Below the pieces are notes generated by a model, which searched no databases, was not told the DNA's origin, and saw nothing but the letters and a program-made list of their open reading frames with translations. A DNA stretch of 64,000 nucleotides, taken from NCBI GenBank assembly GCA_011109175.1, contig RDEW01000006.1:1709038-1773037 (forward strand), in the 5' to 3' direction. A program made the translations under genes and the position numbers. This stretch comes from Dicyema japonicum. Its lineage: Eukaryota > Animalia > Dicyemida. This document shows positions 1 to 64,000 of this stretch, piece after piece (within the stretch, counting starts at the first letter, position 1; each line of letters starts with the position of its first letter).

Positions 1-2515
1 GTCTCTCTCGATTGAGATGAAGAACAACATCCGCGCATTTATGGATGGAACTCACTTTACGGACCTCACGTCCTTCTGCATCCGTTCAACTGAGACTCGG
101 AGTTCAACTCGGGAAACGGAGATTCTTCGCCTAAGAAAGACCGTACGATCGAAGTTGCTTGAAGGAGGAACCCGATCCGCATTGAAGGCCCTCTCACTCT
201 CAGATGGACCACGCAATCCAACCATTGATACTTACAAGACGCTATTGGGGAAACATCCACCCTCTCCGAATGACCTACGCCATTGCTCGCCCCATCAGAA
301 GCGACCCCTTTGACCACGTCGCCTGAGGATGTCATCACGGCGTTATGGAACTTTGCACCAAGTAGCTGTGGAGGTCTCGATGGCTTAAGGCCCGGCCATC
401 TTAAAGACCTTATTTCACCGACTATTGGAGACCAAGCAAGTCGTCTTTCATACTCACTCACTTCTCTTATGAACAGGATATTATCTGGACATTTGCCTGA
501 TTTGATACGTCATATCTTGTTTTCGGCTAGTCTGATTGCCGTCGACAAGAAGGGAGGTGGAATCCGCCCGATCGCGGTCGGATTCACTTTCAGAAGACTA
601 GCAGCCAAGATTGCTTCCAGATTTTCTACGTCAATCTTGTCAAAATCCTTACTTCCCAGTCAAGTTGGAGTCGGAGTTCGTCTTGGATGTGAGGCAGCCG
701 TTCACTCCGTCAGAAGATTCAGGAACAGCAGCATTCAAGACTTTAAAAGGCACATTATGGTAAAACTGGACATCAAGAACGCTTTTAACAGCTTAAGAAG
801 AGACTGCATTCTGGAGGCCTGCAAGGAAAGATGTCCGTACATATTTGAACTGGTCAATTATTCATACGGAAAACCTTCATCACTATTGCACGGGGATTTC
901 ATAGTTCCATCGTCCTCAGGTGTTCAACAGGGCGACCCCTCGGACCACTGCTGTTCTCCCTCGGCATTGAGAGGATCACGAAGCTCTCTAGATGCCCACT
1001 CAACATCTGGTACCTCGATGACGCTGTCTTAGGAGGTCCCCCGGAAACGGTCTTCCAGGACTTAGAAGTACTCACCCCGCGCTGTCCGAGGTGGGTCTTC
1101 AGTTGAATATAACGAAATGTGAAATAACAAACTGTGGTCTTGCTGACGATGACTTCTCTTCAATTGTTCAAAAATTTTACTCCTTGTTTCCCGGTGGGAT
1201 TTCGACCCCTGAAAATGAATTGATTTTTCTTGGATCCCCGATCACTAGTAATGCGATGAAGCATGTCCTCCTTGACAAAAAACGACTCCTATGCGATTCG
1301 CTGGAAAGATTACAGCTGCTGGACTTGCACACAGCACTATTCCTATTGAAAAGAAGTCTCAACATCCAGAGAATCTCCTATCTACTAAGGACAGCTCCAT
1401 ATTATTCTCAACTGGAGCTGCTCGAGAATTTTGATTTGTCTCTCCTCAGCTCGACGGAGCAAATATTTAATGTCCGATTCGACGATGATACATGGATGCA
1501 GGCTACACTCCCAGTTAGATTCGGGGGTCTTGGAATCCGTCGAACTTTGGACGTCTCACTTCCCGCTCATTTATCATCACTCACGGCCTGCGAACCTTTG
1601 GTCAGGAGGATTCTACACTCCCCACCCGAATTCTCAACTGACCAAGAGATAATCCACGCACGAGAAGCCTGGAATGCCACCAACCTCCCCCTGCCTCCTT
1701 CCCAAGATCGCCAGCGAAACCTGGACAACTTATTATGCTGGAAATCATTTGGACTCCTACTGAATCTGCCAATCAGCACCGACGCGCTTGTTTGCTTTCG
1801 GGGGCTTCCCCTGAGAGCGGAGCTTGGCTAAACGCCATCCCCAATGGAGCTTTGGGCACTTTTCTGGATGATGAATGCGTTAGAACTGGTATCTCTCTGC
1901 GGCTGGGACTAAAAGTATGTGTACCTCACCCGTGCCGATGTGGCATCCTGATAGACTGCTATGGCCTGCACCCTCTCGCCTGCAGGAGGAGCGCTGGCAG
2001 ATCCCCAAGGCACAAGGCTCTGAATGAAATTGTCAGGCGAGCTATGGATGCTGCTGGATACTCGGCCATTCTTGAACCGGTCGGGTTATGCAGAAGTGAC
2101 GGGAAACGACCGGACGGGATGACCATATTTCCATTTGAGGCCGGGAAACCACTGGTTTGGGATGTGACATGTACAGACACGTTCGCCCAGAAAAATCTTC
2201 ACGAGAGTGCTACAAGGGCCTGTTCAGCATCCGTAAAGGCGGAGAAGGCCAAACTCGTTAAATACGCCGACCTTCCCGATGATGTCAAATTTGTTCCCCT
2301 TGCTATGGAGACTTCCGGATCCTACTCCCCCTCTACACTCGAGTTTTTCGGACGTCTTGGAAACCGGATCACCTCATGCACTGGAGATCTCCGCGAACGC
2401 CGCTGGCTATTTGAGCGAATTTCGCTCGCAATTTTGAGAGGGAACAGCCACGCGGTGAGAGCGGCAACTACCTGACTTCTATTGTTTAAATTAACCTTAA
2501 AAATATAAAAAAAAT

Positions 2516-2542
<27 letters not shown>
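1..2542 (+). mobile_element. CRE-clade non-LTR retrotransposon (family 1): RT + CCHC + restriction-like endonuclease, poly(A) tail; 5' end lies outside the window
   Basis: ORF pieces give GGIRPIAVG, KLDIKNAFNS, GVQQGDP, WYLDD (RT), CRCG...HPLAC (zinc finger), KRPDG...WDVTCTD, PLAMETSG (REL); A-tail at about 2500-2542. Frames are broken by single-base indels. Confidence 0.92.
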
Positions 2543-2547
<5 letters not shown>

Positions 2548-2559
2548 CGGTACTTGTAA

Positions 2560-2830
2560 TAAGATGACAGAATGGATGGGAATAGTAAAGTTTAAAAGTA
2601 TGTTATCGAAAAATCAATTTTCTTGGAGGTTGACTCATTGTGTCCCAGCAAACTATGAATATTTAAAAATATTGTTTTTTGTTAAAATAATACTAGTTAG
2701 CTTCAACCTATGGATACTTGCATGATTAAAACTTTCAAGAAACATTTACCAAATACAAGCTACTTTATTTGACAGACTTATTGGAAAAATAAAGTACTTC
2801 ATAACAGACAAATCTACATCGTCAATAATA
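2560..2830 (+). mobile_element. pogo/Tigger DDE transposase remnant
   Basis: Degenerate translation NTS*LQPMDTCMIKTFKKH matches the pogo DDE_1 motif NTTSxLQPxDxGIIxxFK. Confidence 0.6.
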
Positions 2831-3056
2831 TTCATAAGAGAATGCAATCCCATAGATGGTTGTCTTTTCTTCAACGTACTCTCCGTCGTATTGTATATGT
2901 AGGAAATCCCATGGGCTCCGATTATTTTAAAGTAGAAGAAACGATCATGCATAAATATCTTGAACGTATGAGTGAGGATAATCAATTTTTGTTAATTCTT
3001 TACTCTGCAATGATCAGGCATTTATATTTTCTAAACTAATAAGAATCAAGTGTAAT

Positions 3057-3290
3057 GTCGGGCATAAAGGCCTGATACTTTGGTTTGATGAGTAACGCCG
3101 CCATTTGTGAAAATTTCACTGCAAAGGTGGATCGTCTATAAAGGACTCACACAAACAAAAAAGAAGTGAAGATCACTCATGAGTTTTCACTCTACAATTA
3201 GATAACATGACTTTTCTTTACTTAAATAAAGTGTGTCCTGTCGGGGTTGAGATATAGGTAATATGGCTCTCGTAATGTGCAGTATGATTT
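3057..3290 (+). mobile_element. tRNA-headed SINE family, 5'-truncated copy
   Basis: Shares the core GAGT(A/G)ACGCC...TTCACTGC...GGATCGTCTA.AAAGGACTC and the tail AATAAAGTGTGTCCTG...ATGGCTCTCGT with copies at 25.4, 29.5, 30.6 and 56.1 kb. Confidence 0.7.
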
Positions 3291-3825
3291 TAATGAGAAC
3301 AAAATATAAGAGATACTAAATCCAAAGTGTATTATCAGAACGGCATATAATCTTCCAAATTGTAAATTAGGAGTATCTGTCTGTTGGTGGCAGAATGGAT
3401 GAGATAGTTGAGTTATAAAGTATGTTATCGAAAAATCAGACAATTGATGATTACGATAATCACAGAAAGTTTCCTTAACTACCCATCATTTTCAGAAAAG
3501 TGCAAAGATTACTTTCAATTGACAAAAAGTCCATTAGTTCATTCTATTCTATATTTCTCCGAATTACCAGAAAAATTATTTTTCCAAGAATGATACTTTG
3601 TATTTACAAGTATTGTTGTGATGATTTAGATATTAGAATAACATGATGTCAATTCAAAAACTAAAAGACATTGATGAATAGTTAAATCAGAAAATAATGA
3701 TTTTCTGAGATGACGTATGATATTTTTGTTGACGTTTAGTAAATTCAGTTATTTTACCATTTTAACAAAACTTGTTTAGTGAAGCCACATAAACTAAGAT
3801 GAAAATTATTCAAAATTTTAGTTAA

Positions 3826-4600
3826 TTAATCTTTATTAAGATTTCGTCTTTCATATTTTCCTTTATAATTACGATATAAAGATCTTTTTCTAGCGTCTTT
3901 AAACCAATCATCAATTTGGAGACGAGTCAATTTAGTCTCCTCCATTAGCTGTAACTTTATCTCTGTAGACGGAAACGGATGCTAAACTGAGCCGCTAAAT
4001 CTTACCTCAGCATTTTCAAGAAGCCATTTCATTAGTATATTGGTAACTTTTAATGAATATGGTCTTCTTTCTAAAAAATATTATAATTTTGACAAAACTT
4101 GGTATTGTCGGAGGTAGTTCAATTTCCTAATTTAATTTATCAAGTAACCTTGTTAAGGTCAGAGTTATCCGAATCTTTGGGCAATAATGAATTTATCTAG
4201 GAATACTCAACTTAATTACTTTTGGCTTAATTTCCTCGATAATATGACTAAGACTGGACTGTTTGAATCTTTCAATAAAATAATTAAGCATCTTGAACTC
4301 AATTAGTTGGCACCACAGAGAGCTAATAGCTGAATTCATCTAAAATTTTAAACATGAGTTACAAGGTCGTCAATTTCAGGTTTACTCTCTTTGACATTCT
4401 CTAAGCTATCGAAGAATAAATTTAATAAATCCGAAAAATCGTCGACATTAAAATTTCCTAAAGTTATCGTATTTATTTTTCGTGCATTTTGCTGAGAACG
4501 TCGAATAAAAAGTGACTAATAAACATTAGACCATGCAAAACTCTTTAATCAGTTTTTTGATTTCTTTATTTTCATTTGTATCACGGTTCTGATCTTCCAT
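3826..4600 (-). CDS. MEIS/PKNOX: Miniature Meis/PKNOX-type TALE homeobox protein, copy 1 (6 micro-introns; one 1-nt deletion in exon 2)
   Basis: Spliced translation gives HFLFDVL, PEIDDL|MNSAISSL (MEINOX/HM domain, like HPLFPLL and PELDNL|MIQAIQVL) and the homeodomain WLLENAE|HPFP...WFKDARKR with TALE spacing. Confidence 0.85.
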
Positions 4601-5839
4601 TATAATATTTATAGACAAATAACTCAAAATAGATATTTCAAATTATGCCCCTTTTTATATGAAGCGCGATTATTTTATACACACGATTATCTCAGAAAGT
4701 CAATGTACACACGCTTTATTAGAATTTTTGAATTTTTCCGATTTCACCAAAAAGATTAGTCTCACACGACCTTCCAGGACGAAATCCCCATTGGTGTGGA
4801 GCAAAAAATTAGTTCCTTTAATATGCCAAGACATACTATTTAAGATAATCCTCTCGATATCTACGAAATAGAGCAGACTATTGGTCTATAGCTCAGAGGT
4901 TCCCTCTCAATATCCTTTGGGACCATCTTTACTATAGATCCCTTTCATAATGGTGGAATAAATTTAAGTTTCGCCTCTACAGTTTCTGTAGAACATCAAA
5001 CAATTCGTCCGGTCCCTCTTTGAACATCGTCCTGTCTCACACGCGTTCGCTCTGCATTCCCTGATTTCGAAATATGGCTAATTTGCGATGATTTACTTTA
5101 TTTTATTAAAAAATTAATTTTCATACGTTTCCAAGATAAAATTCTCACTTTCTATTTATATTTTAGTTACACGATTTTGTTTCTACGAGAACCATCCGAA
5201 GACTCGAATAAAAATACTACACCGGTCCCCTCCTCCAATATACTAATCAGAATCCTCTCTTCCGACTGACATCCTGGTAAACCTGGCTCGTTTAAAATGT
5301 AAGCACCACGTATATAAAGTGGATGATTTAAAATATGTTCTCTGTTCCTTTGCAATTCTCCCAAAAAAGAGATACTCATTTTCATTAAACAAAACTCTCC
5401 ATTCTTCCTCCGCGTAAAAGTTAGATAAAAATATCTCTGCTAGTGTTCAAAACAGCGAATATTTGTTTGGATTTTTATAGATTCATGGATTCTAAGTTTG
5501 GTCGTGTCATCCTGAATACAAGCAGATTCTCGCGAATTCAGCCTTCATAGCTTTCAACATCCATATTACCAGAATATCCTTTGCTACTATTTTAGCAGCT
5601 GGAATAATGGCTGTTGGGTATCACTTGGTGCAATAACTGTCCAATATTTCCTCTCTCTTAAAAATTGAAATAAAAAATTGAGGATAATAAATTTGGCACA
5701 GTTTTATCAAAAAACGTAAAAACGATGAGAAAAATAACATTAACTAAGAATACCGAGTCTTTATGGTTTTTTAGTATGAAATTTGTTCCATTTTATCAAA
5801 AAACATAGTATTTTCTAGAATCTCTATTAATAATTTTTG

Positions 5840-5950
5840 TCATCTAATTATTATTATCATCGACACTGCAGAGATAACATACAAAACAAAGTCGATTAAG
5901 ATTCCCCTGTGCCGCGCAAACTTTCTGTCAGTCGGAAATGTGGCGGGTAG
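5840..5950 (-). mobile_element. RTE-clade LINE, very short 3' end
   Basis: Matches the 3' UTR and (TAA)n tail of the RTE at 18075-18140. Confidence 0.55.
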
Positions 5951-6129
5951 AAAGCTCAATTAGAAAGTAAGGATATACAAATGCATTATCGAACCCATCC
6001 TAATTTATAATTGGGGGACATTGATAGTTTTACCGCGTCATGCTCCGGAAGGCACTCATGATACACTATGAGGTCACTAACGAAAATTATACAATTATGT
6101 GATACAATTATGTGATCTACGAAAATTAT

Positions 6130-6318
6130 ACAATTATGAGACTCTCACATTTGAGGATGCACTTGGGAGTACCAGCAAATCGTGTGATGGAAGAATATTT
6201 AATAAAACAAGGAAGATTATTCCTAGGAGGGTCCCAAGACAACTCTACCTTCCGTGACTTAAAAAAATCTGACCTTAATTGACTTTTTGTTTTTTGTGTT
6301 CTTGGAACTGATAATAAT
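6130..6318 (+). mobile_element. RTE-clade LINE 3' fragment
   Basis: HILRMHLGVPANRVMEEY parallels HILRMDLDVPLNHVIDEY at 18.3 kb; same 3' UTR (CCTTAATTGACTTTT...GATAATAAT). Confidence 0.7.
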
Positions 6319-7229
6319 GTTGAATGGTCTATTTTTAAAAGGGGTAACGGTTGCTGGCTTGACACGTGATTCAATTCGACAAAATTCTAATATGATAGCA
6401 CAAGAAGGGGGTCAACCGCAAGACCCAAAGGAGCAACCTTAAGAGACAATCATAGCCGATGTTCAGGGTTATTTTCTCCCAGATCTATGGAAGACTTTTA
6501 AGGATCCCAAAAAATGGACGTGCGTACAACGACAAGTTTGCTTTGTCAGGTTTCAGTTACTTACTTCATTCACCTCAAACAGGGTTCGACATCGTGTTTT
6601 ACGGACGGAGAGCGACTTGAGAGACCTGCCTCGAACTAACTGCTTAATTCTTCCAATCAGGCTTCCTATTTCTTACTTTGTGAATGAAAAGCCTTTCACG
6701 GAATTTTTTTTAGTCCCAATATCCTTAGTATCCGTTACTTTACGCGTTTCGCTGGAGAGTGTTTGAAAACGAGCAAGTACTATTGTATTCTATGAAATTT
6801 ACTATTTTGTAAATTAATTATTTTGAATTTCAAACACACAGGAATTGATTTACTAGTTCTTTCAATTTTAGACCGAAAAGAACTTTAACTAGAGTTCTGT
6901 GTTATCTGACAATTCATATCTTAAGAATTTAAAGTTTCAACGTCTCCAGACACCATCGCCTCGTTCATCCTCACGGTAAGGAAGACGTAAACTTTCATAT
7001 ATCATGAAGCTAAGTAGTCATTTTTAGATCTATGTCAATTTGAGAAAATCAAATTACCATTTAATATAACCTCCTTAGTGATTTTCTATCTGTTTGGCCG
7101 CGAGTAGTTTACTCTTAGAAGAATCACACCAAATTTTATCCTTGAGAGTGTTTAAACAATAATTTTACTGATTAATTGTTGGGGTGGTTGTCCCGCAGAG
7201 CAATCCTTGTGTAGTATGGCACATAGTGT
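6269..7229 (+). repeat. About 1-kb dispersed direct repeat (second copy 20865-21855) beginning at an RTE 3' UTR
   Basis: Colinear similarity from CTGACCTTAATTGAC to TATGGCACATAGTGT; copy 1 lacks about 30 bp present in copy 2. Confidence 0.9.
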
Positions 7230-7646
7230 CTTTATGTCCTATGTAAACTTTTTCCTTTTTTGGAATCAAAAGACTTTAGATACCGAACCTTCACATACAA
7301 GGAAGCATCGGATGCAACATAGCTTTTTAGAATCCATGGAGTTTTTTGTTTTATTAGATAAATTACCCTTTATGACGACGAAAAGTTTATTTGGTTTTTC
7401 GGCGTGGATTAGAGTTTGCATTTGAGTGTTGATGCTTTATTATGTACTGTATTGATACAAACATCGGAAACCGATTAATCGTAAGCATTAAAATATCAAC
7501 AAAAAATATAGAATCATATAGGCCAATTTTATCAACGAAGCCGATTTTTGAATTACATATTTTTTAATTATGATATGTGACCGCATATAATGGACAGCAT
7601 CAAAATGTCATTTAAATTAATTACGTCCATATAAAATGTATCTTAA

Positions 7647-8228
7647 TTTTTTAATTTAAACAATAGAAGTCAGGTAGTTTGCCGCTCTCACCGCGTGGCT
7701 GTTCCCTCTCAAAATTGCGAGCGAAATTCGCTCAAATAGCCAGCGGCGTTCGCGGAGATCTCCAGTGCATGAGGTGATCCGGTTTCCAAGACGTCCGAAA
7801 AACTCGAGTGTAGAGGGGGAGTAGGATCCGGAAGTCTCCATAGCAAGGGGAACCAAATTTGACATCATCGGGAAGGTCGGCGTATTTAACGAGTTTGGCC
7901 TTCTCCGCCTTACGGATGCTGAACAGGCCCTTGTAGCACTCTCGTGAAGATTTTTCTGGGCGAACGTGTCTGTACATGTCACATCCCAAACCAGTGGTTT
8001 CCCGGCCTCAAATGGAAATATGGTCATCCCGTCCGGTCGTTTCCCGAGTTTTTCGGACGTCTTGGAAACCGGATCACCTCAATGCACTGGAGATCTCCGC
8101 GAACGCCGCTGGCTATTTGAGCGAATTTCGCTCGCATTTTGAGAGGGAACAGCCACGCGGTGAGAGCGGCAACTACCTGACTTCTATTGTTTAAATTAAC
8201 CTTAAAAATATAAAAAAAAAAAAAAAAA
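7647..8228. mobile_element. Two 5'-truncated CRE family-1 3' ends fused head-to-head (minus copy 7647-8046, plus copy 8045-8228)
   Basis: Both are identical to 2100-2500 except for homopolymer indels; 2-bp CG microhomology at 8045-8046; tails point outward. Confidence 0.9.
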
Positions 8229-8310
8229 GTTTCTATATTTTTAATCCCATTTAAACCTATTTTTAACCCCAACCTAACCTCATTTTTGAAATTATTGATT
8301 AATTATCATA

Positions 8311-8536
8311 ACCCACTTTATTTAACAAACAATAAAAAAGTTAATATTTAATAATCAACAACCTTCCTCGCCTGCCTGTTCGCCAGCCTCCTCAGGCAGG
8401 TTCGATTCTGGTTGCTGAAACAACTCCGAAAGCGCCTTATCTAATTGAACTCTCTGCCCATATGGCATCTCAGGGCTCTGCCTCCTATACTCCAGTGTCA
8501 GGCTCTCTAGGGTTCGCTTTAACTCAGTAGACTGTA
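8311..8536 (-). mobile_element. R4-like REL LINE, short 5'-truncated copy with 13-bp TSD
   Basis: Matches 11840-12070; ATTAATTATCATA at 8298-8310 and 8538-8550. Confidence 0.9.
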
Positions 8537-8599
8537 AATTAATTATCATATTGTTTATTATATTTAGAAGTTCACCATTTAAAATAATCATTTTTAATT

Positions 8600-8758
8600 T
8601 TTTTTTTAAATACAAAAAATTTTTTAACAATTAAACAAATGTCAGTTGAGGAAGCCGGCTGCGTGAATTGCGAACGAGTTCCCTCGGAGTATGGCTATTT
8701 CAATCTTTTGTCTTAGCCATAACCCTCTCGTTGATCCTTTTTCTTTCTGGCAAGCAAC
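8600..8758 (-). mobile_element. CRE-clade 3' fragment (family-2-like 3' UTR) with 11-bp TSD
   Basis: Minus strand encodes WLRQKIEIAILRGNSFAIHAAG*; CATTTTTAATT at 8589-8599 and 8759-8769. Confidence 0.85.
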
Positions 8759-8838
8759 CATTTTTAATTGTAAAAAAACTAATAAATTTTAATTGTAAAC
8801 TTTTAAAATTTGAGATATAAACATCCTAACGCAATTTT

Positions 8839-9047
8839 GAAATACAACCCTAACCAAACCCTAATTGTCGAAAGCCAATTTGATACTGTTTCCTATGCGG
8901 CTTTCGGCCTCGGTGTATTTGACTAGGATTCTTGATTGTTCAAAAATATGTAAATTTTTACACAAATTCGAAATACAACCCTAACCAAACACTAATTGTC
9001 GAAAGCCAATTTGATACTGTTTCCTATTCGGCCGCGGTGTAATTGAC
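8839..9047. repeat. Two tandem ~130-bp units containing AACCCTAACCAAAC (Helentron/HINE-like core repeat?)
   Basis: GAAATACAACCCTAACCAAAC...GAAAGCCAATTTGATACTGTTTCCTA repeated at 8839 and 8970. The repeat is directly visible; the family assignment is inference. Confidence 0.6.
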
Positions 9048-9189
9048 TCAGATTTTTGGATATATAAGATCGTTAATATTTTTTATTACAATTTCTAGTC
9101 TTAAGAGCAACTCCAAATAACATTTTATTTAAACTTAATTATCAAACCCCGTGTACGAAATAATAAAAAAATAAAAAGTGTCTACTATT

Positions 9190-9840
9190 TATTTTAAAAT
9201 TTTAACAAGTCTCGAGATATTTACATTTTTGATTACATTTTTTTCCATATCTTCATAATTATGTACTTTTTTGATGAATCACTGTTTGACACATTTCCAT
9301 CATGTCTAATAATCACTTGATCTCCCACGTTTATATTGTCCTCATCATATCGCCATTTTCTTTTTTCTTCATTTCCTCGCCTGCATTTTAAAGATTTTCC
9401 AGAATCTTCACATTCTGTGGTTCATCTTCCGAACTTTCATTGTTTTCGTAATTTATTTCTTCTTCTGGGTCGGTTCCGTCGAATGTCATTAATGCGTGTA
9501 TTTCATTTTCGTTTGGTTTTTTAAACACATTTGTCTAAAACAAAGCGGATGTCTTCTCTCATTATGTTGTAGAAACTATTCCTCCACATACTACTAAGTC
9601 TATATAGGGCAAAATGGTTTTTATTATGTTCAGACTTCATAAAGCAGATACAATACCTCAATTATCGTTAATTTCAGTTCCTTATCTTCAACTGCAAATA
9701 ACCGTTATTTTAGGTCATCCTTCAGTAAAAATGCTTTACCGTCTTCAAAAAAAATTTTTCGGTAGTTCTTTTCATCGAAATCGCTGTTTCCTGTTTAATG
9801 AAATTCAATTCCAACAAACTCGTCAGACACGTGTTATTAA
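9190..9840 (-). mobile_element. Internally deleted Ginger-like integrase element (H2C2 region joined to C-terminus; DDE core missing)
   Basis: FEDGKAFLL..LFAVEDKEL..IE|SEHNKNHF and KKRKWRY..VGDQVIIRHDG..VNISR align with the 32.9-34.1 kb element; 22-nt intron at 9635-9656. Confidence 0.75.
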
Positions 9841-9929
9841 AAAATAATTAAAAATATAAGATTATAATAAATTTTATATAAAAATATATTCTACAATGGG
9901 ATAATATTTGTTTTTATAATTTATTTTGC

Positions 9930-12069
9930 CGACCGATAACCTGCATGCCAACCCTGTATAAGCTGATGACCAAATTAGTGGCTAATGAGGTCAGGAGCTT
10001 TGTAGACGCAAATGGGATTCTCTCCGAGAATCAGTTGGGAACTGTTCGAAATTGTCAGGGGGCAAAAGAGCAGGCTTTGATCAACAAATGCCTTTCTGTG
10101 TCTCACGGAAACTCACTTTTGTCTATGTGGGTGGATGTGAAGAAGGCTTACGATTCAGTTGATCATTCTTACCTTGTCGAGTGCCTACACAGTCTGTGTA
10201 TGCCTGTGTGGTTCATCAGCTTTGTAGTGGCTGTGATGAATAGGTGGAGTATTCATCTGAACTATAATAGGCACCGGATAGGCGAGGTAAAACTCAAGAG
10301 GGGGATCCTTCAGGGGGATAGCATGTCTCCGCTACTCTTTGTTCTCTGTTTGGAGCCATTGAGTCGCCGCCTCAATGACCGGTTTGAGCAAATACCAGTT
10401 CATTGTGAAGGGGTCTGTTTCAGTACAAATCACCTTCTTTTTATCGATGACTTGAAGATGTATGCTCGAACAGCCGAGGAGCTCTACTCCATGGGGGTCT
10501 GTGCCAGGGAATTCTTTGAGAGTATAGGGCTAGATTTGAATTATTCAAAGTCTGCGACTAACACGCAAGTATGTAGCGAGTTAGTAAGAGTCCTAGAGGA
10601 ACACGAAGGATATAAGTATCTGGGTGTTACCGAATCTCCAAAGTCCCTTATAATGCCTGAGACAAAGCGACAAATTACTGAAGGCATCCGTAAAAGAGCA
10701 GCGTTATTGTGTAAGACGTTCTAAATGCAAGGAATTTGTTCCTAGCATTAAAATGAGTATGCTGTCTCGCTGCTAAACTACTACATAGGTGTTGTGGAGT
10801 TTGAGCCCAAAGAGTATGATGAGATGGATGTTATGATCCGTGGAGTACTCAGAGAGAACCATGTCCATGTGTTGGCAGCCAATAAGGAGAGACTATATTT
10901 ACCCCGTGATAAATTCGGCCGTGGACTGTGTGGAGTAGTCCAACTAAGTGAGCGTATCCTAATGCGAATGCACGACACCCTGATAGCTGGGTCAAGTGTG
11001 TCTGCTAGGAAGCACGCCATAATAACGACCGAGAAAACACGGGCAACCCACCTAGGCACTATCAGACCTTTTTTGTCTGCTAAGTATGGTGTTGATGATG
11101 GTGGGCTAGTAAATGTGAAGGCGTTGATCGAATTACAATATAATAATTTGATGGAAAAGATCAACTTAAAAAGCCTTCATAAGGTCCTCTTCAGAGCATT
11201 GGACAACCCACATGTCGACCTTAAGTCGTCGACAATATGGCTAAAATACGGTGACAACTCACCTCGATCGGAGGCGTTGTACACGTATATGCAAGACCGC
11301 AATATTTTTTGGGGTCGATCAACAAATACATGTCCCCACTGTAAGTCAAGGAGCATGTCGGTTGATCATTTAGCCACTCGATGTGGATCCATGCTCTGCC
11401 ACGACTATGTGTGGAGGCACAACGAGGTAGTAAGGAGTCTTCATCTTCTACTATGCAATAAGTATGGTATTCGCCACACCAGAAAGTTGCGGACTCATAA
11501 GGTGCAATCTGTAGTAGAGAACACCAGGGTCCAAATTAAGGTAGACAGTGTTATCCGTACCTCGGTGCTAGTCAAGCACAATAAACCGGACATTGTGGTA
11601 CACGATAAGGAGTCTGGCCAAGTCCTTATCATAGAGGTTGGCATCACGTCTCAAGACCGTTTGCAGACTGTGGAGGTGGAGAAAAAAAGGAAGTATGACT
11701 TTCTTGCAAACGAGATGGGGCAGATGCTTGGTTGCAAGGTCCTCGTTATTCCTATAGTAATGACGTGGGAAGGAATTGCAACAAAGTACCACAAGGGTTA
11801 TCTGAAGCAGTTGGGGGTAGATAGGAAGCTCCAGGCCTATCTACAGTCCACTGTGTTAAAGCGGACCCTAGAGAGCCTGACACTGGAGTATAGGAGGCAG
11901 AGCCCTGAGATGCCATATGGGCAGAGGGTTCAATTAGACAAAGCGCTCTCGGAGTTGTTTCAGCAACCAGAATCGAACCTGCCTGAGGAGGCTGGCGAAC
12001 AGGCAGGCGAGGAAGGTTGTTGATTAATAAATATATTAACTTTTTTATTGTTTATTAAATAAAGTGGGG
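9930..12069 (+). mobile_element. R4/NeSL-like REL non-LTR retrotransposon, 5'-truncated, 16-bp TSD
   Basis: VDVKKAYDSV, GILQGDSMSP, FIDDLK (RT); CPHC...HLATRC; KPDIVV...IIEVGIT (REL); TTATAATTTATTTTGC at 9914-9929 and 12070-12085. Confidence 0.93.
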
Positions 12070-12159
12070 TTATAATTTATTTTGCAATTTTATGCAACCT
12101 GTCCACTTGTGCCTGTCACATGATATATTAATTAATTTTTTAAAATAATTAAAATAATA

Positions 12160-12296
12160 TGCCACAGTCTGATAAATCGTCACTTACAAAATACAACTAA
12201 ATTGTCTAAATTTAAAAATCCATACATTAATAAATAATAATACACATATCCAGCAGCTAATACGTAGTTTAAAAAATCGAGTTTCAGACTGTGACA
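12160..12296. mobile_element. Candidate MITE with TGTCACAGTC-type TIRs
   Basis: TGCCACAGTCTGATAAATCG ... CGAGTTTCAGACTGTGACA; termini resemble the TIRs of the 32734-34167 element; no TSD seen. Confidence 0.55.
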
Positions 12297-12559
12297 TTTT
12301 ATCCATCCTAACATTGGAAAACATTCTTAGAGAAGTTAACTGCTCACCAATCTTTATTCCCTCTCACTCACACAAATCAGTCACCTCTTCTCTATCAACA
12401 TCCAATGTAGTGTCCTTACAATAATCACACATAGCTTCACAAGTTTGCTGAAGCAGATGTGATCATCCTCGGGGACCTTAATCCCATGCCTAAGTCGATG
12501 ATTATAGAGAACATTTGTTGTTTAGACTCATTTGTTTAATTAATTTAATTTATTGAACC

Positions 12560-12897
12560 AAAACCGTCGTCATATCCGAATTTCAGGTGATCCCAGCCTT
12601 CGTCAACAGTCTCCCTATCTTTTCTCAGTGTTCCGACTTCGTTCCTGCGCATTCTCCTGACATGACGAGTCTCCACCGGAAAAGTACCCAAATGTGTAGG
12701 AAGAGTCGTCCAGGGGGAACTCCTCTGGATAGTCCGTTGACAAATTGGTTCTTTTGGATACACTTTGACTTGCATTCTGAAGCCACCAGAGAAGAGTGAA
12801 CCACATGACCCCACGCTAATTAAGTGAATTAAGAACAAACGAACATAACAGAAACTTTAATCAATTAGCCACAAAACACCACATGGCACCAAGCGGC
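12560..12897 (-). mobile_element. 5' portion of a Jockey/I-group (Vingi/Ingi-like) LINE
   Basis: Starts AGCCGCTTGG.GCCATGTGGTG..GTGGCTAATTG like the element starting at 50978, and carries the conserved structured motif. Confidence 0.65.
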
Positions 12898-13147
12898 TTG
12901 TATAATTTATATTCACGAATTATTTGCATCACCATTCAAATAAAAATATTTTTAAATAAAATAATTAAAATAACCTTAAATTAAAAAAATAATTTAAAAT
13001 AAAACATCATTTTTCACTTTCCTCATGTAGCTGTTAGATAAGAGAATGATAGACATGGAAATCCCTGAATTCAAAGTTGAAAATCAATTATTATTTAAGA
13101 AACAACTTATAAAGATTTGTGTTTTTTAAAATAAAAAAAATTAAATT

Positions 13148-13310
13148 GGATCCCTCAGGAGACGCCCAATTCCTGACCGGCATCAAAGGATCCTCTATTC
13201 TTTCCCCGGGACAATGTCGTTACCTGGAGACAAGTTCTGTAACGCAGGAACGAGTCAGGATCAAGTAGTTGGTTAGTTTGGTTATCCTTGGTCTTTGGAA
13301 TAATTTTAAT
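13148..13310 (+). mobile_element. Short internally deleted LINE derivative (5' motif + 3' tail)
   Basis: 5' part is homologous to the reverse complement of 50828-50880; 3' part TTAGTTTGG.TA.CC.TGGTCTT.G.A.T matches the LINE tail at 44040-44080. Confidence 0.55.
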
Positions 13311-13449
13311 TAATTTAAAGGTCAACCAAGTAAGAAATATTATTACCTTAGAAAATAAAATTATATGAAATTTCCGAAAAGACCATATATTTTTGATTCA
13401 CGGACCAAAATTAGAATTCTATTTAAATTTTAGTTCCTTTTTTGAAGAC

Positions 13450-14197
13450 ATGGCTAATAAGCATTTGCTATCTGAATTAGAATACTATTTTCAAGTTTTT
13501 GAGAGAAACCAAACTTCAACCGTTAGAAATCGGCTTCGACTTTCTCATGGCCTGCTGTGCACAATATGATTATATCTGCTCAAGGATTTTCTGGTTGGTT
13601 TCCAATATTCACATTCCTACCGTTTGCCACAGCCGAGTTGACACGAAAAGTAATACAATTTAACAATTTTAGGACGACAATGACGTCAAAAATTATTTTT
13701 GTACAATTTACCACGTGTCTTCTTATAATTTTGGAGAATAACCTAAAATCAACTACATTCTCAATCAGAATAGTATTTGGACGGATTTTTTTGTTGGGAT
13801 TTCTTGGTATAAAAAACACCTAGTCATAACTATCTCCATGTGGATTGAGAATGTACATACTAACGTTGTTTAGGTCATTTTGAACGAATTTTATAATTTT
13901 GGTGTTACTTGAGTGAGCAGCAGATCAAATAATAAACTCTCTTTTGGAAGACCTTCCTTCCACTTTCATTGCAATGTGACTCGGAAAGAAGACATCTTAA
14001 GTTCGGATAGAATGTGCATTTTGTCTATGTTTGATATAATACTCTCTACTGCACGTGCTATTATTTATACCTTGGATGACTTCGAGACAATTATGGAGTT
14101 AAAAGGATTTGCCAGAATGGTTATTGGTTGTGCTGTAGTTCGGGTTTTTCCTGATCACATTCCTTACAATACTTGTATTTTTGACGGCTATGATTGA
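13450..14197 (+). CDS. Possible spliced gene or pseudogene of unknown product
   Basis: GT..AG segments of 32, 23 and 21 nt join ORF pieces in frame, but in-frame stops remain and no domain is recognised. Confidence 0.25.
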
Positions 14198-15447
14198 GGA
14201 ATTATCTCAGTTTATGGGGATTCTATTTGAGAGGATATGATTACTTTATTGTTGGGGGAGGTTGACCAAAAATACTACGACAGATAATGCCACTTAAGGG
14301 AGTTATGAAATCGATGAAAATATTTCGGTTTGTGGATGTGGAGAATTGTCCTCTATGGATTATTGGTGGAAGATAAACGGTTTTTGTCTGTTTTGTTAAG
14401 GATTACTCCTGACATTTATTGAATTTTAGGCGGAAGATTCACTGAGAGTGTTTGTTGAGTCCACCGATGCTGACGGACTAATGTCTGTGTTTATAAAGTC
14501 AAAATTATTATTTCCTAGTTTGACCAACAGCAGTCTCATTACCTCTCTGATGAGATATTATGTGATCATACCCCTCCACTGACAATCCATTAATGGCGGT
14601 CTGTCTACCTATGATTGACAACCTCACAGAAATGCTGACAAATTATTATGACAACTACAAGAATGTCTAACCAATACACGTGTCAGCTTGTCATTGTCAA
14701 ATACTCTCCACCACAATACTCCCATTAAATACAAGCAATTCCCGTCGATCAAATTGGAATAAATAAATTTGTGATGATTTTTAATATATGTGTATTCATG
14801 TTAGTGGATTGTATTCCCTTTGATTAGGAGTTTTTGGGTCATACAGTCCGTTGATGAGGGCAAACAGAAATGGAGTATAATTAAATGATATGGAGGACTT
14901 TTTAATAGTTATTTGGGGGAGACTAATCTATGTACCATTAAAGCTCAATGTTGTATGTTTGTGCCACCATAACTCGTAGATAAATGTACAGATTTTAATT
15001 TAATTTTTTTTGTTTAACTGAATTGAGAGCACATGCAAAACAATGCTTAATGAAGAATCAGAAGAACAGCATAGCAGTCGGTCAACAGAATTGAGAACAC
15101 ATGCCCTACAGGTGTGGGCTGTGGAAGTCCAAGAAGAATCTAACGTCGTTTGTCAATAATCAAGCTCCGACAGCCCTCTGCAGTGCTAGTATTGTAATAA
15201 TTTCATGGACTTTCTCATTGACAAACTACCTTAGTTAACTGACTTGTAACCATCAGCTCCTCCTTACTTTATATCCTCCCCCACTACCACGTTGTCGTTA
15301 AAGGGTATTAATGTAATTTAGTATCTTAGATCAAAGAATTGTGAGAATACTGAATATATATCTATCATTCGGGAATATTTCGTTTAGACTATGCGTGTTG
15401 CAATAATAAAATGTCTTATTTAAGAAATTTACAAAATAAAAGTCCTG

Positions 15448-16906
15448 CTAAATGACATTACCCAGACAATATCTGATAACCAATTCAGGCACAATTCGGC
15501 AAGATGAGCTTACTTCATAAAGAAACTGTGTTTCATTTGCTCCTCACGTTTAATAACTCCAATAAAATTTCTTATAATTTCGAGTCTTCGTGTAAATCCT
15601 CTCCCCAGAACTTTCGGCAAATAATCAAAAGAGCGTTGAATGCAGTTTGACCCATTTTATTGATTTGACCGACCTCGCTGAGATCAGTCCTTTCTTTTTG
15701 TAATAACATAAAGCATACCGACACTAAATAACAACAGTAAAGTTATAAATATGAATTCTTCTGGTAAAAAGGAGGGAAATGATGAATGAATTCGCCAAAA
15801 TAAATGAAGTAATTTGTTATAATAGTTTTCAATTAGTCCCGTAGGGCTTTCCTTAGAAACTATGATCACGTTGTCGAATGAAATTAGGTTTGAACATGGA
15901 TCATAATATTGGTACATATAAACTAAAAATATTTCAAAATTTCCTATTTTAATACACAAAATTACCTTCCTCGATTAGAATATTTTGATCTTCTCGATTG
16001 ATTCCTTCGAATCCGGGAATTTGGTGGACGAAGGCTAGGACTTTCTGCAAAAATTTATTATATGAGCAGATGAATTCTTCTAATAAAGTAGTGGAAGGCT
16101 AAATTCAACAAATCAAATACGTTGATAAATGTAAAATTTTTTGAAGCTTTTATAAAGTTATTTCCTGCGTAGAAAATAGTTGAATATGATGTGAGTGTAG
16201 TCATAATGAATTCATCTACAACTATAAAGAGTCTAACTATAATCGGAGCTATGAGAGACCATTCTGGTAATCTAAAATAAAGATATTACGAATAGTAGTT
16301 CTCATAAGTGGGGAGATAACCGTCTATTAATATTTCTACAAATTACTTAGTATTTGACGCTCTGAGGAATATGGATTTGCAGATCCATTAAAATTATGTA
16401 TAACGTGCTTGTCATAGTAACCCTGATCCCGACTCTGTCCTTAGTCTCCTTAGACATTCTCCCAAATTTCATAGCTATCAGATAAGAACAATGACATTAT
16501 AGCATAAAAATATAAAATGTAGGTCAAAAGTTATAATAATCAATATTTTTGACATACCTCTTCTGGACATTCCCAATTTCACACATTTTTTTAATCGACA
16601 ATATTGACATTTATTTCTGTTTGTTCTGTTGACCACACATGTCTCATTTATAACACACTTGTAGGTCGCATTAGCCATCTGAGACCGTCTGAAAAAGTTC
16701 TACAGTTATAATGATTCAGTTACTTTGCATCCTTCGCAAGTAATGAGCCCATAGTGAATTCCTGATGACCTGTCTCCACATACCCTACAAAGTAGTTCTC
16801 TGTAGCTATCTAAACAATGAAAGCAATGCCAAAATAGATTTATTAAAATTCAAAAAAATATATTATTGACACATTTTTAGAAACACTTATAGGTATTATC
16901 GGACAT
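15448..16906 (-). CDS. HR3/ROR: Nuclear receptor, NR1F (ROR/HR3) type; start and stop approximate, some indels
   Basis: [25 protein letters not shown]|NFFRRSQ...CQYCRLKKC; T/A-box GMSRR|AMKFGRMSK; LBD signature [20 protein letters not shown]; introns of 24, 83, 22 and 25 nt. Confidence 0.88.
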
Positions 16907-17269
16907 ACATTCTCACAATATTAGTTAGTGGCAATAAACAGGTAATCAACCGAGATATAACACAGTTTGGAATAAAATAACTTGATTTTGATAAAAAAGA
17001 CAGACCCATAAATGTTTTGATAAATCAACGTTATTCACTTTATAAACAAGCATATGCTAATTTAACATATGAACTTTGATAAATGTCCATATTTACATAA
17101 TTAAATATTTTAGTCATAATATCAACACTTTATTTGCATTAAATATCAAAAGCACTTTCACAAAACCAATTATATTAACTAAGGTCCTGTTTGTTAAAAT
17201 AATTGTCCATTATTATATTTTGCATTCTATGCACGTGCACAAACAGTTTCCATCTTGGTTCAATAATGT

Positions 17270-18030
17270 CGATGCTTATTGGCCTTGATTGTGCCACAGA
17301 ATATACTTTCTTTTTTTGAAAATGCTTTTTGGGCCTACTAGGCCCATTAAATTGCGTAATTGTTTTCGATGAAATATATCCATTTCTTGAGCTCTAGCTC
17401 TGTGACCCCCAATCAGGAATACGACGAATAGAACCGGAGATAGAGAGTCCCCCTGAGGTATTCCAACTGTTGTCCCAAATGGCTTCGATGTTTTTGTTCT
17501 CAACTCGTACAGTTAATTCAGTGTTCGATAACAGGAAACGGACAAGTCTTGTGTTATCCTCATCAAGACTCCCAGCAACGTCCACAATGTTTTTCTGTTG
17601 TCAGTGTCAAACGCACTGGACATGTCCACTCCCAAAATTTTTAAAATCACACTTGTATCGTTGACATGTGGCACATATCCACCTGTGGGACCAAACAGCA
17701 TCTGCGGTCGAACGTCCCTTTCTGAATCCACTCTGTCCCGGCGACAAAAATTCATAAACATCAGAAGATATCCGACTAAGGGTTATCAGAGATAGTATCT
17801 TCCTCAATGTTTCCAGTAATATCACTGGTCTTAGATTTTTTATTGGTCCCTTGCTCTTTTTTGGTTTATGCAGAGGAATCAAAATTCCATCACCAAGTTT
17901 CAAGGGGGATGCGTCTCAAATACATTATTGAAAATCTTTGTAATGAGGGTTGTCAGTTCGCCTGGTGCATACTTGATCATTTCTCCATGTTGTCTGGTCC
18001 CCTGCCCTGTTGTTGTTTAACTTAATGATT
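17270..18030 (-). mobile_element. RTE-clade LINE RT fragment with internal deletion
   Basis: LRPVILL, QSGFRKGRST, VDMSSAFDT, GIPQGDSLSPVLF. Confidence 0.85.
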
Positions 18031-18074
18031 GCCAGATTAGTTTCCTATGTAGATATCGGTAGATTAAGGCATCT

Positions 18075-18830
18075 TTTTATTATTATTATCAGCACTGCCG
18101 AGAACACATAAAAAAACAAAAGTCAATTAAGGTTCCCTTGTGCCGGCCATCCTTTGCACCAATCGCATCCAAAGGCCTCTCCGTTTCGCAAGATCTCTTA
18201 GTTCATCGAGGTCATCCATTGTTTTCAACTCCCTGCCTATGGCTTTTAGGTCCTCATTTAGCGTGATAGGTAAGGTTGTTCTAGGCCTTCCTCGGAATCA
18301 TTTTGTTTTTTCCATGAAATATTCATCTATTACGTGATTTAACGGGACATCCAGGTCCATCCTCAGAATGTGACCGAACAGTCTCCATCTCGATCTTCTG
18401 ATTTCCATGGATAATGGTTCTGTTTTGCTCAACTTATATAATTGTTCGTTTTTGATCTTCATTTTGTAGTGAATATTAAGTGCCTTCCGAAGCATACTGC
18501 GGTCGAAACTGTCAACTCCATTGCCCGTTTAGACAAACTCCATGTCCACAGTTATATATTAGGATGGGCAAAACAAAGTATTTATATATCATAAGCTTTA
18601 TTTTTCCACAAAGTCTTCTTCCCGAACTCTATATTTTAGATAGGCTTCTGAAAGCACCAGATGCAAGGATTTTCCGTCGAGCTACATCTTCCTCGTCCCC
18701 CAAGAGCGATCCGACCTTCTTATGTCTTCTCCACGTCTCGTCGGATATCCTCTCTGCACGACTGAATGATGTAAATTCCGTTTTGTCAGTGTTTATCTTC
18801 AAGAACCATTTTTGGAAAAAGGCATCTTTT
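18075..18830 (-). mobile_element. RTE-clade LINE 3' half with (TAA)n tail
   Basis: LKINTDKT, VLPILIYNC, RWRLFGHILRM; tail at 18075-18090. Confidence 0.85.
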
Positions 18831-19179
18831 AGGTCAATTAATTTTTATGACTAAAAAAATTATTTAATTTTTATTATTTATTCGCATTATAATATTTAAT
18901 TAATTTTATTACACGTGTTTTTTTTGTTATTTGATCCATCGCAAATGGATTGATTCTTATGTCCAATATTGATTAACCGAGTTGCCGAGCTGTGAAATGC
19001 CATTATTTTATTTTTACGAGATATTGGGTCGACCGAATTTTCCGATTTATTTAACAACGATATTTTCATGCTTAAACTATATTATCTGTATTTTTAATGA
19101 ATAAAACTTATCACTACAAGGTATTTTTATTTTTCTAAAACCAGGTTACAACATGAGGTAACAATGCTATAACATGAAG

Positions 19180-19734
19180 CTATGGAAAAAATGTCTGCGT
19201 TTATAAAAATTGTCACTATGGAGGAGAAAAATACGAAATAACAACGCTTCAATGTTTCCGATGGTAGAAAATAAGATTGGTGATAATGAACCTGAAAAAT
19301 GGTCTTCTTCGATTATTGATCTTGAAAATAAAATTGGAAATTATTTCCCAGTTACTGAACCAATTGCGACTTGGATAATACACCCTTTTATTCCGGAAAC
19401 CAATAAATTAATTTACGACGGCCAAGAAATTGATTTCCAAGAACAGTTGATTGAATTGCGAAATTCGCAGTTTTGAAGATGACATTTAATTCGCTTTCGA
19501 TTATGGAATTCTGGATTTCTGTTATTAATGAATATTCAATCTCAAGTAAAATGCACTGGAAGAAATAATTCCCTTTCCAACCACTATTTTATGTGAAATG
19601 TCATGTCTTGTTATTCTGAAAAGTAAAGTTCGCAACCGACTTGAGGTGCAAGACGATATGAGAATGGCACTTACAACATTGTACCAAAAATAGAACAGCT
19701 AGTTTCTGAAAAGCAGGATCAAAAATCACACTAA
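19180..19734 (+). mobile_element. hAT (Charlie/Buster-type) transposase C-terminal remnant
   Basis: EFWISVINEY..IPFPTT.LCE..KSKVRNRLEVQDDMRMAL..PKIEQLVSEKQDQKSH* (hAT dimerisation region). Confidence 0.85.
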
Positions 19735-19779
19735 CTCTAAATATAATAATTTTTCAATTTGATGAAATCTTTACAATGA

Positions 19780-20400
19780 ATTGTTTTTCTACCACCAAAT
19801 ACAACATCGAAATTACAATTTTTGGATCAGGGGATTATAAATTATTTTAAATCAAAATTTAAAAAAGCTTGAGATTAAATTTAAGCATGATCGAAGACAA
19901 TTTTGAAATTACATATGAGGAGAGATTAAAAGAATTTAAATTAATCAATTCTTTACCTGTAATTATTGATTCGTGGAAAAATGTCTCGTCAAATACAATA
20001 AAAAATTGTTTTGAAAAGGCGCTTGAAAATTGGAAAATTGCAGAGGAAAAAAAACCGAGAAAGAAAATGAAACAAATATGAATGCATCGAATAAAACCCT
20101 AGATAATTTCAGCTCCAAAAAGTATGATTTCAATGACTTTTCTACAAATGATGAAAAATTGTTTAGTGATGAAGAATTCTTGGAAAAAATCCAAGAGTCA
20201 AGTTTTGAAAGCTGTGAAAATGGAGAAAACAATGAACTCGAAAAATAAAGGAAATTAAGTATGCAGACGCGATAAATCATTTGAAGAACTAGAAACTTTT
20301 TAAAATACGGAAATAGTGGACTATCAATTCTGGGAATGCTGCGTAATATTTTATTGGAAATTAAAAAAAGAGAAAATCGTTAACAACTGATTTTATGATT
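19780..20400 (+). mobile_element. pogo/Tigger transposase C-terminal remnant
   Basis: FLPPNTTSKLQFLDQGII..FK and IIDSWKNVSSNTIKNCFEKA. Confidence 0.85.
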
Positions 20401-20864
20401 AAATTAAATAAAGAATCTTAATTTTTCTTAAAAATTTTATTATTTATTTTAATTAACGCATTAAAATGAAGAAAAGTAAACAGAAAAATAACTGTATTCG
20501 TAGGTTGAACTCCTCTCTGGAAAAGGCGAACTGCTGGAAACATTTGCGCTCCGTATCCCAACTTCTCAATTTCAGTGACACGTTCGTCAATTTTCTTGAC
20601 ATAAATTTTCTTCTTCCTCCTAATTTCTTGACAATACGATTTCTTTCTCTTCTTAACTCGTTGTAAGAATCATTATTTTTACATGATTCCATTTTTTTTG
20701 TTGTAATTGATAATGATCCAATTTCGTTATCGAAGACCCCTTTAAATCCTGCCGGCATTTTTCCCCAAGCACGTCGAAACCTGCTTTCTTTATTTCACCA
20801 ACAGTAGCATTCCAAATCATCTCTGGGGGACTTTCCAGTTGATGGGTGGTTGGCGAGGGACGAG

Positions 20865-21855
20865 CTGACCTTAATTGACTTTTTGTTTTTTGTGTTCTTG
20901 GAAGTAATAATAATGTTGAATGGTCTATTTTTAAAAATGGGTAACGGTTGCTGGCTTGACACGTGATTCAATTTGACAAAATTCTAATATGATAGCACAA
21001 GAAGGAGGTCAACCGCAAGACCCAAAGGAGCAACCTTAGGAGACAATCATAGCCGATGTTCAGGGTTATTTTCTCCAGATCTATGGAAGACTTTCAAGGA
21101 TGCCAAAAAATAGACGTGCGTACAACGACAAGTTTGCCTTGTCGGTTTCAGTTACTTACTTCATTCACCTCAAACAGGGTTCGACCTCGTGTTTTACAGA
21201 CGCACCCATCATGCTGTGTGCAGCATGAAGATCAGGAGAGCGACATGAGAGCCCTGCCTCGGACTAACTGCTTAATTCTTCTAATCAGGCTTCCTATTTC
21301 TTACTTTGTGAATGAGAAGCCTTTCACGGAATTTCTTTTAGTCCCAATATCCTTAGTATCCGTTACTTTACACGTTTCGCTGGAGAGTGTTTGAAAACGA
21401 TCAAGTACTATTGTATTCTATGAAATTTACGATTTTGTAAATTAATTATTTTGATTTTCAAACAATGAGGAAATTATTTACTAGTTCTTTCAATTTTAGA
21501 CCGAAAAGAACTTTAACTACAGTCATGTGTTATCTGACAATTCATATCTTAAAAATTTCAAGTTTCAACGTCTCCAGACTCCATCGCCTCGTTCATCCTC
21601 ACGGTAAGGAAGACGTAAACTTTCATATATCATGAAGCTAAGTAGTCATTTTTAGATCTATGTCAATTTGGGTAAATCAAATTTCCATTTAATATAATTT
21701 CCTTAGTGTTTTTCTATCTGTTTGGCCGCAAGTATTTTACTCTTAGAAGAATCACAAATGTTATGCTTGAGAGTGTTTAAACAATAATTTTACTGATTAA
21801 TTGTTGGGGTGGTTGTCCCGCAGGAGCAATCCTAGTGTTGTATGGCACATAGTGT
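20865..21855 (+). repeat. Second copy of the ~1-kb repeat at 6269-7229
   Basis: Colinear similarity with 6269-7229. Confidence 0.9.
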
Positions 21856-21916
21856 TCTAATGTAATATGTCACAGGCAAAAAATCAAAAAAATTTTTTTG
21901 ATTTAATTTATCAAAT

Positions 21917-24820
21917 CTCAGCGGGCTGCGTGCTCGCTCTACCTTTGGAACTGCAGTGTCTGCATGGGAACTGGTTGGAAAACCCAGAGGATCATTCCAA
22001 ACGAGCACGTTGAACCAAACGAGCCTCTAGACTTCAATAATATGGACAACCTCTTGCTCTTCTTATCGGATCTAAGGAAAGCCAGGAAGATCCCAATCAG
22101 GATCCCAAGACCCGTCCGGATCCCGCGGCTACATGCCTGGCCTCTGCAATTGACAATGCTCTCACGTCCGACGACCTGGAGGCCTGGCTAAAACTCCTCA
22201 GTTTTGCTCCGATGGCCCTTGGAATCCCTTGGAATTCCATTTATCGACTCAAAGGGAGGTCAACGGAATACAGAGGAAAGCACGACACTTGGAAATTCCC
22301 TTTCCTAAAAAATGAAGAAGAACATCCAAGTTTTCTATGTGCATTCTCTCACCAAGACGGAAGTCAAGAAATCAAAACATTCTGATTCCAATCCTCCGTT
22401 TATTTGAATGGCCCGGAAAAACTTAAAGAGAGAGTGAACCGCAAACTATTCGAAGGCGACGTCCGAGCGGCGTTGCGCGTCGTCGCCAGCGACGAAACTG
22501 TTATGGCTGCGACACCTGAGGTGCTAGAACTACTCAGACATAAACATCCATGTGCTCCGGAAGATTACCGCCCATTCGTGCTTCCGGGAAATTTGTCAAG
22601 GATGACCGTCACCGAAGGCGAAGTGCGACGCGGCATTTCGTCCTTTGCGGCGAGTAGCAGTGGAGGCATCGATGGCTTGCGGCCGGGTCACATCAAAGAT
22701 CTTACGGCGGAGGCTACTGCAGAAGCTGGCTGCAACCTTGTCAAATCAATTACAAAACTGGTTATGCGTATTTTGAACGGAGATATTCCTCCCCACGCAA
22801 GGGAGCTCCTTTTCAGTGCACATTTATTGGCCTTCAAAAAACCTGAAGGTGGGGTCCGCCCCATCGCAGTCGGCAACTATTTCAGAAGATTGACAGCGAA
22901 AATTGCATGCAGCATTGTCTCTCCGAGAATATCTGAAGAATTTTCCCCCTCCAACTGGGGTTGGTGTAAGGAACGGATGCGAGGCGGCAGTGCATGCTGC
23001 GAGGTGTTTTTTTGGACAGAAAGACGAACAAAACCCACACATTGGGGTCAAGCTGGACATCTGCAATGCCTTCAATTCATTGAGGAGGGATCAAATTTTC
23101 GAAACTACAAGCAAACGAGCCCCGGAACTTATTCCACTTGTCTTCCTCGCTTACGGAACCAATTCTTCACTGGTTTTCGGGGACAAGATTATCTGTTCGG
23201 AGACCGGAGTTCAACAAGGGACCCACTTGGTCCACTACTCTTCGCTCTGGCCATCGATGAAATTGTCCGCTCTATAAACACACAACTAAACCTTTGGTAT
23301 CTCGATGACGCCACAATTGGAGGGCCGTGGAGAAAAGTACACGACGTTCTGTCACATGCCGTGCCGGCACTACGAAACCTCGGACTTGAGATAAACATAA
23401 AGAAATCGGAGCTAATAAATATCACATACTCGGAGAGTGATTTCATCAACGTGGTCGAGTCTTTCAACTCGGTACTACCTGGAATTACTGTCGTACCCAG
23501 GGAGCGGACATACTTTCTTGGGTGCCCACTTGACGAAAAGGAACTGCGGAGCCATCTACAAACAAAAGAGGATGAACTCTCCAGAGTCACGGAGAAACTC
23601 CTTACTCGATGGTCATACAGCGTTCTTCCTTTTGAAGAATAGCATCGGCTTGCCCAAACTCCTATATGCTCTCCGATGTTCTCCCTGCTTCAAACATCGT
23701 GACATCCTCCTGTCACTGGATAGGACATTGAGAAAATCAGCTGAATTACTTCTAAACATCCACTTTGATGCGCCGAGTTGGAACCAATGCAAGCTTCCTA
23801 CACGCCTCGGAGGAACGGGTCTCAGGTCGGCGCTGGAGATCGCCTATCCAGCATATGTGTCATCGCTCTCAAGTGGAAGCCTTTTGGTCCAAGAAATCCT
23901 ACGTATTACAACCGGACTCTCTTGGGAAAAAGTCTTCGACGAAGCTCGTTGCGAATGGTGTGAAACTGGTTTGGATATGCCGAACGATCCTTCGAGGCAA
24001 CGTGACTGGGATGATATTTACTCCAAGAATATCTTCGACGTGCTAAAGTCTGAGGCCAACCAGCATCGTCTTGCATGCCTCGTGTCCGCCGCCAACCATG
24101 GGAGCGGAGCGTGGCTGGATGCACTCCCGTGTTCCTCCCTGGGGACCCTATTAGACGATAACTGTATTCGGATCGGGATCGCACAACGCCTGGGAGCTGA
24201 TGTTTGCGTCGAACACCCAATGTCGCTGTGGAGGGATCGTCGATGCCAAAGGGCTGCACCCGCTCTCGTGCAAAAGGAGCGCGGGCAGAGCACCCCGCCA
24301 TGCTGCTATGAACAACATCGTCTTGCGAACTCTTGAAGCGGCAGGCTTCCCAGCAGTACTGGAGGCTGTGGGATTGGACCGCGGAGATGGGAAAAGACCG
24401 GATGGGTTAACTATCTTTCCGTTCACTGAGGGTAAATCGCTCGTATGGGACTGCACTGTTGTGGACTCTTTCTCGAACTCGATGATGCTCGGCTCAGCGC
24501 AGTCTGCTGGATCGGCAGCCAATCTGGCCGAGAAAATCAAGATTAAAAAATATGGTGAAATTGGAGACCGCTAACGTTTTGTACCGGTAGCAATCGAGAC
24601 GTCTGGTGCAGCCGATAGTATTACAGCTTCTTTCCTAAGTGAAATTGAGGGAAAATTGGCCCACCGCAAGAAAGACGTGCGGGAAGTGGTCCGGCTAAGG
24701 CAAAGAATTGGTATCGCAGTTGTTCGCGGAAACGCTTACTCCGTGATGTCAGCAGCCGCTCTACCCCATAGTTAATAAATAATATTTTATTGTTAAAAAA
24801 TTTTTGACGTTAAAAAAAAA
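21917..24820 (+). mobile_element. CRE-clade non-LTR retrotransposon (family 2), 5'-truncated, poly(A), 12-bp TSD
   Basis: GGVRPIAVG, WYLDDATIG, CRCG..HPLSC, KRPDG..WDCT; TAA stop inside REL at about 24572; AATTTATCAAAT at 21905-21916 and 24821-24832. Confidence 0.93.
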
Positions 24821-25379
24821 AATTTATCAAATTAATATATATAATTTGACGAATCTAGTGAAATGAAAAATGAACAATCAATTTAACAAAGGTTACGGAA
24901 TAAGTACTACCAGTCCGCTAGTTGGCCCGACTGTTCATCTCGGTACCCCTTTCCTTGTTAACCATTCATTTGTTGGTCTAGGAAGTCACACATCCTGATT
25001 TGAATATCTTCCCTGACTGGCCTGACTAGTTTGTTCTCCTTCTCAGTCAGGCCATCGTACAGTTTCTTCCCAAAGGATAGTTTGATCGCCGCTCTCCTTG
25101 TTTTCCCTAGTCGAGCGAGGATTCTCTCTCTAGGGGCTGTAGAACCATCCCTCGCTTCCGTAAATAAGTCTTGGACGAATCACATTCCGAAGACAAAGAG
25201 CACGGTATACTATCAAACTTTAGGCTTCTAGTGCAGAACATTGCTTGCACAGTTTTCTTCCTTCGCTCTTCGATGTCTTTGAGGTATGATCTTCTGCAAT
25301 CCCCAGGTAATTCAGAGATGAAACTCTAGGTATGCAAAGCGTGTAGAGCTCCTCGTGATGCCTACCTAGCCTGCTGCCT

Positions 25380-25687
25380 TTTCACGAGAGCCATAGTATT
25401 TATAGCTCCGCATAGGCAGGACACACACTTTATTTGAGTAAAGAACGATTAATTTTAACTAATCGTAGAACCAAAGAATGATCTTCATTTCTTTTTTTCT
25501 TTTTCTTGTGTGAGTGTCCTTTCTAGACAATCCAGTTCCGCAGTGAGTATCCACTGATGACGGCGTCACTCAACAAACCCTTTCTGCATCGTAGATGCGT
25601 GGAACCTTCCACCAAATGAACAGCAGCGAGATTCGAACCCGTAGCATAAGCTACCTAAGCCCGACACCTAACCACTATGCCACCCGG
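25380..25687 (-). mobile_element. tRNA-headed SINE, best-preserved copy
   Basis: Head 25621-25687 with A box TGGCATAGTGG and B box GGTTCGAATC, followed by the family core and tail. Confidence 0.8.
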
Positions 25688-25949
25688 TTTATCCGTAAGT
25701 AAGTGAATTTTTTCGTGGAGAGTCTCAGGGCTAATATAAATAAAAAATGTTAACAAATTAATTTTTACTATATATAAAAACAAATCTAAGTGCTTCTGCA
25801 AAAGTACTAACGTTAAGTCCAAACTAAGCAAACTACAAGAATAATCTGCCCGATTTTGGAATGAGGTTTATTGGGTATTTCCCAGAGCTGCAAACGCTTC
25901 TCAACAAAGTTATTGAAAAAAAGTTTTTTATTTATTAATTTAAAATTAA

Positions 25950-27738
25950 GATCATGTAAAAATTATTTATCTTTAATTATTTTTTTAATGGTTTCTTATG
26001 TGTTTTTTTTATTTCCATCGGAGATCTGTATTTCGACAATATTGTGTGAAAATATATTAGTAATTGTTACACTTTCACCATATGGAGACTCAAATTTTTT
26101 AAAGGCTAAAGATGGATTAGTCCCAAAATCTTTCATAACTCTGACCTTTTTTAAAAATATTAATAAATTAGAATTACCTTATCACCAGTTTTAAATAAAT
26201 ATTTAATTGATGTACACTCATTTTTATTCATTTTCTTAAAATATGCTGAATCCAATTTTGGTGGATTGAATTCAAATTGAAATGACGTTTCTTCTAAATC
26301 AATATTATCTAAAAAAAACCTTTTTGCTCTTCTTGATTGGAAACATGACTGTCATCGCAATTTTCATCATTTAGTGATCCTTCACAATCTCAAAAAAATT
26401 ATATTAATCCTATTAAAGCAACCTATATCTGGTTATCCGTACCTCAGTGCTAGTCAAGCACAATAAACCGGACATTGTGGTACACGATAAGGAATCTGGC
26501 CAAGTCCTTATCATAGAAGTTGGCATCACGTCTCAAGACCGTTTGCAGACTGTGGAGGTGGAGAAAAAAGGAAGTATGACTTTCTTGCAAACGAGATGGG
26601 GCGGATGCTTGGTTGCAAGGTCCTCGTTATTCCTATAGTAATGACGTGGGAAGGAATTGCAACAAAGTACCACAAGGGTTATCTGAAGCAGTTGGGGGTA
26701 GATAGGAAGCTCCAGGCCTATCTACAGTCCACTGTGTTAAAGCGGACCCTAGAGAGCTTGACACTGGAGTATAGGAGGCAGAACCCTGAGATGCCATATG
26801 GGCAGAGGGTTCAATTTGACAATGCGCTTTCGGAGTTGTTTCAGCAACCAGAATCGAACCTGCCTGAGGAGGCTGGCGAACAGGCAGGCGAGGAAGGTTG
26901 TTGATCAATAAATATATTAATCTTATTGAAGCAACCTATATCTGTATTAATCTCATCGACTACTGTGTTTTTAATTTAAATACTGTTGAATCCATTAATT
27001 CCTTGATTCTTGTAAAATGGAGTATTGCCTCAAAATAATTTAATTAAAAGTTACCTGTTGATGTATGGGTATACATATTATAATAAACTGCTTCCTTTAT
27101 GTTTTTAGTCCAACACTTATCTTCAGACATCATCTTAGATAGTGATCTTGTGATTGATTAATTGAAGCGTTCGATAATCGCTTGACTCATTGGATTGTTA
27201 AACCTACTATGAATTTGTTGGACGTTGAAGAGGTCACATAATGCTCTTACATAGAAATTTTTAAATTCTGTCCCATTATCCGATTGTAAGAATCGGAATG
27301 GTCCATCATCCAAAAAGATTTCTTCTAGGTTTTTGGCCACTTCATATCCACTCTTATTTTCATATTTCTAGTGAAGGCATATTTAGAATATATCAATTAC
27401 GGTGAGAAGCCATTTGAAAGATTCATTGTTTTAGTTAAACCTTGAATTTATTTAATAACAAAGTATTACCTTTTTAGATCAACCAGGTCTATTTGAAATC
27501 TTTCATTCGGCTGAGAAGCTATAATGTGATTTTCAGGATCCATTTGCATTAGTGGAGTCAAAAAACGACAAATGTTGTTGTCTTTAAGATATAACCTCCC
27601 ATTGATAGATAACAAATTTTTTGACTTTTGAGTTAATCAGTATTTTTTGTCTTGTCATTAGATCGATCACCTTCTCTTCCAATATTTTCATTGTATCATG
27701 ATATTCCTGGGTTGTTTTAACGAAAAACCGATCAGGAA
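25950..27738 (-). mobile_element. Decayed Ginger-like integrase element with 3 micro-introns, interrupted by an R4-like insertion
   Basis: ERFQIDLVDLKR|, TVID, LQSDNGTEF, QAIIERFN, HTST|GNTPF, GDK|VRVMKD; introns 27441-27469, 27029-27054, 26146-26177. Confidence 0.75.
26432..26913 (+). mobile_element. R4-like LINE, 5'-truncated copy with 24-31-bp TSD
   Basis: Matches 11554-12036; ATATTAATC(C/T)TATT(A/G)AAGCAACCTATATCTG at 26401-26431 and 26914-26944. Confidence 0.9.
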
Positions 27739-28216
27739 GGGAATGCAGAGCGAACGTGTATGAGACACGACGATGTACAATGAGGGGCCGAACGTATTGT
27801 TCGATGTTCTACAGAAACTGTTAATGGCAAGGCTTAGGCTTGGATTTATTCCACCATTATGAAAGAGATCTATAGTAAGGATGGTCCCCTACCAGGGATA
27901 CTAGAGGGAACCTCTGAGCTATAGACCAATCAGTCTTGTGTGCTCTACTTAGAAGATAGTAGAGAGGATCATCTCCAAAATCTAAGTTGGCATATTAAAG
28001 GAACTAATTTCTTGCTCCACACCAATGGGGATTTCGACCTGGAAGGTTGTGTAAGACTAATCTTTTTGGTGAAATCGGAAAAATTCAAAAATTCTAATAA
28101 AGCGTGTGTACATTGACTTTCTGAGATAATCGTGTGTATAAAATAATCGCGCTTCATATAAAAAGGGGCATAATTTGAAATATCTAATTTTGAGTTATTT
28201 GTCTATAAATATTATA

Positions 28217-28990
28217 ATGGAAGATCAGAACCGTGATACAAATGAAAATAAAGAAATCAAAAAACTGATTAAAGAGTTTTGCATGGTCTAATGTTTATTA
28301 GTCACTTTTTATTCGACGTTCTCAGCAAAATGCACGAAAAATTAAATACGATAACTTTAGGAAATTTTAATGTCGACGATTTTTCGGATTTATTAAATTT
28401 ATTCTTCGATAGCTTAGAGAATGTCAAAAAGAGTAAACCTGAAATTGACGACCTTGTAACTCATGTTTAAAATTTTAGATGAATTCAGCTATTAGCTCTC
28501 TGTGGTGCCAACTAATTGAGTTCAAGATGCTTAATTATTTTATTGAAAGATTCAAACAGTCCAGTCTTAGTCATTTTATCGAGGAAATTAAGCCAAAAGT
28601 AATTAAGTTGAGTATTCCTAGATAAATTCATTATTGCCCAAAGATTCGGATAACTCTGACCCTAACAAGGTTACTTGATAAATTAAATTAGGAAATCGAA
28701 ATACCTCCGACAATACCAAGTTTTGTCAAAATTATAATATTTTTTAGAAAGAAGACCATATTCATTAAAAGTTACCAATATACTAATGAAATGGCTTCTT
28801 GAAAATGCTGAGGTATATTTAGCGGCTCAGTTTAGCATCCGTTTCCGTCTACAGAGATAAAGTTACAGCTAATGAGGAGACTAAATTGACTCGTCTCCAA
28901 ATTGATGATTGGTTTAAAGACGCTAGAAAAAGATCTTTATATCGTAATTATAAAGGAAAATATGAAAGACGAAATATTAATAAAGATTAA
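28217..28990 (+). CDS. MEIS/PKNOX: Miniature Meis/PKNOX-type TALE homeobox protein, copy 2 (about 210 aa; one 1-nt deletion in the homeodomain)
   Basis: Introns 28276-28301, 28456-28478, 28599-28621, 28670-28691, 28720-28747, 28813-28835 (26/23/23/22/28/23 nt) restore the MEINOX and TALE homeodomain frame. Confidence 0.85.
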
Positions 28991-29509
28991 TTAACTAAAA
29001 TTTTGAATAATTTTCATCTTAGTTTATGTGGCTTCACTAAACAAGTTTTGTTAAAATAATAAAATAACTGAATTTACTAAACGTCAACAGAAAATATCAT
29101 ACGTCATCTCAGAAAATCATTATTTTTTGATTTAACTATTCATCAATGTCTTTTAGTCTTTGAATTGATATCATGTGATTCTAATATCTAAATCATCACA
29201 ACAATACTTGTAAATACAAAGTATCATTCTTGAAAAATAATTTTTCTGGTAATTCGGAGAAATATAGAATAGAATGAACTAATGGACTTTTGGACAATTG
29301 AAAGTAATCTTTGCATTTTTCTGAAAATGATGGGTAGTTAAGAAAACTTTCAGTGATTATCGTAATCATCAATTGTCTGATTTTTCGATAACATACTTTT
29401 TAACTCAATATCTCATCCATTCTGCCACCAACAGACAGATAATCCTAATTTACAATTTGGAAGATGCTGTTCTGATAATACACTTTGGATTTAGTATCTC
29501 TTATATTTT

Positions 29510-29730
29510 GTTCTCATTAATAATCATACTGCACATTACGAGAGCCATATTACCTATATCTCAACCCCGACAGGACACACTTTATTTAAGTAAAGAAAAG
29601 TCATGTTATCTAATTGTAGAGTGAAAACTCATGAGTGATCTTCACTTCTTTTTTGTTGGTGTGAGTGAAATTTTCACAAATGGCGGCGTTACTCATCAAA
29701 CCAAAGTTTCAGGCCTTTATGCCCGAACTC
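29510..29730 (-). mobile_element. tRNA-headed SINE copy (inside the duplication)
   Basis: Counterpart of 3057-3290. Confidence 0.7.
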
Positions 29731-30584
29731 ATTACACTTGATTCTTATTAGTTTAGAAAATATAGATGCCTTATCATTGCAGAGTTAAATGAATTACACG
29801 TGCAACACTCAAAATCAATTTAAAGTATCATTTTGTTTACATTGATTAAACTATTTAATAGTCGGATAACTTTATTTACTTCAGTGTTACAATCTTTGGT
29901 AAGAACCTCAAGAAACGTCTGCTTGTGTCGACCGAATCCAAACCCAATAGTCCATTACAGACTTCAGTTTGAGGAGAGAGGTGAAGAAGTAGGTCCAACC
30001 TCTTACATCATCACATATTTTACGTCGAATAGTAAAACCAAATTAAGAACAGGCTTTGGATACGTGAATGTTGTCTACGGTGAAAGTCTCAAATCAAACA
30101 AAAAGATGGAGATTTCACATTTCTGTTTTCCATCATTCCTACCTAAGTTGAGCAGAGACTGATAACCGGCTGCATTCATACCCTGTCTAACAACTTTAAG
30201 GCATTGTGTCTAGAAGACTTTCTAGCACTCCACCTACAGGCGAGTAGAAGCAGACCAAACAAGCAGGCACGGCGGTGATGGTTCTATGACTTTAAGGGAT
30301 ATTTCTATTAGTTAATTTGATCTTACTTGGATCTTTAGAATTTTCATTCGATCGACGAATTTCCATAACTCGAAGTATTACTCTTTCGGATCACTTTGCT
30401 TAGGTGATCCATGTTTCCATACGGCCAACAATATTCAAGGGACCAAACAATGGACCAAAGTTATTTACCGGAAATAACTCTGCCTTTTCCGAGGTTGATA
30501 ATCCTTTCACTGAGCTTTCAATGATGTTAGTAGGGAATATAGAGTCGATATAGGCGGAATCCATTACTATTGGCTTCAGTTCAT

Positions 30585-30875
30585 CAATACTGCACTTTAC
30601 GAAGAGCCACATTTGCTATAGCTCCTCCCAGACAGGCACACACTTTATTTAAGTAAAGAAGAGTTATCATAACTAATCGATGAAGAAGAATCAAGGAATG
30701 CTTTGACATCTTTTTTTAGTGGGTGCGAGTCCTTTGTAGACGATCCGGTTCCGCAGTGAAATTTTCACTGATGCCGGCGTCACTTGTTAAGCTAAAACAT
30801 CGTAGATTAATGTAAAGCAGCGAGATTCTGCAGCATTTTCTTCCCGTCACTCTTTACACTGCGCCACCTGACCAC
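30585..30875 (-). mobile_element. tRNA-headed SINE copy
   Basis: Degenerate A box TGGCGCAGTG, core hairpin CAGTGAA-AAT-TTCACTG, tail AATAAAGTGTGTG. Confidence 0.75.
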
Positions 30876-31289
30876 ACTTTACTTCATCAAACAGAAAATT
30901 TTTTGAAATTAATCCTGGAAATTATTAATAATGAGAAATGATATGTTCGCTGTAAGAATCTCAACTCAGTAGGAATTAATGAATATACATTTTAATTAAA
31001 ATTGAATATTATCGTAAAATACCATCAATTTGATTTTTTAACATAATAACGCGCCAACTACTAGCCTTATATCTATTAACTTTTTAGAGGTGTTTCCCAA
31101 CTTCAAGAACGTGACATTTTTTCTGGATCTTGATGGGTTGTATTTTAGGAAGGACTTGTTTTTCCACAATTTATGAATTTTAATTTTAACATCTGAATTT
31201 ATTTTTTCAAAGAAATGGGAATCTTTTCACGTCTACCATAAATGAAAGTATCACTTGAAGTGATTATTCCCTGTCGACTCCCAATTATT

Positions 31290-32620
31290 ATTATTATTAA
31301 TTATTATTAAAACCAAAAATCACCGACAAATTAAAAACTACATAGCCGTCAGGTGATTCCGGCCGCCTCGAGTAGCCATCTCAATCTTGCTCGGTGTTCT
31401 TTCCGGGTTCCAACGCATTTCCGGATTGGGCGGGGGTTTCTAACTTTTTTGGAGGGTAATAAGGTTCCGGTTTCTTCACTAATTCCTCAAAGGTGTAGGG
31501 TTTAGAGATGTCCAAGAAAACCTTTGCAAAACCTTACTGGGCATTTTTTGGAAGGTATTGATTTTTCCTATATTCCTGTTTGATAGGTTGGTTCCCCATG
31601 CAGCACACCCGTAAGTTAGAGACGGTTGAATATACTGCACGTAGAGGGAGTCCAAATTTGAGTTGAAACACCCATTATATTGTCCAAGGAGTGTTTTAAC
31701 AAAATTTAGCTTTCGTTGTGCCGAAGAGAGACGTTGTCGATGTGTTTGCTGAAGGTTAAGAGTGGGTCGTAAGTTACGCCCAGTATCTTGACCGAGTTGG
31801 TCGTGGGGATTGAGTTTCCATTTATGGTCACACATGGAGCGGAGTTTGTCAATCTTCTGTTTGTTGTGAAAATTGTTGTATAAGACTTTTCGGGACTTGT
31901 ATGTAGAATGTTCTTAACGAGCCAACAGTTCAGATCGTCCAATGAAACTTGTATCCCGTTAACAGCAGTATTAACGCACTGGTCTTTGACTGCGACGATT
32001 ATATCATCCGCATATGTCAGAACCAGAGTATCGTCACTGGTAAGGGAGGGTAAATCATTCAAGAATAGGTTGAATAGGTGTGGTGAAAGTGGAGATCCTT
32101 GAAAGACCCCATTTGGAAGGAACTTGGTTACTGATCTAGTTTTTCCAGCAGTTACTCTTCCTCTTCTTCCATTTAGGAAATTTGCGATCCAGATTTTCAG
32201 GTTGTTTAATTTTTGACGTAAAGATCTTCTTTGTCAAAAGCTTTCTTGGGACAGTATCAAATGCCTTTTTTATATCGATGGAGCATAACAAAGACTTCTT
32301 TTGCGCTTTAGTCCATCCTTGATGAAATTTGTAAGGCATGTAAGATGCGTTTCTGTGGAGTGTCCTTTTCTGAATCCGTGTTGAAAAGGTGCATCAGGAA
32401 GGTATGGTTTGATTAGTTCAAGAATCAGCTTTTCCAAAAGTTTTGATGTAACACATAGGAGAGATATGAGGCTGGTGATCCCTTTGGTCGCCCGGGTTTC
32501 AGAATTGGTCGTATGTTTGATAGCTTCCATATGGAAGGAATGCAATTTTTCGTTGATTGAAAAAATTTTCGTGAGGGCCATGATAGCATAGGGGCCTATG
32601 TTTTTCAGAACTATTCAGGG
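31290..32620 (-). mobile_element. Jockey/I-group (Vingi-like) LINE, 5'-truncated RT
   Basis: QHGFRKGHST, IDIKKAFDTV, LTYADDII, ILGVTYD; (TAA)n tail at about 31285-31310; no RNase H seen. Confidence 0.85.
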
Positions 32621-32733
32621 ATTCCGTTTAATACAAATTTTCATTCCCTCACGTACCACTCTATTAAAATAGTGTAGTGCTTTATTGATGGAGTTGAAAT
32701 CGGATAAATGAAAGTCAAGTAGATAATGACTTC

Positions 32734-34167
32734 TGCACAGTCATACATGCGAGATTCATCACAAAATACAAAAAAAATTTCTTAGTAAAACTTTCATTGG
32801 AAAAAATTATTAAATATATTAAAATTACATATATTACATATTTTTATTTAAAATATTAATTATAAAACATGTATCTAGTGAACCTAACACGCGATACCTT
32901 GGAAAAAATAAGGATCTACTTTGCTACTGGTAAGATCGATAATTGCCCTGACTGTAGAGAACGGGCAAAAATCAAAAATGTGCCGAACAATTCATTTTTA
33001 AAGATTTGAAACCCTACATTATAAAAATGGTATAGAACAGAGATACTTTTGTCTGGAAGAAGCAGAACTTAAAGAAAATACATTGAAGTTTTATATCATC
33101 CAATTTATGCTAGGCTCAACATAATCACTTTGGACGAGATAAATTATATAGTTTATTATCACTTACCCTTTGTGGTGCTACACGTAGACAAGTTAGAACT
33201 GTGGTCTTCAAATGTGTTTATTGTCAGGCATCAAATATAGTAATTTTAGTCAAAACGATTGGTTGCAACTAAACCTGAAATTACGCCAATCATTGCTTAT
33301 GCTCCAAGAGATCGGTACATTGTAGATCTTGTTGATTTACGTCGATATTCTTCTCAAAATGAAAACTATTTTTGGGTAATTAGTTTGCAATATATTTATC
33401 AGATTTGGTTCTTATAGACTCAGTTTCTAAATTTGCTGTTGTTGAAAGTGCCTTCACCAATTCTGGAATTGAGATATCCAGAATTCTAAAGAATATTTTT
33501 TCTCTTATTGGACCGCCTATTATCCTACATACGGATAATGTCAAGGAATTCAAAAATCAGCATATGCAAGAGTTATGCGATAAATTTGCCATTTCGCATG
33601 TTACAGGACGTCCACGAGCTCCTTAGATTCAAGGACAAGTAGAGCGGTTATTGTTTTTTTTATCTCAATAGATTGAACCAATTAAAAGATGTGTTTCTTC
33701 CACGTGTTCATCAAGGAAAATTTTGGAAGTTATATTGACTTCATAAAAAGACATTGTATGGGATAATAGATCAAACCATCACAAGACTGCGCCCTTTGGA
33801 GACTTTCTACAGCGTTGAAAATCTAACAAAGTCAGGTGAAAAGATGAAAAAACGCCGAAGATGGAAATACGGTGAACTGAATTCAGGAGACGAAATTCTA
33901 TTACGTCATGATGGGGATGCCAATGAGGATAATAGGCACCACCCATATGACGAAGTTTCTACAAAAAAGTACCAAGTTGTCAGTAAGAAAGGAGACTGAT
34001 AACTATCGTTGACCAAAACGAAGAAAATAATGAATATAACACAGTCCATATTAGTCGAGCTAAAAAATTGTGACCTTTAAATTTTTTAAGCTGTGTGTTT
34101 ATTAAATTGGATCACTTTTATGATTACTAACATTATGTACGGCGTCTCGCATGTATGGACTGTGACA
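32734..34167 (+). mobile_element. Ginger-like DNA transposon (retroviral-type integrase) with ~23-bp TIRs and 4 micro-introns; ORF 32869-34073, decayed
   Basis: TIRs 32734-32754 and 34145-34167; H..H..C..C zinc domain; IVDLVD / HTDN / QVER triad; introns of 26, 22 (GC-AG), 27 and 25 nt; one TAG at about 33624. Confidence 0.82.
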
Positions 34168-34400
34168 TTAAATATTTAAAATGAGAATTAAACAAGCAAT
34201 TTGTAAGGACTTTTTACTTATTTTATCAAAAAAATAATTGTTGTTGATTTCTTAGTTTGCTCGTAAATTTAAACACAAACCTTCTCACTTTTGGGCACTT
34301 GAAAGATTCCAGGCAACGCCGGAACAGAAGGAGATGCAATGACACCGGGATCGCTTAATTAGATGATTACTTTTTCCTATTTCTCTGTTTCAGGGGTTAT

Positions 34401-34706
34401 TTATTAACCCCGGGATCACGAGAAAGAAAGACAAAGTAAAGTAAACTAGTTAAGTAATCCCAGTTCCCGCAACCAAACGTGCCATCCGAAGCCTGTGCGT
34501 CTCCATTGTTTCCACTATCGAACGGAAGTGCCTTCTTTGATTTTTGCAGAGGAAGCCGATTGGGGACGGAAATTTTTTAGCCAACCAATTTTCTTTTGCG
34601 TAGAACAGTGAGAGGCTTAGTGGGTGTCCATCTTTTTCGCAAATGCGGAGAAATCTGGAACCACATCTAAGAGTTGTAGATTCCGTCAGCAGGGGAGGTA
34701 TACCTC
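34401..34706 (-). mobile_element. Vingi/Jockey-like LINE 3' end with 10-bp TSD
   Basis: CAGGGGTTAT at 34391-34400 and 34707-34716; same family as 62375-62690. Confidence 0.8.
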
Positions 34707-35229
34707 CAGGGGTTATAACAAAGATTAATTTAAGTTTATTTAAACGAACCCTCTTTACAACGAACATGGTAGACGTATTCAATTCTCGTGGCTCTTAGTA
34801 ATAGTTTGAATTAATTATTCTGTCTTCATCTCCTTAAGGGGATATAATCTCTCTTCCTCTTCGTATTTACTCATGAGACATCGAAAACCAGAACTCTGAA
34901 ATGGGGAGCATCGGATTCACCGATATCCAGATCTTCCGATCTTGTTGTGAATCATTGTATCTGTGAATACATAAAGTCGGGAATATGGTATCTCTGATTT
35001 CGGTTTCACTAGAATAATTTTTGAGTCACTGAATGGGGAAGGAGATTTAAAGAAGTTGTAAATGATACCTTTATGAATTCTGTTTTTGTATATATTGATA
35101 AGATATCTTATCACTCAATATAAATAGATCAACGAACTGAGAAATCAGAATAGACAAGCACAGTCAGCCACGTGTAGAAGAAGAAGCAAAAACGAACGAA
35201 ATATCTGATTCAACTGATTTCTGGGGTAA

Positions 35230-36560
35230 CGTCAGGAGTGTTCGGCCCAATCAAAATATAATTCGCTAAAAATGATGGGATGTTTTGCATGATTACGGAA
35301 GGGGGGATCTAGGTGCTCTTGTGCTCGAAAATGATGGTAACCATGGACGAAACCAATTCCTAATGAGAATCTCTTCAATATAATTCGCACAATTCACACG
35401 AAGGGTCAAATTCGACGAGTCTGCGTTGTGATCTTTTATATGCCTCCACATTACTTATACAAATCGTTATTTTGACATATTCGTGGATTCTACGTACTTC
35501 TGTGTGGAAACGTATTATATGAGTTCACATGCTGCATTTTGTGTAAATTCATATTTTACGATTCTCAATTGATTCTCAGTTTGTTTGGAGTCCGAGAATT
35601 CAAAATACAACTTCCAGTTCACTCTAAATATTTTTTATTACGAAAACATGGCATATTCCAGGAACTTCACATTCGTGGATGGAAAACGACGTACGAAAAT
35701 TAACCCACTGAACTTTGGCATAAAATTGAATATTTTTTGTGCAGCATCATTTCTGTAATTTGAATTATTGTCCATAATTTATTACTTATCCCCCAATTCC
35801 CTTCAAGTGGCGGAAACCTGAGACTAACAACCATTGTATATGGTCTTGTCCCGGCTCGTGGATCCCAGAGATCTAGTTGTCTTATGGGCCGAGACAATAA
35901 AACACACGAAAACCCACAAAACATGATTATTTAATTTATCACATTTTAAAGGCGGGCTTTATCAGTCTAAATTATTTCCAAATTGTATTTCTCGATTATT
36001 CATCGATTTATCCGCTATTTTAACTGGAAAAAATAAATCGTTAATTAAAATTCTCGTTCACTCGAAAGATAAGAATAATTGAGAATCTGGCATATTTGTG
36101 ATTAAACATTTCATCGGGAGTTTCTCAACAGCACGTGGCCTTCAAATGTAACTTAATCTCGAATTTATTTTGCTCCAATCATCCACTAAAACTCAAAATA
36201 TGTTGAGGCCACGTGGATGAAATATGTTTACGATCGCTTGCCGAATTGAAAATACTTGAATTTTCGACATCCTCCATGAGACTGGATTCTCTGAGATCTT
36301 CCAAGCGACTGTTATTTGGATGCTTAATATTTGGTTCGCAGCCGGCGAGAATGGGTGGATCTTCTGGGTTACATTTGTCATTCATGTAAACCATACTCTC
36401 AGGAACTCATAAAGGTTCAGAGAAGAAGTCGAAATAAATACGAACTCAGAAATCTGTAGACCTTTTGAGATCTTCAATGTCAAAATGGATATTCTTTATG
36501 AAACTATTCTTCTGGACAGTCAGGTGCTAATTTCAACTCAGATACCACATGTGCTCCTTA
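35230..36560 (-). mobile_element. Degenerate Penelope-like element (RT thumb + GIY-YIG remnant)
   Basis: Frameshifted RRIHEY..SNV..HIKDH..EILIR..RP (GIY-YIG C-half), LRFPP..ISNKL linker, HFDIEDL (RT motif-like). Confidence 0.5.
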
Positions 36561-38099
36561 ATTTTACTTTGTGGACCTCATATGGACGGAATGCGGAGAA
36601 ACTATCTCCCCCAAAAAGTATTAAAAATTTCAGAAAAAAAAGTAACTCAAATCAACTAACGAAGTCGTCTAGTAAAGCCACTTATCACCTTTGAAAACCC
36701 AATTTTGAGAGCACCTTCAACCTTCGCCCATCCACGTGGTGTTATGCTATATTTTATGACTATTCATTCCTTGAACTTGTCAAGGAAGTATGTGCACATT
36801 TTTGAAATTCCTGTGTATTTTTAATGAATGAGTATGCTTTTGGAGCTTCATGGGTTGGCCAGTAATGATGATTCGATGCTTAAGGAGGTGGTGTCTGAAG
36901 GTTGAAAATTTTTGGATGATATAAAGTCCATGTGTGGGGGCAGATTATATCTGGATGGATGTTCCTTGGAGTTTTAATAAGCAACTAATTTGATTATTTG
37001 AGATTATATTCTTCCACAATTCGTTTTCTTCTAAATCTAGTAGTAAGTCGATATAAAGTAAATTCATGGGTACTGACTCTGAATTATTAACATCACATAG
37101 CAGGTGATGTTTTTCCGGCGCCAGTTAACTCTTAGATTCTGATGAGAGGGAAAAAGACATAAACAAATTAACCACCTGGGTAAATGACCCTTAGATATGA
37201 TGTTGTGAGCAATTTGATTATTATCACGATATTTTTAAAAGTGCTTGTCTCATGAAAGTTTATCAATCCAGTAAATGTAATCTTTATTAATTATAGTTAG
37301 TTAAGTAACCCCGGCCTTACTAACTTGTAGGAGACCAGCGGCTATTAAGTAGGAAGCAGCATAGATCGATCAGCCTTGGATTGGAGACTAATATTGTACT
37401 AAATCAGGATATTCAAAATTAATACTTCCAAATCGCGAAAGACAATATCCAGGTCCAATAAAAAATATTCAATTACAAACAAAAATTTAACCAATTTAAC
37501 AAAATTAAGAATCCCAAAACCAGTAACATTATTTAAAGGGAGAATTAAATTAGACCGAAAGCAATCGTAGCTGGTCTTATTCAAAGTCATCCTTATTGTT
37601 TGAATAGCATGATTTCCGATGTTATTAAAATATGCGGTGTTGAAAAGACCATTTATATATCCAAATTATCGACAGGTATGAAGCAAATACTTTAAGCAGA
37701 ATTCATGTGCATTGTGGACTTGGAAAGTAGGTTGTTGATGACGTGTCGATTGATCTGAACGATGAAGAATTGTCGCAATATAACGAATAGTCGCTTACTG
37801 TTTATTACTAGGAAACGTAAATTCTTTTGACCACGTGGGAGGTTTTGACACATCGAAAGATTGACATGTACTATAAAAAATTCTCATAAAAATCTCCAGA
37901 CTTGATTTCTACGGTAGAGGTATATATCCAAGAGATTGTTGAATAGTAGGAAACTGAGTTGCGAGCGATGTAGGACTCCTCCAGATTTTCTGTACCCAAT
38001 ACCCCCCGAGTGTGCCATTTTGTTCATTGGATGGAGGAGACGAGGAATTTGTTTTTAATGTGGAAATGAAATTAGAACATTCTAGAGTGTAACTACTTT

Positions 38100-38650
38100 T
38101 GTTTATTCTTTTGAGTCATGTCTGGAAGCGGAATGCCAGAAAGGGATCACCTACAACGTGAACACCAAACTTCCATTAATACTACACGATCACAGACTTC
38201 CTAGAACGGACTACAAGAATGTCGTTTGAAAGAGATTACTTACCTTTATTGACTATAACCTGACGGGATACCTTAAGAGTATTTAAAAAGCCTAGAAAAC
38301 TGGGAGGTCTGGGATTCAGTACAGAGCAGAAAGGTACAAGGAAAATTCTCACTGTTTTAGAAGATTCTTAGAGTCTCCACCAATCCAGATAATCCAATGT
38401 CTTGTAATGGACTGAAATGAACCAATTAAGAATATAAAATACTAAACCGACGACAATTTAAATCAAACGAAAAAATGTGGATTTTAGGCTTTTATCATAA
38501 ACCTAAATGAGAAGAACGACTGCTTTCACGAAAAAATTGTATGGACCCAAAATCAAATAAAATTCTTAAAATTGGTCTTAAAGGTATCAGAACGCTATAC
38601 CAGCCTTCGGGAAACTTGAGGATATACGAACGGCCCTAAAGCCAGGAAAA
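38100..38650 (+). mobile_element. Degenerate non-LTR RT 3' remnant
   Basis: KPRKLGGLGF motif only. Confidence 0.3.
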
Positions 38651-39559
38651 CCAATGGGATTTTTTCACTATAGAAAAATATCACTTTTTTGCATTACGAA
38701 ATTCCTAGTAAAACTCGTCTGAATAAAAATCTTTTTCGATTTCCATTGTGATCAGTGCGGTTTTCTCTTGTTGATTGGGAGTATTAGTTGTTTCAAGATG
38801 AATTGGACAAATTTTGTCACGTGCGTTGTGGTCGAGTGTTCTTTGCAGAATTCACTTGAAAAGAGGGTAGTGTGATGAACAAACGGATCGGAAAACTTTT
38901 TTACCACGTGCTTTCAGTCTCTTGTGGAACTAACAATGTATATATAGGACGATTGACTAAATTTTCATATTAAAAATTTGTTTTATTTTTTAACCACGTG
39001 GGCTGTCCTTCACTGTCCTGATGTCTAGGAACTTGTCTTAAAGTTTATAAAAGAATAGTTGGAAGTTTTTGAATTTAGCATTAAACGTAACGCCATGTCG
39101 AGAGGTTGACAGGCACTACAGGAATTACAAAAACTTGAATTCTCATTATCTGAACACTGGGGGACCAAAGGTTTGTGCATTCTTATGGGGAAATTAAAAG
39201 TCGAAACAAATGTTTTACTTATTTTTTGCTCATGATCATTCTATGGCTCTTTTATGACTACGGATGGTATTACACTGCATTTAAGGAGCGTGTTGGCTTC
39301 TTGAAAAGTCGAGGAGAGATGGGGTCAAGTTTGCTATTAGCGTCGATCAGAGAAGAAATAAAGAAAAGGATGGAAAACCTCATGAAAAGTGATGTGATCA
39401 TTGACTCCTACAAAAAGGATAAATTGAGCATAAGAGGATTTGAGGTCAATGATAGAGTCCAAGATGTGGCAAGACTTGTGTATACGAAGCCTCAAAATAA
39501 TGTCCTCTTTACTTTCCTTTGTAAATAAGGTTTGTTAAAATAAAGGTAAGATATTAAAG

Positions 39560-40110
39560 GTTCGGGAGTCGGATGTGGATGCGATGTGGGGCCATATTTT
39601 TAAAAAGTTCGTCAGGGTACATCACCTGAAGCTGAAGATAAGGTCCTCTTCAAATTGTGCAACGCATTCAACTCAATCAGACGATGTATCATCCTTGACG
39701 TTTACGTGAAAAGAACGCAAAAAATTATCCTATAGTCCACAAATCATATTCAAGTCCTTCCCTCCTCTTAATAAGAAATAAATTTTATCGGCGATCGATC
39801 ATGCTGGCAAGATAACTCTACTGTCCTCAATTTATGATACTTGGATCATTGTACCCTTTGAGGAAGCACCGAAAATGTCCTTTCAAAAATAACAATGATT
39901 TCAGAGAATTATAGCAGGATTAGACTTTAATTAACACAAAGAAGTGTGAAGTGGTTGACGAGTGCGGAATCAATCGCCTTTTTCAAAGAACAAACAGAGA
40001 CTACTGTCTCAGATATTCCAATTACTTTCCTCAGCTCTCTTGACTTCCTAGGAGGTGGATCGAATTAGGGATTCCAAGATAGAACATGGATTACTGCCTT
40101 ATATATTCAG
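39560..40110 (+). mobile_element. Old degenerate CRE RT fragment
   Basis: GVGCGC, KLCNAFNSIRRCIILD, SYSSPSLL and GL.(I)NTKKCEV parallel the family-1 RT. Confidence 0.6.
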
Positions 40111-40699
40111 ACCCTGTAAATAAATAAAACGAGTAAAAAAGACTTTGAGTTATATCCAGATATGTTCCACATGTATAATGGACTTAGTCCACAGCCGTCC
40201 ATAGGAATTTTTAAAAATGTGGAAACCAAATTTCCCAAGAACGCGCAAGAAAGGGAGTAATTATATAAAATAGAGGAAAAAATCATGTTTTAATCGGAAA
40301 CTGTTGTCCACGTGGCAGAATTTCGATCGACTATAAGAATTGCATCCTAATAGAATTCCTTAAAGACACCACAGAAGGCACTTCCTGAAAGTAGTTGGGT
40401 CGTTGCGAAACACTCAAGGAGAGTTCAGTGACTTTTGGATACTAGGGTCACCTAATTAGTTGGTTTAACATTTCATTCTTGGTGGTCTCTGAGTTCAGTA
40501 ACAAAAATGTATTAATAAACATACCCCCGAGATGATCGTTGCTCGTTGGAGTGTTGGGAAATATTCGATTCACTTCAAGTAGAGAGGACGTTCAGAAAAG
40601 TACTTTTTTTAGAAAACCAATGTCTTCTATTAACTCCAAGATTTCGTGTATCCGTTCTATCACTTTCACTGTCAAACAGATATCCTCAGGTATATAATA

Positions 40700-40900
40700 A
40701 AATATTGAAGTATGACGCATTTGTCCATTCATATTTGATATTTAGGAACCCCTCCACTGGAGTAGGGAGAAAGTGATCCTTTTTGAATGTTGACCAAGCA
40801 CTGAGCGTCTCCCTAGTCAGGTGAATTCCATAACGCTCTTAGTAATTGAATAAAAGCAAAGAGCAGAAAAATCATCGAACCAGCACAGGATTGATCGTCT
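40700..40900 (-). mobile_element. 5' remnant of a Vingi-like LINE
   Basis: Homologous to 50790-50900. Confidence 0.55.
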
Positions 40901-41328
40901 GTTTACGGTGCCTCTTCTGAATGTTTCTTACTCGGCGTCATGTTAGGAACTTTTCTGGACGACTACTCAGTTCGCATCAATGTCTTCATCGTCTCACAGA
41001 GGATCTACCACATGTCCATTCGTCTACTCTGCATAGAAGAAAATAGACCGGGAAACATTTCGTGTTTCCAAATAATGCTCGAATTGAAAATTATAACGGG
41101 GAAGATCTAAATCGATTTATTTTCTCAAAATCCAACTCACGTGCAATTCTATCTCCTATTTCTAAGTCGATTACGCAATGAACATTTCGATTCAGTATAA
41201 AACGGCTATACAACTTTTCTTCATCAGTGAAATAGCCTAGAACACGTATAATATGTCACGTGCGAGTGAGAAGTTAGACATATAAAGAAAAAGGACGTAT
41301 TTATAGGAAAAAATAGATTGAAAAGTAA

Positions 41329-41551
41329 CTATCTGGCATCAAAGACGGCAACTAGGGGGTAAGATAAAGGGATTACGTCTCGGAGTCCTCTTTTTGTACA
41401 ATATTCGATAGCCACACTCTCGACATCTTATGGGAGCTGACATTCGAAGATTATTCTCCTTATTACATGCTGTAAATAAGATATAAGAAATACATCCACA
41501 GACATAAACGCAGGACGAGATTTTATGTTCCCCAGTTTGCTCAGTAAACAT
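41329..41551 (-). CDS. POLR2K: RNA polymerase I/II/III shared subunit RPABC4 (RPB12)
   Basis: After removing introns 41470-41493 (24 nt) and 41352-41376 (25 nt): MFTEQ...YVCGSCNKEN...[26 protein letters not shown]. Confidence 0.95.
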
Positions 41552-41779
41552 AAACAACGATAAAAGCAATAAATTTGTTATTTAAATTTAATTAAATGTT
41601 TATTAATATTTAATTTAATATTTTAATTAAAACATAATTTAAAGATGATCTCGTCCAACTTCGAGTCCATAAATCTGAAAGCACTCAATCCACCAAATGG
41701 CCCTCTCATTCTTATCGAATAACTGAAAATCCATCCGAGTTATTAGTAGACTTTAAATCCGTCGCGGAAAAAAGATAAG

Positions 41780-43330
41780 ATGCACATCCCCATCGGTTTT
41801 GATATCAGTTTGGGGTACTCAGTTAGCTCAAGACATTCTTTTCTCTTTTAACCAAGTGATCATTGGACAAGAAATAAATAATAAATGGGGTTCTAGTTAA
41901 CAATATCACAAATCACCCCTCTTGGCTCAATTCAATCTCTTCAAAAAGTGACCTCACCATTTATTATCCCTGCGGAGCTTCATGTGACCCGTGTTTATAT
42001 TACCACTCTTTCCAGTGCTCCTTGAAGGCGGGAACCTAGATCTGCACAATTTTAATTGTATTTTGAACATTTCCATTTACTTTGTAAAGAAGATACCCAA
42101 ATGAGGATGATCGATAAAATTATGACTTTGACCTTAATTGACTTTGCACTAATAATTCGATTCGTCACAACCCCCTTCCTGCCTCCAAACTAAAGTCCAT
42201 TTTAAATCTTGCTGTACCGTAGCAGTAATTGTGCTTCAGTGATATCCAAACTAATGGGTCAACTGATCACATATCGTGCAATGTTGAGTTTTTATTATTT
42301 TTGGCCAGTTGAAACGATAAGCAATTTCATTTGTCTTTATGGAATCGTCAGGGTCTTCAGTTCTGATTTTGATGCACTCCAGGTCCCTCGTTGTACAAAA
42401 GGACGAAAGCATTATATGTTACCGACCGTACTGCTAACCACGTCTCATGTAAAGCTGAATCGTAGTTATTGGATGAATTCACTGATTCAGAAAATTAGGT
42501 CAATGTTTTGGAAAAACGAAAATATGCTAGATATTGAATAATGGTCATGGAACGTTTTTTTAGAAAACCATGAACTGAAGACTACATGTTTTGAGGTCAC
42601 AAGATCTTTGTGAATTGCAATAAGGAAGCGTGGAAGTCTGGGGAAATCACAGCCAAACGCTTGCGTGTGATAGGGGCAAGTGGATGAAGATTCCTTTGCC
42701 ACTAGTTTCCCAAGTTGGAGAAAGAGTTCAATAATGTCCCTTCCTGCCATTGTGCTTTGACTTCAGGAGATTATGTGGAAATTCGCTGTTTTTCCACGTG
42801 CAAGTTTCATGTTACAGAAAATTTCAAAAAAACTTATTATTCAATAACTTTTTTCTTGGAATTTTTCCACATTCAAACTTCAAATTAGTACAAATTTTAC
42901 TCTTCTTGTATAACGATAGTTTCTTGACATTTCCAGTCCGGCCGTTTTCCGTAACAAACTCAAATAAATTGCTGGATTACGACCTGAGCATCCACCATGT
43001 GATATATAATAAAACAGGACCCACAACCTGATCCTTCATACGAGTGACTATATTTTGCTAGGATGAAATGTAATTATTTCAAAGACCAAGGGAAAACAAA
43101 ACTGACTAATCTTGTGATCCTGGTGGCCAAGGCAAATAACAGTTATTCCAAATTATGAGTGGGAATAAAGTGGAATCACTGGCATTGCCGTATCCACATG
43201 GTTTGGAAAATAAGAACAAACGTTTCATCCATCTATAAAATATATAAAGACATCTTGAGTAATAGAAATAGTCGATGGTAACTACCTAACGTTGGGTGTT
43301 TAATAGTTTACAGTCTTGTAGAGATAGGTC
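41780..43330 (+). CDS. Possible RIC1-like WD/beta-propeller gene, 5' part, fragmented
   Basis: Colinear weak motifs MHIPIG, LTIYY, WSTD, LSLWN..G.Q, EDYMF.G.KIFVN, HWH resemble RIC1; needs indels and stop corrections. Confidence 0.35.
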
Positions 43331-43369
43331 AGACATTTTTTGAAGATCCTCTTTTTTCTATCACTATTC

Positions 43370-44085
43370 TAGCTATTCATGGCGGATCTCCCCACACTGG
43401 AAATTGGTAATGCAGACGACAATGTCAATGTTCTACGTGATCGTGACATCCAGATTGCTACTTCGAAATTCCAACAAAATCAAAATCATTTTAACGAATG
43501 GTTATCAATGAATCGTCTGTCTACCAGCACTGAGAAGTCCGTCACAACTCTCTTCACATCAGACAAAATGACAAAGAAGATGGACGATCGATTTGAAAAC
43601 TAACAATGGTGTTATCCCGTTCAGAAAATCACGAAAGATCATTGGGGTGAGTTTTGAAAATGCACTGTCATTCTCCCCCATGTAATACAAAATGTAAAAA
43701 ACTGATTTGTTGAAATTTCTATCGGGATTATGGAAGAGCCCTATCCTGACTTCTATATACAACCAATCTATTGAACCCTGCATTTCTTATGCAAGTAGAA
43801 TCTGGGGTCCATTCATTACTTTGACAGATGTTTTAGGGTCGCTGCTAGCCAAAAAAGAGCCTCCGAAATTACAGAACGATGGACTTCTGGAGATCTCAGT
43901 TTCCAATGCCTCTAGAATCCACGATAAGCATGAACCGTGGAGTGTGGCGTCGTTACTACGAAGCTCCAGCCATTCGGTCGATACTTGCTTGTGTGGGGTC
44001 GAAGGATAGTCCTTGATAGAGCGTACTACGGTCACGTGATTAGTTAGTTTGGTATAACCATGGTCTTGGTATTACTATTATTATC
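43370..44085 (+). mobile_element. Vingi/Jockey-like LINE 3' part
   Basis: NADD, KIIGVSF, IEPCISYASRIW; tail at about 44040-44085. Confidence 0.7.
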
Positions 44086-44089
44086 GTAT

Positions 44090-45330
44090 CAAGTGGTTTA
44101 AAACATCTTACAAGCCGATTCCTCATCGATGTTCCATATCGTGGATTCTACGCTTAATCTGAGAAATAATTAGTAAATTTTATCAAAATTTAATGACTCA
44201 TGGCTTTCTTAATCCATTTCGTTCAAATTTTCTAATCACTTTTAAATTCAGCTAGGTTTCTTGATCTTTCAATGATTTAGTAAAATAATACTATCATTCA
44301 ACAAACTACTAAGCATTTTCGAAATGATGGTCATACATATATTCAAAGAAGACAATCTCCGCTATCGAGAATCTTTGAGTCACCCGCTAATGCATTCCCG
44401 GTTTCTTTGATGGCCCCTTTACCCATTCTCCCAACCGCTTAAGAGGTTTGAAAGAGATTGGGGTGAAGTGGAAATGAGCCCCACGGTCCGAGTATTAATT
44501 TAATTTTTTTCGTTCTTCAAAGTCTACATTTTGGAATTCAGAATGAGTTGTCAATGGAAAACGTGAATCGGTGACTGAGGCGACGCAAACACATCCTATT
44601 TTAGTCTCCACGGACAAACACAGAGGTCTTGATAAAACACGGGTACCCAACTGACACAAAACCGCAGCTTTATCTGACCCCAGGATGTCACTGGGAATTG
44701 AAGATGGAACAGAAATTCACAGAGGAAACCCAGGGTCGGTTTTTGATTGTGGACAAAAGCAGAGAGTCATGTGGTAATCCAAGAATCAGATGGAGAAGAG
44801 CTAGACCCTGGTCCATTGTTATTTATCCACTAAAGTAAGTGCAACAAAGATGAGTGGGGAAGGGCACGTGGCATATCGAGCTCGATTTTGTAAATGAACT
44901 AAATCGGATTCCTTCAGCATATAGCGCGGAAATTGATAAATATTTGTTGAGATCAAATTGTGTCCTAGAGACATGTTATTCGGCTATGACCTTTATTGGT
45001 GAACGTAGTGTCTGATGACATCGTATCCGACTGTCGTGGGTTAGGAAAAATGGACTTTTCAGTGAGGTCAATTATCGTCAATTAGATCCCACCAGTGAAG
45101 TGATCAGTCCTTCTGACACGACACAGTGGTTGAAAGGGATTTTACTACCATCTCCCTGACTATTCCAATGATTTCCGCGATGGTAGGATGTGTTATGATA
45201 ACGGAAGACGGCAGACTATTGATAACAAAGTGGACCTAAATATAATTATAGCAGCTTGAGGGATTTCACGAGAGTAACTCAAAATGTATTAATCTGTCTT
45301 TACAGCTTGCCTCTAGCTGATCTGAATTAA
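44090..45330 (-). mobile_element. Second degenerate Penelope-like remnant
   Basis: KRRIH and VGYPCFI motifs, plus weak similarity to 35.3-36.0 kb. Confidence 0.35.
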
Positions 45331-47644
45331 AGATATTTTAACCAATCACAAGAAAAACCTTTCGAGATACGAAAACTTCAACGGTCATTGTGTTAATAAT
45401 TTACCCCACCTACCGATGACAAAAACCATCGGGAGATCTACACACATACGTAAATGGGGAAAATATGGTCGGAGGCATTCGATGTGTGCTATTTAATTTC
45501 TCTAGTAACAACTTGTTCTCCACCGCCGTTGACACACGATCGACTATTTCATTTTTCCCAAGGAGCAGTGGTGCTGGCTATAAAGCCTACTTATTTACGT
45601 ATAATCGTTAATTCCGAACTTGAATTCAACAAAAAACATATACGTTACTCAAAAAATCACGCGTTACCATACATTCTACATATTCTATTTCTTAATAAAG
45701 TTTTGATCAGCTTTTTTCATAACTAACAAAGTTTTCTAAATAAATTTGTCAAAGTAAAAAATTTGAAATTATATTGTCAAAATTTAGAATTTATAGTCAA
45801 TAACCGTTCTGGTGATCACTAACGGTCAGGCCTCCTATGGTCTTGAATAGGTGACTAGATTATTCTGCTGATTGAATATTTTGACATCTTTTCCCTTTTT
45901 GTCTCTTCTTGAAGCGATCCAGGTTTTTTCATTTCCTTCAGAATGTTTAAATGCTGTGTTTGAGGTAAATAGGTCAAACAAGAGCAGAATTGGACCAGTG
46001 ATATTCTTCATCTTCCTCATAAACTGCTTTGCAATGCGTCCAATTCCAACTCAGTTTATTCAATCTTCCTACAAAAGAAAGAATTCATCCCCCGTCTCTT
46101 CTAAAGAATAGTCACTTTGAATGTAATCTAAAATCGACAATCCAAGGCAAGCGGAATTTTTAATATTATAGATAACCTATTTCCTGGTCTTGGATACATA
46201 GTCACCGACAAATGATCCATTCCATCAATTTAAAATCATTTCCATAAATAATAATTCCAAAATCAAGTCTCTAATCTTCCATGAGAATATTGAGTATCCC
46301 CCAATCTTGTGCAGACATTGGACTTTGATCCTTCAAACCTCTTTTTCGAATGAAATTGAATAAGAAGCTAGGTCAAGGAATCTATGCCAATTTATAACCG
46401 ATTCTGATGGAAGAGATGAAACTGAGAAATTGAATAATTAGAAAATAAGTTCATTTTGATAATCAATTTTAATTCAAATTACAAGATGAACACTCACAAT
46501 TCAATATAATATTGAAGGTTTCCAGAATGAGAACACCATGATATCTTTTCAGGAAACTTGAATTCGACTTGTTTATCAATAAATTTGAACAAAAATTAAA
46601 AATCATACTAAATTTCATATAAAAATATCTAAAAATTATATATCTACACGTCAGTAGAACAAATATAAAAATATATATTCCTAGCGGGAACAAATGGGAA
46701 CAGCACTAGAAAAATACCACTTTATGTTAATTTAAATTTTATTAAATTTTTGGTCCGACAACAATAAAGTTAATATTTTAATATTATTATATTTTATTAT
46801 TTTATTAAAAATCATACGAAAAACTTACCTAATGAAGGATTCGGCTTCATACAGGTCGGTCGCGTTATTGTGTTGTTGTAGAAAATTATGGAAGGGCTGG
46901 TTCTCGTGAAGTGTTCAGAAACTGAATAGAAACCTTAAACCAAAACCCACGACGATAAGCGGACAAACTCGATCTTATACATTCATACATGGACGATTCA
47001 GTTATCAGAGAATGAGTCTTGAAGGAGAACAAAGTCCGAGTACCGCAACCGTGACTTATGTCCAATGAGTTTGGGGATTCATCATTACTCTCTAATGAAG
47101 ATGTCAGCTTAAATTATTGGTCAGATAAGCCGGGAATATGAGATCAGACGCCTTGATTTTCTGTGACCTAATTTTGCAAACACAACATGGTCATAATAGA
47201 ATAAAATGGCGAGACTCAGAAAACTCCATGAACGGAGATATGCTCAGCATCTCATGGCAGCCTTAGCCTGGTTTGTTCTGTTGCTTAATAAACTTTACAA
47301 AATGGCTTTTATGAAAACTAATTCTGAGATGAGTGTAAGACCATCTACCAACAGCCTACAAACCTGTTACTGAAAACAACATAAGCAAAAGAAATAAAAG
47401 ATTAATTCAAGCACAGACGTCAGTAGTGTTAACCTTAGAAAGCACTTTGCCCGCTAGTGGGAGAAGAATGTGATTTCTTAGTCATATAATAATCACTACT
47501 GTTGAAGACGAGGAGACAACAACAAGTCCACTGTGATGAGTAAGGAATCATATTAGACAAATGTATTAAAAGTCAGTCACCTGGTAGTCATTGTGACTAC
47601 TTTTGACAGACTTCCTATTATGTTGCTTGTAATGAGTCTGTGGT

Positions 47645-48070
47645 AATATAATTTCGCTGTTGCGGCAGATGTCACCTTTGAGGGCAGTAGTTACCCACAA
47701 GATCTCTCATAGTATGGTTAACGGAGTAGTGTTAACCTGTATCAATAAGGTTATGGCTTATGCAGTGGAGGCTAAGCCAGTAGGGTCACTTGGCGACATC
47801 TCCCTAGTTCTGTATGCATCACAGATCAAATATGAGTTTACGCAAGGGCCAGACAACCCATTAAATGGAGGGAGCAGATCTGTGCCAAAATTGCTTGGAA
47901 GCAGACTGAGCTGGAAGCACTGTAAGGACACACATAATTAGTGCGGCGAGAGTGGTCTATAGTAAAGGAACTAATTAGTAAACTCTATGTTCCCCAATGA
48001 GACCTCAAAGAGTCGAGGAGGGCAAAGGTGGAGTTAGAAAGAGCAATAATGGTGTATAAGAGAAATATTT
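47645..48070 (+). repeat. About 420-bp direct duplicate of 49375-49800 (pre-RT region of an R4-like LINE)
   Basis: Colinear similarity starting at TCGCTGTTGCGGCAGATGTCACC. Confidence 0.85.
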
Positions 48071-49374
48071 ATTATGTAATGAAATCAACACGTTGTTTGT
48101 CTATTTCTGTTCTTCTATTCTCTTCTACTCAATCCTTCTATTCAATTTTCAAATGACCGTTATTTTACATATTCTGAAAAAACTGCAAACAAAAGTGATA
48201 GAAAATGGAGTCGTTTGTGATTTCACCTCCCATCTCATAAGACCAATGGAGAGGTGGAAATGTGTTTTTACCGGTTGTGTTGTTTGTAAGATTAACCAAC
48301 AGGCAACAAATAAATGAATTTCCAAAGTATTCAAGAACATTGCTCTGAACACTCACGGAAGTAAGATGGCTTTCGGAAGTAAGATGGCTTTCGGAAAGAA
48401 AGGCATTAAATCAATTTGAAGATAAAAATAAGGTTCACAGAAAAAAACTGAGAAACATTTATCTAATAGGCTATTACTACAAAGTTAGAATTAGAAGCTT
48501 TTGTAGTAAATCGTTATTGTTAGGAGCCTTTGGTATCCCTCACGTGTTGCATTAAAAGCGCTTGTTCCAGAAAAATCTACACGTGTTTTCCAATCGTTGC
48601 ATAATGTAGTTTGAAAATAAAGACATTCAAAAATAGATGAATTGAGCAGTTAAAATATCAATAAGTTGACAAGGTAATCACTACAATAATTATTCATTTT
48701 TATTGAGATTTGTGAATTACTGTGACTGATTCGTTTTCGCTATCAGAAGCACGTGGAAGTATTCAACTTCAACGTGAAGTACGATAATAAACGAATTGAT
48801 AAAAATGACCTTTTTTTGTTGAAAATTATAAATCTTAAAAATAATGAGATTAATGTTGAAGAATATTTTTGCATTTTTCCAAATGACCGACAACTTGGTG
48901 CAATATTGACCTAGATATCAAAGTCATCAATAAATTCTCATGAAGGAAAGAAATTTTACTAAAGACAATGTTAAAAATTACATAAAGGCCTGGAAAATAT
49001 GTGTTAGCTAATTAACCGTCCCCAGGAGAGGATATTAAGGTTAACATTCAAATTCACTCAAAGGTGGCAATTTTCACGATACGATTTTTTCTCAAAAAAG
49101 CTGATAATCTAAATTGACAAACGACCACGAAGGATTCATATTTACATGACCTCCAAATTATTTATGAGAGTAAAGTGGTGCACATTGATACAAAACTTGT
49201 CCCGTCCTTTGTCAGGTTGCAAATGACTTCTATGATTGAGCTCAAGAAAATAGCTGTAGACAACTATGGTCAGAGAAGGAATACTGTTTTAAAGGCGGGG
49301 ACTAACTGTCAAAGAAAGCACGAGCACCCGAGCTGTGATATATTCCAGCTCGAGCATATTTATGAGGTTTTCAC

Positions 49375-50310
49375 GTGTAATCTCGCTGTTGCGGCAGATG
49401 TCACCTTTGAGGGCAGTAGTCACCCACAAGATCCCTCATAGTATGGTTTACGGAGTAGTGTTAACCTGTATCAATAAGGTTGTGGCTTATGCGTGGAAGG
49501 TAAGCCAGTAGGGTGGGCGACATCTCCCTAGTTCTGTATGCATCACAGATCAAATATGAGGAGTTCACGCAAGGCCAGACAACCCATTAAATGGAGGGAG
49601 CAGATCTGTGAGAAGATTGCTTGGAGGCAGACTGAGCTGGAAGCACTGGAGGGGCACATAACTAGTGTGGCGAGAGGGGTTAGAGGAAAAGCACCGCCTA
49701 TAGTAAAGGGGCTAATTAGTAAACTCCGTGTTCCCAAATGGGACCTCAAGAGTTGAGGAGGGAAAAGGTAAAGTTAGAGGGGCAATAATGGTATATAAGA
49801 GGAAACTCTATACACATAAAAGTCGGTGTAAAAGAAGGAGAAAAAATAATCTGTTTGAGTTTAATCGCAGATTGTTTTACCGTCGCCTACACGAAAATGG
49901 CCATAATGCATGTTCACAGCAGGACGCCGAAATGCTTTTCACATGGGGTAGTATGTGGGAGGCTAAATCACATAGAGGAAATGCGTGGAATGTATTGAGA
50001 CGTCTCACTGATTGGAAGACGACCTGGGTAGATAAAGTTTACAATTTCTTTATTAAAAGATCTACCTCATTGCACGAGTCTATGTGTCGAGTAATACAGA
50101 AGAGCGTCACTAACCCGGAACGATTCCTGATTGGGCCAACTTATTTGATCCCAAAGCTGCACAAACCTCAGTCTGCTGCAGATTATCGACCAAAACCTTC
50201 ATGCCAACCTTGTATAAGATGATGACCAAATTGGCGGCAATAAGGTCAGGATATTTTTAGATGCAAATGGATTTCTCTCCAAGAATCAGTTGGGTACCGT
50301 ACGAAAAAAT
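49375..50310 (+). mobile_element. R4-like LINE, 5' / RT N-terminal part, 3'-truncated
   Basis: NNLFEFNRRLFYRRL, TYLIPK..ADYRP; 50185-50305 is homologous to 9930-10050. Confidence 0.8.
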
Positions 50311-50662
50311 TCGTTTTTGAAGAAACTACCGGCAAATGTTTGACAGATTATTATATGCGCTTAGATGGTTCGCTATTCGACGCCTTCCGAAACATAAGAG
50401 ATGTTTTGGAGATTAACATTAGTCAAATAAATTCGCATATGGGAGAAACTTGGAATCGTGTGACTATAATTACAATAATTCTTGAAAAAGATAAAAGAAC
50501 GATGATCTGTAAGAATTATTCCAAAAAACAAATGCAAACAAAATGTTGAATGTATATTATAATTTTATTTATTTATTAACCCCGGACAGTCGAACTCTTC
50601 TGAGGTTCCTGTACCATGAGATCATTTACATAGTGCTAATAATTCACGTACACAATTATTTA

Positions 50663-50978
50663 TTTATTAACCCCGGATACACCGAGAAAGAAGTTAAAGT
50701 AAACAACTAATTAAGTGTATCCAGTTTCCACTTCTACAGAAACAGAGTCCATCCGGAATTAGCATAGGTAAAGACGTCCATTACATGCAGTTGTGGAAAC
50801 CCCTCCAGTGGAGTGGGGGAGAGCAAATGATCCTTTTTCGTGCCGGTCTGGCACTGGACGCCACCTAGACAGGTGGATCACATGACGCCACTCTAATAGG
50901 AAGAAGGAGGAGGAACAGACGAACAAAGAGAAACTTCAACCAATTAGCCACGAAGCACCACATGGCCGCCACGCGGCT
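50663..50978 (-). mobile_element. About 316-bp non-autonomous LINE derivative (5' end + 3' end, internal deletion)
   Basis: 5' module is shared with 12560-12897; 3' module is shared with the 34401 and 62375 tails; possible low-complexity ATTATTTA TSD. Confidence 0.75.
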
Positions 50979-51112
50979 ATTATTTAGAAGATGTTCATTA
51001 TATTTTACAAAAAGACAACATGGAAAATGATTGACTTTTTAATAAATTCATTTCTTTTTAATAAAAAAATAATTTGAAATTAATATTTCAAATTAAATTG
51101 TTAATGTAGTTC

Positions 51113-53039
51113 ATCGATAATTGTATTGGACTATTATTTTCTCCACTCCTCCCTCCGTCGAACAACTAGTGAAATGGTTCAACTCCATTATAAACGCTGC
51201 GAAAAAGAAGTACATTCCTATGGGGAGACAACCAACGTCATCCAAACGTTTCAATGCAACGACGAAACATCTGATCAGAGAACGAAATAATCTAAAGATG
51301 GTAAAATCGCCAACAGAAGAGAACATCAGAAAATACGAGGATTGAACAGAGATATCGACAACAACATAAAGGCAGAAAATGCAAATAGATAGACGAGAAC
51401 TCTCTACAAAAACCCCCAATGCAATGCAAAGAGTGTGTGGATCAAAACATCAAAAGACCCTCCCCAGAGAGAAAAGTCGAAGTCTACATAAAACCAGACA
51501 CTCTGATAAAATATTACACATCTATATCCTACAGGAAGTTTTCAAAAGAACACCAAGTATTCCTGAAAAAGATTGAACCAAAACGCTCCGATGACTGGAT
51601 CCTATTTACTAGTCAGGATGTTCGCAGAGCCATATCTAAGGCCAACAACTCGGAGGCCAAAGGACCAGACAATATAACCACATGTGAACTGAAGCACCTA
51701 GGCCATCGAGCCCTGGAACTATTAGCCTATATATTCAACCTATCCATTAACACAAATACAATCCCTGAAATATGGAAGAAGTCTCTAATCAGACCTATCC
51801 GAAAACCTAACAAACCAATAGATGAACCATCTTCCTATCGCCCAATATCTATTCTAAGTCCGGTCTCAAGGATCCTTGAAAGGCTTGTTTTGGAAAAATA
51901 CAAGACTCAATCTCAATACCTCCGACCCAGCACGGATTCCGGGACAACCATTCGACGACAACACACCTTACAACCCTCACACAATTCATTGCGGAAGGAT
52001 TTAACTCCCCAAACCCATCAGAGGACAGTACTTATATCCGTGGACATCACAAAAGCGTTCGACTCAGTCCCCAGGAAACTCCTAACAAAGAAAATATGAA
52101 ACCAACATCCATCCGAACCTGAAACTTTGGCTTGGAAACTTCCTAAATGGAAGACGAGCACAAGTACTCTGCAACAACATCAAATCAAGATCTCGCTATT
52201 TCCCAAATGGAGTCCCTCAAGGCTCCCCACTATCACCCCAACTCTTCAATCTCTACATAAACGACATGCCACAAACCTGTAATGAAAACTGTCTAATCCT
52301 CTCCTATGCCGACGATATCATTCTTGCTTCCAAGAACAGAAGCATTCAATCAGCGACTCAGTTGGCTCAACAAATGCTGACAACTTGGAACTATGGCTCT
52401 CGAAGCGGAGACTCGACACATCAGCAGCAAAGTCCTTGTCACGCTGTTTACCACTTACAAAGACAGCTCTGTATAGAACCAAAAATCTTTATGATAAACG
52501 AAGCTATTCCTATTAACAAAACACCGAAGATTCTGGGAGAAACCTTTGATCAGGGACTCACCTTTATCCGACATGTTGAAAACAAAGTAACTTCTGCTCT
52601 GAAAAAATGAGAATTTTAAATGTGCTCTCAAAAACACTTAGACCAAAATGGGTTTTGCCACGATTTATGAACAATTTATCCGATCAACGATGACGTATGC
52701 AAGTCCTTCGTGGGCAATGCAGACTTCATGATCCTCCTCATTGAAACTATCCGCAATCGAGGAAACTGCAATAAGGTTAATTGGACCAAAGCACAAAATC
52801 CAGCCCATTGAAAATTTCTTAATCGAATTACAACGGAAACTAAAGAGGCTATTTACCGAGCTGCCCTCTATTCCATACACTGTCTAAATATCACAATACT
52901 ACAGAAATTTTGAGCCGATGCAATGTCCGATAAGAAGACCTGTTCAGGATTCTCGACCCCGCCGGACTCGTCCTTCCTTTATTAAATAAGAACTTTTATT
53001 TCTCTCTCTTTGACCCAGTGATCCTGGGGGTAATAATAA
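51113..53039 (+). mobile_element. Vingi/Jockey-like LINE, 5'-truncated, 11-bp TSD
   Basis: SYRPISILSP, VDITKAFDSV, LSYADDII; (TAA)n tail; TAATGTAGTTC at 51102-51112 and 53040-53050. Confidence 0.9.
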
Positions 53040-53329
53040 TAATGTAGTTCTTACTGTTGATCTCCGCCGAAATGATTAATCAGCCTCTTATGATAGTAGC
53101 GGAGATGAACTGAGGAGCCACTGGATTTCACGGACATTATGGCTTCTCGTTGTAACTAGACGTCGCATTTTTTGAGAAAAGACAGTGATTTGTTACTTAT
53201 ACCTTCAGTTGTCTTAATAACTATAGCACGAAACACTTCCAGTCTGACAGATTTTAGCATAAAGGTGGTATTCAGCAGACTACATAGCATATCAAGATAC
53301 CCTTTGTTTCATTATGTCTTTGGTATCTT

Positions 53330-54000
53330 TTCGCACTCTTCGGTATTTACTTAAATATTGACGGTACCACTTCATCGGCACTTGTGAATTTAGCGCATTT
53401 CTGGTCCAAGTTGAATGGAGATTCCGATGCGGATTGTAGCTTCGTCAGATTGCCTTCCAAAGCTTCCGATTAAGAAAATATTGATCCAACCTTGTATCTT
53501 CCAGCATTCAGATATGCACGCCGATGTTGATTGAACGCTGTAAATAACGATTTGGTTGTTCTTATTTCGTCATGGCAAAGAAAAAAGAAACACCAACGGA
53601 GAAGCCTTAGTAAAATTATGCTCTGAAGTCAATCTATTTTTGTCAATACTTCTCTCATCCATCTGGCAAGACATAACCACATGGACCGGACAAAGAAAGG
53701 GCCAAGATAGTGCTGATTTATGACAAATCGACTATGTCTTTGCAAACCTAAGTATCAAGGATTCACGGTCTTTCTAAGGCGCTATGATGTTGAGTGACAA
53801 CGAAGCTGTCACAGCCAGGTTCAAACTTGCAGACAACCAACAATTCGCATGCAAAATACGAACAGTTCTAAGTGAGCTATTGATTGCCTAACCACATACT
53901 CTGCTATCAGCTAAAATGTAATGAAAATTCGAAGAACTGATGACAAAACTACTCACCAAGAGTTTCCATTCTCGAAGCTCATTCCTTTCAGAGCAAACAT
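53330..54000 (+). mobile_element. RTE-type APE endonuclease remnant
   Basis: NTNGEALVKLCSEVNL..NT and QIDYV motifs. Confidence 0.6.
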
Positions 54001-54744
54001 TATACTTCTTGTTATTTTTTTTCTCAATTCAATCCTATAAATGTCCTGAGCTGCCTTGGGTGAAACAAGTTCATCCCTAATTCTTCAGTCTTGGATATCG
54101 TCCACGTTGACAAATTGTAAAATAAAATTTTTTTAGCAAAGACTTTGTACATGCTTAGCCTGAATGATATACTTGATGGTCTTGTGTCATCCAGTTCATT
54201 TAACTTTGTTTAACTCAGCTGTAGGAAGTCTTTGAACAATGTCTTCACTGCTAGCAAGTAAGGGACAAGCTTAATGGTCTTCCTCCATGGCTCATTCGAT
54301 CCATCCTTATGATATCCACTACTTTCTTTTTGGAAACAAATCGTCGTTAGATACCATTTCTTGAGCTCTTTAGGAGACATTTCAAATAGGCGAAGAAAAG
54401 CTAATTTATACCTTCGACGTCGTCAGCATATATGGATTCAGCCTGCTACCTCATAAAGTTTCGAGGGTAACGTAGCGCCGCCTGCAAGTATATACAAACA
54501 TCAAAGGAGAGGGAGTCCCCTTGCAGAGTACCACATTATATGCGAATTGTCTTGATATAGTTTGCCAATTTGAACTGTTAGCTTTGTGGTGGATAAAAGG
54601 ACTCAACATTTTTACTGAGTCAGACTCCAGAAATCCCTCCCTGGAATGAATAGTAAATCTCGACGGACTCTGTCTAAAGCCTTCGATACGTCTATTCCAA
54701 GGATTCTAGTTATGTTTTGGTATCTGTGGCTCTGGACTATATTG

Positions 54745-54885
54745 TTATTCCACCCAGTCGGGTGTCAGGAAATAGGCCTGATGGCCTTTAGTTCGAATCT
54801 TGCTGCTGTACTTCCGGCTGAAGGTTCCACGCATCTCAATGTTTTGGCTTGACTAGTGACGCCTCGTCAGTAGGGAAACCGCTTG
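54745..54885 (+). mobile_element. tRNA-headed SINE, 5' remnant
   Basis: GTTCGAATCTTGCTGCTGT..GAAGGTTCCACGCATCT..GTGACGCC matches the head region of the 25.6-kb copy. Confidence 0.65.
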
Positions 54886-55299
54886 CTATAAAAATTAAAT
54901 AGTTATATTTTTTCCAAAAATAAACTGTTATTTTTTGCTATTTTTATATATCTGTTTTTATTTACAATTAAGTAAAATAATAATAAAATTTTTAGTCGAC
55001 ACGTGTTAATTTCATGCGAAATGTGTATCTATTGACAATTGTGTTTTAAAGATAAAATCACATTATGAAGATGTTGAACATAACATGGAATAATGCCTCG
55101 GCTGTAAAAAACAAAAAAATTCAAAAGTTTGACAACCAAACCTGACGTGGCTTTATCAGTAGTTGATTGAGTGCAGCAAAATATCACTCTTCAAATCTTT
55201 CAGAAATATTTTGCATTGTTTTCTGAATTGGTGGCGACGGAATTACTGTAAAAAATAAGGATTTAGTATTTAGTCAAAAAACTCTGTTCTATGCTCAAC

Positions 55300-55680
55300 A
55301 CTGTTTGAACTATTGAAACTAACTATTTGGGCTGATAGACTTAATGAAAATGAAAAGCGCCCAGACGGGGTTAACTGTCTTCCCCTTCTTTTGGGGGAAA
55401 TGCTTGATTTGGAATGGGGTCTGTACCGACATTATTTCCCAGTCGAGATTTGCAGGTTCCGCTTGAAAGCTGGAAAGGCTGCTCGGACTATGAGAATGTC
55501 AAGATCAAAAAATATGATAGCCTCTCCACAAGATTGCATGTACAGACCGTTGTTGTCGACACGAGTGGAGTCTTCGGGCCTAAGATGGTCTCTTTTCTAA
55601 GATCGCTTGGGTCAGTGATGATTTTGAAAGTCAGTAATGAACGTCGAGAAAATGATTTCTCTGGCAGTTGTCAGGGGAAA
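55300..55680 (+). mobile_element. Degenerate CRE REL fragment
   Basis: KRPDG, GKCLIW..CTD, VDTSGVFGP. Confidence 0.7.
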
Positions 55681-56054
55681 CAGCCATTCTATCTGCTGGA
55701 TTATTTTGATTGTCTTTTCAATAAAATGTTTTATTGACTTTATTTCAAAAACAGAGAGGATTATTCTATGGAGGAAGCATTTTCGGACCTAACTCAGTCA
55801 TTTCAAAACAGATCCTTGTAATGTGAATGAAATATTTCCAAAAACGTCAAATAACTGGGATTTTAGAAATACTAAAATTTTCAGATAAAAGTCTTACACC
55901 AAACATGTAGGATGTCCTCTGTCCTTTTTGCAACAAATCACCTATTTGAATGTCATGAATTAGCACAACGTTCGTCTCAATTCCGGGACTGACCGACATT
56001 TTCTAAGTCCTATTTAATAGCTGCTGGCCTCCACAAGTTAGTGAGGGGGTTACT

Positions 56055-56215
56055 TAACTAACCAAACATCAGTGAACATTTCACTGCGGAACTGGTCGTC
56101 TATAAGGGACTCACAACAAAAAAAGAAGTGAGGGCATTCCTTGGTTCTCATTTAACTTAAATAAAGCGTGTGTCCTGTCTGTGAAGATCTATAGCTAATA
56201 TGTCTGTGGAGTATT
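56055..56215 (+). mobile_element. SINE core and tail remnant upstream of OAT
   Basis: CAGTGAACATTTCACTGCGGAAC...AATAAAGCGTGTGTCCTG. Confidence 0.65.
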
Positions 56216-56312
56216 GTTAAATCGTTTATCCGCCTAACGATTACAGGGCAGAAAATTAATTGGAGAAACATTAAATTACATATTTAAGCAATCGCAAAAA
56301 TTATGCTTCGAA

Positions 56313-57781
56313 ATGTCTAGAATCTCTACTTTTGTGAGAACTATCAGCAACGGTTGTAACTTGTAACCAACTAGCGCAGCCTCATCAGTCAGAAGTGGAT
56401 ATCCTTTCAGAATCGACTCAGGAGTGGTGGAGAATATCGACAAATACAGCGCCCATAATTATAAACCACAACCAGTTGTCATTAACAAAGGAAAAGGTTG
56501 GTTAATGACACACCTTAGGGTGTTTTGTGTGGGATACCTTTTGGAAAGAAGTACTACGACTTCCTCTGTGGCTACAGCGCCATGAATCAGGGTCACTGCC
56601 ATCCCAGACTCGTCCAAGCTATGATTGACCAAGCTAAAGAGCTCACGTTGTCTTCACGAGCCTTCTATAACAAACCCTTTGAGGCTTACACAGAATATAT
56701 CACAAAGTTGTTTGGATATGACAAGGTTCTGCCCATGAACACTGGTTATATGTGAAGTAACCTTCAGGGGCCGAGGGTGGAGAGACCGCCTGCAAGCTCG
56801 CAAAAAAGTGGGGGTATTACGTCAAAAAGATTCTACCGAATCAAGCAAAAATAATTTACGCCAAAAATAACTTTTGGGGACGAACGATGGCGGCAGTTTC
56901 CTCATCAACTGACCCATCTTGCTATGTTGGGTACGGTCCCTACCTCCCAGGAATAGTTATGGTCGACTATGATGACCTGGAAGCTCTAGATGTTTCTCGA
57001 TTTTTGAATTTCCCATTTAGAGAGCCTGTCAAGACCCCAATGTCTGTGCCTTTATGGTTGAACCAATTCAAGGCGAGGCTGGGATCGTCGTCCCAAAGGA
57101 AGGGTACCTTAAAGGAGTCAGGGAGATCACTAAACGTCACAATGTCCTCTACATCGACGATGAAGTCCAAACTGGCCTTGCAAGAACTGGAAGGTGGATA
57201 GGGGATTAAGTTTAGGCGACTCTGTGTAGATTACGAGGATGTACGACCAGATATTGTGATCCTCGGAAAATCCTTATCTGGAGGACTGCTTCCAGTTAAC
57301 GTATAAGTCATCTCAGATATCCTGTGTCTTAGCAGACGATGAGGTCATGCTTAATATGGAGCCAGGGACACACGGGTCTACGTTTGGTGGAAATCCCTTA
57401 TCCTCAAGAGTAGCTCTAGAAGCTCTGAAGGTGATCATTCTGATTTATTGTCAGGTAATGGAGGAGGAAAAATTATCAGAGCGGGCTGAATATTTGGGGG
57501 ATATATTTAGAAGGGAAGTCAGACAGATCAACTCAAAATACATTGAATGTGTTCGCGGAAAAGGACTTTCAACGGAATCGTAGTCAAAAAAGGGTTGATT
57601 TGTGGGAAATAATGGTTAAGAATACAATGGGGACGATATTTGTCGGAGACTCATGGAAAACGGATTATTGACAAAAACTACCCACGTGGACAGAATTCGC
57701 TTCGCTCCTGCCCTTACTCTTACAGAGGAAGAGCTCTTAGAAGCCACGCAAATCATAAGGGACACATTTGAAAGCTTCTAG
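56313..57781 (+). CDS. OAT: Ornithine aminotransferase (class III PLP enzyme), 8 micro-introns, a few 1-nt indels
   Basis: [21 protein letters not shown]|[52 protein letters not shown]; introns of 22/22/23/29/22/22/24/27 nt. Confidence 0.95.
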
Positions 57782-58339
57782 ACCACAAGCTAACTTTTAC
57801 TCTATCAAAACTAACAAATTTTTATTTAACAAATATCGATAAATCATTAAATCATTAAACTAATTAGAAATGCTGATTATTTCTCTTCACGTGTTTAGTC
57901 GGTTATGGCACTATTAACCTTCAGCAAAGTACCTAGGAAATCGATTTTTAATAAAGGTAACCATGTATACTTTGGAATGGATGTGATTGTGAGAATAACG
58001 CCTATCTAATGAGTTTTCCTCTTCAGGTGCCTATACTTAGTGAGATGTTCTACTGACTACTGGATTAATAATAATTTTGGATTTAGCTATTAATAACAAT
58101 TTGTGGATTTAATTGCTGGTAGGTGTGTCCGAGTGTGGTTTTTTGAATTGATCATGGCTAAAATGTCATTTTCTACTAATTCTCAAAGTGATCTCAGCCT
58201 TAAACATCTATCGAATAATCTTCGAATGCTCAGCCAGTGAACCAACAGCGTTTCTGAAGTGTCTTCTTTTATTTCTGCGGAGGAATTCTATCGGAGTGCA
58301 CTTTTTTAATGCCGATCTGAATTCTTCCGCATGAACCAC

Positions 58340-59750
58340 CCACTCTTTGAATGGGTTTCCTAGCTCATTGCACTGTGTATGCATCCAAGTCTCAGTTCAA
58401 GCTAGGAAGCCCAGGCCATTTCTCACCGTCGCCTTCTTTGAAAGCATACTGGGGACGGATGTGGAGTCTGATTGTATGTGCCTCATGATCTTCCGTCTGA
58501 GAGAATTCACACACTCCACCCTTGTAGAAAGAATGACGAATCTCCAGACAGAACAGGCATATTCAATCGTCGGCGCAATAACTTGAAGATATACTTTGCT
58601 GATGCAAGCAGTAGGAAGGAAGGGGCTCTTCGTACGATGACTTTTAGGACGTTCCATTTTCGAAGACCCTTGATTAACATCTCCGTGTGACTGGGGAACG
58701 TCATCAGAGAGTCGAAAGTTACTCCAAGGATCTTCTGGATTCGTGTATAAGGGATGGGAATGTTTCCGAGGAATATCTCAAGTCCACCTTCAAATCTTCT
58801 GTCCGTAGTAAATAGCTTGAACTGAGACTTGGATGCAGACACAATTAGCAAATTCATATAGCCAGTCACACACGTGGTTAAGGTGTGACTGAACCACCGC
58901 ACAGCCCTGGAGAAAGATTTGTCCCTTGCAGTGATAATCAAGTCGTCTGCATAAGATAAAAACATGGTGTCCTGATCATTGATAGTAGGTAAATCATGTA
59001 GAAATAAGGTAAACAAGAGAGGAGACAGAGGGGAGCCTTGCGGGACCCCATTGGGGAGTAGTCTTGATTTTGAGGTGGTTTTGTCAATCCGGACCCTTCC
59101 GCGCCCAGTTAAGAAGTTTTCCATCCATAGCATGATGCTCGGGTGTAAATTTGAGTTAAAGATCTTTGTTAGAAGAGTTGTTGAAACCGAGTCGAAGGCT
59201 TTCTGTATATCTATAGACACCAGAGCCGTCCGTAAGTGCATCTTCATGTTGAATCCGTCTGTGATGAACTGGGAGATAGATCCCAAATGCGTCGTTATAG
59301 AACGGCCTGATCTAAAGCCATGTTGAAAATCAGGAAATTGTAGAACAGGGGTGATTAACATTAGTACAAGCTTCTCCAACACTTTTGACAAAACGCAAGT
59401 TATGGAGACAGGCGATAAAAAGATGGAATTTCCAAGAATTTTCCAGACTTGAGGATTGGAGTAATCAATGAGTTCTCCCATATGTTTGGTATTGTATGGG
59501 AATTTATAGACTGGTTGTATAGTCTTGATAACACAATATGAGCCTGGGGTCATAGGTGTTTAAGGTGGATAGCACAAACACCGTCGGGGCCATAGGCTCG
59601 GGTTGGTCGTAGAAATTTAATAGTTTTTTCCACGTCGTAAAAAGTGAAGAACGTCGTTATATGGCAACCGTTGTGGATTACCTCGTTTGACATGCAGAGA
59701 TCGAGAGAAGTCCTTGTGGCTGATCGACACATAGTATTTCATGCGTGTCC
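58340..59750 (-). mobile_element. Vingi/Jockey-like LINE RT fragment
   Basis: FQHGFRSGRS, IDIQKAFDSV, GVPQGSPLSP, SYADDL. Confidence 0.88.
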
Positions 59751-61778
59751 ATTCAAAATGGCCTCTAATTAATTTTTTCAGGTTTTGGGTTGTTCAGTAA
59801 TAAACATCACGAGATTTTAGCGAAACGACATCTTTAAGTAAAAAAGTCATTATTTTAAATCTTATAAAAATTGATTTTAAGGGGTCCTATGGGTAAGTGG
59901 AACATTTTACCAAGGTCCTCGATATCTTTAGGTAAAAAAGTCATTTTTTTAATCAAAAAAATTGATTTTAACGGTCCTATGGGTAAGTGGAACATTTTAC
60001 CAAGGTCCTCGACATCTTTGAGTAAAAAAGTCATCTTTTTTAAATCAAATAAAAATTGATTTTAAGGGGTCCTATGGGTAAGTGGAACATTTTACCAAGG
60101 TCCTCGACATCTTTGGGTAAAAAAGTCATTTTTTTAAATCAATTAAAAATTGATTTTAAACGGTCCTATGGGTAAGTGGAACATTTTACCAAGGTGCATA
60201 TTGGAGGTGCTCAGATCGTACTTGTCCTGGATCTGTAAAAATCATTCAATTCAGTGATGAAGCTTGGAGTCTGAAGCAACATAATCATCTTCCAAGGAGT
60301 GAATTTGTCAAGAGAGTCTTAATACGGGAGGACATAAAGCAGAAATCACTCTTATGTGATATGGGTCCTAGACAGATAATAAATAATTCTCTTCTTGGAC
60401 AAAATTTGACTACTATTGCTTTGACAGGAACTCATTCTTCTCTGGAACAACTGATTAATAGAACAAGAAAAAGTATCCCACACGAAAGTGATGATTCAGT
60501 TCTTAATATTGAGGAGAATTTGATGTATATCTTACGAAGGCAGAGAGTCTATCAGTTTGGACACAGTTTTCGCCAAAACATTAGTATATTAATAATTAAC
60601 TTTTCAGATGTCGAGACAAATATGGTTTTTTTTGATTCTGAAATGACGACACCACTAAAAATCATAAAATATGGTCTATTGATGAAACTTTTTCTGTCTA
60701 TTCTTTTCCTTGGGAGCAGTTATTCACAATATCGATAATAATTAATCACCATGTAATTCCAATAATATTCTGTCTTTTAACATCAAAAACTGAAAATAAA
60801 TGACACAATGCTTCAAATAATTAAACGTCTTATTCCGAATTTAAAACCAAGACTTATTGTCTCAGATTTTGAAAAAAAAGCAATAAACTCTTTTCAAAAA
60901 TCAATTTCAAACGCACGGATAAAAATAGGTTAAATGTGATTTAAAATAAAAGATAGACTTGTAAAACTGTTGAAATGCCTTTCCTTTTTTCCTACACATA
61001 TTGTAAAAAACACTTTTGATTGGATAGTGTCGAGATCAGATTTTTCCTGCTATTCTAATCCATTATATCAATATTTTTCGATCAATTAATCAAGAAAATG
61101 GATTAATTCCAAGACTTCCAATTAATTATTGGAATATCTGGATAATTTATATGAGGACTTACCTCGGACAAATAACTCCATGAAGGCTGGCACAACGTTT
61201 ATAGAAGTACATTTGGGACACTAAACAAGACGCCAAGAAATTTTGTAAATAAATTAAGATTACAAAAAAAGAAGGCATAATGATAAAATTTTTAAGATTA
61301 CAAAATGGAGAAAAAATTCTTAGAAAAACTAAATATATCGCTTTATCTGAGAATATATTGAGATTTGTTGAAGAACAAATATTACTTAACATGGATCGTC
61401 TATTAACATTTATAATTATTTTCTTTTTTGAAAATAAATCTTTCAATTTTAAAGTTATATAAAAATATTAAAAAGATGACTTTTTTAGCTAAATATGTCG
61501 AGGACCTTGGTAAAATGTTCCACTTACCCATAGGACCCCTTAAATCAATTTTTATTTGATTTAAAAAGATGACTTTTTTACCTAAAGATCTCGAGGACCT
61601 TGGTAAAATGTTCTACATACCCATAGAACTTCTTAAAATCAATTTTTAAAAGATTTAAATAAATAACTTTTTTTACTTAAAGATGTCATTTCGCTAAAAT
61701 CTCGTGATGTTTATTGCTGAACTAACCCAAAACCTGAAAAAATTAATTGGAGGCCATTTTGAGAGTCAATTTTGAATG
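59750..61778 (+). mobile_element. Mutator-like (MULE) element with long TIRs containing tandem subrepeats; transposase decayed
   Basis: Inverted arms 59750-60195 and 61470-61778; WSIDETF..QLFTI..IPIIFCLL, IVSDFE, RTNN..EGWHN motifs; no TSD found. Confidence 0.82.
59838..60195. repeat. Tandem 90-95-bp subterminal repeat (about 3.8 units; about 2 inverted units at 61470-61690)
   Basis: GGTCCTATGGGTAAGTGGAACATTTTACCAAGGT recurs; unit starts at 59838, 59932, 60022, 60117. Confidence 0.95.
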
Positions 61779-61789
61779 AAAACCCTTCC

Positions 61790-62360
61790 ATAGTGAGGCT
61801 GTTGATACTCTATAGTGTCTTCATCTTCCTTAATGAGGAGGTCAAAGTCAAGGTAAAGTAATTTTGTCTTTGGAGAAGAGTCGGAAAGGAGAATGTACAC
61901 ATCGACAACTTTGATGTTCCCCATATTCTTGGTATTGAAATTCCAAAATATTCAACGGGAGATAAGAGTTCTAAATGACAAGGGGTCGTCGAGGAAAAAA
62001 TATTCTTCATTACAATAGTAATAATTCCTCTTACATACGGTCGATCCTTTCTGATCGGCATGGGAGAGTAGGGTGTAAGCTACGTCTCCTGTAAAAGGCA
62101 TACATCAATGTTATGTTTTTTAGAAGATTTGAGCTCAATTACTTTTCCTATCACTCGGTTAGAGATTATGGAGTTCCGGATTTGGTTTGACGCCCCTAAA
62201 AATAATCAATAAGGCTTCCACCAGGTTAGATGAGTAGTAACAACAAGAGAGCCATTCAAGAAGGATAATCTTCTTGGATTGGGGTGAGCAGATGGTTATT
62301 TTTACTGTGAAAGTAAGTCTACAGTGACGCCACCAGAAACGGCAAACCACATGATGCGAG
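61790..62360 (-). mobile_element. 5' end + APE N-terminus of a Vingi/Jockey-like LINE
   Basis: Structured 5' motif, then LLIIFRGVKPNP (degenerate 2A-like) and HNIDVCLLQET. Confidence 0.7.
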
Positions 62361-62374
62361 TTAACCAGTGTTTA

Positions 62375-62690
62375 TTTATTAACCCCGGGATCACCGAGAA
62401 AAAAAGCTAAAGTAATGTCAACTAGTTATGTGATCCCAGTTCCCGCAACCAAACGTGCCATCCAAAGCCTGTGCGTCTCCATTGTTCCCACTGTCGAACG
62501 GCAATGTCTTCTTTGATCCTTGAAGAGGAAGCCGATTGGGGACGGAAATTTCTTAGCCAACGATTTTCTTTTGCGTGGAACAGTGAGAGGCTTAGTGAGT
62601 GTCCATCTTCCTCGCAAATGCGGAGAAATCTAAAACCACATCTACGAGTTGTAGATTCCGTCAACAGGTGAGGTTTTTTGTTCCACTTGT
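62375..62690 (-). mobile_element. Vingi/Jockey-like LINE 3' end (same family as 34401-34706)
   Basis: Near-colinear similarity; GATCCCGGGGTTAATAAATAA tail. Confidence 0.85.
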
Positions 62691-63049
62691 GGTCCCAGCA
62701 TACGTATTGTTTTCCTTTGCAGTAAATTTAGTTTTTGAATAGTGGCTTCTGATAACGCGAATCTCCACGCAGCAGAAACATATTCCACAGCCGGCGGATT
62801 TTCTGGTATATGATTCCGATTGCTTTATTTATATTCGCTGTGGTCTTCTGGATGAAAGCCCGTGTGACATTTAATTTCTTTAGTCCTATATGGCACAATC
62901 AACAGTAGAAATAAATTAATTGAATGCAGAGTTTTTAAAATTATAAATTTTATTAAATTTTTAAAATTTAAATATTGCAGCTTGTTGAGGTAATAACGTG
63001 ATGATTGAAGTGGAGACAAATTCGAAAACAATTGTATCAATTATTAAAC

Positions 63050-63700
63050 AATTTAGGCGAATAATGACAAATCTCAAGCGACAAGAAACCTTGAATACTA
63101 CAAGAAGGTAACTATTAACATACATAGAAGAATTTAAAAGTAATTATCACTCAAAATCTGAAAAGCGAGCTACAGTTTGAGCTTATCGACTGCAGTATTT
63201 CATTAGCGAATGCTCTCCGAAGAATAATAATTGCTGAGGTCCCACAATGGCTGTTGAAAAGGTGTTCTTCCTTCAAAATACAAGCAACATACACCCTGAT
63301 TCCGCAATTGCTCAACGGCTAGGACTGATTCCTGTCCACGTGGATGCAAATCTGTTCAATTACAGCAAAGGTATATTAGTTTCTCACATTAGACCCCTTT
63401 ACTCCCACCGATGATTCCACTTTGGTCTTTCAGCTTTCCAAAAGTTCTTCTGATATCGAAAACTCGCGATTCCGTACTGGTTCTTAGTTTTTGTCAACTT
63501 CTAGTGACCTCGGACCTCATGGAGTGGATTCCGCTTGGAAATCAGTCCGAATGGATAGGTCCTCGGCCCAGGATGACTCCGGGAATTCCTATAACGGAAA
63601 TTAATTACGGAGATGTATTTTTTCCGTTTATACGTTAGAAATTGGATTTTTACGTTTACTGCGTAAAGGGAATAGGTCTGAGTCACTCAAAGTTCTCTCC
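63050..63700 (-). mobile_element. Degenerate LINE APE N-terminal remnant
   Basis: SHPGP (2A-like) followed by weak APE motifs. Confidence 0.35.
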
Positions 63701-64000
63701 TGCTGGTTGGCTTGTTTTTATATGTTTAGCTGGCTGCTATTACAAGATGAAGCCTAAAATTGAGCTCACTCGACCGTTTATTGGAGAAAATGCGGAAGTT
63801 CTGCAATCCCAGCTTCCCCGTGGGGTCGTTAAAATCAGTGGAAATGAACGGAAGGCCTGTATATGTGAAGAGAACGTGGATTTGGATGTTTGAACGCGTG
63901 TGTGAACGATGAAAACATGGGAGTAAGAATGAGGCGGTTGGACTCCCATTTGTTATGTAAGAGTGATCGTGAGGTTTAGTTTGTGTGGAATCGGTGGGGG

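Follow-up and report, generated by a model that had tools for sequence, protein, structure and literature searches.

The stretch of DNA analysed here (64,000 nt, hereafter the window) contains at 32734..34167 what is probably a defective member of a multi-copy family of Ginger2-like DNA transposons, in which four host-type introns of 22-27 nt interrupt the integrase gene, the host likely being a dicyemid. The parts of the element are listed in Table 1, together with related sequences in the window.

Table 1. Coordinates of the element, its exons, introns and ends, and of related features in the window
Feature	Position	Strand	Evidence or remark
Ginger2-like DNA transposon, degenerate copy	32734..34167	+	multi-copy in X1, X2, X4; depth drop at right end
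Left terminal inverted repeat, damaged, two 1-nt gaps	32734..32754	+	local alignment
Exon 1: N-terminal extension with predicted start, frame broken three times	32869..33087	+	clade N-terminal profile iE 7e-11; collinear with P0272
Intron 1, 26 nt, GT-AG, phase 0	33088..33113	+	exact junction in X5 contig
Exon 2: H2C2 zinc finger	33114..33227	+	Pfam Integrase_H2C2 E 6e-4
Intron 2, 22 nt, phase 0, here GC-AG	33228..33249	+	22 nt absent from X5 contig
Exon 3: first catalytic Asp codon 33325	33250..33375	+	
Intron 3, 27 nt, GT-AG, phase 0, in frame, stop-free	33376..33402	+	predicted by homology
Exon 4: core domain, second Asp 33534, Glu 33642, stop 33624	33403..33646	+	Pfam rve E 1.8e-11
Intron 4, 25 nt, GT-AG, phase 2	33647..33671	+	predicted by homology
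Exon 5: core end and C-terminal SH3-like domain, internal deletion, frame breaks	33672..34073	+	clade C-terminal profile iE 2e-8
Right terminal inverted repeat, 23 bp, TGTNR terminus	34145..34167	-	
Second integrase family, ~40% identical	26000-27750	-	LINE fragment interrupts at 26432-26915
Second family, predicted introns of 29, 26 and 32 nt	27469-27441, 27054-27029, 26177-26146	-	all in AG/G context
Third integrase fragment, internal deletion	9200-9850	-	predicted 22-nt intron 9656-9635
Candidate intron, 24 nt, in Mutator-like element	60929-60952	+	

The element and its interrupted integrase gene

The two ends of the element form an inverted repeat of about 23 bp. Read inward the right end is TGTCA, and the left end has lost one base. 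The alignment score of the repeat was matched or exceeded by 11 of 2,984 random window pairs. At this one copy a target-site duplication was not found, the 4-nt flanks being different, and a CCGG/CCGT target duplication is absent from both flanks. At the left end, a LINE fragment terminates 6 nt away. Six sequencing runs cover part of the stretch, none of which is on record as RNA, and five of them were compared in the form of contigs. Just past the right end the summed depth of run X1 falls from ~13,000 to 488, whereby depth in the runs is not a copy number, as the tool itself warns. The family is multi-copy, with a single difference in the coding part being common to up to 24 distinct X1 contigs. 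In the 64-kb window the best blastn match of the element was no better than E 0.27. At 12160-12296 lies a miniature element of 137 bp with ends matching the terminal 10 bases of the element and no visible target duplication.

The earlier sequence-only reading had described a 1.43-kb element bounded by terminal inverted repeats. The inverted ends stand, but the repeat is short and damaged on the left, and the 1.43 kb are likely not the full length, since ~45 codons that are found in relatives are absent near 33800-33815 and several contigs have joins at 33815. That removal of the introns restores the integrase frame did not hold: residual frame breaks lie near 32973, 33022, 33074, 33405, 33680, 33810 and 33994, and the stop codon at 33624 is specific to this copy. 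Other copies in X1, X2 and X4 are unlike this one at five of the seven frame breaks and at the stop, and the copy differences at 33074 and 33405 bring the exons flanking introns 1 and 3 into one frame after removal of the respective intron. With about seven frame breaks, a stop and an internal deletion the copy at 32734..34167 is dead.

The four micro-introns are real, and coordinates, ends and lengths are those given in the earlier reading. The chance of finding such ends, for a fixed length, a slide of seven positions and the element's own composition, is 0.030, 0.045, 0.035 and 0.040 for the single sites and ~2e-6 for splice-type ends at all four. When the spliced product, with X at the breaks, was aligned with the uninterrupted 413-aa protein P0272, no large gaps occurred in the first 280 residues. 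Both the H2C2 finger (His codons at 33120 and 33126, Cys codons at 33213 and 33222) and the DDE core, which had been recognized from the sequence, were recovered with Pfam and the catalytic codons were located. The GC donor of intron 2 proved to be a minority variant: it is present in this copy, but most copies have GT, since T accounts at position 33229 for 17,152 of the 21,539 depth units of X1 and for 872 of the 1,064 of X4. Intron 4 varies by 1 nt in length across copies. Retention of intron 2 or 4 leads to a stop and that of intron 1 (26 nt) to a frameshift, while a retained intron 3 adds nine residues within the core.

The introns of the element belong to the size class of host-gene introns, as had been noted before, since the ornithine aminotransferase (OAT) gene in the same window (56300-57790, + strand) has seven introns of 22-29 nt. 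That transposon introns match the size of host introns is expected in itself. Two apparent 1-nt frame breaks in the OAT gene suggest assembly indel errors or decay. The window has a GC content of 37.4% and contains many LINE fragments, with putative class names taken from their motifs. Dicyema japonicum, which lives in the kidneys of Octopus sinensis, has 36.7% GC and a repeat landscape with DNA/Ginger, LINE/CRE, Dong-R4 and Jockey (PMC6736024). Among animals, introns below 30 nt are reported only in myxobolids and Dicyema (PMC13644364), and the ultra-short introns of both likewise measure 22-29 nt, are of the GT..AG type and have minimal splice signals (PMC13644364, PMC6736024).

Two further pairs of repeats are present in the window. 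Two copies of ~2 kb (3058-5062 and 27738-29726) in opposite orientation are 95-99% alike and contain an interrupted coding sequence; one of them abuts the second integrase family. The other pair, of ~0.9 kb, lies at 6269-7198 and 20865-21823 and is 92-97% alike.

Class of the transposase

In a HMMER scan 929 proteins matched at E<=0.001, and relatives were drawn from the best 150 of these 929. A word-based protein search with the core exon gave 84 candidates, none of which was a relative, and a scan of viral contigs gave 83 pattern matches and no relative. In the metagenome scan 119 matches were reduced to six loci, of which L001 alone is close; convincing terminal repeats were not found in L001-L003. 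The nearest relatives among the matches listed are stand-alone integrases of 400-480 aa without reverse transcriptase (RT), OTU or Ulp1. None of the 17 members of alignment A1 matched an RT family, and an OTU or Ulp1 domain is found neither in the element nor in any of these 17.

A quick tree was calculated with IQ-TREE from 63 rows, picked by hand from the 120 proteins, out of 181, in which the core was covered, plus read-throughs of window and loci, P0121 and P0122. In this tree the element falls into a starred set of eight rows, which is nested in a starred set of 20 rows, and the deeper branches are unstarred. Gypsy-type rows, three of them with RT-associated domains, lie outside the element's set, as do the rows with Polinton-like domains and those of L002 and L003; a grouping with LTR Gypsy pol, which would have spoken against a transposon, was thus not obtained. 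L002 and L003, which carry motifs of the Ginger2/KRBA2 type, form a separate starred clade in this tree, which contains no named Ginger2 sequence. The core motifs DN-G.EF and G.PR..Q.QG..ER agree, compared by eye with Data S3 of PMC10045372, with the Ginger2 rows and not with DQ-GREF / SAYHPQ of Ginger1. One clade member carries the name KRBA2-like, and KRBA2 is derived from Ginger2 (PMC3575427).

The tail of the protein was compared by profiles. Literal GPY/F and YPYY motifs are absent from the element, and Ginger2 is said to lack GPY/F (PMC2836005). The clade tail profile matches the GPY-bearing domain of P0277 with iE 1.3e-5, and the clade N-terminus gives a weak match (iE 0.0014) to the segment in front of the finger in Gypsy; shuffled controls reached iE 1.2 or worse. 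Long direct repeats around the element were not found.

Ginger2 and TDD elements (PMC2836005) share with the element a stand-alone integrase with H2C2 and DDE, TGTNR termini and inverted ends, and have no OTU or Ulp1. They differ in terminal inverted repeats of 45-297 bp compared to ~23 bp in this decayed copy. Their target-site duplication is 4 bp (5 bp for TDD) at an AT-rich target; the two flanks of this single damaged copy are unlike each other. In addition, the element has a protein of ~410 aa with a tail that is homologous to GPY/F without the literal motif, stands in a clade apart from the KRBA2-type rows and carries four introns of 22-27 nt; Table 2 of PMC2836005 has no intron column for Ginger2. 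Ginger1 is similar in its integrase-type transposase, its 1-4 introns including one GC-AG case and its whole-integrase layout (PMC2836005). However, the element lacks OTU/Ulp1, the literal GPY/F and the CCGG target, and its core motifs are of the Ginger2 type. Polinton/Maverick elements have an integrase without H2C2 in a large multi-gene element, unlike the element with its H2C2 finger and a length of ~1.4-1.6 kb, and in Gypsy LTR elements the integrase is part of a pol polyprotein with RT/RNase H and LTRs, none of which accompanies the element. The protein therefore works like a Ginger2/TDD transposase and not like that of Ginger1 or Gypsy, with a tentative strict membership in Ginger2. The earlier proposal, a DNA transposon family of Ginger type with inverted ends and introns of host size, is supported. 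Microsporidian stand-alone integrases (Dictyocoela KAG0441836 and KAG0442557, Enteropsectra ENBRE01_2627) belong to the same broad group of the tree and are ~30-48% identical to the queries used.

Intron positions and their origin

Intron positions were compared in the numbering of P0272, in which the element is interrupted at 77, 117, 159 and 240. The metagenome locus L001, 49% identical, has predicted introns of 31, 256, 28 and 44 nt at 50, 108, 238 and ~295, and its genomic DNA is continuous at all four sites of the element. The second integrase family of the window has its sites at 148, ~282 and 354, and at 159 and 240 its sequence runs on without interruption. Outside the element, all intron predictions come from sequence and homology alone. 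None of the 11 sites is common to the element, L001 and the second family, with 238 and 240 only 8 nt apart. Since three related lineages carry 11 introns at 11 different positions, micro-introns were likely gained more than once across these lineages. Within L001 the predicted 256-nt intron (L001:950-1205) holds a hairpin with arms of 52 bp, possibly a small inserted element.

On this basis we tentatively propose that dicyemids may now be making new spliceosomal introns of 22-32 nt, and that integrase lineages which arrive intron-less, possibly from microsporidia-like parasites, each acquire their own set at new positions. The introns of the element were likely gained while its lineage lived in hosts with micro-introns, and intron 3 at least has lasted for long enough to be common to the element and a relative that is 59% identical. 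A host which needs little beyond GT, AG and ~22 bases makes the gain of an intron easy. If the proposal is true, multi-copy transposon families supply alleles from before and after the birth of a minimal intron in an animal. The origin of new spliceosomal introns is an open question with few caught cases, and transposon families offer many dated copies for comparison.

In this genome micro-introns seem to be a common trait of DNA transposons and not one peculiar to the family of the element, as the Mutator-like element at 59750-61760 also has a candidate intron (Table 1). This element (+ strand) gives a weak FLYWCH match and has long inverted ends composed of subrepeats of ~94 bp.

Alternatively the introns could be old, so that an intron-rich ancestor underwent differing losses in each lineage and the survivors shrank together with the introns of the host. 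We regard this as unlikely. Shared sites do exist, as intron 3 (159) is common to the element and P0122 and the predicted intron of the third integrase fragment lies at the same codon as intron 1 (77). Ginger1 elements have 0-4 introns, some of them conserved into the host genes Gin-1/Gin-2 (PMC2836005), and in CACTA transposases intron loss dominated (PMC4158355). However, if the introns were old the ancestor must have had 11 of them or more, three lineages must have lost complementary subsets, and the uninterrupted relatives, including proteins from microsporidian genomes, must have lost them all. One microsporidian integrase, P0127, has no insertion at the intron sites of the element where it is aligned. 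The uninterrupted relatives are over-represented because gene callers for contigs report only continuous frames, and some of them may derive from RNA. An AU test (LG+G4, 32 rows, with the group named after a tree was seen) also speaks against old introns, as it rejects joining the second window family with the element (p 0.038). The co-evolution with intron miniaturisation that the sequence-only reading had suggested implies old introns that shrank, whereas the unshared positions fit a gain of already tiny introns equally well or better. The same reading had the element carry micro-introns between sites, which is trivially the case as introns move with the element, but no sign of a donation to host genes was seen.

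Introns in Ginger elements, the presence of Ginger repeats in Dicyema and dicyemid introns of ~25 nt have already been published separately. The passages considered of PMC13644364 and PMC6736024 deal with host genes and repeat classes, with no description of transposase genes that contain micro-introns or of the turnover of such introns. In the literature covered, which left out most subscription journals and Repbase, no report was found of a dicyemid or myxozoan transposase gene, Ginger or other, with micro-introns. The combination of Ginger elements with ~25-nt dicyemid introns and the turnover of their positions were likewise not met there.

Probable splicing of the micro-introns

For junctions between exons the X5 contigs were informative. 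X5 is a separate sample with 11.9 Mb of contigs, on record as 'DNA?', whereas X1 and X4 are DNA-like. One X5 contig with a depth of 15.9 contains the exact junction of exon 1 and exon 2. In a second X5 contig the region of intron 1 is skipped and 22 nt are missing at intron 2 (aligned as 2+20), a gap that has no support in X1 (0 of 28,348 depth) or X4 (0 of 1,481). The X5 depth in the bins over introns 1-4 is 0, 7.2, 1.2 and 0, whereas exon bins between 33054 and 33653 have ~14-61. Another X5 contig departs from the element precisely where exon 2 ends and continues into exon-4-like sequence, by a splice or a deletion.

A clean junction for introns 3 and 4 was not found in the X5 contigs. The sole X5 contig that crosses both comes from a copy that has lost 39 nt over intron 3, and it keeps intron 4, apparently cut to ~15 nt. 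The 39-nt joint was rejected as evidence for splicing, as it is also present in X1, X2 and X4. The ~15-nt intron 4 kept in this contig may hint at a minimum spliceable length.

X5 thus behaves like RNA, from which we infer its nature. Spliced junctions, asked for by the earlier reading as a check, are therefore available for introns 1 and 2, in a run that is not on record as RNA, but not in clean form for introns 3 and 4, which are presumably spliced as well, judged by homology. The host's ordinary spliceosome likely removes all four.

It had further been suggested that splicing gates the expression of the transposase, which would then be held down by intron retention in some cells or stages. 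In the P element the transposase is restrained by intron retention. By analogy, retained introns 1, 2 or 4 would break the frame or introduce a stop here and intron 3 would alter the core, and intron 4 is kept in one X5 contig. However, loss of function upon retention is true of almost any intron, and the contig in question is a copy with other deletions and an apparently shortened intron 4, so that this retention was rejected as evidence for gating. A regulated gate is thus quite improbable, and the introns behave as ordinary host-type introns rather than as a shown regulatory switch.

Even less probable is that the four segments are unspliced insertions in a decayed element and that the gaps in X5 come from DNA of copies without them. 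X5 is indeed not recorded as RNA, the copy is heavily decayed and the 39-nt deletion over intron 3 does exist as DNA. Against this, all four segments have splice-site ends and the size of host introns, copies throughout the DNA-like runs contain them, and the junction at intron 1 is exact. Least credible of all is an integrase remnant of a Gypsy-like LTR retrotransposon, e.g., of the Nosema-type integrases placed near Ginger2 and Polinton in the published tree. The clade profile can indeed be aligned with almost the full length of the Ty3 integrase (profile 14-417), two relatives from Dictyocoela bear the names Gag-Pol or Pro-Pol, and the supplement labels of PMC2836005 have Nosema rows adjacent to TDD and Polinton. 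However, the ends of the element are inverted, introns would be lost by a retrotransposon, and the full-length relatives are stand-alone frames without an RT family.

For a Ginger2-like transposon with spliced micro-introns the following cycle can be envisaged. Transcription of an intact copy would start from a host promoter close to the left end and yield a pre-mRNA, from which U2-type splicing would remove the micro-introns to give a protein of ~410 aa with N-terminal extension, H2C2 finger, DDE core and SH3-like tail. This transposase would recognize the TGT..ACA ends, cut the element out and insert it at another site, with a chemistry presumed from its class. As the element moves as DNA, the introns would be copied along with it.

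Annotation programs for genes and repeats that presuppose longer introns miss micro-intron elements, and two database proteins have features which are what would be expected if unspliced micro-introns entered automatic annotation. The best named match to the integrase exon among the matches listed is P0122, labelled Octopus sinensis, which is 59% identical to the element and has an insertion of nine residues, beginning with Val and ending with Gln, exactly at the column of intron 3. P0014, the best named single-domain OAT match among the best 120 of 7,999, is also labelled Octopus sinensis, with 112 of 144 residues identical, and ends three residues beyond the site of OAT intron 3; no protein named as myxozoan or dicyemid was among these 120. 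The octopus-labelled matches favour a dicyemid over a myxozoan as host, although myxobolids have introns of equal size (PMC13644364), which makes the dicyemid likely rather than proven. P0122, P0141 and P0014, all annotated as Octopus sinensis, may be contamination from the parasite, and such elements may flag parasite contamination in octopus assemblies, as suggested by P0122 and P0014. P0122 and P0141 come from contigs which are both 1,293,439 long, and the micro-intron-like insertion is present in one of the two proteins and absent from the other.
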